Shown here one piece after another: positions 1 through 64,000 of a stretch of DNA of 64,000 nt. Numbering within the stretch: the first letter of the stretch is position 1; each line of letters starts with the position of its first letter. The notes below the pieces were generated by a model that saw only the letters and a list, made by a program, of their open reading frames with translations, had not been told where the DNA came from and did no database searches. The translations under genes and the position numbers were made by a program. The stretch is taken from IMG/VR virus record IMGVR_UViG_3300032240_002419, positions 1,803 through 65,802 of that record, one strand, 5' to 3'. The DNA is from a virus (lineage: Duplodnaviria; Caudoviricetes).

Positions 1-2
1 AC

Positions 3-173
3 TGGCGTGGAGACAAAGGGGCCTTTGAGAGAATCTGCGAGCACGGTATCGGACACCCCGATCCTGACGACCGATATTACAAATCTAACGAGTACGCGGG
101 CATCCACGGATGCGATGGATGCTGCACTCCGCCAAACGAAAAATCAGAACACGACCTATTAAGAACCGTATGA
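3..173 (+). CDS. C-terminal part of small His/Cys-rich phage protein (5' truncated by window)
   Basis: Open frame WRGDKGAFERICEHGIGHPDPDD...GIHGCDGCC...* ending TGA 171-173, ATGA overlap with next ORF. Confidence 0.6.
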   Translation, partial: WRGDKGAFERICEHGIGHPDPDDRYYKSNEYAGIHGCDGCCTPPNEKSEHDLLRTV

Positions 174-352
174 GTGACCGAGTAGAGCGCAACTGGAAGA
201 TGGCAAATGCCGCATCCCCGAACGTGAGCCTTCCGCCGAGCAAGGCTTACCGGGACAACTACGTTTTAATATTCAAGCCCAGAAAACCAAAAACCCAAAC
301 CACCAAAACATGCAAACCACAGACCCGTACAAAGCCGGACAGGAAGAAATGA
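170..352 (+). CDS. hypothetical protein
   Basis: ATG at 170 overlaps upstream TGA (ATGA); MSDRVERNWK... Confidence 0.4.
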   Translation: MSDRVERNWKMANAASPNVSLPPSKAYRDNYVLIFKPRKPKTQTTKTCKPQTRTKPDRKK

Positions 353-495
353 GAGAGCGTATCTGCGCCCTCCTCCATCAGCACCATTACGAACTAGCGG
401 CCAAATACCACGGCCCCCAGAGCGAAATGGCTTTGCTCATCAAGAACATCATTCACGACATTCGTGAAGATCATGCTTCCGAACAGGAAAGCTGA
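310..495 (+). CDS. hypothetical protein
   Basis: 61-aa ORF after A/C-rich leader; TGATG coupling to deaminase. Confidence 0.6.
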   Translation: MQTTDPYKAGQEEMRERICALLHQHHYELAAKYHGPQSEMALLIKNIIHDIREDHASEQES

Positions 496-818
496 TGAGC
501 TGCGCAAAGAAACACGTCACCTGCGTCCTAGTAACCCCCTATGGGGAGAAGTTCGTAGGCACGAACAAATGCCTAGCCCCTCAGGACCACTGCCCCAGAG
601 AACCTTGGGAGGGCTACGAAAAATGCACCACCATCTGCCGCCAAGTTGGGCACGCTGAAGAAGTGGCCCTCCTTGAGGCAAAAGAAAAAGCAAAGGGAGC
701 CCGCGCCTTCATACATGGCATTGGTCATGTATGCCGGGTCTGCCAAGAGAAACTATTCGGAGCGGGAGTGATCTCGTTCTCGATCATCCAAAACCTCAAT
801 GAGCTTGAAGAAAAATAA
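495..818 (+). CDS. dCMP/cytidine deaminase family protein
   Basis: HAE motif (GHAEEVAL), CxxC (VCRVC), N-terminal SCAKKHVTCVLV as in dCMP deaminases. Confidence 0.8.
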   Translation: MSCAKKHVTCVLVTPYGEKFVGTNKCLAPQDHCPREPWEGYEKCTTICRQVGHAEEVALLEAKEKAKGARAFIHGIGHVCRVCQEKLFGAGVISFSIIQNLNELEEK

Positions 819-1341
819 CCTACTGGCCCTCTGTGGGCTGGCCGGAAGCGGAAAGACCTTTGCTTCCAATATGCTGATTGACCAATGGGATTTCCACCGC
901 CTGAAGTTTGCGGGTCCCATTAAGGACATGCTGACCGCGCTAGGTCTGACGAAAGAGTATCTGGAGGGTTGCTTGAAAGAGGAGCCCACCGATATGCTCT
1001 GTGGAAAATCTCCACGTCAGGCCATGCAAACCCTTGGCACAGAATGGGGGCGGACCCTCATGCACCCGAACTTCTGGGTTCAAGCTTGGAAGAACCGGGC
1101 AAGGGCCACCCTTTATAATGGTTTCAAGGTGGTCGTAGACGATTGTCGATTCCAGAACGAAGAGGATGCCGTTCGAGAACTGGGTGGCAAAATCATCCTG
1201 ATCAATCGTCCGGGAATTCAACCTGTGGCGTCTCACATATCGGAGCAATTCGTTCCCAAAGCTGACTTCGTGATTGAGAATTCCGGATCAATCTTTGACT
1301 TGAGGGTAAAACTTCAAGACATCATGAAGTCCCTTGAATGA
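799..1341 (+). CDS. deoxynucleoside monophosphate kinase
   Basis: P-loop GLAGSGKT, FAGPIK, SPRQAMQTLGTEWGR, VVDDCRFQNE, HISE motifs of phage dNMP kinases. Confidence 0.9.
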   Translation: MSLKKNNLLALCGLAGSGKTFASNMLIDQWDFHRLKFAGPIKDMLTALGLTKEYLEGCLKEEPTDMLCGKSPRQAMQTLGTEWGRTLMHPNFWVQAWKNRARATLYNGFKVVVDDCRFQNEEDAVRELGGKIILINRPGIQPVASHISEQFVPKADFVIENSGSIFDLRVKLQDIMKSLE

Positions 1342-2624
1342 AGACTCTGTATGATCGGCAGGAAAAGCACGTTCGCAATCTGTGCGGAATCCTGTCAGGC
1401 CATAAGTCAGTTCTAGACTCAAGCGAGACCGGAACCGGTAAGACGGTTTGCGGAGCCGAAGTCGCCCGTTTGTGCAGCGGGTCGACTTTGGTGGTCTGTC
1501 CCAAAGCCGTTATCCCGACATGGGAGCGAGAGCTCAAGGAACGGGGTGTCAAGGATTTCAACGTCATCAACTACGAGAAACTCCGTACCGGTAAAACCAA
1601 GTTCGGTAAGTGGGCCAATAAAAAGTGGGTGTGGACCATACCCGAGTCGCTGATCATTTTTGATGAGGCTCACAAATGCAGCGGGGTCTCCACGCAAAAC
1701 GCAAAGATGCTGATCGAGGCCAAAGACCGTCATTTCGTTATGATGCTCTCGGCGACGATAGCCAATAATCCGCTGCAAATGCGTGCGGCCGGATGGGTGC
1801 TGGGATCTCACATGCTGGGCAACTACTGGCAATGGTGCTTCAAGTACGGCTGCGTCAAAAACCGTTGGAACGGTGTCGAGTTCGCTGGTTCCGAGTCGCA
1901 CATTCAGGCACTGGCGGGATCTATAGCTCATCGCTGCGCCCGAATGAAAGCCTCGGAACTTGCGGATCATTTTGCCGAAACGCAGATCATCACCGAGCCC
2001 TTGAACTTTGGAAACGAAATCAAGGACATCTACGACGAAATGGAAAACGAGCTGGCAGAGCTGGAGGCTAGAGCAAAAACCGACAGCAAGAACAAAGCTG
2101 CCGAGGCTTTGGTGAAACAGCTACGCGCACGCCAACGAGTCGAGTTGCTCAAAGTGCCAGTCATCGTGGAGATGACGGAAGATCTTTTGGCAGAGGGAAA
2201 GAGCGTCGCAATCTTCGTGAATTTCAAACAAACGTTGGAGGCCCTATACGACAAGGTAGATCAACGGCTGGGGGTCGGCGTCATCCACGGAGATCAATCG
2301 GCCGAAACCCGACAGGCGAGTATCGAAATGTTTCAAGAAGATCGAGCTAGGATTATGCTGGCAAACGTAGCCGCTGGCGGAGTCGGGGTATCGCTTCACG
2401 ACGTCACGGGCAAGCATCCCCGAGCCGCGATCATCTCCCCCTCTTGGAACGAGAAGGACATTATTCAAGTCATTGGACGAGTCCATCGCGCTGGAGGAAA
2501 AACTCCTTCGATGCAACGAATACTGTTCGCCGCAGGAACGGTTGAGGAAAAGGTTCAGCAATCTGTCAACAAGAAAATAAAAAGATTAAATACTCTCAAC
2601 GAAATCGCTTGCGCGTCCGAATAG
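1338..2624 (+). CDS. SNF2-like SF2 helicase
   Basis: ETGTGKT, DEAH, SAT, QVIGRVHRAG motifs. Confidence 0.9.
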   Translation: MKTLYDRQEKHVRNLCGILSGHKSVLDSSETGTGKTVCGAEVARLCSGSTLVVCPKAVIPTWERELKERGVKDFNVINYEKLRTGKTKFGKWANKKWVWTIPESLIIFDEAHKCSGVSTQNAKMLIEAKDRHFVMMLSATIANNPLQMRAAGWVLGSHMLGNYWQWCFKYGCVKNRWNGVEFAGSESHIQALAGSIAHRCARMKASELADHFAETQIITEPLNFGNEIKDIYDEMENELAELEARAKTDSKNKAAEALVKQLRARQRVELLKVPVIVEMTEDLLAEGKSVAIFVNFKQTLEALYDKVDQRLGVGVIHGDQSAETRQASIEMFQEDRARIMLANVAAGGVGVSLHDVTGKHPRAAIISPSWNEKDIIQVIGRVHRAGGKTPSMQRILFAAGTVEEKVQQSVNKKIKRLNTLNEIACASE

Positions 2625-2636
2625 ACCGCATACGAT
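2609..2636 (+). promoter_or_regulatory. putative sigma70-like promoter for recombination/replication genes
   Basis: TTGCGC-N16-TACGAT about 30 nt upstream of ATG 2668. Confidence 0.35.
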
Positions 2637-2667
2637 CCAACGCACACCCTAACTACCAAACTACCAA

Positions 2668-3780
2668 ATGTCCCAAATCGTAACACACAAGGATTCCGCC
2701 ACTCGCCCCCACGCAGAATACTCACCCTCAGCCCTAAAAAACTATGAAGCTTGCCCGTCGTTCAAAGGCCGTTCCGGCACAAATCCGATCGCGGAAGCTG
2801 GGACGAGAATTCACGAAGCTGTCGAAAAAGCCGACGCAACCCTCCTCGTCGATGAGGTCGAACGATCCCTCGCTGAATGGTGCCTCGCTTTTCTGGCTCA
2901 CACCCGAGGAGAGAAAAGCCGGACTTCAAATCTCGTGGCTTCTCATCAGGAAATTTTTCTTACTATGCGACTTGGGGATCACCAGACTTTTGGCACGTCT
3001 GATCTGCTCGATCTATATTCCGACGGCACAGCTGTTATGTACGATTGGAAGACGGGGTACGGAGCGGTCGAAGACGCAGAAATCAACGCTCAGGTCCAAG
3101 CTTACGCCTTCGGGGCGTTTCAAAAGTTTCCCGAAATCAACGAGCTGGCTTGCTACTTGGTCCTCCCAAGAAGGCAGGAGATAAGCCATGCGGTCTACAA
3201 AAGGGAAGACATGGGTCGAATCCGTCTTCGACTCAGCACTATCATCGCTCGTGCGAAAATTGGAGAGGAGTACGTCCCCACAGAAGGCGTCTGCGATTAT
3301 TGCGCGAATCAGGGCCGATGCAAGGCTCTCGCGGAAAAAGCGCTCGTAGTTGCTCAGAAGGCCGGGTTTGCAGTACCCGCTACGCTCTCCCTTAACGGAA
3401 CAGCCGTTGAGAAGGGTCAGCTTAACAAGCTGGCTCAACTCATGGAAGGTTGGGCCGGAGAAACCAAGAAAGAACTTTTACGTCAAGCACTCGAGGACGG
3501 AGCTGAAATCAGCGGTTACAAGCTGGATAGACGCAGGACTCCTCGGGCTATTGACAATCCTCTAGTGGGGTACGATGCGGTCAAAGATCTCGTATCCGTC
3601 GAGGAATATCTGCTCGCTTGCTCTCGGGTAAGCGTTGCCGAGCTAGAAAAATTTGTAGCGGAACGCGCTCCCAGAGGCCACAAAACTGAGGCCAAACAAC
3701 ATCTGGAAGACGTTCTGAAACAAAGCGGTGCTCTCCGCGAGGAGGGCGTCGTGCATCTTCTTAAGCCAATTAAGGCGTAA
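2668..3780 (+). CDS. PD-(D/E)XK Cas4-like nuclease (DUF2800-like)
   Basis: HAEYSPSA..ACP, FGTSD..YDWKTG, QxQAY, C-terminal CDYCANQGRC. Confidence 0.85.
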   Translation: MSQIVTHKDSATRPHAEYSPSALKNYEACPSFKGRSGTNPIAEAGTRIHEAVEKADATLLVDEVERSLAEWCLAFLAHTRGEKSRTSNLVASHQEIFLTMRLGDHQTFGTSDLLDLYSDGTAVMYDWKTGYGAVEDAEINAQVQAYAFGAFQKFPEINELACYLVLPRRQEISHAVYKREDMGRIRLRLSTIIARAKIGEEYVPTEGVCDYCANQGRCKALAEKALVVAQKAGFAVPATLSLNGTAVEKGQLNKLAQLMEGWAGETKKELLRQALEDGAEISGYKLDRRRTPRAIDNPLVGYDAVKDLVSVEEYLLACSRVSVAELEKFVAERAPRGHKTEAKQHLEDVLKQSGALREEGVVHLLKPIKA

Positions 3781-3828
3781 GAATTGCAATTAACCAACAA
3801 CACCAAAACCCAAAATACCAAAACACGT

Positions 3829-4581
3829 ATGGCAGCTATAACATTCAATCCCAAGGGCGGAGCAGTCGTTAACACCCCCAAGGACGAAACCCCGGCACAG
3901 GTGACCCTAGAGGTAGCCACAGCTCAGAATCAATCTCTGGCTGTTACCCCTTCGCCTCTCCCCGATACCGGAAACATCACCCGCGACGACATTCTTCTCC
4001 CCCGAGTCAATCTGGTGCAGAAGTCTGGCAAACTTTGTGACGACTTCCCTCCGGGAAGCTTCCTGTTTGAAAAGCAGGTTGTGATTGCAAAACCGAGCGA
4101 AGGGTTTTTCGCCGTGGTCCTCGGACACACGAAGTATTATCAGGAGAAAGTCGAATACGGCTCGGACGATTTTGGCCGTCGCGCAAATACCGAAGACGAG
4201 GTCCGCAACATGGGCGGAACTACGACTTGGGGCGTTGCCGACAAGCCTTACTTCCAACCCGTGGCTGACCTTCTCATGGCCGTTAAGGCTCCTGAGGGCG
4301 CAGACGAAGAAACTCTGTCTCTGTTCCCGTTTGAGCACAAAGGAGAGCATTATGCGATTGCGGTTTACACGGTTGCTTCATCAGCCTATACCTCTCTCGC
4401 AAAGAGAATCTTCACGGACAGCCTTTATACTCTTAAGGCAGGTCTTCACCTCGGTGAGTACCACATCAAGAGTGAACTGAAGCGTAACGCAGCTAACAGC
4501 TGGTACGTTCCAGTCACCGGGATGCCTAAGAAGTACAACGATCCCGAGAAGGCGGAATTCTTCGCCAGCTTGAGGAACTAA
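3829..4581 (+). CDS. putative ssDNA-binding/annealing protein
   Basis: Position between DUF2800-like nuclease and PolA; DILLPRVNLVQ motif; aromatic-rich beta character. Function inferred. Confidence 0.55.
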   Translation: MAAITFNPKGGAVVNTPKDETPAQVTLEVATAQNQSLAVTPSPLPDTGNITRDDILLPRVNLVQKSGKLCDDFPPGSFLFEKQVVIAKPSEGFFAVVLGHTKYYQEKVEYGSDDFGRRANTEDEVRNMGGTTTWGVADKPYFQPVADLLMAVKAPEGADEETLSLFPFEHKGEHYAIAVYTVASSAYTSLAKRIFTDSLYTLKAGLHLGEYHIKSELKRNAANSWYVPVTGMPKKYNDPEKAEFFASLRN

Positions 4582-4589
4582 AACAATCA

Positions 4590-4705
4590 GGAGTCCTTGG
4601 AAGCCTAGGAGCTGGGAGAGAACCCCAGACCGTGGTTTAGCGGTGCCCGAAGTGATGGTCAGGCCCGCAATTACAAATCGCTAGGTGAACACTTCCAAGG
4701 GCTCC
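4590..4705 (+). ncRNA. candidate multibranched structured RNA upstream of DNA polymerase
   Basis: 14-bp closing stem GGAGTCCTTGGAAG (4590-4603)/CTTCCAAGGGCTCC (4692-4705), CCTAG/CTAGG, internal hairpins. Confidence 0.5.
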
Positions 4706-4724
4706 ACCCCCTTACCCTAACACT

Positions 4725-6518
4725 ATGCCCATCGCAGCTGTTGACTTTGAAAGTTACTACGACGACGAGATCAGTATTGGCACGCTCGGCGTTCATCATT
4801 ACTTACAGAAGACGGACATCTATCTCGTAAGCATCGCCACCGACACGGGGATAAAATACGTCGGTCACCCCAAAAATTTTGATTGGAGCCAAATCTCAGG
4901 GCCGGATTGGATCTGGTTATCGCACAATACGGGTTTTGACTGGCCCGTCTTCCTGCGTCTTCAGGAACTCGGAGAGGGAAACATCCTGTCTGTCACCGAA
5001 ATCGGCCAGTGGTATGATACCGCAGACCTTACAGCTTATCTTGGTTACCCTCGATCGCTGAAAGAGGCCAGCAAGTACCTCCTCGGGCAGGAAATCTCCA
5101 AAGACACCCGAGACAAGATGAAAGGCAAGGCTTGGGAGTCCATGACACCCGAATTCAGGGCAGAAGTTGAGGCTTATGCGCTCAAAGACGCCGAAAACTG
5201 CCTCAATTTGTGGCTTCATCATGGGCACAAATGGCCCGAAGACGAGCGGGAAATCAGTCAGGTAACCCGCGAAATGTGCTATCGGGGAGCTCCTTTAGAC
5301 GCAAAAGGGCTTGATGACGACATTCTGAAGCTGGAAACCGACCTCTGGAAGCTTAAACAAAGTATTCCATGGAAGGATACCCCACATCGCGATCCTGCCA
5401 AGGCAAGGAAGGGAGAGACTACGGCTATTCTGTCCCCAATCGCCATTCGCGAGGAGTGCCTGAAACACGGACTGGCGGCTCCCGCTAGTTTTGCCAAAGA
5501 CGACCCGGAAGCCGAAGAATTCTTTGAGAAATACGCTCAGACCTACACATGGGTTGGGGCTGTCAGGGATTACCGCAGGGCAACTAAGCACCTTGCCACG
5601 CTCAAGACGATGAAGAATCGCATGCGCGAGGATGGATGGATGCCATACGGGTTGAAATACTTTGGTGCTCACACGGGTCGCGACAGCGGTGACACCGGAC
5701 TCAACATGCAGAACCTACCCAAGGGACTAGTGGCCGGGGTTGACGTACGATCCAAGATCAAGGCTCCCAAAGGATACACCTTGGCCATCGTAGATTTGAG
5801 CCAGATTGAGCCGAGGTGCTTGCACTGGCTGGCCAACGACGACACGACACTTGAATACATCCGAGAAATCCCTGATCTGTACGAAGCACAGGCTCGTGCA
5901 TGGAAAATCTGGAACGGCGAAGGGAGCATGAAGAAAGAAGCTCCTGACGTTCGTCACATGATGAAACAGCTTGCCTTGGGTCTGGGGTATGGAATGGGAG
6001 ATAAGAAGTTCGCCGAGGTGGCGAGCGTAACTCCCGAAGAGGCCAAACGCCTTACCGCGCTATACCGTAAGAAAAATCCCAAAGTTCTTACCTTATGGAA
6101 ATCGTTGGAAAAGTCCATGCGCAAGGCGGTCTATGAGCCGGAGCGGACTTTCCACCTGTTGCTTCCCTCTGGTAGAATCATGAACTACCGAAACGTGGAA
6201 GTGAACGGCGACAAGCTGTCTGCCGCGATTTCTCGCCAAGGGAAACTCCTGCAGATGAGTGTGTGGGGCGGGGTTCTGACCGAAAACTTGGTTCAGGCCA
6301 CGGCACGCGAAGTCTTCATGCACCATTGTGCGGAAATCGAGAAAGCAGGGATTCCCGTCATCATGCGTGTCCACGACGAAGCGGTGTGTCTAGTTTCTGA
6401 AAAGAACGCAGAAGCAAAGCTTCAACAAATTATACAGATCATGTCCGTAGCTCCTTCATGGGCTCAAGGACTACCCCTCTCCGCAGAAGGATCACTCTCC
6501 AAAGTCTACAAAAAATGA
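4725..6518 (+). CDS. polA: DNA polymerase family A with 3'-5' exonuclease
   Basis: Exo DFESY, HNTGFD, YALKD; motif A DLSQIEPR, motif B RHMMKQLALGLGYG, motif C VHDE. Confidence 0.95.
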   Translation: MPIAAVDFESYYDDEISIGTLGVHHYLQKTDIYLVSIATDTGIKYVGHPKNFDWSQISGPDWIWLSHNTGFDWPVFLRLQELGEGNILSVTEIGQWYDTADLTAYLGYPRSLKEASKYLLGQEISKDTRDKMKGKAWESMTPEFRAEVEAYALKDAENCLNLWLHHGHKWPEDEREISQVTREMCYRGAPLDAKGLDDDILKLETDLWKLKQSIPWKDTPHRDPAKARKGETTAILSPIAIREECLKHGLAAPASFAKDDPEAEEFFEKYAQTYTWVGAVRDYRRATKHLATLKTMKNRMREDGWMPYGLKYFGAHTGRDSGDTGLNMQNLPKGLVAGVDVRSKIKAPKGYTLAIVDLSQIEPRCLHWLANDDTTLEYIREIPDLYEAQARAWKIWNGEGSMKKEAPDVRHMMKQLALGLGYGMGDKKFAEVASVTPEEAKRLTALYRKKNPKVLTLWKSLEKSMRKAVYEPERTFHLLLPSGRIMNYRNVEVNGDKLSAAISRQGKLLQMSVWGGVLTENLVQATAREVFMHHCAEIEKAGIPVIMRVHDEAVCLVSEKNAEAKLQQIIQIMSVAPSWAQGLPLSAEGSLSKVYKK

Positions 6519-8686
6519 AACTCTTTTCCCTACAAAATCTAACCACACATGTCGCAAACGTCACCGATGACGCCACGCTAGGCTCTTCGCCGAACCCTCG
6601 CCCTAATTTGGCCAATAAGCAGGCCTACAACGATTGGTGCAGGGCATCTACTACGAAGGGTTTCTTCATATCGGCTTGGGAGGGTATTAATCCTCAGGGT
6701 CGCGTGGTAGCACAGAATCCGGGCAGATTGCTGCACGGGATCATTGCTGACTACGACAACGCCAATGCGGCGTCCCTGCTGAACAATCTACCGACCAGCA
6801 CGTCCTATCTGCCGACGTGGGTCATCGACAGCTTCACCCCCGGAAAGTGCCGACTCATCTGGCCCTTCGAGAACCCGGTGATGGTCTCCAATCCGGAGCT
6901 TACCGAACAGTTCCTGAAGGTGCTGGATGAGAAGGTCAAGATCAGTGATGCGCTTCCCGGATTCGACAAGTCGAGCTGGAAGGACTCGCAGTACTTCGAG
7001 ATGGGGACCAACTGGAGGAAGATCACCGAAGCCCTACCGCTGGCTGATGCTCTGCTCGCTCAGTGCATGATGGAAGCGGGTACCCGCAAGCCGATTGACA
7101 CGGGCGACGTAGAGATTCCTCTGGACGTTATCGCCGAAGAGGTCGAGGCTCGCTGGCCCGGTCGCTGGCCTGTTGGAACATTCACGGAGGGCGTCGTGGG
7201 ACCCTTGTTCTGGATCGAGCCTTTCGTCAACCATCGCAGCTGTGCGGTGGCGGTCAACGGGATGATCTGCTATTCGGATCGCGCACCATCCAACTTCGTG
7301 CCTTGGAGAGCTATCTTGGGCAACAAGTTTGTGGAGAAGTACGAGCAGGACAAAGCTGCTCGGGTAGCGGAGATGTTCTGGTTCGACGGTGGGAACTACT
7401 GGACCGAGCAGAACTCGCCCGGATACTGGAGGACCTTCAGCCGGACGGATGCCCAGCTTCACCTCAAGAGTGCGGGCTGCAGCTTGCGTCAGCGCCGGGG
7501 TAAGCCGACCAACGAGGTCGAGGAAGTGCTCAAGTACATCCATGATCACCGGTATGTCAACATGGCGGTACCCCTGCTCTTCGAGCGCGAGAAGCTGGTC
7601 CACTACAACGGCAAGAAGCTGCTCAACATCTCCAACAAGATGGTCATGCAGCCTGCCGAGACCGGGGACCCGAAGGACTTTCCTTGGCTACACAACTATT
7701 TCATGAACTGCTTTGACGGGGACCAAGACGGGATTCCGGCAAAAGAGTTCTTCTTGGCTTGGTTCAAGCGGTTCTACCAGTCCAGCTACGAGGGCGACCC
7801 ACAACAAGGCCAGTCCATCGTCATAGCGGGCGAGGCTCATACGGGTAAGAGCTTCATGAGCCGTTGGGTCATTGGAGCCGCCCTAGGTGGTAGTTGCGAG
7901 GCCTCGGACTTCCTCCTCGGTAATACTAAGTTTAACGAGGAAGCGGCCCATAACGCGGTCTGGCTTTGCGACGATGCAGTCGCTCAGGGAGATCTCAAAA
8001 CTAAGCAGGAGCTGGCCCTACGACTCAAGGCTATGGCTGCCAAGCCGACGGTCCGGTACGAGCCCAAGTTCGTCAATGCCGCAGAGCTTCCGTTCAAGGG
8101 ACGGGTGGTGGTCTGCTGTAACGTGGACCCGGAGTCCCTCAGGATTCTCCCGACCATGGATGGTACCATCAAGGACAAGATCATGCTCTTCCGCATCGAC
8201 CCGGAATTCGCACCTGTCTTCCTACCTAAGAACTCGGAGAACGAGGGGCGGGTCATGCGGGAGATGCCCTTCTTCCTTCGCTGGCTCTTGGACTACCAAG
8301 TCGACGAGAGGGTGGTGGATCGGAAAAACACCCGGTTTGCGGTCAAGAGCTTCCATCACAGGGATCTCATTGACGAGGCCAACAGCGAACAGCCTGAGGC
8401 CCGTCTGGCGGAAATGATCGCCCAGATCATGAAGGTGAAGCGGGGCGACGTGAAGCCGGGTGCCACCTGCCGCATGAACGTCACCGAGCTGATGCAGGCA
8501 GCGGACGATGCTCAGGTCTCCCGTCACATTCAGTCGCTCGGGGGAATGCGTAACGTCGGCAAGCTGCTGCACAAAGTTATCGAACAAAACTTATCGCCTT
8601 TTATCACGGATCGGCCTAGAAAGATTAATGGTTATCCAACCTACACTTTCAACCCCCACCTTCATACCGAAGAAACCTACGACTGA
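6515..8686 (+). CDS. primase-helicase (AEP-like N-terminus, DUF5906/SF3-type P-loop ATPase)
   Basis: GIIADYD, Walker A GEAHTGKS, WLCDD; ATGA overlap with polA. Confidence 0.8.
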   Translation: MKLFSLQNLTTHVANVTDDATLGSSPNPRPNLANKQAYNDWCRASTTKGFFISAWEGINPQGRVVAQNPGRLLHGIIADYDNANAASLLNNLPTSTSYLPTWVIDSFTPGKCRLIWPFENPVMVSNPELTEQFLKVLDEKVKISDALPGFDKSSWKDSQYFEMGTNWRKITEALPLADALLAQCMMEAGTRKPIDTGDVEIPLDVIAEEVEARWPGRWPVGTFTEGVVGPLFWIEPFVNHRSCAVAVNGMICYSDRAPSNFVPWRAILGNKFVEKYEQDKAARVAEMFWFDGGNYWTEQNSPGYWRTFSRTDAQLHLKSAGCSLRQRRGKPTNEVEEVLKYIHDHRYVNMAVPLLFEREKLVHYNGKKLLNISNKMVMQPAETGDPKDFPWLHNYFMNCFDGDQDGIPAKEFFLAWFKRFYQSSYEGDPQQGQSIVIAGEAHTGKSFMSRWVIGAALGGSCEASDFLLGNTKFNEEAAHNAVWLCDDAVAQGDLKTKQELALRLKAMAAKPTVRYEPKFVNAAELPFKGRVVVCCNVDPESLRILPTMDGTIKDKIMLFRIDPEFAPVFLPKNSENEGRVMREMPFFLRWLLDYQVDERVVDRKNTRFAVKSFHHRDLIDEANSEQPEARLAEMIAQIMKVKRGDVKPGATCRMNVTELMQAADDAQVSRHIQSLGGMRNVGKLLHKVIEQNLSPFITDRPRKINGYPTYTFNPHLHTEETYD

Positions 8687-8687
8687 C

Positions 8688-8846
8688 ATGAAGCCAAAAT
8701 CACTCAGAACCATTCTTGTACGGTTAGATGAACAGGAAAAAAGGATCAAAGAGTTGGAGATAAGAGCGGTTATAATTGTAAGCATTGCGGTCGGCTGCCT
8801 AGCCGTGGCTATCGCTCAGATATACGTTCTATTCACTAGTCGATGA
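8688..8846 (+). CDS. small coiled-coil membrane protein
   Basis: MKPKSLR...; C-terminal hydrophobic AVIIVSIAVGCLAVAIAQIYVLF. Confidence 0.55.
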   Translation: MKPKSLRTILVRLDEQEKRIKELEIRAVIIVSIAVGCLAVAIAQIYVLFTSR

Positions 8847-9061
8847 GCGCCTATACGGAATCCAACTTCAATGCCTGTCTCGACGCTATCTGCATCATCA
8901 AGAAGCAGCGGGACACGGCAATCAGGATCGCAGAGTGCTTCGACATAGCGGGACTGGAAAAGCGGGACAGGTTGCTACTGAGCGAACGACTGGCCGACCT
9001 TCAGCGGGAGGTCCGGGACTTTCAGAACCGGAAGCAAAAGCAGAGCGCTAGTCCTTCTTGA
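8843..9061 (+). CDS. hypothetical protein
   Basis: 72-aa ORF, ATGA-coupled. Confidence 0.6.
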   Translation: MSAYTESNFNACLDAICIIKKQRDTAIRIAECFDIAGLEKRDRLLLSERLADLQREVRDFQNRKQKQSASPS

Positions 9062-9245
9062 TTCCAAAGGTTTCGTTGTGCCAGATACGAATCTGATCAC
9101 TGCAAAAGTGCAATACACGACCATCGGCGCATAGACAAACCGTCCACACATCGTTCTCGAACATGCCGCCACTCTCCACGTAAATCGCATACCCGTCACC
9201 GATAGGGGTGACAACAGGTATGGGTTTCTTAAACTCGTAGATCAT
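9048..9245 (-). CDS. hypothetical protein
   Basis: 65-aa ORF MIYEFKKPIPVVTPIGDGYAIYV... Confidence 0.65.
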   Translation of the reverse strand: MIYEFKKPIPVVTPIGDGYAIYVESGGMFENDVWTVCLCADGRVLHFCSDQIRIWHNETFGIKKD

Positions 9246-9287
9246 AACCTACAAACCGCCATGGCAAACTCAGACCTCAGTCTAAAT

Positions 9288-9650
9288 CTACTTGAGGAAG
9301 GTCAGCTTGTAGATTGTGGAGTCGATGAGCTCGGCGATGTTGTCGGTCAGGTTCTGGAGCTCAGTCTCCTTGCCAACGCACTCGCGGTTATCAATCACAA
9401 ACTTTTGAATGTACTTCAGGAAAACAAGGCTGTCGTTCTTACCGGCAACTCGAACGGTCTGATCGGGGTACTCAAGGATCTTGCCGTGAACGCCCTGCCA
9501 AGCCTCAATCACCGAATCAACCAAGTCAGGAAGATCTGAATAGAACGTTTGAAGAGCTTTGTGCTCCGCATAGCTCTTGCTCTGGAGATGAAGGACATGT
9601 CCAAAGGTAGCAGCGTTCAGGAGGGTGATGAAGAATTTTCCGGGTTCCAT
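9288..9650 (-). CDS. ferritin/Dps-like four-helix protein (DUF5856-like)
   Basis: HVLHLQSKSYAEHKAL..FY..L..LVD..IEAWQG and C-terminal TIYKLTFLK; upstream TTGACA-N17-TAAACC on minus strand. Confidence 0.75.
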   Translation of the reverse strand: MEPGKFFITLLNAATFGHVLHLQSKSYAEHKALQTFYSDLPDLVDSVIEAWQGVHGKILEYPDQTVRVAGKNDSLVFLKYIQKFVIDNRECVGKETELQNLTDNIAELIDSTIYKLTFLK

Positions 9651-9695
9651 GGTGACAGGTTTAAGGAGTTCGGAAAACTTTGTCAACACAAATGC

Positions 9696-9725
9696 TTGCA
9701 CTTTTTAAAAACATTTGTGTAGGGT
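9696..9725 (+). promoter_or_regulatory. putative promoter for ncRNA candidate
   Basis: TTGCAC-N18-TAGGGT, back-to-back with minus-strand TTGACA at 9681-9686. Confidence 0.4.
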
Positions 9726-9729
9726 ATGT

Positions 9730-9900
9730 ACGGAGACTCCGGGCACGGTGTCTCCTGTCTGCTCCAGATGGTTTCTACCTACTGGATGCGGTGACTGACA
9801 CGTTCTCCGGTGAGGGAACCTTGGTCGCCGCTTATGGCGGGGGAGGCATTGAGGGCTGGAAAGATAAACCAGAGCGACCTGAACCTCCCCCGACCTTTTT
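9730..9900 (+). ncRNA. candidate ~170-nt four-hairpin ncRNA
   Basis: Stems 9732-37/9750-55, 9763-67/9782-86, 9788-96/9823-31, 9838-46/9884-92, followed by T5. Confidence 0.55.
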
Positions 9901-9977
9901 ATAGGGACGGATTTTACAAAACCTATACTTTTGAGGGCGATAGACGGCCGATTGATTCGATCTATTCGATGCCACGG

Positions 9978-10451
9978 TAGGGGGAGTGAGGGGGAGTGAA
10001 GCTTGTTATATTCATTGTTAAATTGTCACCCTGCATCCCTGTTTCAGAAATTAGTGGTTCTTGAATATAATATTTTTAATGTTATATTTTTTGTTATAAA
10101 AATTTCAGTTTGGATTGAAGAAAGGGTATTTAACGTATTTAATGGCCCTTATTTAGGTGAGTGAGATTTCAGGGGGAGTCAAAATCGGGCTTCACTCCCC
10201 CAAGTTAAGTGGCTCAGGACGACAGGGTTACAACGAAAAAGTGAGTAGGGGGAGTGAAGGGAGTGTTTTTTAAACGCACCCATTATATAGCATGGTGCAT
10301 ATACCATATACCCTATATATCTATCTTTATATTAATTTTAAAAATACACTCCCCTCACTCCCCCTATCAATATAAATATCTGTAAAATCAACAACTTAAC
10401 TTGGGGGAGTGAGATTTTTTTTCACTCCCCCTCACTCCCCCCACTCCCCCT
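9978..10451. repeat. nested inverted repeats of GGGGGAGTGA around AT-rich DNA; probable replication origin
   Basis: Perfect 21-bp IR 9980-10000/10421-10441, 19-bp IR 10192-10210/10394-10412, imperfect IR ~10246-10274/10338-10367; AT-rich spacers. Confidence 0.7.
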
Positions 10452-10705
10452 AACGGGTCTTTGGCTTGTGTTTTACTCTGTTAACCGAGTCCCTTGACGT
10501 TCTGTTACCCTGATCCCTGTCAAAAATTACGGTGGTTCCTTGTTACAGGGTCGCAGGGTCGCAGGGTTACCCTGAGATGCCCCGCCTTAACGCGCTATAG
10601 GGCCTGTGGCTTCGTTTTGTTGTTTTTGCGACCCGTTGTGGCCGAACAAGGTTTTTGGGCAAAATTTTTTGCAGCAGGGGGGAATATCGACTTACGCTCC
10701 CGCGA

Positions 10706-10733
10706 CCCCCGCCCACCCCCGCACCCCACCCCC
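10706..10733 (-). other. G-quadruplex-capable tract near putative genome terminus/pac
   Basis: Minus strand GGGGG-T-GGGG-TGC-GGGGG-T-GGG-C-GGGGG. Confidence 0.45.
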
Positions 10734-10892
10734 GGGTGCTCACGCGCATTATGCGCAAGCGCATCACGCCCACGTGACGCGAGCGTAACGCGACCCCAGA
10801 GCGAAGCTCTGACTTCGGCAAGGTTGGGCAAGGTTGGCCATAAAGGGTATCGACGGCATCGACCGATCGAAACTGATCTTTCACATTACACG

Positions 10893-11220
10893 GCGGTCGG
10901 ACAGAGCAAGTCTGACCACAGGAGCTACGTAACCAATAACAGGTAGCCTCCGAACCCTAGCCGGAGAATAGGGTGACAAGTGGGGGGTAGTCTGGCATGA
11001 ACCGGATGACTTCCACTAGTGGAAATCTCGTAATACAGGAAGGGCTTCCTGTAATCCGCTTTGCGGAGCCAAGAAAAAGATACGCTTTGCGTCATCTGGC
11101 TAAAACAGGAAGCCCCTTTCCTACGGAACCTTCCTTCTCTGCAACCTGTCCACAATCGACGCTTGCTCCTTCGGAGCATGTGGGAAACTGGTGGTGGGTA
11201 GGTAATCAGAGAAAGGAAAC
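10893..11220 (+). ncRNA. candidate ~330-nt highly structured early leader RNA
   Basis: Many consecutive helices; 11131-11141 pairs with 11207-11218 covering the AAAGGA RBS; boxA-like GATCTTTCACA at 10875. Confidence 0.6.
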
Positions 11221-11224
11221 ATAC

Positions 11225-11659
11225 ATGAACGCATCAACCAATGCAGTCGCAGTCGTCAACAGCCTCAACACCCGTGCTTTGCTCCGCAAAGATGGAGAAG
11301 TCCGTGGCACTCGCTACACCTTCGGTGGAACCGAGACTCCTTCGGAACTCCGCAAGCGACTCAAGGAATCCGGGCTGAAGGGGAACAAGCTGTCCACGGC
11401 TGTCCGTGAAGTGCAGATGGGCAAGCTCCACGCCTCCTTTGTGGAGACCCAAGCCTTCGTGGAATACATGCGGAAGGAAGGTTTCATCCCTGCTGGTGGT
11501 CAGATCACCGCAAGGGCTGGCAAGATTGACTTCGTCAAGATGACTGGCGGAGCCAAGACCGCCAAGACGGAATCCCAGATCCGCGAAGCTGCGGTCGCCG
11601 ATATTTTGGCGAAGCTCCGTGCTCTCGGACTCGACGAAGCAACCCTTGCTTCCCTGTAA
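11225..11659 (+). CDS. hypothetical basic early protein
   Basis: ATG 11225 after AAAGGA SD; codon usage like the other early genes. Confidence 0.75.
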   Translation: MNASTNAVAVVNSLNTRALLRKDGEVRGTRYTFGGTETPSELRKRLKESGLKGNKLSTAVREVQMGKLHASFVETQAFVEYMRKEGFIPAGGQITARAGKIDFVKMTGGAKTAKTESQIREAAVADILAKLRALGLDEATLASL

Positions 11660-11673
11660 GGGAATTGACACTC

Positions 11674-11699
11674 GGCCCCTCTCCTTTCGGAGGGGGGTC
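11674..11699 (+). terminator. GC-rich hairpin after first early gene
   Basis: GGCCCCTCTCC-TTTC-GGAGGGGGGTC; no U-tract, so terminator role uncertain. Confidence 0.35.
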
Positions 11700-11722
11700 G
11701 CAGTCAGTTCACCCATACCCAC

Positions 11723-11998
11723 ATGACAACACCTACACCCAAACCCGTTCGGTCGTGGTGGAACTCGCACATCAAGTGCGATTCCCACGGCAAGTATGAT
11801 CCCGTCTTTGACGGGGACTGGTCATTCAAACAGACCTGCAAGTTTCATCGGATCAAGGAGAAGCTACCCGATCCCAAGCTCCAACGTCTCAAGCTAGTGC
11901 TTCGCCTAGCTGAAGCGGACAAAGACCGACCTGCATGGCAGGCTTCCGAGAAGGAACGCCTTATTGCAAAGTATCGGGAGCTGGTTCGGAGTCGTTGA
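11723..11998 (+). CDS. hypothetical protein
   Basis: 91-aa ORF after CCCATACCCAC leader. Confidence 0.6.
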   Translation: MTTPTPKPVRSWWNSHIKCDSHGKYDPVFDGDWSFKQTCKFHRIKEKLPDPKLQRLKLVLRLAEADKDRPAWQASEKERLIAKYRELVRSR

Positions 11999-12569
11999 CG
12001 GGTTGGCTACCCGACTCCAACTCCTGAACATCCTCGGAGGGTGACGCATCGGTGACACATTCACCCTCGATGATGTCATCTTGGACGTTTGCTCGGAGAC
12101 GATCGTTGACCACCTGCAGTTGCACAATCGTATTGTGTTTCGCCTCGCCGTCATCGAGTCCGAGCACTCGCCGCATCATCTTGTCCGCTATGTCAAAGTC
12201 TTTCCAAGTCCGAGGCGGAGCGATAACGGTCTGCGACAGAATCTTAAAGAGTTTGTCCGCCGACTTATGTCGGTATTGTTTAGCTATCTCATCCAAGTCT
12301 GTCGATGTAGCGACGGAGTTTTGAGGGGCTTTTGCCTCATTAAGCTGATCAATTAGAGACTGGTTCTGTGCGACCCTGCTATTGTGCAACCCTGCAACCT
12401 TGTTCAACCGATTCTGAACACGCTTCGGAGTGTTCCAGTTTTCTCTGTTGCTCCGCATCCTAACAGCGGCTTCAGAGATGCCGAACAACTTGGCAACCTC
12501 CCTCTGGGAAGTTCCCTTTTCACAGCTTTCGCGGATCTTATCCCACGGAACGTCAAGAGCTTTCGGCAT
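11961..12569 (-). CDS. terminase small subunit-like HTH protein
   Basis: WDKIRESCEKGTSQREVAKLFGISEAAVRMRSNRENW N-terminal HTH, RRVLGLD, acidic tail; typical TerS architecture. Confidence 0.6.
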   Translation of the reverse strand: MPKALDVPWDKIRESCEKGTSQREVAKLFGISEAAVRMRSNRENWNTPKRVQNRLNKVAGLHNSRVAQNQSLIDQLNEAKAPQNSVATSTDLDEIAKQYRHKSADKLFKILSQTVIAPPRTWKDFDIADKMMRRVLGLDDGEAKHNTIVQLQVVNDRLRANVQDDIIEGECVTDASPSEDVQELESGSQPVNDSEPAPDTLQ

Positions 12570-12678
12570 AAAGTTATGTGGTGGGTATCACATAACTAAC
12601 TTCGACGCAATACTTTTATCACCCAAAGGGCTAACGCCTCGCCGCCAGTAAGTGCGAGGCAACTCAAACCCCATCACC

Positions 12679-12804
12679 ATGAGCAAGAGCAAACTGGAAA
12701 AGACCCTCCACGCAATCGACGTAGCCCTCAACATGACGCTAGTGGCGATCCTGCTCGGAGGCTTCGGCATGATCTTCTTCGTGCTTCTGAAGGTTCTTCC
12801 CTAA
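12679..12804 (+). CDS. small membrane protein
   Basis: MSKSKLEKTLHAIDVALNMTLVAILLGGFGMIFFVLLKVLP*. Confidence 0.55.
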   Translation: MSKSKLEKTLHAIDVALNMTLVAILLGGFGMIFFVLLKVLP

Positions 12805-12841
12805 CCACCCACCGACACCACACCAAACCAAACATACACAC

Positions 12842-13054
12842 ATGAGCACCATCGCCATCAACCCCGTCCATCTGTCTGACCGCCGCATGCGGCAGGAGTT
12901 CCTGACAGGCCCGTTCCTTGACCTCATCACCGACCGCACCAACCGCAAGTTGGAGCAGGAGTATGGTCACAGGCCCACACCCAAGGAGTCGCCCCTTCGG
13001 TTCTCCATCGGTGCGATGTTCGCCAAGGAGCTGAACCAACTCATCACCCGGTGA
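12842..13054 (+). CDS. hypothetical protein
   Basis: 70-aa ORF after A/C leader. Confidence 0.65.
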   Translation: MSTIAINPVHLSDRRMRQEFLTGPFLDLITDRTNRKLEQEYGHRPTPKESPLRFSIGAMFAKELNQLITR

Positions 13055-13299
13055 AGATAAAGTTTGTCCATCGACAACCCGACACCCAGTTCTACTGGTT
13101 CCTTGTGAATCGTAGGAAGGTGGGGCTGTCGTTGGAACACGGAAAGTTCCCACACTTCTACAAGGTATCCTTATCGAAGTCCTTATCGCCAAAGAATTTC
13201 TGGCTATTCACCGATCCCTATCAACCCGACGAACTTGCCCAAGACACACAAGACGAGATCGTCAACATGGCCAAGGCCATGTCAAGGCTCACCCAGTAG
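13051..13299 (+). CDS. hypothetical protein
   Basis: GTGA-coupled 82-aa ORF. Confidence 0.55.
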   Translation: MKIKFVHRQPDTQFYWFLVNRRKVGLSLEHGKFPHFYKVSLSKSLSPKNFWLFTDPYQPDELAQDTQDEIVNMAKAMSRLTQ

Positions 13300-13317
13300 C
13301 CCACAACCCAACACACC

Positions 13318-13485
13318 ATGCCAACATACATAGACAACACTGATGCCCCGTGCTTCTTCTACTGGAGCCCGGGTCAGCACGAACAGGAGACCCCGGTCTC
13401 TGAACGCAACGATCAACTTGCCCGAGCTGTTGCAGAGCAGTGCTCGGTCGAGGAGATCCAACAGAGGGACAACCGCCATGAGTAA
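13318..13485 (+). CDS. hypothetical protein
   Basis: MPTYIDNTDAPCFFYWSPG...; A/C leader. Confidence 0.5.
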   Translation: MPTYIDNTDAPCFFYWSPGQHEQETPVSERNDQLARAVAEQCSVEEIQQRDNRHE

Positions 13486-13657
13486 GAACAAACCCACACC
13501 GAAGGTTGAGGATCTGATCCGCAACCATAACCGCAAAGTCCGTGCGATCCGAGCCGTCATTGTGCTCGACATGATCCTGCTGACTATCATGCTCACCGCC
13601 GCCGCCGTGATCTGCTCGGATCTCCTGATCCGGTGCGTCAAGGAGATGGTGCGTTGA
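13478..13657 (+). CDS. small membrane protein
   Basis: MSKNKPTPK... followed by hydrophobic helix. Confidence 0.55.
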   Translation: MSKNKPTPKVEDLIRNHNRKVRAIRAVIVLDMILLTIMLTAAAVICSDLLIRCVKEMVR

Positions 13658-13703
13658 CAACTTCAACAAACCCTGCAACACTTCAAACACCTTAAATCAG
13701 TCA

Positions 13704-14390
13704 ATGGAAACCATCAAACCCACGCGGTTGAAATACTACCGCTATGTCGGAAACCTATCGAAGGCCTTCCTCTTCGGCGAGATCCCACCGCAAGGCGGAC
13801 GCTATCGAACGCCTTCGGTCACCCTTGCCGCAAAGGATGACGTCATTTGGATTGGCGATTTCACCTATCCAATGGTCGCCTACAACCGAAAGCTCAAGGC
13901 CATCGTCACCCAATGCCTCGTTGGTGTCGGCCCCAATTTGGCGTATCGCCGCCTCATGGGAGACATGCGACAGAGTGTTGTCGGGCTTGAGGAGGAACAC
14001 TTCATCCCCATAAGTAAGCGTGATTCCAACAAGCGATATGTAGCTTACCTACGTAATGAACGTCATCCTGCCCTGTCGGATCACGCTGTCGTTCAGGTCA
14101 AGAGGCTGACGCCAGAGATGGCATCCTGTGACCTTGCGACCCTGATCCCCAGAGTCCAAGAGTGCTTCGAGTCGAAGCTCCCTCTTCTGGTCAAGAAGTC
14201 ATTGAAAAGCTGGGAGAATTGCATGCTTCTGTCTGGAACCTTTTGTGTATACAGATCTGCAGAGGAAGGAGACGTCAGCAACCCACTCGAGAGGATGAAA
14301 ACAAGCTGGGCCAAGATCGGCATCCCCTACGATGAGGAGTGGGACAGACAACTCCTAGCCGCTGAAGCTCGACGCAAGCTCCTATCTTAA
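13704..14390 (+). CDS. hypothetical protein
   Basis: 228-aa ORF. Confidence 0.7.
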   Translation: METIKPTRLKYYRYVGNLSKAFLFGEIPPQGGRYRTPSVTLAAKDDVIWIGDFTYPMVAYNRKLKAIVTQCLVGVGPNLAYRRLMGDMRQSVVGLEEEHFIPISKRDSNKRYVAYLRNERHPALSDHAVVQVKRLTPEMASCDLATLIPRVQECFESKLPLLVKKSLKSWENCMLLSGTFCVYRSAEEGDVSNPLERMKTSWAKIGIPYDEEWDRQLLAAEARRKLLS

Positions 14391-14430
14391 ACACCTAACC
14401 GTCAACCATTAACCTACAACCCATACACAC

Positions 14431-14916
14431 ATGCAAGACGAAACAACACTCAAGAACCTAGCCAAGGCCAAGCTCCTTGGCTCCGCCAAAGTTGAAGTCC
14501 AAGCCCTCTTCGGTCTGGCCTACAAGCTCGGCGTCGTAAAGGCAGAGATCGAGTTCTCCGGTAGCGGAGACAGCGGGGACATCGACGAGGTCAACATCTA
14601 CCGCAAGAATGGCACCGCCTTTGAGGAGATAGCCCCGAAGAAACTCAACCCGGAGACAGACGAGTTTGAGGTTGACCCTACCTACACCGACGACCACAAA
14701 ACCCTTGAGGAGCTAGTGGAGAAGTTCTTCCACGAGAACAATCCCGACTATGTCCAATGGGATTGGTACAACGACGAGGGCGGAAGCGGACGCCTAACCC
14801 TTTGGTTTGACAACGGCCACGTCCATGTCACCGGAAGCTACAACGAGGTGGTCAGTCACGACGCTGGCGCCTACACCTTCAATGTTCTCGGACTAGAAGA
14901 GGAAGAGAAAGAATAA
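14431..14916 (+). CDS. acidic DUF6878-like protein
   Basis: EFSGSGDSGDIDEV and DWYNDEGGSG motifs. Confidence 0.75.
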   Translation: MQDETTLKNLAKAKLLGSAKVEVQALFGLAYKLGVVKAEIEFSGSGDSGDIDEVNIYRKNGTAFEEIAPKKLNPETDEFEVDPTYTDDHKTLEELVEKFFHENNPDYVQWDWYNDEGGSGRLTLWFDNGHVHVTGSYNEVVSHDAGAYTFNVLGLEEEEKE

Positions 14917-14938
14917 CCCCCAACCCCAATCCATAACC

Positions 14939-15427
14939 ATGCATCCATACCATCACGCAGTTTCCTCGGCCCGCAAGTTCGGCGGACAGCCCGAGGACTA
15001 CCAAGCCATCCATGACTGGTTCGACGAGAGCAAGATGTTCTACGCCGACTTCCGTCATCGTGCCCTACGTCACCATGCCGAGGGCATCTACATGGCCGAG
15101 CGTATCTTCGGCACCACGCTGACCAACTCCGACGGCAAGGCTATTCCTGTCCGCTACATCGGGGAGCAACACGTCAAGGAAGACCTTGGCCGTATCCCGT
15201 CATGGCAGGATTGGGCCAGCCGCATCGAGCCGGAACGCTGGATGCGACCCAAGCCCCACGATGTCGACGACGAAGTCTACGTCATGGCCACCGGACGTGC
15301 CCCCCTGTCGAAGGTCGAGCCCCCGATCGAGGAGGGCACCGCCAAAAAGAACAAGATCCCCCAGTATGTCTTTCCCTTCCACGACAGCGTGAAGGCGAAG
15401 AACACCCCAGCAACCACAACCAAATGA
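14939..15427 (+). CDS. His-rich DUF6915-like protein
   Basis: HPYHHAVSSARKFGG..EDY..IHDWFDESK, RHRALRHH, GEQHVKEDLG. Confidence 0.8.
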   Translation: MHPYHHAVSSARKFGGQPEDYQAIHDWFDESKMFYADFRHRALRHHAEGIYMAERIFGTTLTNSDGKAIPVRYIGEQHVKEDLGRIPSWQDWASRIEPERWMRPKPHDVDDEVYVMATGRAPLSKVEPPIEEGTAKKNKIPQYVFPFHDSVKAKNTPATTTK

Positions 15428-15585
15428 GCCCACAAGAATACCAAACCCTACTCCGTCCCTATCTGCAAAGGCAGCTACAAGCCCGACGTAAGCAACAGAT
15501 ACGCTTCGCTGGCTTCGTCGCCCCCTTTGCTTTCATCATCGCCGTGCTCATTGTGACGATCTGCGTCGCCATGTATCGGCCCTAA
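15424..15585 (+). CDS. small membrane protein
   Basis: ATGA overlap; C-terminal TM helix. Confidence 0.55.
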   Translation: MSPQEYQTLLRPYLQRQLQARRKQQIRFAGFVAPFAFIIAVLIVTICVAMYRP

Positions 15586-15610
15586 CCCAAACCCATCACA
15601 CCCACATACC

Positions 15611-16666
15611 ATGACAAACCTAGTAAATACCCAAGACATTGCCCGTAAGTTCAGCGACTCCTTCGTCCTCGTCCGACTTCAACTATCACGTTTCGGAACC
15701 AACAAGATCGACAAGGACAAAAGTGCCGAGTTCCGGAACGCTCACAACGTGACCAGTCCCAACGCCGCCAAGGTGACCAAGGAGCTGTTACCCAAGTCCC
15801 CTGCCATCAAAGCCTTGAAGTCCCACGACGATGCCACATGGAATCGGCTCAAGAGATTCGGTGCTCCCTATTCCAAGGGAGTCGTCATGCTCCCAGCCAC
15901 CAAGTTCCTTGAGGCGACCACACAGCTCCGCAAGGATCTCTCTGACCGTGATCCGCTTATCAAGGCGGTCGGTGAGGACTACGCCATGAGCATCCTCGCC
16001 GCTCAGAACACTCTGGGCACCACCTTCAACCCGAAGGACTACCCATCCTTGCCGGACTTCCTGTCCGAGTTCTCGCATGAGATGGATGTCCTCCCGGTTG
16101 CTGACCCGTCACAGCTTAACGTCGTCGCCCTTGGCGATGCCGCCGAAGCCATCCAGCATGCGGTCAACGAGACCTATCGCGAGAAGATTGAGTCTCTGTC
16201 GCCGTATGTCCGGTCGGTTCTCCTGACCTCTCTGAACGTGTTATCCGATACGTGCCAGAGGATCTTGAGCAAGGACAAGACCAAGGTCTTCGACTCCTCG
16301 TTCCAGAATGTCCACGCCGCCGCTGAGCAAGCCAAGCACTTGAACATCTCTGACGACGAGCAGATTAGGAACGCGGTCTTTCAGATCGAGCAAACCATTC
16401 CTACCCACAGCGAGGGCATCAAGGAAGACAAGCCAAGAGCGGCCATGCTTCTCTCCGATGTCAACGCCATCATCGAGTCACTCGACGGCACACCTCCCGT
16501 AGCGGAAGTGTCGCCCTGTGACCCTGCAACCCAGCAACCCGAACCCAGCTTCGAGGACTACCTCGACAAGAAGTGTGGATACACCCACACCGAAGACGAG
16601 GCTCAGCCCGAAGCACAACCCCCAACCGACACCGACTCCAAGCTGGCGTCACTCGGCTGGATCTAA
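15611..16666 (+). CDS. helical protein associated with MoxR/VWA pair (DUF3150-like)
   Basis: 351-aa ORF; LVRLQLSRFG..KIDK, FNPKDYPS; typical neighbour of phage MoxR-VWA modules. Confidence 0.6.
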   Translation: MTNLVNTQDIARKFSDSFVLVRLQLSRFGTNKIDKDKSAEFRNAHNVTSPNAAKVTKELLPKSPAIKALKSHDDATWNRLKRFGAPYSKGVVMLPATKFLEATTQLRKDLSDRDPLIKAVGEDYAMSILAAQNTLGTTFNPKDYPSLPDFLSEFSHEMDVLPVADPSQLNVVALGDAAEAIQHAVNETYREKIESLSPYVRSVLLTSLNVLSDTCQRILSKDKTKVFDSSFQNVHAAAEQAKHLNISDDEQIRNAVFQIEQTIPTHSEGIKEDKPRAAMLLSDVNAIIESLDGTPPVAEVSPCDPATQQPEPSFEDYLDKKCGYTHTEDEAQPEAQPPTDTDSKLASLGWI

Positions 16667-16709
16667 TCAACACCTCACCCTAACCTAACCCATACACACC
16701 CATACACCT

Positions 16710-17726
16710 ATGACCACCATCGAAGTCACTCCTACCCAACTCCGCTCCGTCCTCCGCGACTGCCACGCCGCCAAGCTCAACCCCTTCATTCAGGGCCAGC
16801 CCGGTGTCGGCAAGTCGGCTGTCGTCGCGGACTACGCCAAGTCCATCAACGCCGAGTTCGTCGACGCACGACTCGCCTACTACGCTCCGCAGGATGTGCA
16901 GGGCTTTCCGTATCTCAACACCAATGCGGACGGCTCCAAGTCCATGCGGTTCTCCAAGCCAGCTTTCTGGCCCACCACCGCCAACCCTGTCATCGCCCTT
17001 GAGGAGTTCAACTGTGCTTCCAAGTCGGTGCAGAATGTCGCCCTGCAACTCCTCAACGAGCGTCGTGTCGGCGAGCATGTGCTTCCCGACGACTCGTTCG
17101 TCGTGTTGCTCGGCAATCGTGCAGAGGATCGTGTCAACATCGAGAAGCTCAGCTCGGCTGTTGTCAATCGTATCGTCAACATCCGTGTCCGCCTCGACCT
17201 CGACAGCTGGGTTCGCTGGGCACAGAACAACGGCATCGACCCTCTGGTCACGTCGTTCCTCCGGTATCGCCCTGACCTCCTGTCCACCTTCAACGGTGCC
17301 AAGTGGGACGGCGTATCCAACTTCGCCTCGCCCCGCACTTGGGAGAAGGCCAGCAAGATCTACGAGACCTCCAGCGATCGCCAGATCCGCCACGCTCTCC
17401 TGACGGGTGCCCTCGGTGACGGTGCCGCCTCGGAGTTCCTCGGCTTCATCGGCGTCTATGAGAAGCTCCCCGATCTCGACGCTGTCCTCCTCAACGCTTC
17501 GGCGGCTGACATCCCGACCGATCCATCCGTGATCTACGCCACCTGTGCCGGTCTTGCCAAGAAGGTCAAGTCCAAGACCATGGGTGCGTTCCTCACCTAC
17601 ACCGAGCGTATGGGCAAGGAGTTCGCTGTCTTCGCTCTCAAGACCGCTGTGCTCCGCGACAAGACGCTGTGCAATACCCCGGCCTTCACCACTTGGGTCT
17701 CTGATAACCAAGAGATCTTCGCCTAA
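16710..17726 (+). CDS. MoxR-like AAA+ ATPase
   Basis: Walker A GQPGVGKS, Walker B IALEEFN, GNRAEDR, ASPRTWE. Confidence 0.9.
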   Translation: MTTIEVTPTQLRSVLRDCHAAKLNPFIQGQPGVGKSAVVADYAKSINAEFVDARLAYYAPQDVQGFPYLNTNADGSKSMRFSKPAFWPTTANPVIALEEFNCASKSVQNVALQLLNERRVGEHVLPDDSFVVLLGNRAEDRVNIEKLSSAVVNRIVNIRVRLDLDSWVRWAQNNGIDPLVTSFLRYRPDLLSTFNGAKWDGVSNFASPRTWEKASKIYETSSDRQIRHALLTGALGDGAASEFLGFIGVYEKLPDLDAVLLNASAADIPTDPSVIYATCAGLAKKVKSKTMGAFLTYTERMGKEFAVFALKTAVLRDKTLCNTPAFTTWVSDNQEIFA

Positions 17727-17761
17727 GACTCTAGGTGACTGAGACTAACATTCGCCCGACC

Positions 17762-17974
17762 ATGCGTTTCTGGTTCCATTACAACAAACCGCTCAGCAAA
17801 CAAAAGGGCTGCAACGTCCTGACCATACACTACAAGGGAGCCTGTCACTTTGTGACCGGGCTAATCTGCAACGTGCCGATCGCTACCCGTGACCGCACGT
17901 CTCAGCCCCGATGTGTCATGGCTGGCGACGCGACCAGCATCACCATTACCGACAGCGTAGCAACCATCAACTAA
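17762..17974 (+). CDS. hypothetical protein
   Basis: MRFWFHYNKP...QPRCVMAG. Confidence 0.65.
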   Translation: MRFWFHYNKPLSKQKGCNVLTIHYKGACHFVTGLICNVPIATRDRTSQPRCVMAGDATSITITDSVATIN

Positions 17975-17982
17975 TACAACCT

Positions 17983-19125
17983 ATGTCTACCGCACAAGAG
18001 AAAGTCTCTCAAGCCACCACGCAGATCATTCTTGATCATCCCTTCTTCGCCACCCTGCTCCTGCACATGCGGCGTATCGAGGACGACAAGATCCCCACGG
18101 CCTGCACCAATGGCGTCTTCATCAAATACAACCCCAAGTTCATCGACACGCTGACTCTTCCCCAAGTCGTCGGCTTGCTTGTCCATGAGGTTCTTCACCC
18201 CGCACTCGGTCACCTGCATCGTCTGCCCCCTACCAAGCGTGGCAACATCGCTGGCGACTATGCCATCAATAACTTCCTCGACGACTACAACAAGACCGTC
18301 GGTCACAATCGTATCGATCTGCCTCCCGGCGGTTGCGTCGACCATCAGTATGACGGCCTGTCGGCCGAGCAGATCCTCGGCAAGCTTCCTCCCGAGGAAG
18401 AGGACGGTGGCGGCGGCAACGGCGACGGCACGGGCTGGGGCGACTTCGAGGGCCCCGCAGGTGACGGCGACCTCAGCCCCGAGGACATGCAGTCCGAGTG
18501 GGAGCGTCGTGTCGTCCAGTCCGCTACGGCGGTCAAGATGCAACAGGGCAAGCTCCCTGCCTGTATCGAGGCCATGGTTGAGAAGCTCGTCAACCCCGTC
18601 GTGCCTTGGCAGGAGGTGCTGGCTAGGTTCATCGACAACACCTCCGCCAATGACTACAGCTGGTCTAAGCCCGACCGCAGGTTCCTGCCCGACGACATCG
18701 TGATCCCCGATCTCCACGACGAGACGCTCGGCGAGATCGTTGTCGCTCTGGATACGTCAGGCTCCATCTATGGATCTGCCGATGTCCTCGAGTCCTTCCA
18801 GACGGAAGTCAACGAGATCATCCGTCGGTGCAAGCCGGAGCGTACAACTATCATACACTGCGACGCCGCCGTTCAGCACGTCGAGGAGTTCGGCCCCGGT
18901 GACACCGTAACGCTCAAGCCCAAGGGCGGTGGCGGCACGGACTTCCGTCCGGTCGGCGATTACATCCGCGAGCACAACATCAACCCTCGCGTTGTCATCT
19001 ATCTCACCGACCTCTACGGGACGTTCCCCGATCGCGAGTGGCCCTTCCCCACGATCTGGGTCGTCTACAGCAACCCCACGGGTGTCGCCCCCTTCGGCGA
19101 AACCGTGACCATCCCCAACTCCTAA
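17983..19125 (+). CDS. metallopeptidase-VWA domain protein (DUF2201-like)
   Basis: TACTNG, HEVLH zincin, NIAGDYAIN; MIDAS DTSGS, GGGGTDF, YLTDLYG. Confidence 0.9.
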   Translation: MSTAQEKVSQATTQIILDHPFFATLLLHMRRIEDDKIPTACTNGVFIKYNPKFIDTLTLPQVVGLLVHEVLHPALGHLHRLPPTKRGNIAGDYAINNFLDDYNKTVGHNRIDLPPGGCVDHQYDGLSAEQILGKLPPEEEDGGGGNGDGTGWGDFEGPAGDGDLSPEDMQSEWERRVVQSATAVKMQQGKLPACIEAMVEKLVNPVVPWQEVLARFIDNTSANDYSWSKPDRRFLPDDIVIPDLHDETLGEIVVALDTSGSIYGSADVLESFQTEVNEIIRRCKPERTTIIHCDAAVQHVEEFGPGDTVTLKPKGGGGTDFRPVGDYIREHNINPRVVIYLTDLYGTFPDREWPFPTIWVVYSNPTGVAPFGETVTIPNS

Positions 19126-19128
19126 CCC

Positions 19129-19386
19129 ATGGAAAATGACGAACGCCTTCTATCCAACGCAGTCTACCAGACTGTGCATGACCAGCTCGATCCTCCGCCG
19201 TATGTTTTCTCAAGCCTACCCTTCGAGGAAGAGCAGACCATCATAGAAGCTCTTGGAAAAAGTGCTTACTACCTCATCACCACCAACGGGAATCGGTTTC
19301 ACCCCCGAGTCCTAGAATACTACAAACGGTGGGGCAACCGATACCTTCAGGGTCTTCGTGCGTCTCGCCGTCTCCTAAAATCCTAA
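19129..19386 (+). CDS. hypothetical protein
   Basis: 85-aa ORF in operon. Confidence 0.6.
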   Translation: MENDERLLSNAVYQTVHDQLDPPPYVFSSLPFEEEQTIIEALGKSAYYLITTNGNRFHPRVLEYYKRWGNRYLQGLRASRRLLKS

Positions 19387-19407
19387 CCCACACATAACCA
19401 CACATCC

Positions 19408-20244
19408 ATGAAAACAAACATTATATTACCATCAGCTTCTGGCCCGAGTCACGACTACCGAGCAAGACAACGCGACAAAGTGTTAGAAGCCATGCAGTCT
19501 TTAGAAAGTATTCGCGTTAATCTGGGCAATCCCACTTTCTTTACCCTTACCAAGAACCTTGACTTCCTACAGGAAATCACGGAGTGCTTGGGGGTAATTA
19601 AGTCGGCTCGGCCCGACGGTCAACTATATAGGTCTGGAGCTAAGTTTCCTTACAAACAGGCCCCTCAGTCTCCCACAACCAGTTACTTCAATCCACATAG
19701 GAGGATTGACTTTGACTTCGATACTCCTTTGCCACGTAAGAAAGAAACCTTTGCCGCCGAACGTATGTCAACAGCTATTACATGCGTTAAGAGACATATC
19801 GAAGCAGCTCACTATGGCCCGCAAAACGTCGAGTTTAGCGATACCAAAACTCCTTCATTGGTGGCCAAGAGATACAAGAGGCGCTGGCACACTCGTCAAT
19901 ATACTGTAGACTGGACGGTCACCTTGCCCACCAAGTGGGTTCAGTCTGGAGCCCCTGATGTAGCCAAAGCGTTCGACAATAAGTTCGTTCCGTTAAGGTG
20001 TTCTGCTATTCAGTCTCTCAGTGAGTACCGGATCTACCAAGTCACTCGGGCTATCTATAAACCCGTCAAGGACGACGTGCAGATCACAGTCGATAGCGGT
20101 TTTGCCGCCTTCATCAATCGACCCGGTAAAGATGCACTTGCCGGATGGGGTGACACTTCGGAAGCCGCCATTAAGGGAGTGAAGCGGGCCATGGCCAAGG
20201 AAGCTCGCGAACGTCTGCTCAGCTCAATGAAACCCACAACCTAA
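19408..20244 (+). CDS. hypothetical protein
   Basis: 278-aa ORF, A/C leader. Confidence 0.7.
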   Translation: MKTNIILPSASGPSHDYRARQRDKVLEAMQSLESIRVNLGNPTFFTLTKNLDFLQEITECLGVIKSARPDGQLYRSGAKFPYKQAPQSPTTSYFNPHRRIDFDFDTPLPRKKETFAAERMSTAITCVKRHIEAAHYGPQNVEFSDTKTPSLVAKRYKRRWHTRQYTVDWTVTLPTKWVQSGAPDVAKAFDNKFVPLRCSAIQSLSEYRIYQVTRAIYKPVKDDVQITVDSGFAAFINRPGKDALAGWGDTSEAAIKGVKRAMAKEARERLLSSMKPTT

Positions 20245-20253
20245 CCTCAACCC

Positions 20254-20505
20254 ATGAAAACCACACATAGTCAAATACCACCCAATGCAAAGTTTCCCGC
20301 TTTCCCGTTCCCGGGATTCGCAGGGAGTTCCCACCATCCTCCGCAACCCAGTAACTCCGGTATGTGCTTCCGAGACTACCTAGCTGTCAAGGCTATGGAG
20401 AGTATCGTAGGCCATGCAAACTACCACCCCGAGTACCCTAGCAAAATTGCTTCAGCAGCCTATGCTATATCTGACGCCATGATCGAAGCTAGAGGAACAT
20501 ACTAA
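20254..20505 (+). CDS. conserved small phage protein (PAFP...GMxxRDY...AYxxxDAM family)
   Basis: PAFP, GMCFRDYLAVKAM, AYAISDAMIEAR. Confidence 0.75.
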   Translation: MKTTHSQIPPNAKFPAFPFPGFAGSSHHPPQPSNSGMCFRDYLAVKAMESIVGHANYHPEYPSKIASAAYAISDAMIEARGTY

Positions 20506-20523
20506 CCCCAACCCACCACACCC

Positions 20524-20745
20524 ATGATAAAAGAAACAGACGATAAACAGAAAGCAGTCATTGCTCGTTCACTTAAATGCGTGCAAGACGGCTTATCTCA
20601 TTACTTAACCGGTAAAGAGAAAGCCCCCACGGAGAAGGAGATCCTTGCCTGCGTCAAAGACCTCATCAAGCTGTTCCCCTGTCTCGGGGCTCTTGCCAAA
20701 ACTTTCGTGGATAAAAACGATAAGTCGGTAGAGAAAGCATCCTAA
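20524..20745 (+). CDS. hypothetical protein
   Basis: 73-aa ORF. Confidence 0.6.
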   Translation: MIKETDDKQKAVIARSLKCVQDGLSHYLTGKEKAPTEKEILACVKDLIKLFPCLGALAKTFVDKNDKSVEKAS

Positions 20746-20763
20746 CACACAACCCACATACCA

Positions 20764-21147
20764 ATGAAGAAACAGACCAAAAACACCATCAAGAAGTCCG
20801 CCTCTAAACCCAAAGCCAAGGCCAAGTCCAAAGCCAAGCCAAAGACCAAGCTGAGGGATCGCCTCAACCAAAAGTTGACGCCACTCATGCAGAGCTTCGT
20901 CGAAGACTTGAGGAAGATGCAGACTAAGTATCCCATGTGCATTGTCGATGGCTGGACGCCAATTGACTTCGAGTACGCTCTGCATCGCCAAAATGACCCC
21001 GACGTCCAGATCGGCGACGTTAGCCCTAACTGGGAAGATGATCGCTATCTCTGGGCGGCTGAGCAAGTCGATCGCTATCGTGACGCTAACATCGGCATCA
21101 GCTGGAATTTCCTGTCTGCAATTCTGTCCGGGCTACACGAAGCCTAA
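20764..21147 (+). CDS. protein with Lys/Ala/Pro-rich (H1-tail-like) N-terminus
   Basis: KKSASKPKAKAKSKAKPKTK then acidic domain DANIGISW. Confidence 0.7.
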   Translation: MKKQTKNTIKKSASKPKAKAKSKAKPKTKLRDRLNQKLTPLMQSFVEDLRKMQTKYPMCIVDGWTPIDFEYALHRQNDPDVQIGDVSPNWEDDRYLWAAEQVDRYRDANIGISWNFLSAILSGLHEA

Positions 21148-21179
21148 TCATCACTATCACGAACAACAACCCACATACT

Positions 21180-21449
21180 ATGACCACAGAAATCGTAACC
21201 TACGGAAAAGAAGCATCGCTCAAGAAAGCTCGCAGGATGGAAAAGTCCCGCGAGTATTCCCGGAGATACTATAAAAAGAACAAAGACGCTCGAAGAGCAT
21301 ATAGCCAGAAGTACTACAGCGAGAAGAGGAAGAAAAACAATCGAATCAGCATTGAATTGCCGACGTCTTTCTTCGGTCGCTTGAAGCTTGCCTCTGAGCT
21401 CTTGTTTCGTATCGCCGTCGTATCGGTGAAGATTGTCTTCACTCGATGA
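21180..21449 (+). CDS. basic hypothetical protein
   Basis: EYSRRYYKKNK / AYSQKYYSEK repeats. Confidence 0.6.
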   Translation: MTTEIVTYGKEASLKKARRMEKSREYSRRYYKKNKDARRAYSQKYYSEKRKKNNRISIELPTSFFGRLKLASELLFRIAVVSVKIVFTR

Positions 21450-21724
21450 GGACGTTTGCCTTACAGACTCAGAAACCGATCACTGCTGGCTGGACACCTA
21501 CCCACGAGGCCTTGGCCTTGGTTTCCAAACCCAACAGTGCCAAGCCAAAGAAGTTGAGACAGCCAAAGACCAAGCGGTCTGCCTCCAATCTCTACGGCAA
21601 AGAGTTCGATCCTAAGCGCTGCATCTATGCCGTATCCGATCCGACCGGATTTTGGCAGTGCGGTCATGTCGCGGGGAAGGGCCCCAAAGAGCTCTTCTGC
21701 GGACGACACGCTACTGCGGCGTAG
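21446..21724 (+). CDS. hypothetical protein with C-terminal Cys/His zinc-finger-like motif
   Basis: RC..x..QC..x..FCGRH. Confidence 0.6.
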   Translation: MRTFALQTQKPITAGWTPTHEALALVSKPNSAKPKKLRQPKTKRSASNLYGKEFDPKRCIYAVSDPTGFWQCGHVAGKGPKELFCGRHATAA

Positions 21725-22109
21725 TAGGTTCGACTGTCGGCTTAGTCTTGTTAGAACGAAAATGCTTAACGCATTTCTCCATTAGGTTCTCAAGGAGGTA
21801 GGCGGCGGCCTCTTCGGTGCCCTCTGCCTCCTTGACACCTGTGTGGTGAAGCACGTTAAAAGTGACGTGGCACAACTCGTGTGCCAGCAAAGCCAACCCT
21901 TCCGGGGTATCCTTGAAGTCGTGCATGAACATCAAGTTCCCGTGCGAAGTATAGAACGTGATCGCATCGGTCTCGTCGTAATCTTCCATATCGACCAGCT
22001 CATCAATCTTCTTTCTCTTGAGCCATCCCTGCGCTTGTTCCTTGGTGCAGGGACAGAAGAGATAAAGACGATCCTTGTAGGGTTCAATCACAAAAGCTTT
22101 AGGTTTCAT
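21711..22109 (-). CDS. small zincin-like (HExxH) protein
   Basis: LLAHELCHVTF...EEAAAYL. Confidence 0.7.
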   Translation of the reverse strand: MKPKAFVIEPYKDRLYLFCPCTKEQAQGWLKRKKIDELVDMEDYDETDAITFYTSHGNLMFMHDFKDTPEGLALLAHELCHVTFNVLHHTGVKEAEGTEEAAAYLLENLMEKCVKHFRSNKTKPTVEPTTPQ

Positions 22110-22117
22110 GTTATTAG

Positions 22118-22879
22118 TTAGGTTGCGTTTGAAGAACTCATGGTTGCGTAAAAATTAAAGCTTATACTTCCATCCGTTAGATCATAATTAGACCCAAGCC
22201 TTGAATATGCTCCATCAGTTAATTTACTGTATAGAGTTCCTCCAAAACTTGCCCCAAAAATAGTCAGGGAATAGCTTCCATTAGCAGTAAAAGTTGATGA
22301 TCCTTGATTTTTCGAGTCGCCTGACCATCCATTTCCTTCTATACTTATTAAAGTAATCGGAACTTTTTTAGTTTCTTTTTCAGGGCACCCCACGTAAAAA
22401 ACTACTTCCATGTGTTCTAAGTTATCAAGAGTAGAGTACGAATTTACTCCGTAACAACTAACCTGTGTGTACATAGTTTGACCGGGATAATAAAGATCCA
22501 AAGTACATACCGCATCATATACAGAACATAAAGAATCAAAAGTATGTGTATCTCTCTCATTGGTTTCGTCTTCTGCTGGTCCCTCCCCAACTCCTCCCGG
22601 CTCGTAATAAAAAGTGCCGTCCGCCACGTCGTTTACATAAGAATCCGCAGTTGCGTACGCGTTTCCATCCGAGTCGTCCGGACAATCTCCAGTATAATCA
22701 TAATTCATCTGGGCCGTTAAATCCCAATCGTTGCTACTTAAAGTTATAGTAGTTTTTTTCTCTATGTCGGCAATGATTTCCGTTTGATCAACGTATTGAG
22801 TTTCTCCTATTTTTCCGTGCGGAGCTCCTAAGAGTTTAGTATCTGTTTGATCGTTGCAGCAAGGGTATAAATAAAACAT
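22118..22879 (-). CDS. acidic, AT-rich hypothetical (possible virion surface) protein
   Basis: 253-aa D/T/Y/S-rich ORF, visibly lower GC than neighbours. Confidence 0.65.
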   Translation of the reverse strand: MFYLYPCCNDQTDTKLLGAPHGKIGETQYVDQTEIIADIEKKTTITLSSNDWDLTAQMNYDYTGDCPDDSDGNAYATADSYVNDVADGTFYYEPGGVGEGPAEDETNERDTHTFDSLCSVYDAVCTLDLYYPGQTMYTQVSCYGVNSYSTLDNLEHMEVVFYVGCPEKETKKVPITLISIEGNGWSGDSKNQGSSTFTANGSYSLTIFGASFGGTLYSKLTDGAYSRLGSNYDLTDGSISFNFYATMSSSNAT

Positions 22880-22895
22880 AGTCTTTGAGGTAAAA

Positions 22896-23306
22896 TTATA
22901 AAGTAGGTTCCAAGTACGCTCCTATATCAATCAAACCTGCGTGACGTTCCCTATGGCACCTGCAGCATAGCAAAATGCATTTCTCCGCTTCTTCAGTTGA
23001 TTTTTGTTTATGCCCACGGATCACACTTATATGAGCTTTCTTAGTGGAAGGGTCTAGGTGATCAAACTCCAAAGCTTGTATGCATTTGTTGTATCCGCAA
23101 ACAGCGCAAGCGCCTCCGTAGGCCATCTTCAAATCCTTTGCAAGCCTGCGTCTCCGCTCTCGATTGCGAACGACCACCTGCTGCTTGGCCCCTTTGGTCA
23201 ACACGTAGTGTACCGAAGAACGGCTGCACGGAATTGCTTCAGCAATTTCCCGATAGCTCAGGCCCTTGCTTCGCAATTTGAAAATCTGTTTTCCTAGTTC
23301 AGTCAA
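22896..23306 (-). CDS. HTH-HNH endonuclease-like protein
   Basis: GLSYREIAEAIPCSRSSV HTH; CAVCGY..ALEFDHLDP..CILLCCRCHRERH. Confidence 0.8.
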   Translation of the reverse strand: MTELGKQIFKLRSKGLSYREIAEAIPCSRSSVHYVLTKGAKQQVVVRNRERRRRLAKDLKMAYGGACAVCGYNKCIQALEFDHLDPSTKKAHISVIRGHKQKSTEEAEKCILLCCRCHRERHAGLIDIGAYLEPTL

Positions 23307-23324
23307 ACGTTGTGATCAGTAAAT

Positions 23325-23339
23325 GATACGAACCATTCG
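23325..23339 (+). repeat. 15-bp repeat copy 1 (GATACGAACCATTCG), operator-like
   Basis: Identical copy at 23717-23731; core CGAA-N3-TTCG palindrome. Confidence 0.7.
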
Positions 23340-23487
23340 GTCAACATATTAATTTCTAGTTCGGGCTATTTGATTGACACATCAAAAAATCCCGATCTAG
23401 TGTCGCCCACCATTTAGCGTCCTGTAAATTGCAATCAACTTACATGAAGTTAAATACAACCCAAACCAACACCTAAAATAAAATATT

Positions 23488-23682
23488 ATGAGCAATCTAT
23501 TTAATAACTCCGCTCTTAAGAAGTACATGCTAGAGCGCATCAAGGTCGTCAATCCCGGACGCGGGGACAAGTTCACTCGTGTGTCGGCCGACGCCATTGT
23601 TGACCTAGACGCCCGATTTCGTGGCGTTGTCGACGCTTACCTCCGTGCCCAGACCACGGGCAAAACCATCACCACACCGTGA
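23488..23682 (+). CDS. putative histone-fold protein
   Basis: LFNNSALKKY (a1), RVSADA (L1), amphipathic a2, GKTI (L2). Confidence 0.55.
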   Translation: MSNLFNNSALKKYMLERIKVVNPGRGDKFTRVSADAIVDLDARFRGVVDAYLRAQTTGKTITTP

Positions 23683-23716
23683 TTTTGCTGTTGACGCTTA
23701 ACACGATTTACCACAC

Positions 23717-23731
23717 GATACGAACCATTCG
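23717..23731 (+). repeat. 15-bp repeat copy 2 (GATACGAACCATTCG)
   Basis: Overlaps putative -10 of TTGACG-N17-CACGAT promoter. Confidence 0.7.
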
Positions 23732-23736
23732 ATTCT

Positions 23737-24054
23737 ATGCCCGACATCATTCTGCACTCTATTTTTCAAGAAGGCTCGGATCTTGAAGAGATCGCCAGTT
23801 GCGTGACTGCCTTTCTTGACGGCGATTGCGGAACTATAACCAGTGACGACGAAGTTCTAGGATTCATGAAACGCAGCGTTGAGGGTAAGGCTCGACACGG
23901 CATCTATGAAACCAAAACCGGAGGACGAGTTCACGTCATCGGCGACGACGAAAAAGTCATGGCCATGCCTGACATCATCTTTGCGCAAAGCGGGGCTGGC
24001 TCGCTCTGCTCAATGAATACCTGCCAGCACAACCACGAAACATCCAATGAGTGA
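23737..24054 (+). CDS. hypothetical acidic protein
   Basis: 105-aa ORF. Confidence 0.65.
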   Translation: MPDIILHSIFQEGSDLEEIASCVTAFLDGDCGTITSDDEVLGFMKRSVEGKARHGIYETKTGGRVHVIGDDEKVMAMPDIIFAQSGAGSLCSMNTCQHNHETSNE

Positions 24055-24307
24055 AGCATGGACAAGGAAAGAAGGAAAAAACCCTAAGGGCGGGCTGAAC
24101 GCCAAGGGCAGGGCCAGCTACAACAAAGCGCACGGCGGTAACCTCAAGGCTCCCGCTCCGCATCCCAAATCGAAATCTGACTCCGCTCGACGCAAAAGCT
24201 TTTGTGCCCGCATGTCCGGCATGAAGGCCAAGTTGACCAGCGCCAAAACCAAGAACGATCCCAACAGCAGAATCAACAAGTCCCTTCGGGCTTGGAACTG
24301 CAAATAA
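24047..24307 (+). CDS. conserved basic phage protein (DUF6321-like)
   Basis: AWTRKEGKNPKGGLNAKGR, RRKSFCARM, SRINKSLRAWNC. Confidence 0.8.
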   Translation: MSEAWTRKEGKNPKGGLNAKGRASYNKAHGGNLKAPAPHPKSKSDSARRKSFCARMSGMKAKLTSAKTKNDPNSRINKSLRAWNCK

Positions 24308-24309
24308 TC

Positions 24310-24570
24310 ATGGCCACGAAGAAACGCGACTATTCCTACGACACTGCCTACGAGTCTTCTCCCGAGCAGATTAAAAACCGAGAGGCTCGTAACCTAGCCC
24401 GCGCCCACGCAAAGAAACGTCTGGGTGCTTCAACAGTTAAAGGCAAAGACGTAGACCACATCAAACCACTATCACGCGGCGGAGCTAAATCCGACGGCAA
24501 CACCCGACTACGGTCTGTCCACTCCAACCGAGGCGACAAGACCATGTTCCAACACAGACACGGCAAATGA
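24310..24570 (+). CDS. small HNH endonuclease
   Basis: GKDVDHIKPLSRGG..NTRL..SNR. Confidence 0.8.
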   Translation: MATKKRDYSYDTAYESSPEQIKNREARNLARAHAKKRLGASTVKGKDVDHIKPLSRGGAKSDGNTRLRSVHSNRGDKTMFQHRHGK

Positions 24571-24911
24571 GCAAAGACACCATCCACCAAGACCAAGACG
24601 CTTACGATCAAGTCGTACAGCACGACATCACCCAATCCATCCTCAAGGCCGAGGAGTCTGGGCACCTAGCCGGGGCAGAAGCTCCGGTTTTTGCTTGCCA
24701 TACGTTCCTTCCCACAGGAGGCGGAGATGTTTATGCACGGGTCATTACTCGTCAGCTTAATCACCTTGCTAAGCAACTGGGAGTCCTAGGCTTTCAAGTG
24801 TTGTATAAAGAGGACACCTTTAAGACCGATACGGATAAGCCCGATCACGGGTACTTCCAAGTCCGAGTCTTTGCCAACGTACCCCCAGAAGACAATGGCT
24901 CCGAAAACTAA
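24567..24911 (+). CDS. hypothetical protein
   Basis: ATGA-coupled 114-aa ORF. Confidence 0.65.
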   Translation: MSKDTIHQDQDAYDQVVQHDITQSILKAEESGHLAGAEAPVFACHTFLPTGGGDVYARVITRQLNHLAKQLGVLGFQVLYKEDTFKTDTDKPDHGYFQVRVFANVPPEDNGSEN

Positions 24912-25080
24912 ATCCAAGGTCAACGCCGCTGGTAACTACACCAAGCCAACAATGCGTAAAGAATTGTTTAACCGTATTAAGGCTGGCAGTAAAGGCGGCA
25001 AGCCCGGTCAGTGGTCGGCTAGAAAAGCTCAGCTATTGGCGACTAGGTACAAATCCAATGGCGGGGGTTACCGCGACTAA
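24895..25080 (+). CDS. basic protein, N-terminal half of DUF5872-like family
   Basis: NYTKPTMR, GSKGGKPGQWSARKAQ, YK..GGGY. Confidence 0.75.
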   Translation: MAPKTKSKVNAAGNYTKPTMRKELFNRIKAGSKGGKPGQWSARKAQLLATRYKSNGGGYRD

Positions 25081-25083
25081 ACC

Positions 25084-25314
25084 ATGAGAAAACCTCAAAC
25101 ATCTCTCAAGGAATGGACCAACCAAAAGTGGCGCACCAGCGATGGCAGTTTGTCCAAGGGCAAGAAAAGATACTTGCCTGACGCTGCGTGGAAAGCTTTG
25201 ACCCCATCAGAGAAGTCTGCCACCAACCGAGCCAAGGCCAAAGGAAACCGCTCTGGTAAACAATTTGTAGCGCAACCTAAAAGCATAGCCCGTAAGACAG
25301 CCAAATATCGTTAG
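25084..25314 (+). CDS. basic protein, C-terminal half of DUF5872-like family
   Basis: QTSLKEWTNQKWRT, RYLPDAAW, ATNRAK, GKQFVAQP. Confidence 0.75.
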   Translation: MRKPQTSLKEWTNQKWRTSDGSLSKGKKRYLPDAAWKALTPSEKSATNRAKAKGNRSGKQFVAQPKSIARKTAKYR

Positions 25315-25338
25315 TCTAACCCCAAACCCAACAACACC

Positions 25339-25506
25339 ATGCCCGCAAAAAAGAACCCCATCCACATCAAAGAGTCTCACAAGGGACGTCTGACCGCCAT
25401 CGAAAAGCGGACAGGCAAGTCTCCCTCCGAGCTGAAGAACAGCAAGAACCCGGCCGTTCGCAAAATGGCTACGTTCGCGCTCAACGCCAAGAAGTGGAAG
25501 CACTAA
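25339..25506 (+). CDS. small basic phage protein
   Basis: MPAKKNPIHIKESHKG...RKMATFALNAKKWKH* (55 aa, below the ORF-track cut-off). Confidence 0.7.
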   Translation: MPAKKNPIHIKESHKGRLTAIEKRTGKSPSELKNSKNPAVRKMATFALNAKKWKH

Positions 25507-25587
25507 CAAATCACAGTCAACGCCGCTAGAAGTTTGCGTGACGGCCCGGAGAGACGGGCACCCCCTAACCTTAAATCCTTAAACATC

Positions 25588-25872
25588 ATGAAAACATTTC
25601 TTGTAACCCTGTTACCCTGCATCCTTGCACCCCTGCAACTCCTAGCCCAGTTGCCACCAATGTATAACCCGGCTGACGTGACCTACGGAATCCAGTCCGG
25701 TAACACCTATGACATCACTACCCGCGACGGACGGGAGCACTACGGCATTATCTACAACAACGTGGATAAAGACGGCTACGGAACCATCACCACGTTCAGT
25801 CCCGACATGTCTACCATGACCACAACGCATGTGTCTCCGGGATTCAGTGTGACCACCAGTCTAGGGCAATGA
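25588..25872 (+). CDS. putative exported protein
   Basis: Signal-peptide-like MKTFLVTLLPCILAPLQLLA. Confidence 0.6.
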   Translation: MKTFLVTLLPCILAPLQLLAQLPPMYNPADVTYGIQSGNTYDITTRDGREHYGIIYNNVDKDGYGTITTFSPDMSTMTTTHVSPGFSVTTSLGQ

Positions 25873-26048
25873 AATCCAACATACTTTTAGACGAAGTGGC
25901 GGGCTGCCTGTCCTTTGCCCTTAAACAAGCCAGCGCCTCCGGGCACCCCGGCCTTGTTGTCATCACCAAGGCTCGAGCCAAGACCCTTCTTCAAGACATC
26001 AGAGCTGCCCAAACTCAAAACCGCAAACTCTCAAGACTCATAAAATGA
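25869..26048 (+). CDS. hypothetical protein
   Basis: ATGA-coupled at both ends. Confidence 0.6.
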   Translation: MKSNILLDEVAGCLSFALKQASASGHPGLVVITKARAKTLLQDIRAAQTQNRKLSRLIK

Positions 26049-26413
26049 ACAACGACTACTACGAAGAGCTAGACCCAAACGTGGCCAAAGCCGCTGGCGC
26101 AGATGGATTTAATAAGATTAGCGACACGCCTAGAACGGATGCACAGACTTATATTTGGGAAAACGGAGGACAGAATCCCTTTGTGCATAAGGAGTTTGCC
26201 CAAGAGCTTGAGAGAGAACTCACCGAGCTACACAACGAGGTCGCAAGGCTCCGTGAGCTAATGCGAAACTATATTGATTTCATTGACGCAAACATGGGGA
26301 CAACTGCTGATTGGCCTATGGAAGCGGCATTTGATGACGAAATTACAGCACAACGCCATTGCGATTTACTGAACGCAATGAAGCGAGAAGTGAAACCAGA
26401 GGACATCAACTGA
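26045..26413 (+). CDS. mosaic hypothetical protein (SDTPRTDA...ELEREL motif)
   Basis: 122-aa ORF. Confidence 0.65.
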   Translation: MNNDYYEELDPNVAKAAGADGFNKISDTPRTDAQTYIWENGGQNPFVHKEFAQELERELTELHNEVARLRELMRNYIDFIDANMGTTADWPMEAAFDDEITAQRHCDLLNAMKREVKPEDIN

Positions 26414-26414
26414 T

Positions 26415-27068
26415 ATGTACGGAATCCAAGACAAGATTAACCAGATCCTGCGAGGGGCAGAAACCATTAAGAAAAACTCTATGAAACCCGACACCAACAA
26501 CTGCCACCATTGCGGGGCTAAGCCAATGATTCATAGCTATGTTTGCGGAACTACTTTCCCCAATATAGCAGGGAATTGCAGTATTTCAGAAATATGTAAA
26601 TTAAATAACGAGGTCGCAAGGCTTAGGGAGGTATGCGAATGGGCTGCTGATATGATGGATGGTATCAGCCCTGCAAGGGGTCAAGAAATCCGAGATGCAA
26701 TAGCCCGACTCGCCCCGTCGCCAGAGGATTACAAAACCTCTGCACAAATTGATAAGTGCATAGGAAATGTAACGGAACCAACTAATCCGACTTGCTCTAA
26801 CACCACGCACAAGTTCAGCCATTGCGATTGCGAAAACCCCACCCATATTGCTCCCGAATGGAGAGAGCTTGGCCCTGAAGAGGAAATCCACACAGGAGAT
26901 CAAGTCCAAGCCAAGCACCACGATAGGGTTCATGGAGTCTGGTATGATGTTTTCCCATACGAAATTGGAGCAATGCCTATAGACCATGAAGCGTTCAGAT
27001 ACCGCACCCGCCGCCCGTTGCCTAAACCCGTCGAATTCGAGGGAATTAAAAATCTGAAACAAAAATGA
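26415..27068 (+). CDS. mosaic Cys-rich hypothetical protein
   Basis: 217-aa ORF; shares NEVARLRE with the previous gene. Confidence 0.6.
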   Translation: MYGIQDKINQILRGAETIKKNSMKPDTNNCHHCGAKPMIHSYVCGTTFPNIAGNCSISEICKLNNEVARLREVCEWAADMMDGISPARGQEIRDAIARLAPSPEDYKTSAQIDKCIGNVTEPTNPTCSNTTHKFSHCDCENPTHIAPEWRELGPEEEIHTGDQVQAKHHDRVHGVWYDVFPYEIGAMPIDHEAFRYRTRRPLPKPVEFEGIKNLKQK

Positions 27069-27217
27069 AGCTACTCGCAAGGACAACTCTGTGGTCTATC
27101 CCGGTCTCTGTGGTTGCCGTTAACTTTGTTGACGACAACTTCCTTCCAGCCTATGGCCTCTTTGTTGCCACCTTGTGTTCCCTAACTCTCGTCATCGTGT
27201 CGGTATGGCACGATTAA
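27065..27217 (+). CDS. small membrane protein
   Basis: ATGA overlap; two hydrophobic stretches; converges on late operon. Confidence 0.5.
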   Translation: MKLLARTTLWSIPVSVVAVNFVDDNFLPAYGLFVATLCSLTLVIVSVWHD

Positions 27218-27453
27218 CTTGGATCATCAATCACGTAACACGTTTCCAGACCCCACTCATTCTGCTCGCACATTTCGTGCTGCAGGTGACCCGGTAGGTC
27301 TAGAGGCATGTCCATGTGATTAGCCACCATATAGTTCTTAACCTTTTCCACCAACTCTGGAAAGAAATCTGCTTTAAACCGTATTCCGTGGGCCTTGCAG
27401 TACCACCGGTACCCTCCGGGAGGAATCAAATTAACATCTCGTATCCGTTTCAT
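27214..27453 (-). CDS. hypothetical protein
   Basis: 79-aa ORF with PPGGYRW. Confidence 0.65.
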   Translation of the reverse strand: MKRIRDVNLIPPGGYRWYCKAHGIRFKADFFPELVEKVKNYMVANHMDMPLDLPGHLQHEMCEQNEWGLETCYVIDDPS

Positions 27454-27601
27454 ATCATGAAAAAAAACTTGTTTTGGCCTTTGTTTATTGTGTGCTTCCC
27501 CGTGATCTTTGTTATTTGGTCTTCGGTGATGCTGTTTATACCTTCGGCTATGTACGGAGTGTCCAAGGGCGGAACGGCTTTGTCAAAGGCTGCTCCTCCC
27601 C

Positions 27602-30600
27602 TTATCCGTTAATCTTGAGTTTTCCCGTCAACACGTCGCGTTCGACCTTTGCTTTGGCATAGGCCGTAGCGGCGTGATTGATGCTGGGACCGTCCAGTAT
27701 GGACTGAGCCAGATCCCTATCCATCTGGGTCAGCCTTTGAACGAGCTGTGGAGTAAGAATCTTCTTCAGCAGCTCACCCCTGTAGATAACGAACTGACGC
27801 CATGCGGCGTCTCCTGAATCGTTCAGGGTCTTATACTCGCCCTTCTTGTTTACGAGAATTTCCGTGGACTTCTTAGGTCCAGACAGGAACAGCCCATGAT
27901 CCAGCAGAGGATTGAGGATAGGGTCAGGGGGTGCCTGAGCCACAAACAGCCACCTGTCCGTTAGCGGATCGGTTGCGGCGTGAGTGATCGGGTTCCCCAA
28001 GATGTTGAGGGAAGGCTGGTTGTAACCCAGATAGAAGGGCATGAACTGCGCCGCTTTGCCAGCCGCCGAGGTAAGGTCAAGGTTATTGACTTCGCGCCCC
28101 GTTCCTTGGGTGGCGATCGAGTTGCGGATAAACCGCATGATCTGAGGATTGGTAAACTGGCTGGCTGTTCCGGCTAGCTGCTTGACAACCGCTTTGGGGG
28201 CCGAAGCACCCTGAGGGTCGTGCAGCACGTCGATAAGATTCTTTGCTCCGCTAAGGAAGTGATGCTCCAGAGGGCTCATGGCCACTCCGAGCGCCATCCT
28301 CCAGATAGCGTCTCCAGCATAAACATCCGGCCTCTGAATTACTCCGTGAACCTTCTTAATTGCCGGAGCGTCAAAAGTCATGTAGTCGTGCAGGGTACCC
28401 AGCATGGTTCCCAGCAAATCAACTCCGGGCATAGCCTTGTACGGGATGTAGGTGTCCCCAATCTTGAGAGTATTGGGACGTGCTCCCGAGGCCATCCACT
28501 CGCTGCGCTTGGCGTAGTCTTTGGGACCCGCCCCGTAGAACATGAAATCGGGTTTCTTGCCCGTTTCCATTTCGTCGTGCAGCTGCTTCAGGAACCAAGC
28601 GGTAATGGCCGTGGCTACCACGGTTCCAAAGGCAGACTTGGCCATGAGAGCGTACTGATCGGCCGACCCTTCCACGTATTTACCAAACGCGTATTTGGAG
28701 TCTTCTCCCAGCAAAAGATTGGACAGGGTGCGATTCTTGGCTTTGGCAAATCCGAGCGGGCTATAGTCCAAGCTGTTATTCATCAGGTTGCTGATGATCC
28801 TGACGAATGGGAAGATGAACTGAGTAACCTTAGTCTTGCGGTTCAGGGTCCCGATGATTCCGTCGGCCACCATTCCCGCCAGTCCTTTGGCGTCGCCCTT
28901 GAGGGTCCAATCCTTAGTCAGCTTGTCAATCCGCTCTCCCTTGAGAAGATCCATAAGATCCTTGCCTGTGGAGATCTCTTGGTGCAACTGCTCAAGGCGG
29001 TTGGCCATAGAGAACTTGTTGTCCCACTTGCCCATGTTCTCAAAGAATCCGGAATCAACTTCTTTCTGAAGCTGCTCCCTTGCCGCAGCCATCTCTTCTT
29101 GTGTGGGGGCAAAGACAGTCCTCATCCTCTCGGCGAGTTCCTTTCCTTTGATTCCGCCGTTCAGGAGGGCCGCTCTCATGGCCATGCGTTGATTGAGTTC
29201 CCTAGCGGAGTTCGCGTTAAGAGCGTCAAAGGCAGACATGAACCTAGGTAGAATCGCCATGGCCCCGGCATACTTCTGGAACCACTTAGGACCTACCCCT
29301 TCTTTCAGGAGGTCCGCTCCGCGCTTTCCAATTCCCTGCTCCAGACCGATACCAATCTGTCCCGTGGTAAGAGCACGGAGAGCCTCGCGTCCAAACGGGT
29401 TACCTCTTGCGCCCTTGTCGCCCAGCAACATGGTATCCAAGAAATCTTTCAGGTATCCCACGCTCTCTTGGAACGAGTTACCTTTACCCACAGACTCAAC
29501 GAATTGACCGAAGGTTTGGAAAGCACCCTGCAACCGGACGTTGACGAATCCGCTGAAGCCGTGCGTCAGGAACGTCGGGGGCCCGGTAAGAATCGCGGAC
29601 CGGAAGATTTCAGGTAGAATGTTAAAGGCTGCCTTGGCTGCCTGTACCCCACCGGCTTTGAGCTGCTGGTTGATGATCTCGTTTGCGATCATTCCTTGGA
29701 AGTTGGTCAGCTGCACGTTGCGCTGATCGCTGTTCTCAGGGAGTTTCATGATTTCATCAGCTTTCTCCCTGACCGCTTTTACAAAGTCTGCATCGTAACC
29801 TCCAATTCCTAGGCTCTCCAATAGGGTTTGATGAATATTGTCTTCGTCAAACTTGCCTAATTTAATGTACTCTTCCAGCTTCTTTGCCATCTCAACGGGC
29901 TTTACGGCACCCTTGGTGGCGTAGGCTTCAAACACGGCTTTGGGCAGGTCAGTCGCAGCGATCTTTTGAACCGCCTTGTTGAACAGTCCGGCTAAGTTTC
30001 CGGTGAGAGACTCGACGGTCTCCGGAGGAGCTCCCTCGGGGAGCATCTGAGCAATGAAAGCCTTCAGGTCGCTACGGTTAAACTCGTTACCGGAAAGCAA
30101 CTGAGTCAGCTGTGAGATCTGCTCCGGGTCGGTGATTCCCGATTTAGACAGGAGATCAGAAGCCGCCTTCATTGTGGCTTCCGCAGCCCTGAGTTTGATG
30201 GACGTGATGCTGTCCATGAGGCCCTGCAGATTGATCTTGCCCTTGGTAAGATCTTCCACGCTTCCGCCTAGGGTTCCCTTAAGGAACTGGTCGACGTAGT
30301 CTCTTGAAGACAGCTCGTCGATATTCTTGCCGGTATTAAGCACCTGTCCGCTGGCGCTCAAGGTTTTCACAGATAGGTTATGAGCCTCGATATTCAGCCT
30401 GTTGGCCTTTTTCAGCTCTAAGCCCTCGGCTATTGACAGAGGCCCCGTGCTCTTTTTATCCAACAAGTCCTGAACCACCTTTTGATATTCTCTCTCGGCG
30501 CGGATAAATCCACGATTGATAGCCGCCAACGAGTATTCTGCGTTGGGGTTAGACAGCATTTTCTTCAAACTATCATAAGCCGCATCAGTACCAACCTTCT

Positions 30601-33600
30601 TAAACAGGTCGTCCATTTGAGCGTCCCACTTGGGATTTGATCCCGTCTCGTATTGGTTCGGAGCGTAGGCAGCCCGGTTTTCTTCAGTAAGGTACTGTTG
30701 ATCACCCTCACGGGCGGTAGATTCTTTTGTGGCAGGAGATTGGGCACGGAGTTCTCCCTCGTTCTCACGAGTAGCCGGGGTCATGCCAATAAGTTCATTC
30801 AACCATGCCTCATCTTCTGGAGACGTTTTTGTTTTCGGAGCTACTCTTTTCGTCCCAAGATTTTGTTTTATCTCTGCATACGTTTCCGGAAAAACCAAGC
30901 TCAACGCTTGTCTGGCCGCAATGTTTGATTCTATACGAATGGCCATCGCCATCCTTTCCACGCTCGAATAGTCTTCGTTGTTTTTAACGTAATCCCAAAT
31001 CTTTTTGTAATTTTGAGTTTTGATGGACTCGTTTTTGAACCCCTCGCGTTGTACGTTGAAATTACTTGCCAAATTGTACAGGATTTCAAAGGTAACCCTA
31101 CCGTACTTAGGGTAATCGGTCATTGCCCGCTTCATTAAAGTAGTCCGTAAAGAAGAAGGAAGATTTGGATTTTGAGTTAAGAAAGTATCAATGATCGGGT
31201 TATTTAAATCTGCAAATGCTTTATAGTTACCGGCTCGATCCTGCCCCAGCTCATCTTCCAAAATTTTTCGCAGTTCGCGTCCTTCACTTTCGTTCTCCAA
31301 ATAGGGCATTCCCTTTTCTTCGATCTTTGTCGGATCGAATTCCGGATTTCTTTCAACAAGCTGTTTGGCTATTTTTTGAATTCTTTCCGGGGAAGTTGAA
31401 GGATTTTTCAATTCAAACAGCTCGTAGTTCTTAAGCTGATCGCGTCGCGCGTCGAGCAATTTTGAAATGTCCTGACTGTACTCTTCCGGAATCGTCCCGT
31501 TGTTTGCTTTACCCTGTATCTCTGCAATCTTGCCGCCGTCAATTATGCGAATAGCAGCAGCGGGTCTGTCGCCATGGGTGAGTATCCACATGCCCCCCTC
31601 CTTAAGATACGGCTCAGCGTTATAAGTTTTTGTGCACCAGTTGTCGTGCGAAAGAGATTTTAGATTGTCGACATTGGTTTGAAAATTTTGAGGATCTTCC
31701 GATCGGGAAGGTATGTAAATCCACTCTCTATTTTCTGTAGCTTTTACCGTATCGGCAGCATTTTTAATGGCGTAGTCCGCAAGACTTTTTCGGTACGCTT
31801 TCAGAAGATCAAAATTTTGATCCTTAGGATGTAAAGCGACTTGTTCCCTCAAACGAGCTAAAACACCCGGGTTTAGCGGCAGAGTCTCGCCAGCTCCGTA
31901 AGCTCGGTCAGAAGACAAAGCATTGTAGAGCATCTCGTGAACCATAGCCTGCCAATAGGGATCTTTAGCGTATTCTTGATTCCCTTCCGTTAAATAATTT
32001 TTCCATACGGAATAGTTTTCTTCACGCTCTTCGGAAACTTTTTTGGCCATCTGACTGGCTTTAAGTTTTTGCGCTTCTTCACTATCGGACAGGAACCTAC
32101 GGGCTGCTTCCCCTCCCTGTCCTGCATTATCTTGATTAGCGTATGCTTCCTTAACCAAGATAGCCGCCATATCATCAATCGATATTACTAACTTGTTTTG
32201 AGTCTTAGAAACGATTCCGTTAACGATTGAATCAATCTGCTCAGGCAGGTTTTTTTTATTTAGGTCAATCAGCTTTTCGTATTTCTCCACAAACAGGCGA
32301 CCAGTATCGCTTTCGCCCAATCCCATCTTGACAGCCTTCTTGTATGCAGCCTGAGCAAATAGCGACCACCGCTTGGGGTTGCTGCTAATTTCTCGGGTTT
32401 TGTTGGACAGCATGTTGTAGCTCTTTTCGGCAAAATCCAACTGACCGGAAAGCGTAGCATCTTCTGGAGCATACCGTAGTTTTGCTTGCAGCCAGCGCGT
32501 GATGTTTTTGATGTAGTCCATCAGAGCACCAAGGATGCTAGGATTGCGATCCACTTCACGCATCACTTCGGTGGTGTGCCCCATACGCATCATCTGACGC
32601 AGCATACGGGTATACTCCCAGCCAACTTGGAAATTGCTCTTCAGGAAGAAATTGATCCGGTCATTGCTCGCGTTCTTACCCAAGTAGAATCTGGCGAGCT
32701 TTAGCTTCTCTTCGTTGGATAGCTTGGCTCCGATTTCCGTTAAACGATCCTGAGCTTCAGGGCTGAACGTTCCGGTCTCGTCGATGACGCCAGCGATGTG
32801 CTCTACCTCTTCGTCACAGGCAGCCTCGATGTATTTACGAGCCTGCTCTTCGGTCATTCCACGAATCTGATTTTCCAACAGGTTCACATCGTACCGTACT
32901 CCAAACGAATTGTCGGCTGTGTTGATGTGGGCCTCCATGACTCCGGCCGTTTCTCCGGGTTTGGCTCCGGCGTTCATGTCCGGGTCGGCGTAGAACTCTA
33001 CCCCGGGGAACCGGTCTTGTAGGGTGGACCGGATATACTCGTGGGCGTCCATCGGAATCTCTCCCTCGGTCTTGGCCGTAGCCATGCGGGCAGAGCGAGC
33101 TCCAATGTCGGCCCTCTCGTGCAGTCCGTCGAGAATCTGGTCAACGGTAAAGCGATCGGCAATACGGGTCGCTTGGCTTACCAGCGCCTTACGCTCCCGT
33201 TCCGGAATGTCAGAGAATTGTGCAGCCAAACGAACGACGTCCTCGGCACTCAATTCCTTGGCCTCTACCAAGGCTCGCAGTAAGGCAACCTTGTCGACGA
33301 GTTTTGTATCGGCAGCTTCAATCTTCTTAACTGCCTGATCCTTGAGTCGGGAAGCGATAGCCTCCGCAGTCTCTACGGAGACTTCGCCGGGAAGACGATC
33401 TTCGGTGGGTTTGAAAACTTCTTCGCTGTCTTCAGGCGCAATTCCGCTCTCGGCAAAGTGATCTTGAAATTCCGTACCGGATTCCCCAAGCGGAGCATTC
33501 AGAGAGACAGTGGCAGTACCTCCGGTCTTCATGCGCCTACGAATTTCGTCTATTTCGCTCTTTGATTTACGTAGGGCTTTGTTGACCTCTTTCTGAAAAG

Positions 33601-36457
33601 CGGGACCGTCTTCGATCTTTGCGAGGAATCCTTCTTTCTCTCCGCGCATCTCCTGAGCGACTCGGCCCATGAACTCGGTGATTGCACCCCAGCGCATGGC
33701 ATACTGAGCGTCGTCATCATATCCCCGATAAAGATCCAGCGGGGGGAAGCTCCTCAGTCGGGAGATATTTTTGTCGCCCTCGGGGTTCTCATAGACTCCG
33801 TATTCTTCTTCGGAGAAAGGGGTCTCCTCTCCCCGCTTGCCTTGACTCGGAAGGGCGGGTTCCTCTTCTTCAATCTTTCCTTCACGGATGGCTTTCTCAC
33901 GAGCTTCGCGTAGGCGGTCTTCGCGTTCGATTTCTTGCTCTACCTTGCCCTTGCGGTTCTGAGTCCTTTTCTTAGCTTCCTCGGATTGAGTGAGCTCGCG
34001 TTCTAGAGTACCCCCTAACCGGGTAGTCAATGCATTGTTCAGCCTGATCAGAATCTGGTTAAAGGGCGTTTTCTGCTCGGGGGGAAGGGAATTTACAATC
34101 GCGTTGTAGGTGTCCGTGGACTCCTTGAGATAAGCGGAAGGACTGAGGCGATTGGTCTGGGAATAGATCCTGTCGGCCTCGGTTCGGTTTTCTACGTTCC
34201 GCTTGTACCACAGCAAAGCGTTTTCGAGCCGGTCAGTCGGCATCGGGTTCTCAGCCATGACGCTTCCCGGATCGGGGTTGGTCTGAGTACTGATCGTTCC
34301 CTTGTCGGTTTTGCGATTCTTGCCCGTCTTCTTGAGGTATTTATTAATGAAGGTGGCAATCTGCTGCTGGCTGAAATTTCCGTTCTGGCCGGTGGGTTTG
34401 ATTTTTCTAGCCTCGATAACGGCGTCAAACTTGGAAGGACGAACAATAAACTGACCGGACTCCGGATCGTACTCGAACGAGATTGCGGGATTGAATTGCT
34501 GCGGATCGTCCATGTTGACGAATCTCGGTACAACTGTGTCTTCGCCCCGGAGCTGACGAATCTCAAGAGCTTGAGGATCATTGATCCAGTTCTCGATGTG
34601 ACCCAGATCCTCTTTGGCTTTAACAGGATTTTTAAGGTACTCGTTGGAGTAGTCCCACAGGTCCTTAAGTCTCGGCGCGATCTCTTCTCCAAATGCAGCT
34701 CGCATCCTATCCGACCAAGCGGCGAAATCCGTGACTCCATCATTTATGAGCTTGGCTCCCTGAATCGAAAGGCCCAGATCTTTCTTAAGTCCAGCGCGGG
34801 GATCTTCTTCGGCCTTGGTTGCCGGGGATTTGGCAGCCAATTCGGTAGTGCCTCCCAGTAGATCGTCACCCAGCTTAAATAGGTCATCGAGGTCCTGCTT
34901 CTGGGGAACGGCGGGCTCTTCTGTAGCGATAGGTGCCTCGGTCGAGATGGGCTCCTCTGCAGGCATTGCTTCACCATTCTGGACCCGTGCAATTCTTTGA
35001 CGAATGCTGTCGGCTAGTTTAGCGGCATCGGATTTGGTCTTGGCGTTGCCCCTCTGCTGTCGAATTCTTGTCTCCAAAAGGAGCTCGTTTAGTTTGTCAA
35101 CATTCCCTGCCTTTTCAGCCTCGACCGCCTGAGCCTGAAGTTGAGGAATCGCCGTCCGTACGTGTTGACGATTGCGCTGCTTGTAGTCTTCAGCAACAAG
35201 CTGTTTCTCGCCGTCGATCGGTTGAGGGGCCTCAACAATCGGAGCGGTAGCAGCTTCAACTTTTTCGGTTTGTTCTGCAGCAGGGGTCTCGGTAACACCC
35301 GGCGCAACCTGTTGGATCGGCTCGGCGGGCGAAGATTCCAAAGGGAGCGGTAGTTGCTCCTCTTTAGCTGGTTCGGCTTCGGTTACCGGCTTTTGTCCCT
35401 TTTGCAACTCTGGCAGCACGCCGGTTTGCTCGACATTCGGCTCAACCGCGATTGGTTCGCTGACGGCTGGCGTTGTGCCTGCAGTGCTTGGCGTAATGGG
35501 TTCTTGCTCTGGGGTTTTTTCATTGACTGCTGGGGTTGTGGGTTTGGTTGCTTGTAGCGCATCTGCGGTCTCGCTTGCCCCGGAGCTGCGTAAAGTTTCA
35601 TCCAATTTCTGACTGGCTTCTTCGGAGACAATGTCCGGAACTTCGGGTTCGGGAGCAGTCTTCTTCTGGGGTTTGTTAAAAGTCGTTGGCGTCTGAGTCT
35701 GCTGCTCGGAAGCCTTAAACGGATCGAGGAACATGCCGCCCGGACCAACATACGGCTTGACGGCCATTCCTGCGGCCCCCTTCAGGGCTGCGGTGCCAAG
35801 GTCTTCTCCTTGTGCAACCCCCATGCCTGTCTGGGTTCCGATAGCGGCCGTCCCCCCGATTGCATGACCAAAGTTCTCCAGAGCTTCTTTTGCGGCTTTG
35901 CCCTCTGGGGTAGCTTGTTGAGACAGCGTTTGTAATTCCTTGACGCCGCCTTTCTTGGCCATGGCTGCCGCGACATCCTTGATACCCTGTCTCCCTGCAG
36001 TCGTGCCAACCGCTTTCACTAAACCGCCAGCCGCTTTCAGGCTGGGTCGGCCCGTGCCAAGCAAGCCTCCGGCAAACGTTGCCCAAGGATGTTCCTTCTC
36101 CTCCTTTTCGGCCGTTTCGGTACCGAGGAAAGATTCCGGAGCGTACTTGTTTGCAAGAATATCTTGTCCTTTGCGAGCCGCCATGCCTGCTCCGAAAGCA
36201 CCCGCAACACCCAGCACCGGAACAGCGATGGGAGCTAAGGGTCCGGCCGCTAGTCCAAGAGAGCCCATCGCAAGTGCTCCCCCCATTCCGGCAACTCCGG
36301 GAACAACGCTACGGCCCGCTTCGTGAAGTAGCGCCGTTCCAGCGGAAGTGGGCGCTTCGGGTTCGGGAGAACTGTACGTCTCCTCCCATGGCATTTTGTT
36401 AGAAGGGGTTGCCTCTGGGGAGGCATACTCTTCTTCCCAAGGCATTTTGTCGGACAT
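27602..36457 (-). CDS. giant internal virion/ejection polyvalent protein (2951 aa)
   Basis: MPWEE repeats and Gly/Ala hydrophobic N-terminus, PcfJ-like WC module, helical C-terminal region; end of structural operon. Confidence 0.8.
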   Translation of the reverse strand: MSDKMPWEEEYASPEATPSNKMPWEETYSSPEPEAPTSAGTALLHEAGRSVVPGVAGMGGALAMGSLGLAAGPLAPIAVPVLGVAGAFGAGMAARKGQDILANKYAPESFLGTETAEKEEKEHPWATFAGGLLGTGRPSLKAAGGLVKAVGTTAGRQGIKDVAAAMAKKGGVKELQTLSQQATPEGKAAKEALENFGHAIGGTAAIGTQTGMGVAQGEDLGTAALKGAAGMAVKPYVGPGGMFLDPFKASEQQTQTPTTFNKPQKKTAPEPEVPDIVSEEASQKLDETLRSSGASETADALQATKPTTPAVNEKTPEQEPITPSTAGTTPAVSEPIAVEPNVEQTGVLPELQKGQKPVTEAEPAKEEQLPLPLESSPAEPIQQVAPGVTETPAAEQTEKVEAATAPIVEAPQPIDGEKQLVAEDYKQRNRQHVRTAIPQLQAQAVEAEKAGNVDKLNELLLETRIRQQRGNAKTKSDAAKLADSIRQRIARVQNGEAMPAEEPISTEAPIATEEPAVPQKQDLDDLFKLGDDLLGGTTELAAKSPATKAEEDPRAGLKKDLGLSIQGAKLINDGVTDFAAWSDRMRAAFGEEIAPRLKDLWDYSNEYLKNPVKAKEDLGHIENWINDPQALEIRQLRGEDTVVPRFVNMDDPQQFNPAISFEYDPESGQFIVRPSKFDAVIEARKIKPTGQNGNFSQQQIATFINKYLKKTGKNRKTDKGTISTQTNPDPGSVMAENPMPTDRLENALLWYKRNVENRTEADRIYSQTNRLSPSAYLKESTDTYNAIVNSLPPEQKTPFNQILIRLNNALTTRLGGTLERELTQSEEAKKRTQNRKGKVEQEIEREDRLREAREKAIREGKIEEEEPALPSQGKRGEETPFSEEEYGVYENPEGDKNISRLRSFPPLDLYRGYDDDAQYAMRWGAITEFMGRVAQEMRGEKEGFLAKIEDGPAFQKEVNKALRKSKSEIDEIRRRMKTGGTATVSLNAPLGESGTEFQDHFAESGIAPEDSEEVFKPTEDRLPGEVSVETAEAIASRLKDQAVKKIEAADTKLVDKVALLRALVEAKELSAEDVVRLAAQFSDIPERERKALVSQATRIADRFTVDQILDGLHERADIGARSARMATAKTEGEIPMDAHEYIRSTLQDRFPGVEFYADPDMNAGAKPGETAGVMEAHINTADNSFGVRYDVNLLENQIRGMTEEQARKYIEAACDEEVEHIAGVIDETGTFSPEAQDRLTEIGAKLSNEEKLKLARFYLGKNASNDRINFFLKSNFQVGWEYTRMLRQMMRMGHTTEVMREVDRNPSILGALMDYIKNITRWLQAKLRYAPEDATLSGQLDFAEKSYNMLSNKTREISSNPKRWSLFAQAAYKKAVKMGLGESDTGRLFVEKYEKLIDLNKKNLPEQIDSIVNGIVSKTQNKLVISIDDMAAILVKEAYANQDNAGQGGEAARRFLSDSEEAQKLKASQMAKKVSEEREENYSVWKNYLTEGNQEYAKDPYWQAMVHEMLYNALSSDRAYGAGETLPLNPGVLARLREQVALHPKDQNFDLLKAYRKSLADYAIKNAADTVKATENREWIYIPSRSEDPQNFQTNVDNLKSLSHDNWCTKTYNAEPYLKEGGMWILTHGDRPAAAIRIIDGGKIAEIQGKANNGTIPEEYSQDISKLLDARRDQLKNYELFELKNPSTSPERIQKIAKQLVERNPEFDPTKIEEKGMPYLENESEGRELRKILEDELGQDRAGNYKAFADLNNPIIDTFLTQNPNLPSSLRTTLMKRAMTDYPKYGRVTFEILYNLASNFNVQREGFKNESIKTQNYKKIWDYVKNNEDYSSVERMAMAIRIESNIAARQALSLVFPETYAEIKQNLGTKRVAPKTKTSPEDEAWLNELIGMTPATRENEGELRAQSPATKESTAREGDQQYLTEENRAAYAPNQYETGSNPKWDAQMDDLFKKVGTDAAYDSLKKMLSNPNAEYSLAAINRGFIRAEREYQKVVQDLLDKKSTGPLSIAEGLELKKANRLNIEAHNLSVKTLSASGQVLNTGKNIDELSSRDYVDQFLKGTLGGSVEDLTKGKINLQGLMDSITSIKLRAAEATMKAASDLLSKSGITDPEQISQLTQLLSGNEFNRSDLKAFIAQMLPEGAPPETVESLTGNLAGLFNKAVQKIAATDLPKAVFEAYATKGAVKPVEMAKKLEEYIKLGKFDEDNIHQTLLESLGIGGYDADFVKAVREKADEIMKLPENSDQRNVQLTNFQGMIANEIINQQLKAGGVQAAKAAFNILPEIFRSAILTGPPTFLTHGFSGFVNVRLQGAFQTFGQFVESVGKGNSFQESVGYLKDFLDTMLLGDKGARGNPFGREALRALTTGQIGIGLEQGIGKRGADLLKEGVGPKWFQKYAGAMAILPRFMSAFDALNANSARELNQRMAMRAALLNGGIKGKELAERMRTVFAPTQEEMAAAREQLQKEVDSGFFENMGKWDNKFSMANRLEQLHQEISTGKDLMDLLKGERIDKLTKDWTLKGDAKGLAGMVADGIIGTLNRKTKVTQFIFPFVRIISNLMNNSLDYSPLGFAKAKNRTLSNLLLGEDSKYAFGKYVEGSADQYALMAKSAFGTVVATAITAWFLKQLHDEMETGKKPDFMFYGAGPKDYAKRSEWMASGARPNTLKIGDTYIPYKAMPGVDLLGTMLGTLHDYMTFDAPAIKKVHGVIQRPDVYAGDAIWRMALGVAMSPLEHHFLSGAKNLIDVLHDPQGASAPKAVVKQLAGTASQFTNPQIMRFIRNSIATQGTGREVNNLDLTSAAGKAAQFMPFYLGYNQPSLNILGNPITHAATDPLTDRWLFVAQAPPDPILNPLLDHGLFLSGPKKSTEILVNKKGEYKTLNDSGDAAWRQFVIYRGELLKKILTPQLVQRLTQMDRDLAQSILDGPSINHAATAYAKAKVERDVLTGKLKING

Positions 36458-36462
36458 AAAGC

Positions 36463-38568
36463 TTAGACCTTTTCGTAATTGTTCTTGTCGTTGGGGCTGC
36501 CCCCCTTAAACCTAAACCCGTTCACAACATCGCCCTTTTTGGGCGGAGCTTTGGGTTGAGGCGCGGTCTGAGTAGCTTGGCCATTGGCACCGTTCTGGTC
36601 AACTTTTTCTTCTTCTATGCCCATAAGTTTTCTGTACCTCGCAAGCTCTGCAGCAGCTTCACGATGAAGTTTGGCAATAAGTTCAGGATTTTGAGCACTT
36701 TTAGCAACGTCAGATTCCAAAGCTGTTGCTCGATCTTCTCTATCTTTATACATTGCAAAAGCGTTTTTAGCCTCCGCAGACTCAGACTGTGCAAGGCGTT
36801 CTTCCCTTCTCCTGAGATTTTCTTCCTTGGAACGTACGCCTTCGGAAGCGGCCGCTTGCTTGAGGGCTTCTTCATTTTGACGACGATCCTTGGCCGTACC
36901 GCCAGCATTGTTATAAACGCTTTGCCTAACGAGATCCTCCAAGGACGCTCCCTGCAGATGCTGAAGCGCAAGACGGTTAAGTTCGCCTGAACTCTTTGTT
37001 CCGTTATTTTGCAGATATTGAGCGGCTGCTTGCGGGTTCTTCTCCACGTCGACACCGTTGGCGCGGGCCATCTCCTTGGCTGCCTCGGCGCGATCTGCTG
37101 CAATCTTAGCATCCCGCAGGGGATCACCATTGGGAGCGGGCTGCATGGCCTCTTCCATACGATTGCGGGCCGCGATCTGCGTTTCCCTAACGGCATTGGC
37201 CTGATCTTGAGCTGCAGTCTGCTGAGCGTAGGAGTTGATTCCGGGCAGTTGGATATTTCCAATCTGACCGCCTTTTTCCATTTCTTCCCTAGTGGGAAGA
37301 GCGGCAGCGGTGGAGAGAGCTCTCTGAACCGCTGTTTTTTGAGCTGCCTCGGTAGGAGCTGCGTTGGTAAACCGCATGGGACCGGGGTTCTGCACGTTTT
37401 CTTGCCCCTGCTCATTCCCAAGTTGGGGAAGATTGGTGGGCAGAGCCGCTCCACTACGATCAATTGCCACGGGTGACCTATTGAAACCGGGTTGACTTGC
37501 GGCCTTGTCACGCTCCGCCAGAAGATCTGCAAACGGCTGATTTGCTTTGATTCTCTGGTTTATGGCGTCCTCGTATTTGCTTGCAGGGCTACCGGGCATC
37601 ACGATTCCTTGTTTCAGGGCATTGTTGGCCTGCTGCTCCACGTAATCATTTGTCGGAACGATCTTAGTCGGCCTGCCGTTCTCGTCACGATCCAGAACAA
37701 CCCCTGACGCCAAAGCGGGCTTAGGAGCGTTACCCCGAGTCACGGACATCTTGCCGTAAGGAGTCTCGATGTATTCAGTCTTTCGACCCTGCTCGTCTAC
37801 GCCCTGAGTCCGGCTGGTCACTTGAAGCGGGAAAACTTTGCCGTTCTCATCAACGAGATCTCCGGCCTGTGAAGTTCCCGTGGTGGTATACTGTTTTCCA
37901 TCGGGACCTGTCACCAAGCGACCCTGTTGCTGGGCCAACCTATTTTCATCGTGCTGACGGAATACATCCTGCAGACGCTGAACGTTTGCCATCCCAGCGG
38001 CGTAATCGTTCGCCAGAGCTTCAGGACTCTGTTTTTCGCCTTTCCAAGAATGAGCCTGACCGTAACCCTGACGGAATTGAATATCCCTTAAAAGTCTAGC
38101 GGTTAAGTCGGGAGCATACAGTTTTGAAGTTGCTGCAGGGGCTTCTGTTGAGGGGGCAGTAGCTCCCACGGTAGTCGCAGTCGGTGCGGGGGCCCCAAGA
38201 TATTTACCCACTTCTGTATTCGCAAAACTTCGGGCAGGAGCCCCAATCACAGTTTGTCCCGTTTCGGCGGCAAAGTTCCCCGTAGCCTGAGCAGGAGCAC
38301 CTACCGCCGCCTGCCCCACTCCGGTAGCAAAATTACCAATATCAGACGCCAACGTTGCCCCGGAACCAACTCCCCCCATTTTAGCAAAGCTTTGTTTGGC
38401 GCTTTGTAGATAATCTTGATTCTGCACATGTTGGTTCATTCCGGCCGCTCCCTGTTGCGCGGCATCCGGTGCCGGAGCAGGTGTCACCAAGTTTCCGGAC
38501 ACGGCGGAAACGTCTTTAGGATCTTTTTGATCCTTGGGCTTTTTGTCGGAGTCGTCGGGGTTTGCCAT
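36463..38568 (-). CDS. internal virion protein
   Basis: Ala/Gln-rich; C-terminal PKKGDVVNGFRFKGGSPNDKNNYEKV. Confidence 0.65.
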   Translation of the reverse strand: MANPDDSDKKPKDQKDPKDVSAVSGNLVTPAPAPDAAQQGAAGMNQHVQNQDYLQSAKQSFAKMGGVGSGATLASDIGNFATGVGQAAVGAPAQATGNFAAETGQTVIGAPARSFANTEVGKYLGAPAPTATTVGATAPSTEAPAATSKLYAPDLTARLLRDIQFRQGYGQAHSWKGEKQSPEALANDYAAGMANVQRLQDVFRQHDENRLAQQQGRLVTGPDGKQYTTTGTSQAGDLVDENGKVFPLQVTSRTQGVDEQGRKTEYIETPYGKMSVTRGNAPKPALASGVVLDRDENGRPTKIVPTNDYVEQQANNALKQGIVMPGSPASKYEDAINQRIKANQPFADLLAERDKAASQPGFNRSPVAIDRSGAALPTNLPQLGNEQGQENVQNPGPMRFTNAAPTEAAQKTAVQRALSTAAALPTREEMEKGGQIGNIQLPGINSYAQQTAAQDQANAVRETQIAARNRMEEAMQPAPNGDPLRDAKIAADRAEAAKEMARANGVDVEKNPQAAAQYLQNNGTKSSGELNRLALQHLQGASLEDLVRQSVYNNAGGTAKDRRQNEEALKQAAASEGVRSKEENLRRREERLAQSESAEAKNAFAMYKDREDRATALESDVAKSAQNPELIAKLHREAAAELARYRKLMGIEEEKVDQNGANGQATQTAPQPKAPPKKGDVVNGFRFKGGSPNDKNNYEKV

Positions 38569-38572
38569 TGTT

Positions 38573-39400
38573 TTACTTGGGCTGGTTTCGGAGGTAGCTC
38601 CGGTATTCGGCGTGGTTAAACGTAGGGAGGCCCGCCTTGAGCCTGTCCATGTTAAGACGATCCATGGAACTCATCGCGCCATTGTAAGTGGTTCCGGTGT
38701 CCTTTTTGAATTTGGCGTTCCAATCTGTTCCCGAAGGCTGTCCTCCCCCCACTGCAGCGGGAGGGTTAACGGCACTATTAGGAGCGGGCATTCCGTTTGC
38801 GATTCCGTTCAGCGGGGTGATTTTGGTCTGCGCCGTAGCGGGGGGCGAGACCAATCCGTTCATGAGTCCGGCATTCGGGGTGAGCGAAAGTCCGGCAGGA
38901 AGCTTAAGGGGATTCATCGGAGCGCCAACAGAATTGTAGGCAGTTGATCCAAATGCGGATGCAGGTTTTTGGAACGGTGCTGCAGTGCTAGTGACAGGAG
39001 ATGTGCCGTTCAAGATTCCTGCATTGGGGGTAATTGCAGGAGCAGGGGAGGAAACTGTACTCGTTGGGGAGGAAACAGAAGTTCCGGGAAGATTAATAAC
39101 TTTAGATCCATACTCAATGTCGGGTTTTGCATACTGTCCAATCAACGCAGGAGCGGGTCCTTCAGGAAGAGCTCTGCCCTCGGGAGTATACGTAGCGCTC
39201 TTTAAGCCGTCGTTAACGAAACCACCATTCATCAAACTCGCATTAGGTGTGATGCTAAGTCCTCCCATACCGGAATACTGACCGGGAGAGTACGGAGTCT
39301 GTGCAGCTTTGAAAGCATCGAGGCGGGGAGTAGCTGCAGCCATAGGCTGACTCTGGGCAGCTTTGAAAGCATCGAGGCGAGGTGTTTGGACTTCGGCCAT
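38573..39400 (-). CDS. low-complexity Pro/Ala-rich virion-associated protein
   Basis: RLDAFKAAQ x2, TPNAxxxNG x3. Confidence 0.6.
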   Translation of the reverse strand: MAEVQTPRLDAFKAAQSQPMAAATPRLDAFKAAQTPYSPGQYSGMGGLSITPNASLMNGGFVNDGLKSATYTPEGRALPEGPAPALIGQYAKPDIEYGSKVINLPGTSVSSPTSTVSSPAPAITPNAGILNGTSPVTSTAAPFQKPASAFGSTAYNSVGAPMNPLKLPAGLSLTPNAGLMNGLVSPPATAQTKITPLNGIANGMPAPNSAVNPPAAVGGGQPSGTDWNAKFKKDTGTTYNGAMSSMDRLNMDRLKAGLPTFNHAEYRSYLRNQPK

Positions 39401-39412
39401 AATAGTGGTGGG

Positions 39413-40405
39413 TTAGTATCTTTGCGGTATCCGCATCGCTGCGGCAATTGGGTTCATGTTCATGGTGATCACGGGGGCCCCCATGTCTTCTTTCAACTCC
39501 GCGTTCAGTAGTTGAATGGCTTTGTTGAAATAGGAGTCGGCCCTCTCGACGTCGTTCTTGTCCTCGTACTGGAGGGACATAAGAACCAGTTTCAGGGCAC
39601 CTTCGTTTCCGGGCACTATCACGGTTTCATCATCCGGCCCGTCGACCAAATAGTTAAATTTACGTTTGCAAAGGCAAAGAATTCTAGAAGCAAACTCCGC
39701 TCCGCCAAGACGATACCGCTTGTATTGAGGAATCGTTTCGGTGGCCTCAAACGAGGCAATAAGATTTTTCTGGGATGTATTGTCGGGGTTCACCGCATAC
39801 ATGTTGATGGTACCCTGCGTCACTGGCTTGTGAACCTCGAGTACCTTGCCCCAAGTTGTTGTGGTCAGGGTAGTATTCATACCGAGGCTTAGGTGAGAGT
39901 TACCCGTGCCGTCGAATACGTACTGGCCGTCTTTATTAAGACCAATAACTTTGATGCTGACTGCAGAATCGTCTGCGTCCACGTTCTCGAACCGGATGTA
40001 GAAAGGAAGCGTAGGGTCGGTGAAGATTGGGAATCCATCACCCATATCCACGGCCATCTGCATGGATGTCCCTGCGGCAAGCTGTCCGTTGCCACCGGCG
40101 ATGAACTCCTGCCAACGGGGGAACACCAACCTAGGAATGGCAGGAAGCCCTGCGGCTCCGAATTGAATTCCAAGCAAAGACTGAAACTGGCGGGGGAGGG
40201 TGACGTATTGTACGGCCTCGTCGGGGAACCAGTTGGTATTCTGGCAGTTATTGAAGACGATTGTGGTCGTCAAGCCCTTCCACTTGCCGCTGTTGTAGAT
40301 ACGCTCCAGAGCGGAGTTGATACGGTCAGTCACAAGACCCGTATCAAGATTCGGACCTACATACCGGTACAGCTTTTGTCGGGCTAAAGAGAGTGTAAAA
40401 GGCAT
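39413..40405 (-). CDS. head-tail adaptor / tail tubular protein A-like
   Basis: INSALERIY..GKW, VTLPRQF, C-terminal helix ADSYFNKAIQLL; position in operon. Confidence 0.6.
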   Translation of the reverse strand: MPFTLSLARQKLYRYVGPNLDTGLVTDRINSALERIYNSGKWKGLTTTIVFNNCQNTNWFPDEAVQYVTLPRQFQSLLGIQFGAAGLPAIPRLVFPRWQEFIAGGNGQLAAGTSMQMAVDMGDGFPIFTDPTLPFYIRFENVDADDSAVSIKVIGLNKDGQYVFDGTGNSHLSLGMNTTLTTTTWGKVLEVHKPVTQGTINMYAVNPDNTSQKNLIASFEATETIPQYKRYRLGGAEFASRILCLCKRKFNYLVDGPDDETVIVPGNEGALKLVLMSLQYEDKNDVERADSYFNKAIQLLNAELKEDMGAPVITMNMNPIAAAMRIPQRY

Positions 40406-40502
40406 TTGGAGAAGGTTGTGGCGTCATAAATCACCAGCCCTCTGCCAAAAGGCTATCGGCGCAAATTTGACCGAAACACTTATTTTTTGTCAAGAGCATA
40501 AT

Positions 40503-40781
40503 TTACGCAAATACGGGTCCCCAAAGACCGAGAGGACAGGAAGAGGTAGCTAGTTTTAATTTAAGTTTAGCTATGCATCCGCATTTCGTGCACTTACCTT
40601 TTCCAAAAAAAGCCAAATGGTCAAAAAACTCGCAGCAGCGGCAAATTGACAACCTTTCTTCCTGATCGTATTTAGAAGCAAACTGTAATCCCGAGTGCGC
40701 CCATTTGACCATGTCAGTTCCAAAACTGACTGTTTTTTCTCCCATAGTAGGAGAGTCATCCGTTTTATCATCCAAACTCAT
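40503..40781 (-). CDS. small Cys-rich protein
   Basis: ERLSICRCC..CTKCGC..K..ATSSCPLGLW. Confidence 0.75.
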   Translation of the reverse strand: MSLDDKTDDSPTMGEKTVSFGTDMVKWAHSGLQFASKYDQEERLSICRCCEFFDHLAFFGKGKCTKCGCIAKLKLKLATSSCPLGLWGPVFA

Positions 40782-40799
40782 GCGACGTAATGTTAAATT

Positions 40800-42725
40800 T
40801 TAAGATTTCTGCACCGGAGACGCTAATATTTTATAAGTTTTTTGGTTTCCGTCTTTATCACACAGGGTCACTTCTACAGGTTCAAATTTATCCTCGTCGA
40901 TTGTAATCGCGTCGGCTTCCAATTTCATGTTTGCATCGCCGTCCGTGATCTCTATGTACGGCTGGTCATTTATGGTTACGGAAGTGCTATCTGATCCATA
41001 AACCATTATTTCCCCATCCGCAGAATCGTACGACATTCCGGAATTATCATCCGCTTCCACTTGTATAGAGGAAGTGTTTATAGTCGTTGTATTGTTACTG
41101 CCGTCGTCAAGGGTTATTGTAACCTCTCCGCCATCACTATTTACGTCGATGGTAGCGTTAGGTTGATCCTGATTTGGAGTCCCATCATTACCCAACTGAC
41201 CGATAAACAGTTCACTGGTAGTGAGTTTTGCACCGGAGGAATTTCCGTCATCCAAAGCCACCGATACTTCTCCGTCAGTAACATCAATATTTAAATTAGG
41301 CTTGTCGGGATCTGTTTCTCCTCCGCTATCCAAGCTACCGATAAATAGTTCGCTGGTGGTGAGCTTAGCCGCACTTGAGCTGCCATCGTCCAAAATTAAA
41401 GTCACATCTCCCCCGTTAGTATCCACATCCAGATCAAAATTTGGCTTATCCGGATCGTGTTCTCCTGAACTATCCAAGCTACCTATGAATAAAGAACTGG
41501 TTGTCAACTCCGAAGCAGCGGATTTACCGTTGTCCATTGTAACGGTAACCTCTCCCCCGTTAGTATCCACATCTAGATCAAAATTCGGCTTATCCGGATC
41601 GTGTTCTCCTGAACCATCCAAGCTTCCAATAAATAACGAGCTGGTCGTCAACTCCGAAGCGGCAGACTTACCGTTGTCCATTGTAACGGTAACCTCTCCC
41701 CCGTTAGTATCCACATCTAGATCAAAATTCGGCTTATCCGGATCGTGTTCTCCCGCATCGTCGAGGTGGCCTATGAATAAAGAGCTGGTTGTCAACTCCG
41801 AAGCGGCAGACTTACCGTTATCCATCGTAACTGTGACTTCCCCACCTTTCGTATCGACATCCAAATCAAAATTAGGATATTCCGGGTCAATATCTCCTTT
41901 ATCATCCAGACTTCCTATAAACAACGAGCTGGTATCTAATCGTGATGCAGCATTCTGTCCGTTATCTAACGTAACCGTGACCTCTTGTCCTTCATCATTT
42001 GCCTCTACGTGAAAGCTGACCTCGGAACCAGAAGGCCCTCGCCTTACCCATACATCTTGAGAATCAGCAAAGAAATACGCTGTGTCGGTATTGTCATTGC
42101 TATTATCAACGTAAAGAGCCTTGTCGGTATAGACATTACTACTGATGTAGTTGAGGGTCTGAAGTTGACCCATTGAATCGGCGTAAACTTGTCCAACAAG
42201 AATGTTTCGGTCGGTTCCGGTATCTTGAGCGTTCGGATCTTCTCCCGAAGTCTCAAGAGTAATATTATTCCCAATTTCAGAGGTTTCGCTATCAAAAGGA
42301 ATCTGTAAATAAACGTATGTCGTGTCTCCTTCAAGCGGAAGGGTAAAGATTTCCCCTTCAACCATTTCGCTGGGGGGGTAACCGTCTACCTCCCCATAGC
42401 TCACTATAATAATATTGTCGCCATTGTCGTCTTGCCCGATAGACAGAGCGAACGGGAAAGGGTAGGAATCGCCCGAACTTATCGGACTACTAATAGCAAG
42501 AGGCTCGGGAGTCTTGAGGCTTCCGCTATAGTCTGTAACTTGAGGGTCTAACTGAGTCGTAGATTCCCTATTACCGTATCCTCCGGAATAACCGGGAGAA
42601 CTGGTATTCTGTACCATGGGGTTTCCACGAACCCCCAAGCCGTCTCTTACCCATCGAGGTTGAGCCTGTTGAATGGCATTTAAAATATCTGGAGATATTT
42701 GTGGGGCAGAATCATCGAGCGCCAT
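40800..42725 (-). CDS. acidic tail spike/needle-like protein with 48-aa tandem repeats
   Basis: Six repeats of SSLFIGSLD..DPDKPNFDLDVDTNGGEVTVTMDNGKSAASELTT. Confidence 0.7.
   Translation of the reverse strand: MALDDSAPQISPDILNAIQQAQPRWVRDGLGVRGNPMVQNTSSPGYSGGYGNRESTTQLDPQVTDYSGSLKTPEPLAISSPISSGDSYPFPFALSIGQDDNGDNIIIVSYGEVDGYPPSEMVEGEIFTLPLEGDTTYVYLQIPFDSETSEIGNNITLETSGEDPNAQDTGTDRNILVGQVYADSMGQLQTLNYISSNVYTDKALYVDNSNDNTDTAYFFADSQDVWVRRGPSGSEVSFHVEANDEGQEVTVTLDNGQNAASRLDTSSLFIGSLDDKGDIDPEYPNFDLDVDTKGGEVTVTMDNGKSAASELTTSSLFIGHLDDAGEHDPDKPNFDLDVDTNGGEVTVTMDNGKSAASELTTSSLFIGSLDGSGEHDPDKPNFDLDVDTNGGEVTVTMDNGKSAASELTTSSLFIGSLDSSGEHDPDKPNFDLDVDTNGGDVTLILDDGSSSAAKLTTSELFIGSLDSGGETDPDKPNLNIDVTDGEVSVALDDGNSSGAKLTTSELFIGQLGNDGTPNQDQPNATIDVNSDGGEVTITLDDGSNNTTTINTSSIQVEADDNSGMSYDSADGEIMVYGSDSTSVTINDQPYIEITDGDANMKLEADAITIDEDKFEPVEVTLCDKDGNQKTYKILASPVQKS
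41075..41935 (-). repeat. 144-bp intragenic tandem repeat
   Basis: CCGTTAGTATCCACATC recurs at 41413, 41557, 41701. Confidence 0.9.
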
Positions 42726-42727
42726 GT

Positions 42728-45316
42728 TTAAGGCCTAGTTATAGTTGTTACTTCCTGAATCCAAACTCCAAATCTCCATTTTTCAGTGCGAATTTCCGAA
42801 ATAAGAGTTCCTCCGGATTGTATAGGAGCAGAGCTATCCGGCAAAACCAAAGTGGCTTTTGCCGTCCCTTCCGCTTTGGCATAGGCTGCCGGATAGCTGT
42901 TGTTTCCGGGAACGCTTCCGCCCGTAGCAGTGTTTTCAATTAGGCCGGTATCGCTTTCGCCAATTTCAGTTAGCGATACGCTAGAATGGACACACGGCCC
43001 TATGTTATGCCTTACGGCCACGACGTCGACGTCGACCGCATAAGATCCTCCCGATTCGGTTTCCGTTTCGCCTTTTCCTCGAACATAAGACGTTTCTTTT
43101 GAACTACCCCCGACTCCCGTGATTACTATGGAACCGATAACGGGTAGAATCGGAGTTACCGCCGAAGTACCGGTGGGAGGAGACAAGTAAAAAGTGCGAG
43201 TAGTAGTGGCGGAGCAGGGTCCAGAATATCCCGCATTAAATTTGGTGTACGGCACCCCACGAATAATGGCTTTAGCCGACGACTCAGCCTGAGCAGTCCA
43301 TATAACATTACCGTCTCCCGTTCCGCTTCCGGCTGCCCCTCCTTTTCCCGTAGAAGATTCATAATAAACTCCAGCCTCGATAAGTTCGTCGGGAAAACTG
43401 AAATGTACAGTATGCGACCACGTTTCTTGAGATGGTAAAGAACTCTGATCTACGAACGAATGCATCAAAATTGAATTATAGGGATCAATTGGATGAAGCT
43501 CGTACGATTCATTCGTTTGTATGGTTGCGGGTATCAAATTGGGAGTTGTGGGGTCTACTAGAGTTTTATCTACGTAAACCTTCACCTTATACATTTCATC
43601 TACGTGAACTTCCCTGAGCGTCGCTGGCTTAGAAGGATATTTGGTTGTTTTACGAACATATCTTCCATCTCCGGTAGGTTCTACTTCATCTTTGGCCGTA
43701 AGATAACCCCCAGTAGCTGCAGGAGGCCACGTTCCGCTTGTGCCAGATCCACCTTGATTTAATAGGGATTCGGAAACCGTCTCTTGACCCCACATTCCGG
43801 TTTGACTGCCATTCAAAACAACGTCTTTACCCGACATCGAGGACACGGAGGTCTTTTTCTTGAGCGAGGTAACCTGCTCGGAAGAGCGATCCATTTCGTA
43901 CGACTGTTTAAAAGCAACGTCGCTGGAAGTGACCGTACCAGCCTGAACATGAGATTCCTTTACCGGGGGGTCAGCCACCTTGAACTTCATCGGCAGGCCC
44001 CAAAGAGGTTTTTCACTAGTGTAGGCTTGCTCAGTAAATAAAGTGGGGGCTTGGACTTGAGTTAAAACCGTACTTCCATCTCCCACGGCCTCTATGGAAC
44101 CTTCTACCGTAAGAGCATCCACAACTATAGCTTGCCCTCCGGTTGGATCGTAAGACTCCGTGACGGTTCCCAATTGCTGTTGGGGCGTTACTTTGTACCC
44201 TACAAGAGTTTTCTGAGGCGTTATAGTACGAGAAACTGATGTCTTGCGTTTCTTATACTGAGTAACTTGTTCTTCGCTTTTGGAGAGATCTCCAGTGCTG
44301 AGCGTCGGTTGGGTTGCCGTGCCAACCTCTATACCACTGTTAGTTACGGTAGGTATCGCGACGCGGAATTTTTGAGGAACGACATCTGGTCGTTCGGCAA
44401 CAAGCCTTGTCTCAGGAAACACGCTGGGTACGGATACTTTCGTTACGACACTTTGACCGTTACCAAGATTTTCAACATTTCCTTCTACCGTAAGGGCATC
44501 TGCTATAACCCTATCCTGCCCGCTTCCGGTGGGAACCATAGTTTCCGTAACCGTAGCAACTTGCTGCTGCGAAGTAATTTTTGATCCCCCCAGCGAAACT
44601 ATGTTTGTATCTAGGGTGGAATTTACTTTTTGAGCTTTAGCAATGCTTGCCTGCTCAACCGAACTTTCCACAATTGTAGAAGTAGTATCGTCCGGAATTG
44701 AATTTGCGGCCACCGTAGTTTTGGTGACGGTAACCTGACGGGCTGCTTGAAATTTAGTCGGTATCGCAGAAGCAGATCCTTTTTTTAGAGTCGTTAGTCC
44801 GGGTCCGGGAAGTGTCTCGTAGACCCGAGTGACCTTTACGAAAAGAGAGTCAAGTTGTCCATCGGTCTGATCATCCTTGATACGATCTACGGATTCCTCA
44901 ACCAAAACAGCTGCCGCATAAACCGAATCGGGAGTTCCTTTAGATACGGGAGCGTATGTAGCTCGGGGAAGAGTGTAGGTACGGACATAGATCGGCTTGG
45001 TGGGGTCCTCTCCGCTGTACTTGAGCGCGTAGTTGTAGGCTTCTTGATTAAATCGTTCGTTGGCGTAAACCCGCCTAACCCACATGTAGTTGTTCTCGTT
45101 GTCGAGCGGGGTCTGATAAACGAGTTTGAGATTGGGGTAAAGGGTGTAATCCGGATGGGGGTCACCGTAATTTGCCGGAGAGTATCCGGGCAACCTAGTA
45201 TCTACATCCTGAACCACCAGCAAATCACTGGTATTGGGAGTAGGGTAACTAGTTACCGGAACGTCAGGAGATAACGTTCTGGGAGGTGGTTGTTTGGGAG
45301 AATTAGAAGCCATCAA
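42728..45316 (-). CDS. Thr/Ser/Val-rich tail structural protein with internal repeats
   Basis: Repeated PxKF...SEQVT..KK and QQQxxTVTE..DALTVEG units. Confidence 0.7.
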   Translation of the reverse strand: MMASNSPKQPPPRTLSPDVPVTSYPTPNTSDLLVVQDVDTRLPGYSPANYGDPHPDYTLYPNLKLVYQTPLDNENNYMWVRRVYANERFNQEAYNYALKYSGEDPTKPIYVRTYTLPRATYAPVSKGTPDSVYAAAVLVEESVDRIKDDQTDGQLDSLFVKVTRVYETLPGPGLTTLKKGSASAIPTKFQAARQVTVTKTTVAANSIPDDTTSTIVESSVEQASIAKAQKVNSTLDTNIVSLGGSKITSQQQVATVTETMVPTGSGQDRVIADALTVEGNVENLGNGQSVVTKVSVPSVFPETRLVAERPDVVPQKFRVAIPTVTNSGIEVGTATQPTLSTGDLSKSEEQVTQYKKRKTSVSRTITPQKTLVGYKVTPQQQLGTVTESYDPTGGQAIVVDALTVEGSIEAVGDGSTVLTQVQAPTLFTEQAYTSEKPLWGLPMKFKVADPPVKESHVQAGTVTSSDVAFKQSYEMDRSSEQVTSLKKKTSVSSMSGKDVVLNGSQTGMWGQETVSESLLNQGGSGTSGTWPPAATGGYLTAKDEVEPTGDGRYVRKTTKYPSKPATLREVHVDEMYKVKVYVDKTLVDPTTPNLIPATIQTNESYELHPIDPYNSILMHSFVDQSSLPSQETWSHTVHFSFPDELIEAGVYYESSTGKGGAAGSGTGDGNVIWTAQAESSAKAIIRGVPYTKFNAGYSGPCSATTTRTFYLSPPTGTSAVTPILPVIGSIVITGVGGSSKETSYVRGKGETETESGGSYAVDVDVVAVRHNIGPCVHSSVSLTEIGESDTGLIENTATGGSVPGNNSYPAAYAKAEGTAKATLVLPDSSAPIQSGGTLISEIRTEKWRFGVWIQEVTTITRP

Positions 45317-45343
45317 AAACGACTGGTTAGGGTCGATTGGAAA

Positions 45344-46936
45344 TTAGTATTCCCAAACCCAAGTATCAGTATCAACTTTTAAAAGTATTCCCATGGCACC
45401 TTTACCCGAATACATGTTGTAGTCGAAGCCTCCACTGGCTCCCGTAGCTCCGCGATTAGGCCCAGTAGTAAGCAAGGTTACTCCAGAAGAAACTACTATG
45501 TAAACTGGATTACCGTACCCCATGACAATCCAATAACGAGTACCGGCCGAAACTGGTACAGAAGCATTAGTGGGAATCGTTATAGTAGCGGAACCGCTGG
45601 AGTTCTTTACATATATAACTCCGTTAGCATTTGCAGTTCCAATTCCAAAAGTGGTGGTCTGAGGGTATACCGTCAACGAAGAATTTGATAGCCCAGTCGC
45701 TCCGGTGGCTCCTGTAATCCCTATCGGCCCCGTAGCCCCAGAGGCTCCAAGCAAAGAAGAAACGGTCGACGACCAACTGTTAAAGGTTCCAGTACCGCCA
45801 TAAACATCAACATTTATGGTAATGCTGGTATTGGATACCACGCTGGTTACCACTCCTTCTACATAATAAGCAGAATTTGTAGTGGGTATAAACCTAACGC
45901 GACCTCCGGCAACGTACGCTCCCGTTGAAGAAACATTAAAAGTTTTTGATCCAGATCCAATGGTTACCGAGCTAGTACTAGCGGGAAGCAAATAACCCAG
46001 CCCAGTAGCGCCAGTAAGTCCCGTTGCTCCGGTAGAACCTGTCGCTCCAGTAAGTCCTGTCGCTCCGGTGGCTCCTGATCCGGTAGCTCCTACAGTCGAA
46101 GTAAGTAGTATAGACCAGCTAGAGTATACCGGACCAATATTTAGAGAGCAGTAATCTACCGTTACGATTAAAGTAGTGCCTGAAAAAGAGGTAATCGTTC
46201 CGGACATATAACCGGAATTTCCCGTGGCCACACATCTTACGTAATCCCCAACTTGAAAAGCACAGGCAGTACTGGCCAACGAAGTAGTAAAAGTACGTGT
46301 ACCAGAAGCAACGGCAGCTAAGCTAGTAGTAGAAGTAAGGCCCTTATACCCCAATCCCGTAGCTCCCGTAGATCCTATTAAACCGGTAGCTCCTGTAACG
46401 CTCAGACCCGTCGCTCCAGTAAGTCCTGTCGCTCCTGTAGATCCCGTATTACCTTGAAAAGCGCCCATGGAAACCCAAGACGTGCCGTTCCAAACGTATG
46501 CGAAACCGTTAGTGCTAAGTACATAGACGTCGCCCACAGTATTTCCGGTAGAGGGCAAAGTGGAAACTACTCCCTTGGCCAAGATACCCTTCCCTGTAGC
46601 TCCGGTGGCTCCGGCTCCAGTCGCACCAGTAGCTCCCAACAATCCAGTAGCCCCAGTAGCACCGTTAGGTCCAGTAGCCCCGGTTACACTAACTCCGGTC
46701 GCTCCAGTAGCTCCCATTACTCCGGTAGCTCCGACTCCCGTAGCCCCGGAAGCACCAACCGATCCCGTTAACCCGGTAGCTCCAATTCCAGTAGCTCCAG
46801 TAAGCCCTGTAGCTCCTACCAAACCTACTCCGGTAGCCCCGACAGGACCTGTAGCCCCGGTGGCTCCGGTAGCTCCAGAGGTTAGTACTTGAAAAGGAGT
46901 GGACGGGAAAGTCCCGAGGTTTAGGGAATAGCTCAT
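45344..46936 (-). CDS. collagen-like (G-X-T) fibre protein 3
   Basis: GAT/GLT triplets interrupted by two copies of a beta module; C-terminal KVDTDTW. Confidence 0.85.
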
Positions 46937-47283
46937 TGTGTGGTTACGGTTGGGTCGACATATACTTTACCTTCTGACAGACATAGACGACTTTGGTCTG
47001 TAAAAATCGCAATAATATCATAGACCCAAGGGGTACTGGTGGGAGAACCGAGATTGCCGGTTGCCGGAAGTTTAGAAGTCACATCATGGGGGATAAACAG
47101 AAAAAGATTGGTCCCATTCCAACTTGTCTGTACGTCAGCGAGTACCGGACCCCCGGAATATCTACGTATTTGGCACAGAAAAGTCACGTCTCCGGTAGAC
47201 ACGGTAGTAGACGTTAACGAAAGATTTGATACAAAATCAGATCCTTGCTTGATGGTGGGAAAATCCTGTAAAAGGGTACTCAT
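46933..47283 (-). CDS. fibre adaptor (BppU-N-like Ig fold)
   Basis: [28 protein letters not shown]. Confidence 0.65.
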
Positions 47284-47313
47284 AGTCGCGTTCGGTGATA
47301 TATCACCCAGACC

Positions 47314-47508
47314 CTACTCGTCAAGCTCAAAGGAGTCGGATTTTTTGCGATTTCGGATATTTTTAGTGGGGCGATAAAAACCACCGACTTCATCGTCATC
47401 GTCGTACAAACATATTTCGCACAAACCATTATAGACGGCGGGCTCTTCGTCGCATTTGCGGCAAAGATTGTGGTCAGAATTGTAGTCAGAACTGGCGGCA
47501 GCAGTCAT
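47314..47508 (-). CDS. small zinc-finger-like protein
   Basis: CRKC...LCEIC. Confidence 0.55.
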   Translation of the reverse strand: MTAAASSDYNSDHNLCRKCDEEPAVYNGLCEICLYDDDDEVGGFYRPTKNIRNRKKSDSFELDE

Positions 47509-47512
47509 AAAA

Positions 47513-48007
47513 TTAAGTTAAAAGCTCTAGATTTAAGAATTTGGCCTCGTCGTAAATCCTTGCTTTCCATCCGGATAGATACTCCTTGGAGGCTGGGCGA
47601 TGTTGAACTATGAGGTCAAATACGTTAAGTTCGTCTTTTAAGTAAAGGACTGGGTCATTTGTTGATCTTTGGAGACATCTGTTAGCTTGTTTCCTGCCAC
47701 TCATAGTAGCGCAATTGAAGTAACACTCCCCGAGTTTAGGAGACATTAACTCAATGCGATCCATGCACCAATGCTTCCAATAGATCTGTACCGCTTGATC
47801 GTAAGTCAAATTTACGATCTGCTCCTCGGTAAGGTGCCAAGGAGACTCTTTGTGTTCCCCATAGTCAATTCCAAATTTCGTAGTTCCTCCGGGATCGTTC
47901 GGATCTCGCTCAGCGCGGGCAAAAGAGTAATCCCCGTAGTGGCCTTTGACGAAGACCGTCTCATGCTTCAACACGAAGGGTATGAATATGTTAAAGCGAG
48001 AGGTCAC
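47513..48007 (-). CDS. endolysin, glycoside hydrolase family 108-like
   Basis: LKHE...DPNDPGGTTKFGI, LTYDQAVQIY..W, C-terminal YLSGWKARI. Confidence 0.85.
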   Translation of the reverse strand: MTSRFNIFIPFVLKHETVFVKGHYGDYSFARAERDPNDPGGTTKFGIDYGEHKESPWHLTEEQIVNLTYDQAVQIYWKHWCMDRIELMSPKLGECYFNCATMSGRKQANRCLQRSTNDPVLYLKDELNVFDLIVQHRPASKEYLSGWKARIYDEAKFLNLELLT

Positions 48008-48449
48008 GTCCTAGGAAGTCTTTGGGGGATCGGAATGAACCGACGATAACTTCTTGCGTGGTCGCAGGCTGAGAGATTTCTGATGCAGTCGAGACGTTGA
48101 GATTCTGAATGGGCTGGTTGCTGTCTATAGCTACATTGTGTTGATTGCGTTCAATTCTTTCGATAGTCGTGTCTTCGCTCATGTGCTGAAGCGCAGAAAC
48201 GGCTTTCCAGTCAAACGCTGACTGCCCGGTAATCAACGTAACCGCCAATGCCATGAAAGCCATAATCGCGGTGCTGGAAAGCTCTACAACTTCTTTCGCT
48301 GCCTCCGCATGCTTGAGAAGTATTCCGAATGCAACAAACACGGTCGCAGCAACCAAAAACGCGGCGACTCCTGCGTATATGGCCTTCTTGGAAGCCAATA
48401 CGGGCTGAGTCAGCTTGCTCTTGATAACCTGCTGTCGAGTCTCTTGCAT
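47991..48449 (-). CDS. putative holin (2 TM)
   Basis: SKK + two hydrophobic helices, ITGQSAFD; adjacent to endolysin. Confidence 0.6.
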   Translation of the reverse strand: MQETRQQVIKSKLTQPVLASKKAIYAGVAAFLVAATVFVAFGILLKHAEAAKEVVELSSTAIMAFMALAVTLITGQSAFDWKAVSALQHMSEDTTIERIERNQHNVAIDSNQPIQNLNVSTASEISQPATTQEVIVGSFRSPKDFLGRDLSL

Positions 48450-48452
48450 GAC

Positions 48453-48986
48453 TTAAAAGAACCTCACCCAAGAAAAAACTGCTGCAAAAACTAATCCCGC
48501 AACGACAAGTCTTCCGGCAAAGCTGTATGCAGCAAACATCGGGGTCAGCAAAGGGGTCACCATTCCAAGCAAATTAAACACGAAGAGTGCCGACACCGTG
48601 GCCAAAGTAAACCCCAAGAGATTGAGCTTATGATCCCGCTTGGCGATGATCTTTTGATCGGCGATGATCTTGGCATCCTTCGACTCGCTGTCGGCCTTCC
48701 ACCAATCACGCTCGGCGATTACTTTGTCAGCAGAAACCTGAACCAAGGCCAATTTCTTTTGAGTAGAGGCTACTTCAGCGCGACCGGCTTGCGCAATCTT
48801 TGCGATCTGTTTACGGGAAACTTCTTTCTGCACCTGCTCGAAGTCTTTGTCGATCGCTGATAGACCCTGCGCGACTGGCGTGGTGTCGACCCGGTGCAGA
48901 GCACGATTAACACAACCCACAAGAGCAAGACTGCCAAAAAGAAGGACGTACGGGAGGAGAACAAGTCGATCATTTAACGTTTTCAT
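48453..48986 (-). CDS. lipoprotein with coiled coil and C-terminal TM helices (spanin-like)
   Basis: Lipobox LVGC; coiled coil; hydrophobic C-terminus. Confidence 0.55.
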   Translation of the reverse strand: MKTLNDRLVLLPYVLLFGSLALVGCVNRALHRVDTTPVAQGLSAIDKDFEQVQKEVSRKQIAKIAQAGRAEVASTQKKLALVQVSADKVIAERDWWKADSESKDAKIIADQKIIAKRDHKLNLLGFTLATVSALFVFNLLGMVTPLLTPMFAAYSFAGRLVVAGLVFAAVFSWVRFF

Positions 48987-49206
48987 CGGAGGGGCGGGAC
49001 TTGTGTGATATTAACCGACTAAAGATGGCCACTGTCGAAGCACAAATAGAAAACACTGCTGCAAACGCACCCAATACCGCGAAGACGTCCTGAAGCCATG
49101 GATGGGAAGAGATGTAAGAGGCCTGAGTGGCGGCTACGGAAAGTGAAGCCGATCCCATGGTTGCGGCTATTTCTACTCCGAGAGGAGGAGGTTGTGAGTG
49201 GTTCAT
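48970..49206 (-). CDS. small membrane protein (holin/antiholin-like)
   Basis: Hydrophobic helices, basic C-terminus. Confidence 0.55.
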   Translation of the reverse strand: MNHSQPPPLGVEIAATMGSASLSVAATQASYISSHPWLQDVFAVLGAFAAVFSICASTVAIFSRLISHKSRPSDENVK

Positions 49207-49273
49207 AAAAAGTCGATACTTTTTTGTCGGCTTCTTCCGGAGGTTTTACCCTCCGGAGAAGAATTGACAAAGG

Positions 49274-49471
49274 TTATTTGCTAAATCGGACGTTAATGAC
49301 CCCCGATCCATCTGGCTGCACATTAACCCCAAGTGCAATCAAATTTGAGAGATCCGACTGACTGGCGGGAAGCGTTAGTAGGGGTTGAAGGGCGGATTTA
49401 AGAGCGGAGATATCCTCCGCGCTCAGTTTAGCAGAAGCCGTAATAGGCTGAGTGTTGAGTTGGATTGACAT
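49274..49471 (-). CDS. hypothetical protein (65 aa) with MCP-like leader
   Basis: ORF with A/C leader. Confidence 0.65.
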   Translation of the reverse strand: MSIQLNTQPITASAKLSAEDISALKSALQPLLTLPASQSDLSNLIALGVNVQPDGSGVINVRFSK

Positions 49472-49609
49472 GATGTGGGTTTGCTGGATTTTATCGGTTC
49501 AGCTTCCGGTTATACAACGATCGAGGTTCCCTCATTCTCTACGCTAAGCTTACGAAGAGAGCTTGGGGTTGCCGTGATCTATGTAAAAGGTTTATTTAAA
49601 TTAAATTCA

Positions 49610-49870
49610 CTAGGGAATAGTTAAAGGTTTAAATGCTTCGGCCGGATTTGATCCTAGCAATTCCAAAATCCTAGCGTCTGCTTGTTCTTGAGTCCAGTTC
49701 CCAACAGTGTCGTAGTCTGCTCCACTCCACAAAATCAAAGGTTTTGGTATGCCTCTGAAGATGGCGGAAACGGTTTTCTTAAACGAATTATCAGTAATGT
49801 AATACTGAGGGTTAACCGGAATTTTAACTTCCGAGATAACTACGTTGAGTTCGGAGGGTAACGTTATCAT
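49610..49870 (-). CDS. fibre-associated small protein
   Basis: LILWSGADYD.VGNWT...ARILELL. Confidence 0.65.
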   Translation of the reverse strand: MITLPSELNVVISEVKIPVNPQYYITDNSFKKTVSAIFRGIPKPLILWSGADYDTVGNWTQEQADARILELLGSNPAEAFKPLTIP

Positions 49871-49909
49871 AGAACTAAGTATGTGGGTTTGGGGTGGAGG
49901 ATTGCAATT

Positions 49910-53702
<3,793 letters not shown>

Positions 53703-53758
53703 TCAAAATTTTTAGATAATCCGACGAAGGATTGAACTTCGCCGGATTATGCTGATAC

Positions 53759-54286
53759 TTACTTTTTGAACTTTTTAGCCTTGCTCTCGATGGCGCTAAG
53801 GAAATCCTTAGGCTCACCAGCATCGTTGGCCTCGGGTTCTTCGGTCGTGGGTTCAGACTCTTCGTCTTCCTCCATGTCATGAGATTCGGGTTCGGCTCCA
53901 GCTTCTTCTTCAGAAGTCTCCTCTTCAGGAGTTTCTTCAGATTCTTCTTCAGGAGTCTCTTCCTCTTCGCCGTACTCATCGCTGACGGGCGCGCCGTCAA
54001 GTTCGTTGAGAACGAGTTTCCCGTTTTCCATCTTTAGCGTGGCCATTGCGTCGAAAGGCTCACCTTCTTTGACGCCCTCGGGCAGCTTAAAGCCCTCGGG
54101 TTTGGCAAAAGAAAGTTTACCCGTCTTGGACTCGGCCTTTTCATCCTCGACAAAAGGTCCAGAGACGCTCTTGTCTTCGGGTGCTCCGCCAGACATGGAA
54201 TTGTTGAGATACTGTTCCATCGGGTTCATGTGCTTGGTTCCTTTTTTGGGTTTACCGCCCATTCCGATGATAAGCATTGTGCCCAT
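53759..54286 (-). CDS. acidic head-associated hypothetical protein
   Basis: Glu-rich EETPEEE repeats; follows MCP. Confidence 0.7.
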   Translation of the reverse strand: MGTMLIIGMGGKPKKGTKHMNPMEQYLNNSMSGGAPEDKSVSGPFVEDEKAESKTGKLSFAKPEGFKLPEGVKEGEPFDAMATLKMENGKLVLNELDGAPVSDEYGEEEETPEEESEETPEEETSEEEAGAEPESHDMEEDEESEPTTEEPEANDAGEPKDFLSAIESKAKKFKK

Positions 54287-54304
54287 ACGGTTTGGAAAAT
54301 CATC

Positions 54305-54348
54305 CCCCAGTAAGTGCCGGGGCCGTTAAGCCCCAGCACTTATTTGGG
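54305..54348 (-). terminator. long hairpin after MCP
   Basis: TAAGTGCCGGGGC/GCCCCAGCACTTA inverted repeat. Confidence 0.6.
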
Positions 54349-54356
54349 AGGGTGGA

Positions 54357-55835
54357 TTAGGCTACGATGCCGGGCTGATAGCCGCTACCGTCCGTGGTGT
54401 AGCTCATGGTCGGCTGGGCGATAACCTCAGCGGAGCCATGGTACACTGCGTTCAGAACCAGCGGGGTGCTGGCACGCAGGTGGCGGATAACATAACCCCA
54501 CTCAGGACGGATCGGCTTCGATCCGGCGCTGAGGATGGCACGGAAGTAACCGATCGTACCATCCGGATTGAGGTCAGGATGGAGGATGTTCTTCCACTTG
54601 AAGTCTCCCATGTAGGAGACCGCATCAAACGTGACGTTTGAACCAGCCGCAGTGATCGGTTTGGGAACGAGGTTAACGAACACATCCTGATGGAAGATGA
54701 TCGTGTCCTCATACGCAGCCGACTCGTAGGCGGTATTGATGTCGTACTTGTATCCCTGCGTAGTCTGCAAAGACTTGTAGGGCAAGCGACGGACGTAGAT
54801 TTTGGTTCCGGTAGCGCCACCAACATTGTTGGATAGGGTAACGTTGGCTCCGGTAACCGTTGCGACAACCGTTCCAAGGGGGATGTTGGTGCCGGAAACT
54901 TGGTCTCCAACAACAAGATCGCCGGAATTGGCGGTCACGATGGCACTGCCAGAGCTAACGCTAGTGATCGTCACCGCATCGTGGCGAGGACCCCAATCGT
55001 CAACCATGTGGAAGAACCCGGCGTACGAACGCTCAATGCCGAGAGGCGAGAGCAGCTCGTTGACCTTGCTCGACCACCGGTAATCCTGACGGATGTCGGG
55101 ATTCTGGGCGATAAGGTTACGGGAAGCCTCAGAGGAGAGGACCGCACCGAAGACGGGGCGGCTATTCTCACGATCGAGGGGGTTATTTCCTGCTCCGTCG
55201 CGGATGAGCTTCATATAAACGCGATCAAGCAGACCCTGAACCAGAATGCTGGTAGGAAGGGTCGTGCTGCTGAACAAGCTATTTTCACCCGAGTTCTGCA
55301 CAACGTTACCGTTGCCATCAACGGCAGCGATAATCTTGCCCTGAGAGAGGCGAACAAACTCGTCACGATAACGCTCCTGCCAAGCATAGGAGGTGTTCTC
55401 CTGAAGGATGGCAAAGATGTTGGAGAGCTGCTCTTTCCTCTTCAAGCTGAAGCGCAGGTCGTTCACGGAGAGCTTGGGGCTCTCGAGAGCGGTCTGGGTC
55501 AGGTTGTAAGTGCGGAGCGTCTGGGCGAAGTTAATCACCTGAGCGGAAGGCACAGCGTTGTTACCCCAGCCGCTGCCAGAGGCGACGGTGGTGTTATTGC
55601 TGTAGCTACCATCATTAGCGATGACAGGGTCAATAGCGATTTTGTTCCAGCTCAGAGAGTTCGACGGAAGCGAACGCTCGTAGGTAAGAACGCGAATGGT
55701 GTCACCCATCTCGTCGGGCCAAACGTCTTTCTTGACGAGCTTGAGCCAAGGCGAGGTGTTGAGGGTTTTGCGGTAGATGTCGGGGCCGATACGATTAGCT
55801 TCGTTGATCAGCACCTGTTCGATGTCGTAAGCCAT
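54357..55835 (-). CDS. major capsid protein
   Basis: 492 aa downstream of scaffold, own promoter and 3' hairpin, strongly biased codons; function from synteny. Confidence 0.8.
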   Translation of the reverse strand: MAYDIEQVLINEANRIGPDIYRKTLNTSPWLKLVKKDVWPDEMGDTIRVLTYERSLPSNSLSWNKIAIDPVIANDGSYSNNTTVASGSGWGNNAVPSAQVINFAQTLRTYNLTQTALESPKLSVNDLRFSLKRKEQLSNIFAILQENTSYAWQERYRDEFVRLSQGKIIAAVDGNGNVVQNSGENSLFSSTTLPTSILVQGLLDRVYMKLIRDGAGNNPLDRENSRPVFGAVLSSEASRNLIAQNPDIRQDYRWSSKVNELLSPLGIERSYAGFFHMVDDWGPRHDAVTITSVSSGSAIVTANSGDLVVGDQVSGTNIPLGTVVATVTGANVTLSNNVGGATGTKIYVRRLPYKSLQTTQGYKYDINTAYESAAYEDTIIFHQDVFVNLVPKPITAAGSNVTFDAVSYMGDFKWKNILHPDLNPDGTIGYFRAILSAGSKPIRPEWGYVIRHLRASTPLVLNAVYHGSAEVIAQPTMSYTTDGSGYQPGIVA

Positions 55836-56026
55836 AGTGGTGTAAAATGTGATTGCTGGTTAACAGGCTAACCCACCGGATAGTTCCAGTTATAAAAGTC
55901 AGCTTGTTTGTTGGTTTCCCCGCCCCGAGCCAGAAGCAGAGTATTTTAAGCTCTAGAAGTGTTGATCAACGTGATCGAGGCTCACGCCGCCTTTTCCGAG
56001 TTGGGTGCGACTCGGGACGCAAGAGT

Positions 56027-56056
56027 GGTTTAAGCTTACGGGATCATATCTGTCAA
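56027..56056 (-). promoter_or_regulatory. putative MCP promoter
   Basis: TTGACA-N18-TAAACC on minus strand; same -10 variant as the ferritin-like gene promoter. Confidence 0.5.
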
Positions 56057-56068
56057 GCATTTTCCCAC

Positions 56069-56105
56069 AAAAAAGATGTGGCCACTACCTCTCGGCAGTG
56101 ACCAC
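56069..56105 (-). terminator. intrinsic terminator after scaffold gene
   Basis: GTGGTCACTGCC-GAGA-GGTAGTGGCCAC-ATC-TTTTTT on minus strand. Confidence 0.75.
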
Positions 56106-56137
56106 GTAGTCTTATCCGCGACTAGGCGGATAGATAA

Positions 56138-57394
56138 TTATCCCAGATGCTGTTCCAAAGCCTCAAGGAATCCAACATCTTCAGGAACGTCCCTGCTAGT
56201 ATCGGAAGATCCGGAACCCGCTTTAGGTGACCCGTTTCGGTACCCGGCAATAGTTTTGTTGGCTTTGTCCAGATCCGCCTTGGCCGCTTGAAGGGCCTTG
56301 AGGATATGGGGCAAAACAGCTCCAGAATGGGCCAGATAGGCCTTCAGGTCGGCAGGCGCAGAAGAGTAATCTCCTTTGGCCAAACGCTTTACGTCAGCGG
56401 CTACCTCTTCATCAGAGAGAACCGGAACCGACTTCTTCAGGTCATTGAAGACTTTTTCGGAAGCCTTCTCGTAAGCGGCCTTAGCCTCGGCAACAGTCTT
56501 CTCGGACTGAGCCTGTTGATTGGCAATTTCAGACTGACGCTGCTGCTCAATCTGGGCCATGCGATCCCTACTGGTGGACTGGTAATAGTCGCGGCGACGA
56601 ATGATTTCGTTGTAGTCATCTGCAGCGGCGTAGAACTTCAGCCGATCGCGTTCGTTCATGTTGGACGCAATGTCCGAAACTAATTCGTTCTGCTTGGCAG
56701 GATCAGATTCGGCAAAAGCGGCCAGCATATCACTAGAATTGAGCTCATACCGAGTAGACAAATCGTTGACAAATCCCATGACATTCACCATGGGTTCGTA
56801 AACGTTTTGTTTGTATTCGGCAGTTGCCTCAACCCGAGAAACAGCCAACTCCTTTTCATACTCTTCGTTGATCTGTTTCAAACGGTCCAGCTCGCTGTTG
56901 TCAGCAGGAGGGGTTGTCTTAAGCTTCTCGATTTCAGACTTAAGTTCCTCAAGCTGCTTCTTGTAGGCGCGATTCTCGTTTCGGAGTTCGCCCCATTTGA
57001 CAGCAGCCTTTTCGGTCAAACCTTTAGGAGTTTCCTCGGTGGGAGTCTCTTCGGAATCTTCGGTCTTGGTCTCCTCAGTGGATGCATCTTCCGGAGTTTC
57101 TGTAGTTTCGGGTTCTTCTGCTTTGACGACTTTTGCTGCCTTTTTGACGGATTTTTTGGTCTCTTTTTCCGTCACCGCATCGTTGTTCTCGGCCTGCTTT
57201 TCAGACCGGGTTTTTTCTCCGTCATCAACTTTACCGTATTTAGTGGCTCCGGTATCTTTGTTAATCTGATCCATTGCCGCATCCAACCTACTTGCCCAAT
57301 CGGTATCGGAACCGGTATCGGGAGCAGAAGTTACGGGAGGGGTGACTTGCAGGTCGGCCTGCGATGATGTTTCGACTACAGTTGGGGTTTCCAT
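56138..57394 (-). CDS. capsid scaffolding protein
   Basis: Acidic disordered N-terminus plus long coiled coil, between portal and MCP. Confidence 0.7.
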   Translation of the reverse strand: METPTVVETSSQADLQVTPPVTSAPDTGSDTDWASRLDAAMDQINKDTGATKYGKVDDGEKTRSEKQAENNDAVTEKETKKSVKKAAKVVKAEEPETTETPEDASTEETKTEDSEETPTEETPKGLTEKAAVKWGELRNENRAYKKQLEELKSEIEKLKTTPPADNSELDRLKQINEEYEKELAVSRVEATAEYKQNVYEPMVNVMGFVNDLSTRYELNSSDMLAAFAESDPAKQNELVSDIASNMNERDRLKFYAAADDYNEIIRRRDYYQSTSRDRMAQIEQQRQSEIANQQAQSEKTVAEAKAAYEKASEKVFNDLKKSVPVLSDEEVAADVKRLAKGDYSSAPADLKAYLAHSGAVLPHILKALQAAKADLDKANKTIAGYRNGSPKAGSGSSDTSRDVPEDVGFLEALEQHLG

Positions 57395-57409
57395 ATTGGT
57401 GGTTTGGGT

Positions 57410-57706
57410 TTACTTTTCTTCAGGTTCCGAGGCGTATTTCCAAGGAACCAAATTGTTTTCTTCCGTAAGTTTCTTGGGCTCGACGGACAGGGATTTCAAA
57501 TTCCGTAGGAACTCAAAATACCCCTCACGTTTGGCGTTAAGTAGAGCGTTGTTCTCCAAAAGATTTGGAGTACTCGCGGTATACTTTGTCTTGGGAAGAC
57601 CATGATCCGTCAAAACGGACAGAGCTAATTGCATGGTCGAATCAGAAAGTAGCAAACGAAGGTTCGCTACTAGATCGGGCCTTTCGGCCCACTCTTTGTA
57701 GGTCAT
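57410..57706 (-). CDS. small head protein between portal and scaffold
   Basis: 98 aa; NAKREGY motif; synteny. Confidence 0.65.
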   Translation of the reverse strand: MTYKEWAERPDLVANLRLLLSDSTMQLALSVLTDHGLPKTKYTASTPNLLENNALLNAKREGYFEFLRNLKSLSVEPKKLTEENNLVPWKYASEPEEK

Positions 57707-57723
57707 GTAGTTTTTTGGGTTTT

Positions 57724-59943
57724 TTAGACTGACTGCTGACGAATCTTTTGTGCCATTTCTGCGTCGCGAAGGGCAAGCTTTTGTTTTGCTTCTGCAGCCT
57801 CAAGAGCCATTTTTTGTTGATGCCGCTCGGCTTCCAGCTGCATCTCTTGCTGATGTTGTTGCAGTTTGACCTGATCTTCGGCTCCCGAGCCTTGTTGGGG
57901 AGCCCCTTGCTGTTTAGCCTGCTGCGACTGAATCTTTTCGCTGGTCTGCTCAAAAATTTCGGATGATTGCTGCAAGGCTTTCTTCATCTGCCCATATTCC
58001 TGTTTACGGCTGGCATCTTGTGCAATTTGCTCTAGGTGCTGGGTGGCGTGGGGGAAGGCAACCTGTGCATAGGCCACAGCTTGTTGAGGATCGGCCTGAC
58101 CCTGCTTCAGGGCTTCGGCCTGTTGAGCAATATCCTGAATGTGGACCTGAGCATGAACAAAGTGATTCTCGCTCGGGGATACCTGAATTTGTTTGCCCTG
58201 TGCCATAGCAGCGTTTTCGAGCTCTGCAATTTTCTGGTCTACAACGGGTCGGAGGTTGGGTTGCTCGGGAACATACCGATCAACTTGATCATAGCCCACT
58301 CGAGTAGCAATACGATCGCGGAGAAGGTTGGTACGGCCCTGCTCATCAAACTGACCCATCATCTGCATCATCTCGTCAAAGGCAACCAACCTGAGCTGAT
58401 CACTACCTGCTCCGATTGATCGGACGGCATTAACGGATTCAATCTTCCTGTGAAGCACTTCAAGGGGTACTCCTCTCTCGGTGCAATATTTCCAGAAAGC
58501 CATGACCTGACGACCCCCTCTTTCGTATCCGAGATAATCTTCCCGAGTCGCCCGTTTAAAGCAGCCCCGAAGGAGGCGTTCCCAAGGAGCATAAAACAAC
58601 CCCATGGAGGCCGTAGTAAGATGAGCATCTCCTTGAAGCTGAGCCTGAACCTCAAACTTAGTACGTTCCGTCGAATTGGGGTTTCCAGTAGGTGCCGTAT
58701 AGGCCCCAGCACGACGCTGAAGTTGCTCGGCCATATCCTGCAACACGGGAATGGCGTTCTGACCAAAGTTGGGCAACTGCTTGTCAACAATGTTAACCCC
58801 AGACTGCATGATGGAGAAGGGTCCAAGGTACTCGAACGCCAAATTCTCCAAAGCGTCTTCACTCTCAGGCTGAATCAACAGAGAGCTAGAAAGCATGGAA
58901 CCATCAACGAGCTGGCAACGCATTCGGTTGGAAACCTGAATGTGCGGGAAAATTTTATAGCCCAAACCGCGTATACTTTGATAGAAACCGTTAGTTCCGA
59001 CGCCGTAAGTAAAAGTTACGAACGCATCGCAAGCTTTACTAAAACGTCCACGCTTTTGATAAAGAAAGTCTTCGTTGCTTCCGTCGGCTAATGAAATGTA
59101 GTGGCTTATGGTGCCGTCGTATTCCTTGACCCACCCGTGGATAACTCGGATTTCGGAACCGGAACCATGAGCCACGAAAAGATCGTTGTTCTTGAGGTCT
59201 TCCTCGTACCGTTCCCAATCTGTAATGTGATATGTGGACTGAGCTCCGGTATTGGCCAAAATGGCTTTTTGAACTTCCTCAATATTCCAGCCTAAAGACT
59301 TGGCTCGTTCTTGATCTTTAATAAAGTTGTAAAGCTCATGAGCCCGCATAATACGGGGACTTACAGCTACCTCGATGCTGTCCTCGTTGGCCCATGTTCT
59401 ACGTGGAATAAGGAAATCTCCGATTTTAGAGACTTGCCAACGCCAATCGTATTCATCTTCCCAGTAATTAATGGAGACGCCATGTTTAACGAAATAGTTG
59501 GCATTCAACATGTAGCGAGGGAAAAACTCATCCCATTCTCGAAGCATTTTGGTAAAGCCCGTCGCAATGATTTGCTCATAGTCGGACTTTTTCTGAGGGT
59601 CTTCTTCCTTAACCCGTACAGAAATCAAATTCTCTACCGAGTTAATGAGGTCGATATACCCAGCAAGAGCGGCCTCAAGCATATACTCCGACTCTCCAAA
59701 ATTAAGATTGCATCGACTGGCCATACCTGCCTGACGAAGAATGTTGTCAGCGTACGGGGGAGCCCCATCAAACATGGCGTCCACTTCGGCGCGGTTGCGA
59801 GCATTAACGTCATCAGCCTGCTTGAGCCGTAGATAAACCTGATGCAGGGAATCTGGGTCCCGAATACGACTTGCCGGAGCCGAACCATCGGGATTCAAAT
59901 TGCCAACGAGCGGGTCGTTGATATTAGGGGAAAGATACTCCAT
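57724..59943 (-). CDS. portal protein
   Basis: 739 aa after TerL, RTKFEV motif, Gln-rich coiled-coil tail as in podoviral portals. Confidence 0.8.
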   Translation of the reverse strand: MEYLSPNINDPLVGNLNPDGSAPASRIRDPDSLHQVYLRLKQADDVNARNRAEVDAMFDGAPPYADNILRQAGMASRCNLNFGESEYMLEAALAGYIDLINSVENLISVRVKEEDPQKKSDYEQIIATGFTKMLREWDEFFPRYMLNANYFVKHGVSINYWEDEYDWRWQVSKIGDFLIPRRTWANEDSIEVAVSPRIMRAHELYNFIKDQERAKSLGWNIEEVQKAILANTGAQSTYHITDWERYEEDLKNNDLFVAHGSGSEIRVIHGWVKEYDGTISHYISLADGSNEDFLYQKRGRFSKACDAFVTFTYGVGTNGFYQSIRGLGYKIFPHIQVSNRMRCQLVDGSMLSSSLLIQPESEDALENLAFEYLGPFSIMQSGVNIVDKQLPNFGQNAIPVLQDMAEQLQRRAGAYTAPTGNPNSTERTKFEVQAQLQGDAHLTTASMGLFYAPWERLLRGCFKRATREDYLGYERGGRQVMAFWKYCTERGVPLEVLHRKIESVNAVRSIGAGSDQLRLVAFDEMMQMMGQFDEQGRTNLLRDRIATRVGYDQVDRYVPEQPNLRPVVDQKIAELENAAMAQGKQIQVSPSENHFVHAQVHIQDIAQQAEALKQGQADPQQAVAYAQVAFPHATQHLEQIAQDASRKQEYGQMKKALQQSSEIFEQTSEKIQSQQAKQQGAPQQGSGAEDQVKLQQHQQEMQLEAERHQQKMALEAAEAKQKLALRDAEMAQKIRQQSV

Positions 59944-59987
59944 TTAGGGTAGAATGCCGGTGGTTATGGCTTAGTGTGATTGGGCTG

Positions 59988-61787
59988 TCAAGAGTATTTT
60001 AGGTCGGGCGTCAAAGACCTACCCACATTCGCTCGTGAAAGCCTGTCAAAAGCCAGTCTTTGTTTTAGCTGAATGTTGGTCGCTTTACGCTTCTGTTGTA
60101 CCGTCATACCCCCAAACCCAAACCGCTGTCTACACAATTCTATCAAAATCATAGCGGCATCAGCCAAATCGGGAGATTCTCCAGTTCTGGCCTTCATGTC
60201 CGTTTTAGTCTCCACGACCATTCGTAAACCCACTCCCTTTTGAGTCGCGTACTTTCTACTGCACATTTCTTTGGCCAGTTCCCGGTCAATTCCTTTGAGC
60301 TGATTGGTGCGTATTAATTCTTTGGCCCCAAACCATAGCTCAGTCACCCTATTCACGTATCGGTCGCTCGACAAAGTGGCATCTGTGATGGACACGGGCA
60401 AATCGCTGGCTTTTCCGCCAAACTGAACTCCAAGGACTTCGGGCGACCACATCATGGACACAACATCGCCAAACGGACCTCCAGCCCCAGACTTATCGTA
60501 GGCCGCGCAAAAAGGTTCCACGCCCTCTTCGTCGCACAACTCTTTGAATTGCTGCACAATTTGTTCTGTACGAGTTTTTTTCCGATTGGTCACGTCATCC
60601 CTGAGAAGCTCTCGATGCGTGTACATGAGTGTGGGTATGCCTTCTCGGGACACTCCAAAAAGACCAAACTGAACCGGGGTTCTGTCTCCCCCGTTGGTGA
60701 AGGCGGGATCAAGAGCGGCTACCTTGGTTGGAGGCTCGATCCAAATAGCGTCTTGATCAGCTCCGGAAGCGATAATTTCAGTCTCGGAGTAAATGTTGTC
60801 GTCCTCTCCCGTAGGAGCCCAATATCCGCGAAACATTCGATAGTAGGCCAAGGAGTTGTCCCCGAAGCGAACTTTTGCTTCGTCCAGCTTGGCCTGAGTA
60901 ACAATCCATGGGTACAGCAATTTACCCGTGAGTACGTTGGGACTCTTTTCCCCGTCAAAACGAATGCACAAGCCGCGCTCCGTCTCCCACTCTTCCTCCA
61001 ACGGGCTTATTGATTGCCATCCGTTTTTGGGCTTGGAGAGAATTCCAAAGGCGTCAAAACGACTGGCCGGATTGCCGATACCGATAAATTGAAATTCTGG
61101 ATTGAGGGAAAGGTTGCTGGCGGATGCTTCCAAAATCGACTCGGAAAGTTCGGGCATTTCGTCCGCAATGACAATGACGCGGTTGTTTTTGAAACCGATC
61201 AATTTACCCACGGCCTCTTTTTCTTTTTTCTTTTCCGCCGCGATCAGCGTTATCCCGCACTTGTCCGAAGTACCTCCGGTGCCGTCGTCAAATCGAATGA
61301 GTCCCATGGAGTCCACAAGCTTGCCGGGAAGTGGGGGAGCAGCCTGCCAGTAGTCTCGAATAGATCCCCAAATACGTTTGCGAGAGTCTTTGAGAGTCGT
61401 GGAAGTGACAAGCACCATGGTCTCGTACGGCGCGGTAATGAAATTCACAATCGCCCAGACGGCGTAGAAATCGGTCTTGCCGGAACTGGCGCAACCCGCC
61501 ACAGCTAAATACTTGTTCTCACATGAAGCGTCCAGCATACGCTCTGCCCACGGATGCCAGACAAATGGCTTGGGGCCGTCTTCGGGCCAAAGTGCCGAGA
61601 CGATTCGTTTGAAGTGCTCCGCCTTTGGGAGTCCACCTTTATCAACAGGAACGGGATTCCGAAACGAGTAGAGTTCGCGATTGAACTGGTCGATGGATTT
61701 CTTCCACCAGCGACCGTACTGATACTCTTTGTCCGAAACGTCTACAATCCGTCCGTCCGAAGTTTTTACTTTCCGTGGGGCTACCAT
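59988..61787 (-). CDS. terL: terminase large subunit
   Basis: Walker A GCASSGKT, Walker B IVIADE, GNP, nuclease LDPA..GGD, SPDLADA. Confidence 0.9.
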   Translation of the reverse strand: MVAPRKVKTSDGRIVDVSDKEYQYGRWWKKSIDQFNRELYSFRNPVPVDKGGLPKAEHFKRIVSALWPEDGPKPFVWHPWAERMLDASCENKYLAVAGCASSGKTDFYAVWAIVNFITAPYETMVLVTSTTLKDSRKRIWGSIRDYWQAAPPLPGKLVDSMGLIRFDDGTGGTSDKCGITLIAAEKKKEKEAVGKLIGFKNNRVIVIADEMPELSESILEASASNLSLNPEFQFIGIGNPASRFDAFGILSKPKNGWQSISPLEEEWETERGLCIRFDGEKSPNVLTGKLLYPWIVTQAKLDEAKVRFGDNSLAYYRMFRGYWAPTGEDDNIYSETEIIASGADQDAIWIEPPTKVAALDPAFTNGGDRTPVQFGLFGVSREGIPTLMYTHRELLRDDVTNRKKTRTEQIVQQFKELCDEEGVEPFCAAYDKSGAGGPFGDVVSMMWSPEVLGVQFGGKASDLPVSITDATLSSDRYVNRVTELWFGAKELIRTNQLKGIDRELAKEMCSRKYATQKGVGLRMVVETKTDMKARTGESPDLADAAMILIELCRQRFGFGGMTVQQKRKATNIQLKQRLAFDRLSRANVGRSLTPDLKYS

Positions 61788-61891
61788 GAAAGCTTCCTAT
61801 ACACCATTCTTGAAACAAAATGCAAGCACATCCAACTTTTCGGTTGACGAACGACATCAAGTATCACCATACTCCCCTTACCTTAAATTTT

Positions 61892-63058
61892 ATGAAAACC
61901 ATCAAGTCGTTTGAATATCCGTTTATTCATGCCACTCCGTTTGGCAAAGTAAAAATCTACCGGAACTCTGAGGGAGCCCGCACAAGGTACATTGTGGCGT
62001 GGATAGATCCTGATCAGGGCCGTCAGCGCAAGGCCTACGAATCCGAAGCGCAGGCGCATCAACGAGCGAAAGAAATCGTGGAAGACCTCAAGCGAGGCGT
62101 GACTTTCCGAAACAAGATCTCTGCGGCCAGCGCGGTGAAGCTGGCCGAATACGAGAGTTTGCTCAAGGAGCGGGGGGCAACTCTTGGAGACGCAGTCAAG
62201 CACTATTTAGAATTCCTAGACCGAAAGGCAGCCCAGAAGATCCTGTCATGTGACGCCGTCACAAAGTATCTGGACAGCATGGAGGACAAAGCCAGCCGCC
62301 ATTACGAAACGGCCAAACATGTGTTAATAAAATTTGGTCGTTTTTTTAACGGATCACTGTGCTCCATAACCGTGACTGAGCTGGACAGCTACCTCAAGGG
62401 ATTATCGAAAAGTGGACGCACTCGAAACAATCATCTTGGGTATCTTAAGACTTTTTTCAAATGGGCTCAGGAGTGGGGTGGCTATATGCCGGAGGGCTCC
62501 ATGCCCATAAACAAAATCAAACTGTACGAGGAAGAGACGATCAAAATAGAAGTCTTCACGCCCGAAGAAATTCACACACTCCTGTCGGCAGCAGACCAGA
62601 ACCTCAGACCCTATTTGGCCATCGGAGCTTTCGCCGGAGTGCGGTGCGCGGAGATTGAGCGTCTGTCTTGGGAAGACTTGGACTTTGAGACCAAAACCAT
62701 CAAGCTGTCGGCTTCGGTCACAAAGACCAAAAGACGCAGGTTGGTCACGATGCCGGACAATTTGATAGAGTGGCTTAAGCTTCACCCCCAGCCTTTGTCG
62801 GGGCCCATAGTTCCCAAGCCCAACAGATTGACCGCAGAAAGGGCTCAGTTGTGTAAAACAACCGGGGTCACGTGGAAAGACAACGTTCTTCGGAAAAGCT
62901 TTATCTCCTACCGCATGGCGCAATCGGACTCGGATGCCATTCAGGTCTCCAAACAATGTGGTAATAGCCCGGCCATGGTTGAGGAGCATTACAAAGAGCT
63001 GGTATCCCCAAAAGCCGCAGACCGATGGTTTTCACTTTATCCTTCCAGTACCAAATAA
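61892..63058 (+). CDS. int: tyrosine recombinase / integrase
   Basis: GVRCAEI (R), TKT (K), NVLRKSFISY, GNSP..HY. Confidence 0.9.
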   Translation: MKTIKSFEYPFIHATPFGKVKIYRNSEGARTRYIVAWIDPDQGRQRKAYESEAQAHQRAKEIVEDLKRGVTFRNKISAASAVKLAEYESLLKERGATLGDAVKHYLEFLDRKAAQKILSCDAVTKYLDSMEDKASRHYETAKHVLIKFGRFFNGSLCSITVTELDSYLKGLSKSGRTRNNHLGYLKTFFKWAQEWGGYMPEGSMPINKIKLYEEETIKIEVFTPEEIHTLLSAADQNLRPYLAIGAFAGVRCAEIERLSWEDLDFETKTIKLSASVTKTKRRRLVTMPDNLIEWLKLHPQPLSGPIVPKPNRLTAERAQLCKTTGVTWKDNVLRKSFISYRMAQSDSDAIQVSKQCGNSPAMVEEHYKELVSPKAADRWFSLYPSSTK

Positions 63059-63114
63059 AAATTTATGTTGCCCACATACCAACTACTTTAGTACATCACT
63101 TACTTTTCCGGCTT

Positions 63115-63669
63115 ATGATCGACTACTCATACGAAATCAACTACTGGGGAGATTGCTGCAACACTTTTGAAGAAGACCAAAAGCACTACACCTATGCAAA
63201 GTTCATGGGACTTGTGAGAACGGGAACATATTTTGATGGGGCAGGAAAAAAAATTTTAGATGTCGGCGGAGGGCCGTCTTCAATGCTTTTAAAATGCCAA
63301 AACCTTCGTGAAGGAAAAGTCATTGATCCAATTGCTTATCCAAAATGGACAATTGAAAGGTACACATACAAAAACATATCTGTGCAGATAGACTTGGCAG
63401 AAAACATGCAGGAATCCGGATGGGATGAAGTATGGATTTACAATTGTTTACAACATGTATTAGATCCTAAAAAAATTATAGAAAAAGCTAAACTGGCCGC
63501 CCCTGTTCTTAGAATATTTGAATGGGTAGATATTCCAGCTCATGCTGGTCACCCACAGGAACTAACCGAAGAAAAATTAAACGGATGGATAGGATCAACG
63601 GGATCTTTAGTACAATTGGACGAAAACGGATGTGTAGGAAAAGCTTATTTTAATATTAAACTTCAATGA
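63115..63669 (+). CDS. class I SAM-dependent methyltransferase
   Basis: [23 protein letters not shown]. Confidence 0.8.
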
Positions 63670-64000
63670 AACATCGATTTCACGTGTTAGGGGTTCCCCA
63701 CACCGTTTCCAGTAAAGACTATGTAGCCTGCGCGTTCACCCAAAAGGTGGTGAAGTTTTGCGAGATGATGCACGCGAGAGGTCACGAGATCATTCACTAT
63801 GGGCACGCTGATAGCACGGTAGCCTGTACCGAAAACGTTGCTGTAACAACAAACGCGGATCTGGAGGCCGCTTACGGAACCTACGATTGGAAGAATAACC
63901 AATTCAAGTTCGACGTAAAGGATGCGGCTTACCAAGCGTTTTATTCCAACTCGATCACCGAGATCGCCAAGCGCAAAAAACCCTTGGACTTCCTGCTGTG
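63666..64000 (+). CDS. glycosyltransferase (GT-B/GT4-like) N-terminus, truncated by window
   Basis: ATGA overlap; [34 protein letters not shown]; open to window end. Confidence 0.65.

What the first reader, a model, noticed from the sequence alone, without database searches (positions are those of the whole stretch)
10873..11227. ~330-nt densely structured leader RNA with mutually exclusive folds that buries the window's clearest SD
Seen: a boxA-like CTGATCTTTCACA, then helices 10895-902/10910-17, 10921-28/10943-51, 10954-59/10969-74 and 10979-86/11010-17. A three-way domain is closed by GGAAGGGCTTCCTGT/ACAGGAAGCCCCTTTCC and holds two CGC-TTT-GCG hairpins. A last domain has TTCCTTCTCTG (11131-41) pairing with CAGAGAAAGGAA (11207-18), sequestering the RBS, plus ACCTGTCCAC/GTGGGTAGGT and TGCTCC-TTC-GGAGCA. 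Alternative pairings exist (TTCCACTAGTGGAA; TACAGGAAG-GG-CTTCCTGTA). It heads a ~16-kb early region. Inference: an undescribed large ncRNA or riboregulator, e.g. a put-like RNA antiterminator, a switch, or an RNA partner of the downstream basic 144-aa protein.
Basis: partly seen in the sequence, partly recalled or inferred. Interest (0 to 1): 0.78.

Follow-up and report, generated by a model that had tools for sequence, protein, structure and literature searches.

The report
Conserved structured leader RNA of phage gene
A folded stretch of RNA in front of one small phage gene is conserved in shape in related uncultivated phages and most likely controls how much of that gene's protein is made.

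Summary
The 3' 190 nt (11037-11218) is a real, conserved RNA structure. Five distinct phage sequences fold independently into the same architecture: a three-way junction carrying two near-identical hairpins, then a two-helix domain that ends 6 nt before the start codon. 25-26 of 46 pairs show compensatory changes, and 0 of 500 shuffles reach that. No Rfam family matches.

The 5' half (10873-11030) is structured in the window but only partly conserved.

Two context claims fail. The leader heads a two-gene unit, not a 16-kb region, because a highly conserved gene converges at 11961-12569. The "alternative folds" are not conserved and have zero equilibrium probability.

The RNA occurs only with the 144-aa gene: 5 of 5 loci that have the gene, 0 of 4 related loci that lack it. 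The protein is basic and predicted to form a symmetric homodimer.

Best reading: a new cis-acting translational control leader, possibly an operator for its own protein. Function is inferred, not shown.

The parts
10657..10691 (+). Conserved A/T-tract, G-run and TATATA-like box (GGGCAAAATTTTTTGCAGCAGGGGGGAATATCGAC). It is a candidate promoter for the leader transcript. The transcription start is not known.
   Evidence: Conserved in L001, L004, L007 and in L011, which lacks the RNA. It occurs once in the window. It has no sigma-70 spacing, so the promoter role is inference.
10697..10733 (+). C-rich, G-poor tract after the box. It may be the 5' end of the transcript.
   Evidence: Read. C-rich tracts lie at the same place in L001, L004, L007 and L011. 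Function was not tested.
10875..10885 (+). Conserved pyrimidine-rich motif GATCTTTCACA, the 'boxA-like' element.
   Evidence: Counterparts are GTTTTCTCACA (L001), GATCTCTGACA (L004) and GATCTTTGACA (L007). As a boxA match it is at chance level. Its pairing partner is ambiguous: 11020-28, 11226-36, and the G-run near 10980.
10893..11030 (+). 5' domain of the window's leader. It has four hairpins: H1 10895-10917, H2 10921-10951, H3 10954-10974, and H4 10979-11017 with inner hairpin 10990-11007.
   Evidence: MFE and pair probabilities are 0.87-1.00; z = -3.53. Against L007, H1 has 4 compensatory pairs and H2 has 3. H3 and H4 have no alignable counterpart. L001 and L004 carry a longer, different 5' domain.
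11037..11122 (+). Three-way junction. P1 is 11037-11052/11105-11122. P2 is a hairpin at 11056-11066. P3 is 11067-11071/11097-11101, with an A-rich internal loop and hairpin P3a/b at 11079-11096. P2 and P3b are near-identical (CGC-UUU-GCG).
   Evidence: The same architecture appears in the independent folds of 5 of 5 homologues. Covariation is shown. The two loops are identical within a phage in 4 of 5: UUU/UUU in the window and L001, CAU/CAU in L007 and L008, but UAU/CAU in L004.
11131..11218 (+). Start-proximal domain. P4 is 11131-11141/11207-11218; its purine strand holds AAGGAA. P5 is 11144-11153/11194-11203. P6 is a hairpin at 11164-11178. The conserved unpaired GACGC (11158-62) and GGGAAAC (11182-88) lie inside it.
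   Evidence: P4 has 5 of 9 pairs with compensatory changes and P5 has 6 of 10. RACRC and GGGAAAY are conserved in 5 of 5. The domain ends 6 nt before the ATG.
11225..11659 (+). p144, a 144-aa basic protein of unknown fold family. It is the gene the leader precedes.
   Evidence: No Pfam or PHROG family. 112 representatives at E<=1e-3, including 5 long proteins that are repeat-protein false positives. pI 9.99. AF2 pLDDT 90. No PDB or BFVD match at E<=0.001. Homodimer score 0.62 against best control 0.00.
11665..11706 (+). Conserved long hairpin with conserved flanks (TTGACACTCGGC ... GTCGCAGTC), between p144 and the next gene.
   Evidence: Fold of 11520-11725 gives z = -5.46. Counterparts with compensatory changes are read in L004 and L008. 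The motif is unique in the window. Role unknown.
11723..11998 (+). p91, the second and last gene of the unit.
   Evidence: Homologues follow p144 in L002/L003, L007 and L008, but not in L004.
11961..12569 (-). m202, a convergent and highly conserved HTH-like gene that bounds the unit.
   Evidence: 45-75% identity across the loci fetched. Weak HTH and sigma-70 region 4 hits.

Best explanation
The region is the 5' untranslated leader of the p144 mRNA of an uncultivated 66-kb phage with direct terminal repeats. Its 3' 190 nt form a conserved RNA. A three-way junction displays two near-identical 4-6-bp hairpins (GC-YWU-GC). It is followed by a roughly 20-bp two-helix stack (P4+P5) whose purine-rich 3' strand covers positions -7 to about -20 before the start codon. 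Conserved unpaired nucleotides (RACRC, GGGAAAY) lie inside the stack.

I read it as a cis-acting element that sets the translation of p144 by holding the ribosome-landing region in a helix. My preferred trigger is the p144 homodimer binding the twin hairpins and so stabilising the closed form. That would be autogenous control, as with T4 gp32.

Shown: the structure, its conservation, its strand, its position against the start codon, and its exclusive linkage to p144.

Inferred: that it is transcribed as part of the mRNA, that it affects translation, and that p144 binds it.

My odds: conserved structured RNA 0.9; cis translational control 0.5; p144 as the effector 0.3.
For: - Folding beyond chance: z -5.84 for the whole region and -6.22 for the 3' part.
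- Five distinct sequences (window, L001, L004, L007, L008) give the same helices when folded independently.
- On a sequence-only MAFFT alignment, 25 of 46 predicted pairs carry compensatory changes.
- After realignment to the model, 91.2% of 226 cells pair and 26 of 46 pairs have changes on both sides. 0 of 500 shuffles reach any of the five measures. Slid controls pair 39.6-51.9%.
- Strand: 27 of the 226 cells are G-U, which would be mismatches on the other strand (counted). The minus strand folds less well.
- The region is not coding: the in-frame upstream ORF is absent in L001.
- Linkage: model R1 hits all 5 distinct p144 loci at 146-165 bits. It hits none of 4 related loci that keep the neighbour gene m202 but lack p144; the best score there is 11.3 bits with filters off.
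- In L011 the same upstream box and C-rich tract lead into a short leader and an unrelated gene. So the RNA travels with p144, not with the promoter region.
- Twin hairpins have identical loops within a phage in 4 of 5.
- The p144 family is basic: 80 of 84 members have pI > 9.
- Homodimer prediction: median score 0.62, best of 3 controls 0.00. That mark was reached by 20 of 30 solved pairs and by 1 of 23 single chains. The runs agree in at least 97% of contacts, and the partner's pLDDT is at least 74. This supports dimerisation but does not show it.
Against: - There is no expression data, and the 5' end is unknown.
- Only five sequences, and two pairs of them are fairly close.
- Alignment A8 was fitted to the model, so its counts lean towards the structure.
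- A canonical SD is present only in the window and partly in L004. 28 of 31 ORFs of this phage have no SD core. 'SD sequestration' may therefore be the wrong picture, and the helix might be tolerated or even used by the ribosome.
- p144 has no recognisable RNA-binding domain and no fold match. A symmetric dimer fits palindromic DNA just as well, and palindromes lie upstream at 10742-10800.
- A 190-500-nt RNA is much larger than known phage translational operators.
- Whether distant p144 relatives carry the leader could not be tested, because their contigs were not retrievable.
Confidence: 0.5

Rival explanations
1. RNase III processing and activation site. The P4+P5 stack (or P1) is a double-stranded substrate for host RNase III. 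Cleavage would free the start region or stabilise the mRNA, as I recall for the lambda N leader and T7 early mRNAs.
For: P4 plus P5 add up to 19-22 bp, separated by a 2-3-nt internal loop, in 5 of 5 homologues (helix lists). The start codon lies 5-10 nt beyond the stack.
Against: This does not explain the conserved three-way junction, the twin hairpins or the conserved unpaired nucleotides. The host is unknown. No cleavage data exist.
Confidence: 0.13
2. A stable RNA with its own function that merely abuts p144. Examples are an RNP scaffold with p144, a decoy, or a structured ribosome-recruiting element in a phage whose genes mostly lack SD sequences.
For: - The size and complexity are large. 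The L001 and L004 leaders run about 480 nt from the conserved motif to the start codon. They share blocks of 21-27 identical nt although their p144 proteins are only 37% identical.
- 28 of 31 ORFs lack an SD core, and the mean G fraction at -20..-4 is 0.09.
- The RNA co-occurs strictly with p144.
Against: No terminator or processing site separates the RNA from the ORF. The window's own 5' domain lacks the ultra-conserved blocks. There is no evidence that the RNA accumulates.
Confidence: 0.12
3. A metabolite- or ion-sensing riboswitch. Its aptamer would be the P4/P5 domain with its conserved internal-loop nucleotides, and ligand binding would close the helix next to the start codon.
For: Conserved unpaired RACRC and GGGAAAY lie inside a helix-closed domain next to the start codon in 5 of 5. 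The architecture resembles translational OFF switches; that resemblance is recalled, not tested.
Against: p144 has no link to metabolism. The element is confined to one rare phage gene. No known class matches.
Confidence: 0.07
4. A transcription antitermination or anti-Rho element. It would be put-like or boxA/Nus-dependent, and would protect a long untranslated transcript or allow read-through.
For: - A conserved GATCTTTSACA-type motif is present in 4 of 4 full-length leaders. It matches 9 of 11 positions of GYTCTTTAANA, including C4 in 3 of 4. The consensus is taken from passages of bioRxiv 10.1101/091223.
- A C-rich, G-poor tract upstream looks like a Rho loading site, which is inference.
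Against: - The unit has only two genes, bounded by a convergent conserved gene.
- 2-mismatch boxA matches are at chance level (92 found, 102.6 expected).
- The critical C4 is T in L001.
- The motif is paired in the window's folds.
- The host and its boxA are unknown.
Confidence: 0.07
5. A DNA-level element, such as operator palindromes or part of a replication origin, rather than an RNA.
For: The hairpins are DNA palindromes. The region lies 600 nt from an iteron and AT-rich region at 9970-10460. p144 is predicted to be a symmetric dimer.
Against: 27 of 226 paired cells are G-U and work on the + strand only. The + strand folds better than the - strand, -5.84 against -3.38. Long-range helices P1, P4 and P5 span 60-90 nt with compensatory changes, which is not expected of protein-binding DNA sites.
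Confidence: 0.04

Closest known systems
T4 gene 32 autogenous translational operator (abstract of PMC535899 seen in the listing; section 2.6 of PMC10690425 read)
   Same: A structured RNA directly 5' of a phage gene for a small nucleic-acid-binding protein, proposed to be bound by that protein to limit its own translation. The RNA is linked to that one gene.
   Different: The gp32 operator is a small pseudoknot plus an unstructured tract. Here there is a core of at least 190 nt with six or more helices and twin hairpins. p144 is unrelated to gp32 (no family hit), and binding is not shown.
Lambda N leader: nutL plus an RNase III-sensitive hairpin over the N start (recalled, not read here)
   Same: A long structured leader before a small basic first gene downstream of a promoter region. 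The start region lies at the foot of a long irregular helix. A boxA-like motif is present.
   Different: There is no boxB equivalent in the window and no long operon to antiterminate. The boxA match is at chance level. There is no homology.
HK022 put RNAs (recalled, not read here)
   Different: As I recall, put consists of two stem-loops of about 70 nt that act on RNA polymerase to read through terminators of long operons. Here the unit has two genes and the RNA abuts a start codon.
Candidate cis-regulatory structured RNAs of IMG/VR phages (Fremin et al. 2023, PMC10690425; outline and sections 2.1, 2.4, 2.6 read)
   Same: The same kind of evidence (covariation in viral contigs) and the same position (within 25 nt of a start codon).
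   Different: Their motifs are 29-151 nt and required 3 or more IMG/VR regions.
Large ornate RNAs GOLLD, ROOL and OLE (abstract of PMC12286853 seen in the listing)
   Same: A large, multi-domain, phage-associated RNA with highly conserved unpaired blocks in the L001 and L004 versions.
   Different: No Rfam hit to any of them. It is smaller, and it is physically fused to an mRNA start.

Membership tests
Any Rfam 15 family | Covariance-model score at or above the family's gathering threshold | tested here: not met
   0 matches at gathering score in the whole window. At E<=10 in 10400-11700, 5 weak matches were listed, none overlapping the leader 10873-11227. Nothing overlapping the leaders of L001 and L004 or of L007 and L008.
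boxA / Nus-factor site | Match to the boxA consensus GYTCTTTAANA with C at position 4, more often than chance | tested here: inconclusive
   Window and L007 match 9 of 11, L004 and L001 8 of 11. C4 is kept in 3 of 4 (consensus). Matches with 2 mismatches are at chance level in the window (92 against 102.6). The motif is conserved in place, but the host's own boxA is unknown.
boxA / Nus-factor site | Binding of NusB/NusE and an effect on termination | not testable with these tools
   Needs biochemistry or genetics in the unknown host.
put-like processive antiterminator | Sits at the head of a long operon with terminators to be read through | tested here: not met
   Only p144 and p91 follow. The conserved convergent gene m202 lies at 11961-12569.
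put-like processive antiterminator | Direct action of the RNA on RNA polymerase | not testable with these tools
   Needs in vitro transcription.
Autogenous translational operator (gp32-type) | Structured RNA at the start region of the regulator's own gene, co-inherited with it | tested here: met
   The RNA ends 6 nt before the ATG. It is present in 5 of 5 p144 loci and 0 of 4 related loci without p144.
Autogenous translational operator (gp32-type) | The protein binds the RNA and represses translation | not testable with these tools
   Only indirect hints: a basic protein, a predicted symmetric dimer and twin hairpins.
Riboswitch | A conserved aptamer with invariant unpaired nucleotides, coupled to an expression platform | tested here: inconclusive
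   Conserved RACRC and GGGAAAY lie inside the P4/P5 domain next to the start in 5 of 5. No ligand is known and no known class matches.
RNase III-processed leader | About two turns (around 20 bp) of near-continuous helix | tested here: met
   P4+P5 give 19-22 bp in 5 of 5. Cleavage itself is not testable here.

The most novel reading that the evidence does not exclude
The leader is the reduced form of a large, ornate phage RNA. In L001 and L004 it runs about 480 nt and includes 21-27-nt blocks that are identical between phages whose p144 proteins share only 37% identity. On this reading it does more than occlude a start site. It would form a specific RNP with the p144 dimer, or act as a structured ribosome-recruiting platform in a phage-host system that largely does without Shine-Dalgarno sequences.
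Probability: 0.15. Interest if true: 0.8.

Novelty: new member of a known kind. Interest (0 to 1): 0.45.

Why it matters
This would add a well-supported and unusually large cis-regulatory RNA to the short list of phage mRNA leaders with known architecture. It comes with a concrete, testable partner: a basic protein of unknown fold family that is predicted to dimerise and is encoded right behind it.

The twin hairpins, whose loops change together between phages (UUU/UUU against CAU/CAU), offer a simple specificity-swap experiment.

The phage also appears to initiate translation mostly without SD sequences. How a structured leader works in that setting is of wider interest.

Tried and rejected
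**Searches for relatives or known families that found nothing useful**
- Known RNA families: none match.
- tRNA or tmRNA: none in the window.
- blastn of 10400-11700 against GenBank phages: no match.
- DNA-motif scans of viral contigs with three leader motifs found only the contig already known.
- Protein-guided scans:
  - The metagenome scan gave L003 (the same phage as L001) and L004.
  - The genome collection gave nothing with A1.
  - With A5 it gave one 41-residue partial hit in a Prochlorococcus single-cell contig (L009). That locus has no RNA hit and was not followed.
  - A scan with a more distant p144 clade found nothing.
- The word-index search found only 3 proteins. So it remains untested whether distant relatives carry the leader.
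- Five long hits among the 112 are VWA, PPR or ankyrin repeat proteins, which I take to be false positives.

**p144 function**
- No Pfam, PHROG or PDB sequence match.
- No fold match at E<=0.001 in PDB or BFVD.
- The Atlas gave no usable lead; the best feature score was 0.84.

**Expression and promoter**
- No RNA holder is listed for this stretch. The only DNA holder may be the source sample. I therefore did not use read laying.
- Sigma-70 promoter scan: no site on the + strand between 10100 and 11225.
- The conserved upstream box occurs once per genome, so it is not a repeated phage promoter.

**Structure analysis that failed or argued against**
- A four-way alignment of the 5' domains failed (consensus energy -0.1). 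mafft X-INS-i and Q-INS-i are not installed.
- Only the pairwise comparisons L001/L004 and window/L007 were informative.
- The partner of the boxA-like motif stays ambiguous, with three candidates.
- The fixed-frame z-score scan did not single out the leader.

- Supplements of PMC10690425, which list its 8,495 motifs, could not be seen.
Full report
**Where it lies.** The window is bases 1803-65802 of a 65,802-bp virus record with direct terminal repeats. It carries phage genes:
- a family A DNA polymerase and a DUF5906 primase/helicase-like protein
- collagen-like tail fibres and a large terminase

It has no tRNA. The finding sits in a 1.5-kb stretch without conserved ORFs, between two small minus-strand genes (ending at 9701) and a 144-aa ORF at 11225-11659, here called p144.

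**The observation.**
- 10873-11227 folds at -136.9 kcal/mol against -104.8 +/- 5.5 for dinucleotide shuffles. That is z = -5.84, with 0 of 100 shuffles as good.
- The reverse strand gives z = -3.38.
- Taken separately, the 3' part (11031-11227) gives z = -6.22 and the 5' part (10873-11030) gives -3.53.
- The 183 nt upstream give -2.07.
- Against this, a scan with fixed 200-nt frames gave only z -1.2 to -3.1 over the leader. It was more extreme at 11501-11800. So the signal depends on framing the domains.

**Relatives.** p144 has no Pfam or PHROG family. Protein-guided scans found the gene in four other distinct phage sequences:
- L001 (the same phage also as L002, L003, L006 and L015), 63% identity
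- L004, 37% identity
- L007 (also fetched as L010), about 41% identity
- L008 (also fetched as L013), cut by a contig end 240 nt upstream of the gene

Each has a long non-coding stretch before the gene. The in-frame ORF that starts at 10997 in the window has no counterpart in L001, so the region is not coding.

**The conserved core.** Folded one at a time, the five 3' regions give the same set of helices:
- P1, of 9-18 bp, closes a three-way junction.
- P2 is a 4-6-bp hairpin.
- P3 carries an A-rich internal loop and a second hairpin, P3a/b.
- P4, of 9-12 bp, follows directly. Its 3' strand is the purine tract just before the start codon.
- P5 has 10 bp.
- An inner region has a variable hairpin flanked by conserved unpaired RACRC and GGGAAAY.

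The covariation evidence is as follows.
- On a MAFFT alignment made without structure, RNAalifold predicts 46 pairs, and 25 of them have compensatory changes.
- A covariance model built from that alignment (R1) finds each member at 146-165 bits and nothing else in the window.
- On the realigned set, 91.2% of 226 cells pair and 26 of 46 pairs have changes on both sides.
- 0 of 500 column shuffles reach any of the five measures. Sliding the partners by 1-3 columns drops pairing to 39.6-51.9%.
- That alignment is fitted to the model and there are only five sequences, so these figures are strong but not final.
- 27 of the 226 cells are G-U, which points to the + strand RNA.

**The 5' half.** The window's four 5' hairpins are stable, but only partly conserved.
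- Against L007, H1 keeps 4 compensatory pairs and H2 keeps 3. H3 and H4 have no counterpart.
- L001 and L004 have a longer and different 5' domain.
- That domain holds blocks of 21-27 identical nucleotides, plus a 7-bp hairpin with an AAAAA loop that shows compensatory changes.
- These blocks are absent from the window. The window therefore carries a reduced version.
- A four-way alignment could not be made.

**The boxA-like motif.**
- GATCTTTCACA has counterparts at the same relative place in all four full-length leaders.
- It matches 9 of 11 positions of the gammaproteobacterial consensus GYTCTTTAANA (passages of bioRxiv 10.1101/091223).
- Such matches occur at chance frequency in the window: 92 seen, 102.6 expected.
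- L001 lacks the critical C at position 4.
- The motif is base-paired in the window's folds, with three different candidate partners.
- I treat it as a conserved element of unknown role, not as a shown boxA.

**Context.** The claim of a 16-kb early region fails.
- After p144 come a conserved long hairpin (11665-11706) and a 91-aa gene.
- Next comes a minus-strand gene at 11961-12569 (m202, HTH-like). It is the best-conserved gene of the neighbourhood, at 42-75% identity in L002/L003, L004, L007 and L008.
- The leader therefore heads one or two genes.

**Linkage to p144.**
- Using m202 as a handle I fetched four further related phage loci: L011, L012, L014 and L016.
- None encodes a p144 relative. 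tblastn with 84 family members gave 0 hits at E<=1e-3.
- None has the RNA. There were no R1 hits at E<=1, and with filters off the best score is 11.3 bits.
- L011 keeps the upstream A/T-tract and TATATA-like box and the C-rich tract. It then continues into a leader of about 185 nt, an unrelated 135-aa gene and an intrinsic terminator.
- So the box and the C-rich tract belong to the phage group, and may be the promoter region. The structured RNA belongs to p144: 5 of 5 against 0 of 4.

**The start region.**
- Only 3 of 31 ORFs examined have an SD-core 4-mer at -20..-4.
- Mean G content there is 0.09. The usual upstream sequence is C/A-rich.
- Among the five leaders a GGA-type SD is present in the window and partly in L004. 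The others have only a purine tract.
- So the helix covers the ribosome-landing region, but 'burying an SD' is not the conserved feature.

**The protein.**
- The p144 family has 112 representatives at E<=1e-3 in 1.84 billion proteins.
- Five long ones are repeat-protein false positives.
- The family is basic: median pI 9.64, and 80 of 84 members are above 9.
- AlphaFold gives a confident model: pLDDT 90.0, pTM 0.63.
- No match at E<=0.001 turned up in PDB or BFVD, and there is no sequence match to solved structures.
- A homodimer prediction scored 0.62 (median of three runs) against a best control of 0.00. That mark was reached by 20 of 30 solved pairs and by 1 of 23 single chains.
- The runs agree in at least 97% of contacts, and the partner's pLDDT is at least 74.
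- The interface is symmetric, through strand 98-105 and helix 68-85. This supports dimerisation but does not show it.

**Reading.**
- The twin hairpins have a GC-closed stem and a 3-nt loop. The loop is the same in both hairpins of a phage in 4 of 5 cases and differs between phage lineages.
- They look like a pair of sites for a symmetric dimer. The only gene that always travels with them encodes a basic protein predicted to dimerise.
- The junction stacks directly onto the P4/P5 domain, which ends at the start codon.
- My best explanation is autogenous translational control. Its nearest precedent is the T4 gene 32 operator (abstract of PMC535899 seen; section 2.6 of PMC10690425 read).
- The rivals are listed with odds in their own section: RNase III processing, a stand-alone or ribosome-recruiting RNA, a riboswitch, antitermination, and a DNA element.

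**Alternative folds.** I do not think the named alternative folds are functional.
- The local hairpin formed by the 5' strand of P1 is stable only in the window (-9.5 kcal/mol) and L001 (-5.2). It is absent or weak in L004, L007 and L008.
- Both named alternatives have equilibrium probability 0.00.

**Novelty.**
- No Rfam family matches.
- A 2023 survey of IMG/VR predicted 8,495 structured RNA candidates of 29-151 nt (PMC10690425, section 2.1). A piece of this leader could be among them.
- Their lists are in supplements that I could not open.
- I searched papers three times. I saw nothing describing this RNA or p144, but those searches were by general terms and cannot show absence.
- I rate it a new member of a known kind (cis-regulatory phage mRNA leader), of moderate interest.

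Noticed in passing
window 9970-10460: There are about ten copies of a GGGGGAGTGA-type repeat in both orientations, flanking very AT-rich segments. Related phages have a similar layout with different repeat words: ATCCACCA in L007 and GGGGTGGGTG in L011. It looks like a replication origin or a divergent operator region.
   Followed up: partly
window 10657-10733: A conserved box (an A/T tract, a G-run and a TATATA-like hexamer) is followed by a C-rich, G-poor tract whose complement has four G-runs. It is conserved in L001, L004, L007 and in L011, which lacks the RNA. It is a candidate promoter plus either a Rho-loading or a G-quadruplex/i-motif element. It does not have sigma-70 spacing.
   Followed up: partly
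window 10742-10812: This is a cluster of short perfect palindromes (GCGCATTATGCGC, CACGTG) and a hairpin AGAGC-GAA-GCUCU. In L001 the hairpin reads AAGCC-GAA-GGCUU, so both sides have changed. The cluster could be operator DNA for a dimeric protein, or further RNA structure upstream of the stated start of the finding.
   Followed up: no
window 11520-11725: This is the strongest folding signal of the neighbourhood: z -8.1 and -6.3 in the sliding scan, and -5.46 for 11520-11725. It includes a hairpin of about 20 bp at 11665-11706 between p144 and p91. The hairpin has conserved flanks and compensatory changes in L004 and L008, and no U-tract.
   Followed up: partly
window, 31 ORF starts: Most genes have C/A-rich, almost G-free upstream regions such as CCCATACACAC and no SD. 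Only 3 of 31 have an SD-core 4-mer, and 17 of 31 have at most one G at -20..-4. This suggests SD-independent initiation in the unknown host.
   Followed up: partly
window 11961-12569 (-): m202 is an HTH-like protein and the best-conserved gene in this neighbourhood, at 42-75% identity across the related loci. It converges on p144-p91 and overlaps the end of p91 by 38 nt. It has weak hits to sigma-70 region 4 and to small-terminase PHROGs.
   Followed up: partly
L001 2525-2760 and L004 1275-1510: The 5' leader domains share blocks of 21-27 identical nucleotides, although the downstream proteins are only 37% identical. They also share a hairpin with an AAAAA loop that keeps pairing through changes on both sides. 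This part is absent from the window.
   Followed up: partly
window 11059-11073 and 11277-11291: A 15-nt stretch spanning P2 and P3 is 93% complementary to codons 18-22 of p144 (I8). The 12-mer GCGGAGCCAAGA recurs at 11547-11558 (D7).
   Followed up: no
window 27602-36457 (-): A 2,950-aa ORF, the largest in the window, has no Pfam or PHROG match at E<=1e-5.
   Followed up: no

Follow-up and report, generated by a model that had tools for sequence, protein, structure and literature searches.

Computational evidence for a family of small basic proteins with a histone fold lacking α3 in tailed phages and integrated elements

Histones were long thought to be absent from bacteria and their viruses, and the nucleoid-associated proteins of mobile elements such as SPO1 TF1, which is of the HU type, and the H-NS-like plasmid protein Sfh have unrelated folds and offer a functional analogy only. 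Archaeal HMf histones carry RVSDDA in L1 and RKTI in L2, and bacterial histones start with LV..S.VKK. According to the accessible parts of the recent literature, dimeric bacterial histones were characterized only in 2023–24, and the histone-fold proteins of phages are so far predicted only. In Bdellovibrio bacteriovorus, the dimeric histone HBb (Bd0055) touches DNA with its L1-L2 loops and α1 and bends it as single dimers, as described in the available portion of PMC11317129. The α3 histones have an α3 of 3–4 aa and an α2 that is 4–5 residues shorter than that of nucleosomal histones, and HTkC (PDB 9F2C) of Thermococcus kodakarensis is a face-to-face histone with a truncated α3 (Schwab et al. 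2024, PMC11390915, accessible sections). HTkC keeps a short α3, and its group is defined by an RxTxxxxD motif together with tetramer contacts (PMC11390915, same sections). For tailed phages, the accessible text of Liu et al. (bioRxiv 2024; hLife 2025) lists 289 non-redundant Caudoviricetes histone-fold proteins in IMG/VR, all of them predicted only, in clusters named VTTHFP, VHHHFP, VFFHFP, BBVHFP, MFVHFP, and VKHFP. A full-text literature search for Caudoviricetes histone folds together with Bd0055 returned nothing beyond Liu et al.

We analyzed a window of 64,000 nucleotides (the whole stretch of DNA under study) that corresponds to bases 1803–65802 of a 65,802-bp virus record, which has direct terminal repeats and is rated 100% complete. 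A preliminary description of this DNA, made from the sequence alone, had pointed to a 64-aa ORF containing LFNNSALKKYMLE, RVSADA, a long amphipathic helix, and GKTI, and had read it as a truncated histone variant. We find exactly this ORF in the ORF list, with an ATG start, at 23488..23682 on the + strand (coordinates including the stop codon), and the three motifs correspond to residues 4–16, 31–36, and 58–61, respectively. The gene, its parts and its surroundings are as follows:

22896..23306, − strand: divergent gene for a 136-aa HTH-HNH endonuclease (PHROG HNH, E 1.5e-22; Pfam HTH_38/HNH)
23307..23487, no strand: A+T-rich spacer of 181 nt between the HTH-HNH gene and the ORF (from the sequence)
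23325..23339, + strand: first exact copy of the 15-mer GATACGAACCATTCG (repeat search of the window)
23488..23682, + strand: gene for a predicted stand-alone histone-fold protein without α3 (homologues, pN/pS, AlphaFold2 pLDDT 93.9)
23497..23505, + strand: N-terminal L4-F5-N6 segment (conservation; interface residues 2–6 and contact of 10 with 4 in the predicted dimer)
23506..23550, + strand: predicted α1, residues 7–21, with conserved basic positions 7, 11, 12, and 17 (DSSP of the model)
23551..23586, + strand: L1, residues 22–33, ending in T30-R31-V32-S33 (conservation; predicted pairing with the partner L2)
23587..23646, + strand: predicted amphipathic α2, residues 34–53 (DSSP; predicted antiparallel crossing with the partner α2 at about 44–47)
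23647..23679, + strand: L2 and C-terminal tail, residues 54–64, with the invariant G58, K59, T60, and the hydrophobic I61 (model, conservation)
23717..23731, + strand: second copy of the 15-mer GATACGAACCATTCG, between the stop codon of the 64-aa ORF and the next ORF (from the sequence)
23737..24054, + strand: downstream neighbor of 105 aa, conserved, with no Pfam or PHROG match

The 64-aa ORF is a real, intact gene. In a word-indexed search, 12 of 12 candidates proved homologous at E ≤ 0.01, with lengths of 62–64 aa and identities of 73–100%, and 30 of the 64 columns are invariant among these 12 close homologues. Seven IMG/VR loci encode a close version of the protein. For pairs among seven sequences of equal length, pN is 0.08–0.23 and pS, which is near saturation, is 0.59–0.93 per site; this set leaves out L005, which is one codon shorter, and sets aside the identical pair L006/L007. 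Across the wider family, an ORF of the family is present at the match in all 42 loci inspected, the one in L052 being N-terminally short (55 aa).

The gene belongs to a large family of uniformly small proteins. A profile of 12 sequences searched against 1.84 billion representatives gave 29 matches at E ≤ 0.001, of which 25 are small proteins of 59–95 aa that have a pattern in common; the other four (512–2172 aa, each matched in 4–10 stretches) are repeat proteins and were discarded as spurious. A second search, with a profile of 36 sequences, yielded 1076 candidates, of which at least 254 protein clusters scored E ≤ 0.001. Family members have a length of 55–95 aa with a mode of 62 (any-length search, searches of 32–167 aa, and the 42 loci), and no longer or fused relatives appeared among 8000 scored candidates of 168–2000 aa, a result that the search tool itself rates as weak evidence. 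Because the members fall within 55–95 aa and no longer form was found, α3 appears to be natively absent from what is a separate family. The earlier reading as a truncated histone variant is therefore borne out as far as it describes a fold without α3, but not as far as it implies a histone that has been broken.

Existing domain models do not recognize this family. Among the 120 family members listed, none has a Pfam domain, and the sole names given are "hypothetical protein". Searches of Pfam, PHROGs, NCBIfam, and PADLOC returned nothing significant for the 64-aa protein; likewise, Pfam, PHROGs, and NCBIfam returned nothing significant for 36 family members, and PADLOC nothing for the member P0066. 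The best of these matches, phrog_27997, has a non-significant E of 0.17. The histone model PF00808, which has a curated cut-off of 21.4 bits, did not match the protein at E ≤ 10 or any of the 36 family members at E ≤ 1, and it found nothing at E ≤ 10 in the six-frame translation of the phage genome, in a search that did give matches in control genomes. No relative was found by tblastn among 50,697 GenBank phage records. In the ESM Atlas, the protein falls among clusters of hypothetical proteins of 59–65 aa that are labeled 100% viral, and the nearest clusters that bear a Pfam domain carry PF00808; a PF00808 cluster of Bdellovibrionota has a TM of 0.64, and we use these observations as leads only.

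A multiple sequence alignment of 133 members revealed that G58 is invariant and that M1, L4, N6, L15, P23, R31, V32, S33, R45, and T60 are conserved in at least 90% of the sequences. The position of I61 is hydrophobic in 28 of 28 non-redundant sequences, and the consensus of the C-terminus reads T-I-K-P. The family is also strongly basic, with a median net charge of +7 and a median pI of 11.0, and only 1 of the 133 members has a net charge of zero or less. In the non-redundant set of 28 sequences, basic residues dominate positions 7, 11, 12, 17, 31, 45, and 59, and the share of basic residues at the α1 columns 7, 11, 12, and 17 is 0.75, 0.96, 0.82, and 0.89, respectively.

AlphaFold2 with the alignment of 36 sequences gave a model with a pLDDT of 93.9 and a pTM of 0.70, in which residues 7–21 and 34–53 are helical. 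No helix follows residue 53, and T60 is followed by a non-helical tail of four residues, in agreement with the preliminary description, according to which α3 is absent. A second model, built for a member that is 36% identical with an alignment from which the clade of the window had been left out, reached a pLDDT of 94.4. The description had also held α2 to be short. The spacing from S33 to G58 is 24 residues, compared with 25 in the family consensus and 25 in HTkC, and by this spacing the shortness of α2 agrees with that of the α3 histones, the comparison with nucleosomal histones being taken from the accessible sections of PMC11390915.

Both models resemble histones in structural searches. 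A Foldseek search against the PDB ranks the archaeal histone HTkC first (E 2.7, TM 0.55/0.60), with histones making up most of the remaining rows, but all E-values exceed 1 and neither the PDB nor BFVD yielded a match at E ≤ 0.001. VIA-align compared the models with 48,161 chains, and by their titles the first 28 rows for model 1 and the first 14 rows for model 2 are all histone or histone-fold entries; for the TFIID, SAGA, UAF, and telomerase entries, the matched chain was presumed to be the histone fold. The best rows have a Z of 5.0–5.7 for model 1 and of 5.0–5.8 across both models, with an rmsd of about 2 Å over 52–62 residues; a Z below 8 may, as the tool warns, reflect a common arrangement, and a Z of 5–6 lies under its acceptance level for Z alone. 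The weight of the fold evidence lies in the uniform list of matches and in the full-length coverage at about 2 Å rather than in Z. With model 1, histone H3 of Giardia and CENP-A were matched at Z 5.7 and 5.5 and rmsd 1.9 and 2.2, respectively, with 62 residues aligned. HTkC was matched over 54 of 58 residues at Z 5.4/5.8 and rmsd 2.0/1.9 (models 1/2) and stands first for model 2. The bacterial histones HLp (Z 5.2/5.4) and HBb (Z 5.0/5.2) were matched at an rmsd of 1.8–2.0 over 52 residues. Other matches are TAF4/TAF12, TAF11/13-type proteins, CENP-S/X, and NC2.

A link to histones was also obtained from sequence, by searching profiles of the family against 177,635 distinct PDB sequences. Neither the single sequence nor the profile of 12 close relatives found a histone. 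For the broader profiles the best match is HTkC in each case, with an E-value of 0.018 for profile A2 (36 sequences), 0.0035 for A4 (133 sequences), 0.0032 for A5 (115 sequences, without the clade of the window), and 4.9e-4 (23 bits) for A8, which comprises 74 non-redundant sequences of less than 80% identity and includes members derived from the loci. The E-value thus improves steadily with the diversity of the profile, as expected of a true remote relationship. In all, HTkC is the best PDB match for 4 of the 5 profiles and the sole match below 0.1, the next ones being at 0.16–0.71. The A8 alignment spans profile positions 1–57 and HTkC residues 1–50, with the next match at E 0.71, and it pairs the basic N-terminal helix, RVS, and the whole of α2; gaps of 4 and 3 residues in HTkC indicate that α1 and L1 are longer in the phage family. 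Because R31, V32, S33, G58, and T60 are invariant or nearly so in the 133 sequences and the match reaches 4.9e-4, the resemblance to histones goes beyond chance. The link by sequence goes to a single PDB entry and was no better than about 3e-3 before the 74-sequence profile, and HBb and HLp were not reached by the family profiles in the PDB search.

The evidence for a histone fold is therefore a set of convergent computations that are individually modest and together support it well. What the computations support is a modeled fold that consists of α1-L1-α2-L2 only, with a short α2 and without α3, and the histone-fold reading of the preliminary description is upheld by the AlphaFold2 models, the VIA-align matches, and the HTkC profile match.

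Modeling of a handshake dimer had been named earlier as a test of this reading, with the lack of such a dimer as a refuting outcome, and a dimer is predicted. Two copies of the protein, modeled with the family alignment, gave ipSAE values of 0.86, 0.85, and 0.87, whereas all three controls with a substituted partner scored 0.00. In the calibration of the tool, 20 of 30 proteins whose solved structure is a pair reached the mark used for ipSAE, as did 1 of 23 whose solved structure is a single chain. The dimer models have 135–137 contacts and a pLDDT of 92, and the runs agree in 100% of the contacts. The contacts with the lowest error (44:44, 47:47, 47:40, and 48:40) describe an antiparallel crossing of the two α2 helices, contacts of residues 48, 51, and 52 with 13, 14, 17, and 18 place α2 on the α1 of the partner, and contacts 61:32, 61:29, 60:32, 60:29, and 31:61 place L2 on the L1 of the partner. 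I61 and the L4/F5/N6 segment also sit in the predicted interface. This predicted pattern of contacts is that of a histone handshake homodimer. Part of the dimer score may stem from solved histone dimers that the predictor has memorized, and the score speaks for similarity rather than for binding. Taking fold and dimer together, we consider them very probable.

Compared with the closest described proteins, the phage family has a combination of features of its own. It resembles HTkC in the RVS that closes L1, in small size (59 aa for HTkC), in a basic N-terminal helix and, at the level of the family consensus, in the 25-residue spacing from S to G; the N-terminus of HTkC also shows the stretch L-V-K-S-K-V-K. 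It is unlike HTkC in that the phage protein ends four residues after T60, has G-K-T without the Asp, and is longer by four residues in α1 and by three in L1. The RxTxxxxD motif is absent, as G58-K59-T60 is followed by I-T-T-P, with no Arg two positions before the Thr and no Asp. Relative to the class with a truncated α3 of 3–4 residues, the phage protein is reduced further, to a four-residue tail free of helix. HBb and HLp of Leptospira (PDB 8CMP, 8FVX, 9EZZ, and 9QT0) are similar in size and form dimers through antiparallel α2 helices, like the dimer predicted here. However, HBb has an α3 and D49-R51-D58 salt bridges (PMC11317129, available portion), both of which the phage family lacks, and HBb is chromosomal and essential, whereas the phage family is found on phages and integrated elements.

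Among viral proteins, the VTTHFPs of Liu et al. 2025 and the proteins that Schwab et al. 2024 call "phage histones" (A0A2E7QIQ9) are alike in being α3-type folds of tailed phages without RxTxxxD, but in the accessible text of both papers they carry a long C-terminal helix and are predicted to form tetramers and bridge DNA, whereas the 64-aa family has no C-terminal domain. BBVHFPs likewise have a C-terminal helix, unlike the 64-aa family (Liu et al., accessible text). The short stand-alone α3 histone folds that Liu et al. describe from Caudoviricetes in IMG/VR are similar in being predicted only and in having conserved basic residues in α1 and L2. The conserved K8, K9, K47, and R48 of the VHHHFPs, as given in the accessible text, do not fit the family spacing of K11, K12 ... 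K59. According to the same text, the proteins of Liu et al. were found with existing histone HMMs, whereas the phage family escapes PF00808. The family differs from the phage histone folds as described in having no α3, no RxTxxxxD, a longer α1 and L1, and no C-terminal domain, although its members may overlap with the 289 proteins of Liu et al. It probably adds a new type without α3 to the phage histone-fold proteins reported in 2024–25.

The family is found in diverse mobile genomes. Close relatives are encoded on phage contigs of about 66–70 kb and share their local gene order: 6 of 7 close loci have the HTH-HNH gene upstream, and 6 of 7 have the 105-aa gene 0–55 nt downstream (the window, L001, L002, L004, L005, and L006; not L003). 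The ORF call of L001 has the 105-aa gene overlapping the gene of the family. The HTH-HNH gene was not detected next to those more distant members of the family that were inspected. A sister subfamily occurs in MAGs labeled Chthoniobacterales, Spartobacteria, and "bacterium", and in one short record labeled Proteobacteria. In four of these MAG loci, a DUF932-type gene (Pfam match in L009) ends only a few bases away from the start of the family gene. A gene for a WGR-type ATP-dependent ligase is found further upstream in L009 and L014, and the surroundings of the family genes in the MAG loci also include genes for a C5 DNA methylase and an integrase as well as a tRNA-like stretch; the arrangement looks like a small integrated element. 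DUF932 is absent from the phage studied here; hence, the pairing with DUF932 does not extend to the phage gene. The search with subfamily A6 recovered no viral locus. A third subfamily was found on 29 viral contigs of 6.6–248 kb, and its neighbors vary (DUF2997, IMPDH/GMP-reductase, peptide deformylase, and a BrxL-like ATPase). Thus, neighborhoods differ, no partner gene is conserved across lineages in the loci examined, and no process is indicated by them. Among 301 sampled genomes of the phylum to which the MAG carriers belong, only one encodes a member of the family, and that one is the query genome itself; this is the distribution of mobile DNA and not of a chromosomal nucleoid protein. 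None of the 301 genomes of this phylum, in which integrated copies occur, encodes a PF00808 histone over the cut-off.

In the phage, the gene is the first in a run of small + strand genes, with several other small basic ORFs directly downstream. The + strand from about 800 to 27,000 encodes a helicase (Helicase_C/ResIII), a DUF2800/PD-(D/E)XK nuclease, a family A DNA polymerase, a DUF5906 protein of the primase-helicase type, a DUF2201 metallopeptidase, and many small proteins. A SNF2-type helicase at 1338–2624 was considered as a linked chromatin remodeler and rejected, as it belongs to the replication module and lies about 21 kb away. The minus strand encodes large genes at 27,602–61,787. 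Three of them encode collagen-repeat proteins, and another is an ORF of 2951 aa that had no match among PDB sequences; on account of the collagen-repeat proteins and the giant ORF we take this block to be structural.

The explanation that we favor, with some reservation when DNA binding is included, is that the gene encodes a stand-alone basic histone-fold dimer that binds, bends, or coats DNA. Two chains would form a symmetric handshake dimer in which the α2 helices cross antiparallel at about 44–47, the C-terminal half of each α2 would pack on the partner α1, and L2 (G58-K59-T60-I61) would pair with the partner L1 (T30-R31-V32-S33), with I61 and the L4/F5/N6 segment probably capping the core in place of α3. 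The dimer may then bind DNA without sequence preference through the basic N-terminus of α1 and the paired L1-L2 loops and bend or coat it in the manner of HBb. We take HBb as a guide because the conserved basic positions lie at the N-terminus of α1, in L1, and in L2, the sites through which HBb and other histones contact the backbone of DNA (PMC11317129, available portion). The preliminary description had suggested that the protein could coat phage DNA or perturb the host nucleoid; what speaks for nucleic-acid binding is only the basic charge together with these conserved positions. In the phage, the protein might serve as an element-supplied nucleoid-associated protein that organizes, bends, or shields phage DNA. 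It may be made with the early or middle small genes, as suggested by the location of its gene outside the late minus-strand block and at the head of the run of small genes. We infer DNA binding, the choice between bending and coating, the timing of expression, and the DNA that is targeted. The silence of PF00808, the Foldseek E-values above 1, the low Z, and the missing α3 and RxTxxxxD were counted against this explanation.

Several alternatives need to be weighed against a DNA-binding histone-fold dimer. That the reading frame is open by chance has practically no probability and we count it as refuted: the ORF is short, no Shine-Dalgarno sequence precedes its ATG, and the opposite strand carries an overlapping ORF of 66 aa, but the frame is under strong purifying selection, its length is kept in hundreds of relatives, and the fold is predicted with confidence. 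It is also unlikely that the protein is a histone-fold dimer that does not bind DNA and acts instead as a protein–protein adaptor of the TAF, NC2, or CENP-S/X kind on a factor of the host or the phage, for instance RNA polymerase or a nucleoid protein. Many of the structural matches are indeed non-nucleosomal (TAF4/TAF12, TAF11/13-type, CENP-S/X, and NC2), and both the arginine of RxT and the Asp of α3 are missing; however, 132 of 133 members are positively charged around the median of +7, the conserved basic residues lie at the places where histones contact DNA, and an adaptor finds no conserved partner gene in the neighborhoods described above.

Convergence would explain the similarity without any homology to histones, the protein being a helix-loop-helix that serves, for example, as a small phage transcription regulator recognizing the repeated GATACGAACCATTCG sites on either side of its gene or as an antitoxin-like dimer, and we regard this as improbable to the same degree as the adaptor. 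Two-helix folds find matches easily, which fits the Foldseek E-values above 1, the Z below 6, and the silence of the Pfam histone models, and the gene is flanked by the only two exact copies in the window of the 15-mer, which has a near-palindromic core. Nevertheless, the sequence link to HTkC is independent and reaches an E of 4.9e-4, the structural match takes in the whole chain with both loops at an rmsd of about 2 Å, and the predicted contacts are those of a handshake rather than a hairpin bundle; moreover, of 8 close loci only 3 have the 15-mer core beside the gene, whereas the protein occurs in phages of very different kinds. A packaged or structural role, in which the protein would condense DNA within the capsid, is less likely still. 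The small size and very basic character of the protein, which it shares with several ORFs directly downstream, would suit such a role, but its gene is located in the + strand block of replication genes and small genes, at a distance from the presumed structural block on the minus strand (27602–61787), and relatives occur in integrated elements without capsid genes in the stretches examined.

If the fold is as predicted, the histone fold can be stripped to two helices and two loops in about 62 residues. The family in question is large (at least 254 clusters, in phages of 13–248 kb and in elements integrated in Verrucomicrobiota MAGs) and entirely escapes standard annotation. Because no PF00808 histone was found in the 301 genomes of the phylum, the family protein would be foreign chromatin there, brought by a mobile element. 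The protein, which is small, soluble-looking, and readily testable, could reveal whether histones require α3 and the R-D clamp of RxTxxxxD to dimerize and to bend DNA. A bolder idea, to which we give little credence, is that the family, invisible to current histone HMMs, ranks among the most common lineages with a histone fold in tailed phages and integrative elements and acts as a "portable chromatin", its dimers coating or sharply bending the element's own DNA soon after entry. If true, such chromatin would protect this DNA against nucleases or silencing proteins of the host, or would set the stage for replication, integration, or packaging, and would do so in hosts without histones of their own.

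The sequences next to the gene contain two further elements. TTGACA at 23374–23379, inside the 181-nt spacer, is a putative promoter element, and a promoter scan listed no + strand site in 23307..23487. With up to three mismatches allowed, the 15-mer has four matches in the window where 1.49 are expected, and TTGACG at 23691–23696 precedes its second exact copy.

Two exact copies of the 15-mer GATACGAACCATTCG, which has a near-palindromic core (CGAA-CCA-TTCG), flank the mini-histone gene in the window, and the gene is bordered in turn by a minus-strand group on its 5' side and a run of small genes on its 3' side:

21711-23306, minus strand: three-gene group inside a plus-strand block
23325-23339: exact 15-mer, copy 1
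23717-23731: exact 15-mer, copy 2
24047-25506, plus strand: series of small, highly basic ORFs (55-87 aa each), just 3' of the mini-histone gene

The 15-mer core also occurs 3' of the homologous gene in two close-relative phage loci, at position 5234 in L001 and at 4925 in L005, and is present at three of the eight loci compared; at five of the eight, the stretch separating the stop codon from the following ORF contains a TTGAC...TACCAC block. The flanking repeat or block could be a promoter, leader, or operator. The run of small basic ORFs includes a DUF6321 protein (e value 2.9e-25) and an HNH-like phrog_4590 protein. The minus-strand genes encode a phrog_1365 protein (132 aa), a protein of unknown function (253 aa), and an HTH-HNH endonuclease (136 aa), and they fall where GC content reaches the window minimum (0.439 at 22001-24000 vs. 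approximately 0.52 elsewhere). This trio may be an inserted cassette.

The family is found in other settings as well. Loci of the sister subfamily were identified in Verrucomicrobiota-type metagenome-assembled genomes (MAGs):

L009, 3869-6186: MAG locus of the mini-histone family
L010, 5642-6189: the same
L011, 398-1609: the same
L012, 9-535: the same
L014, 17-4235: the same

At four of the MAG loci, a 62-aa family member begins no more than a few bases from the end of a DUF932-type gene, which has a Pfam match in L009. A gene for a WGR-type ATP-dependent ligase is encoded farther upstream in L009 and L014, and genes for a C5 DNA methylase and a tyrosine integrase are also found near the MAG family members, together with a tRNA-like stretch. 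The MAG locus looks like a small integrated element carrying a conserved DUF932/mini-histone pair. Among the IMG/VR contigs of the third subfamily, L027 and L032 (168-180 kb) encode an IMPDH/GMP-reductase-like protein, a peptide deformylase, and DUF2997 near the family member, and L028 (53 kb) encodes a BrxL-like Lon ATPase there.

Farther from the mini-histone gene, the window encodes a helicase and several large proteins:

1338-2624, plus strand: helicase with Helicase_C and ResIII domains
27602-36457, minus strand: giant ORF of 2951 aa
45344-46936, minus strand: large ORF with collagen triple-helix repeats
49910-52063, minus strand: large ORF with collagen triple-helix repeats
52101-53693, minus strand: large ORF with collagen triple-helix repeats

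SNF2 proteins co-occur with viral histones, according to Liu et al. The helicase has a subthreshold SNF2 match (24.0 bits vs. a cut-off of 24.9); here, however, it lies in the replication module, approximately 21 kb from the mini-histone gene. The 2951-aa ORF, which matched no Pfam, PHROG, or PDB sequences, adjoins putative structural genes and by its size and place recalls the giant virion-packaged proteins of other phages. The three ORFs with collagen repeats (best e value 1.1e-28) probably encode fibre proteins.
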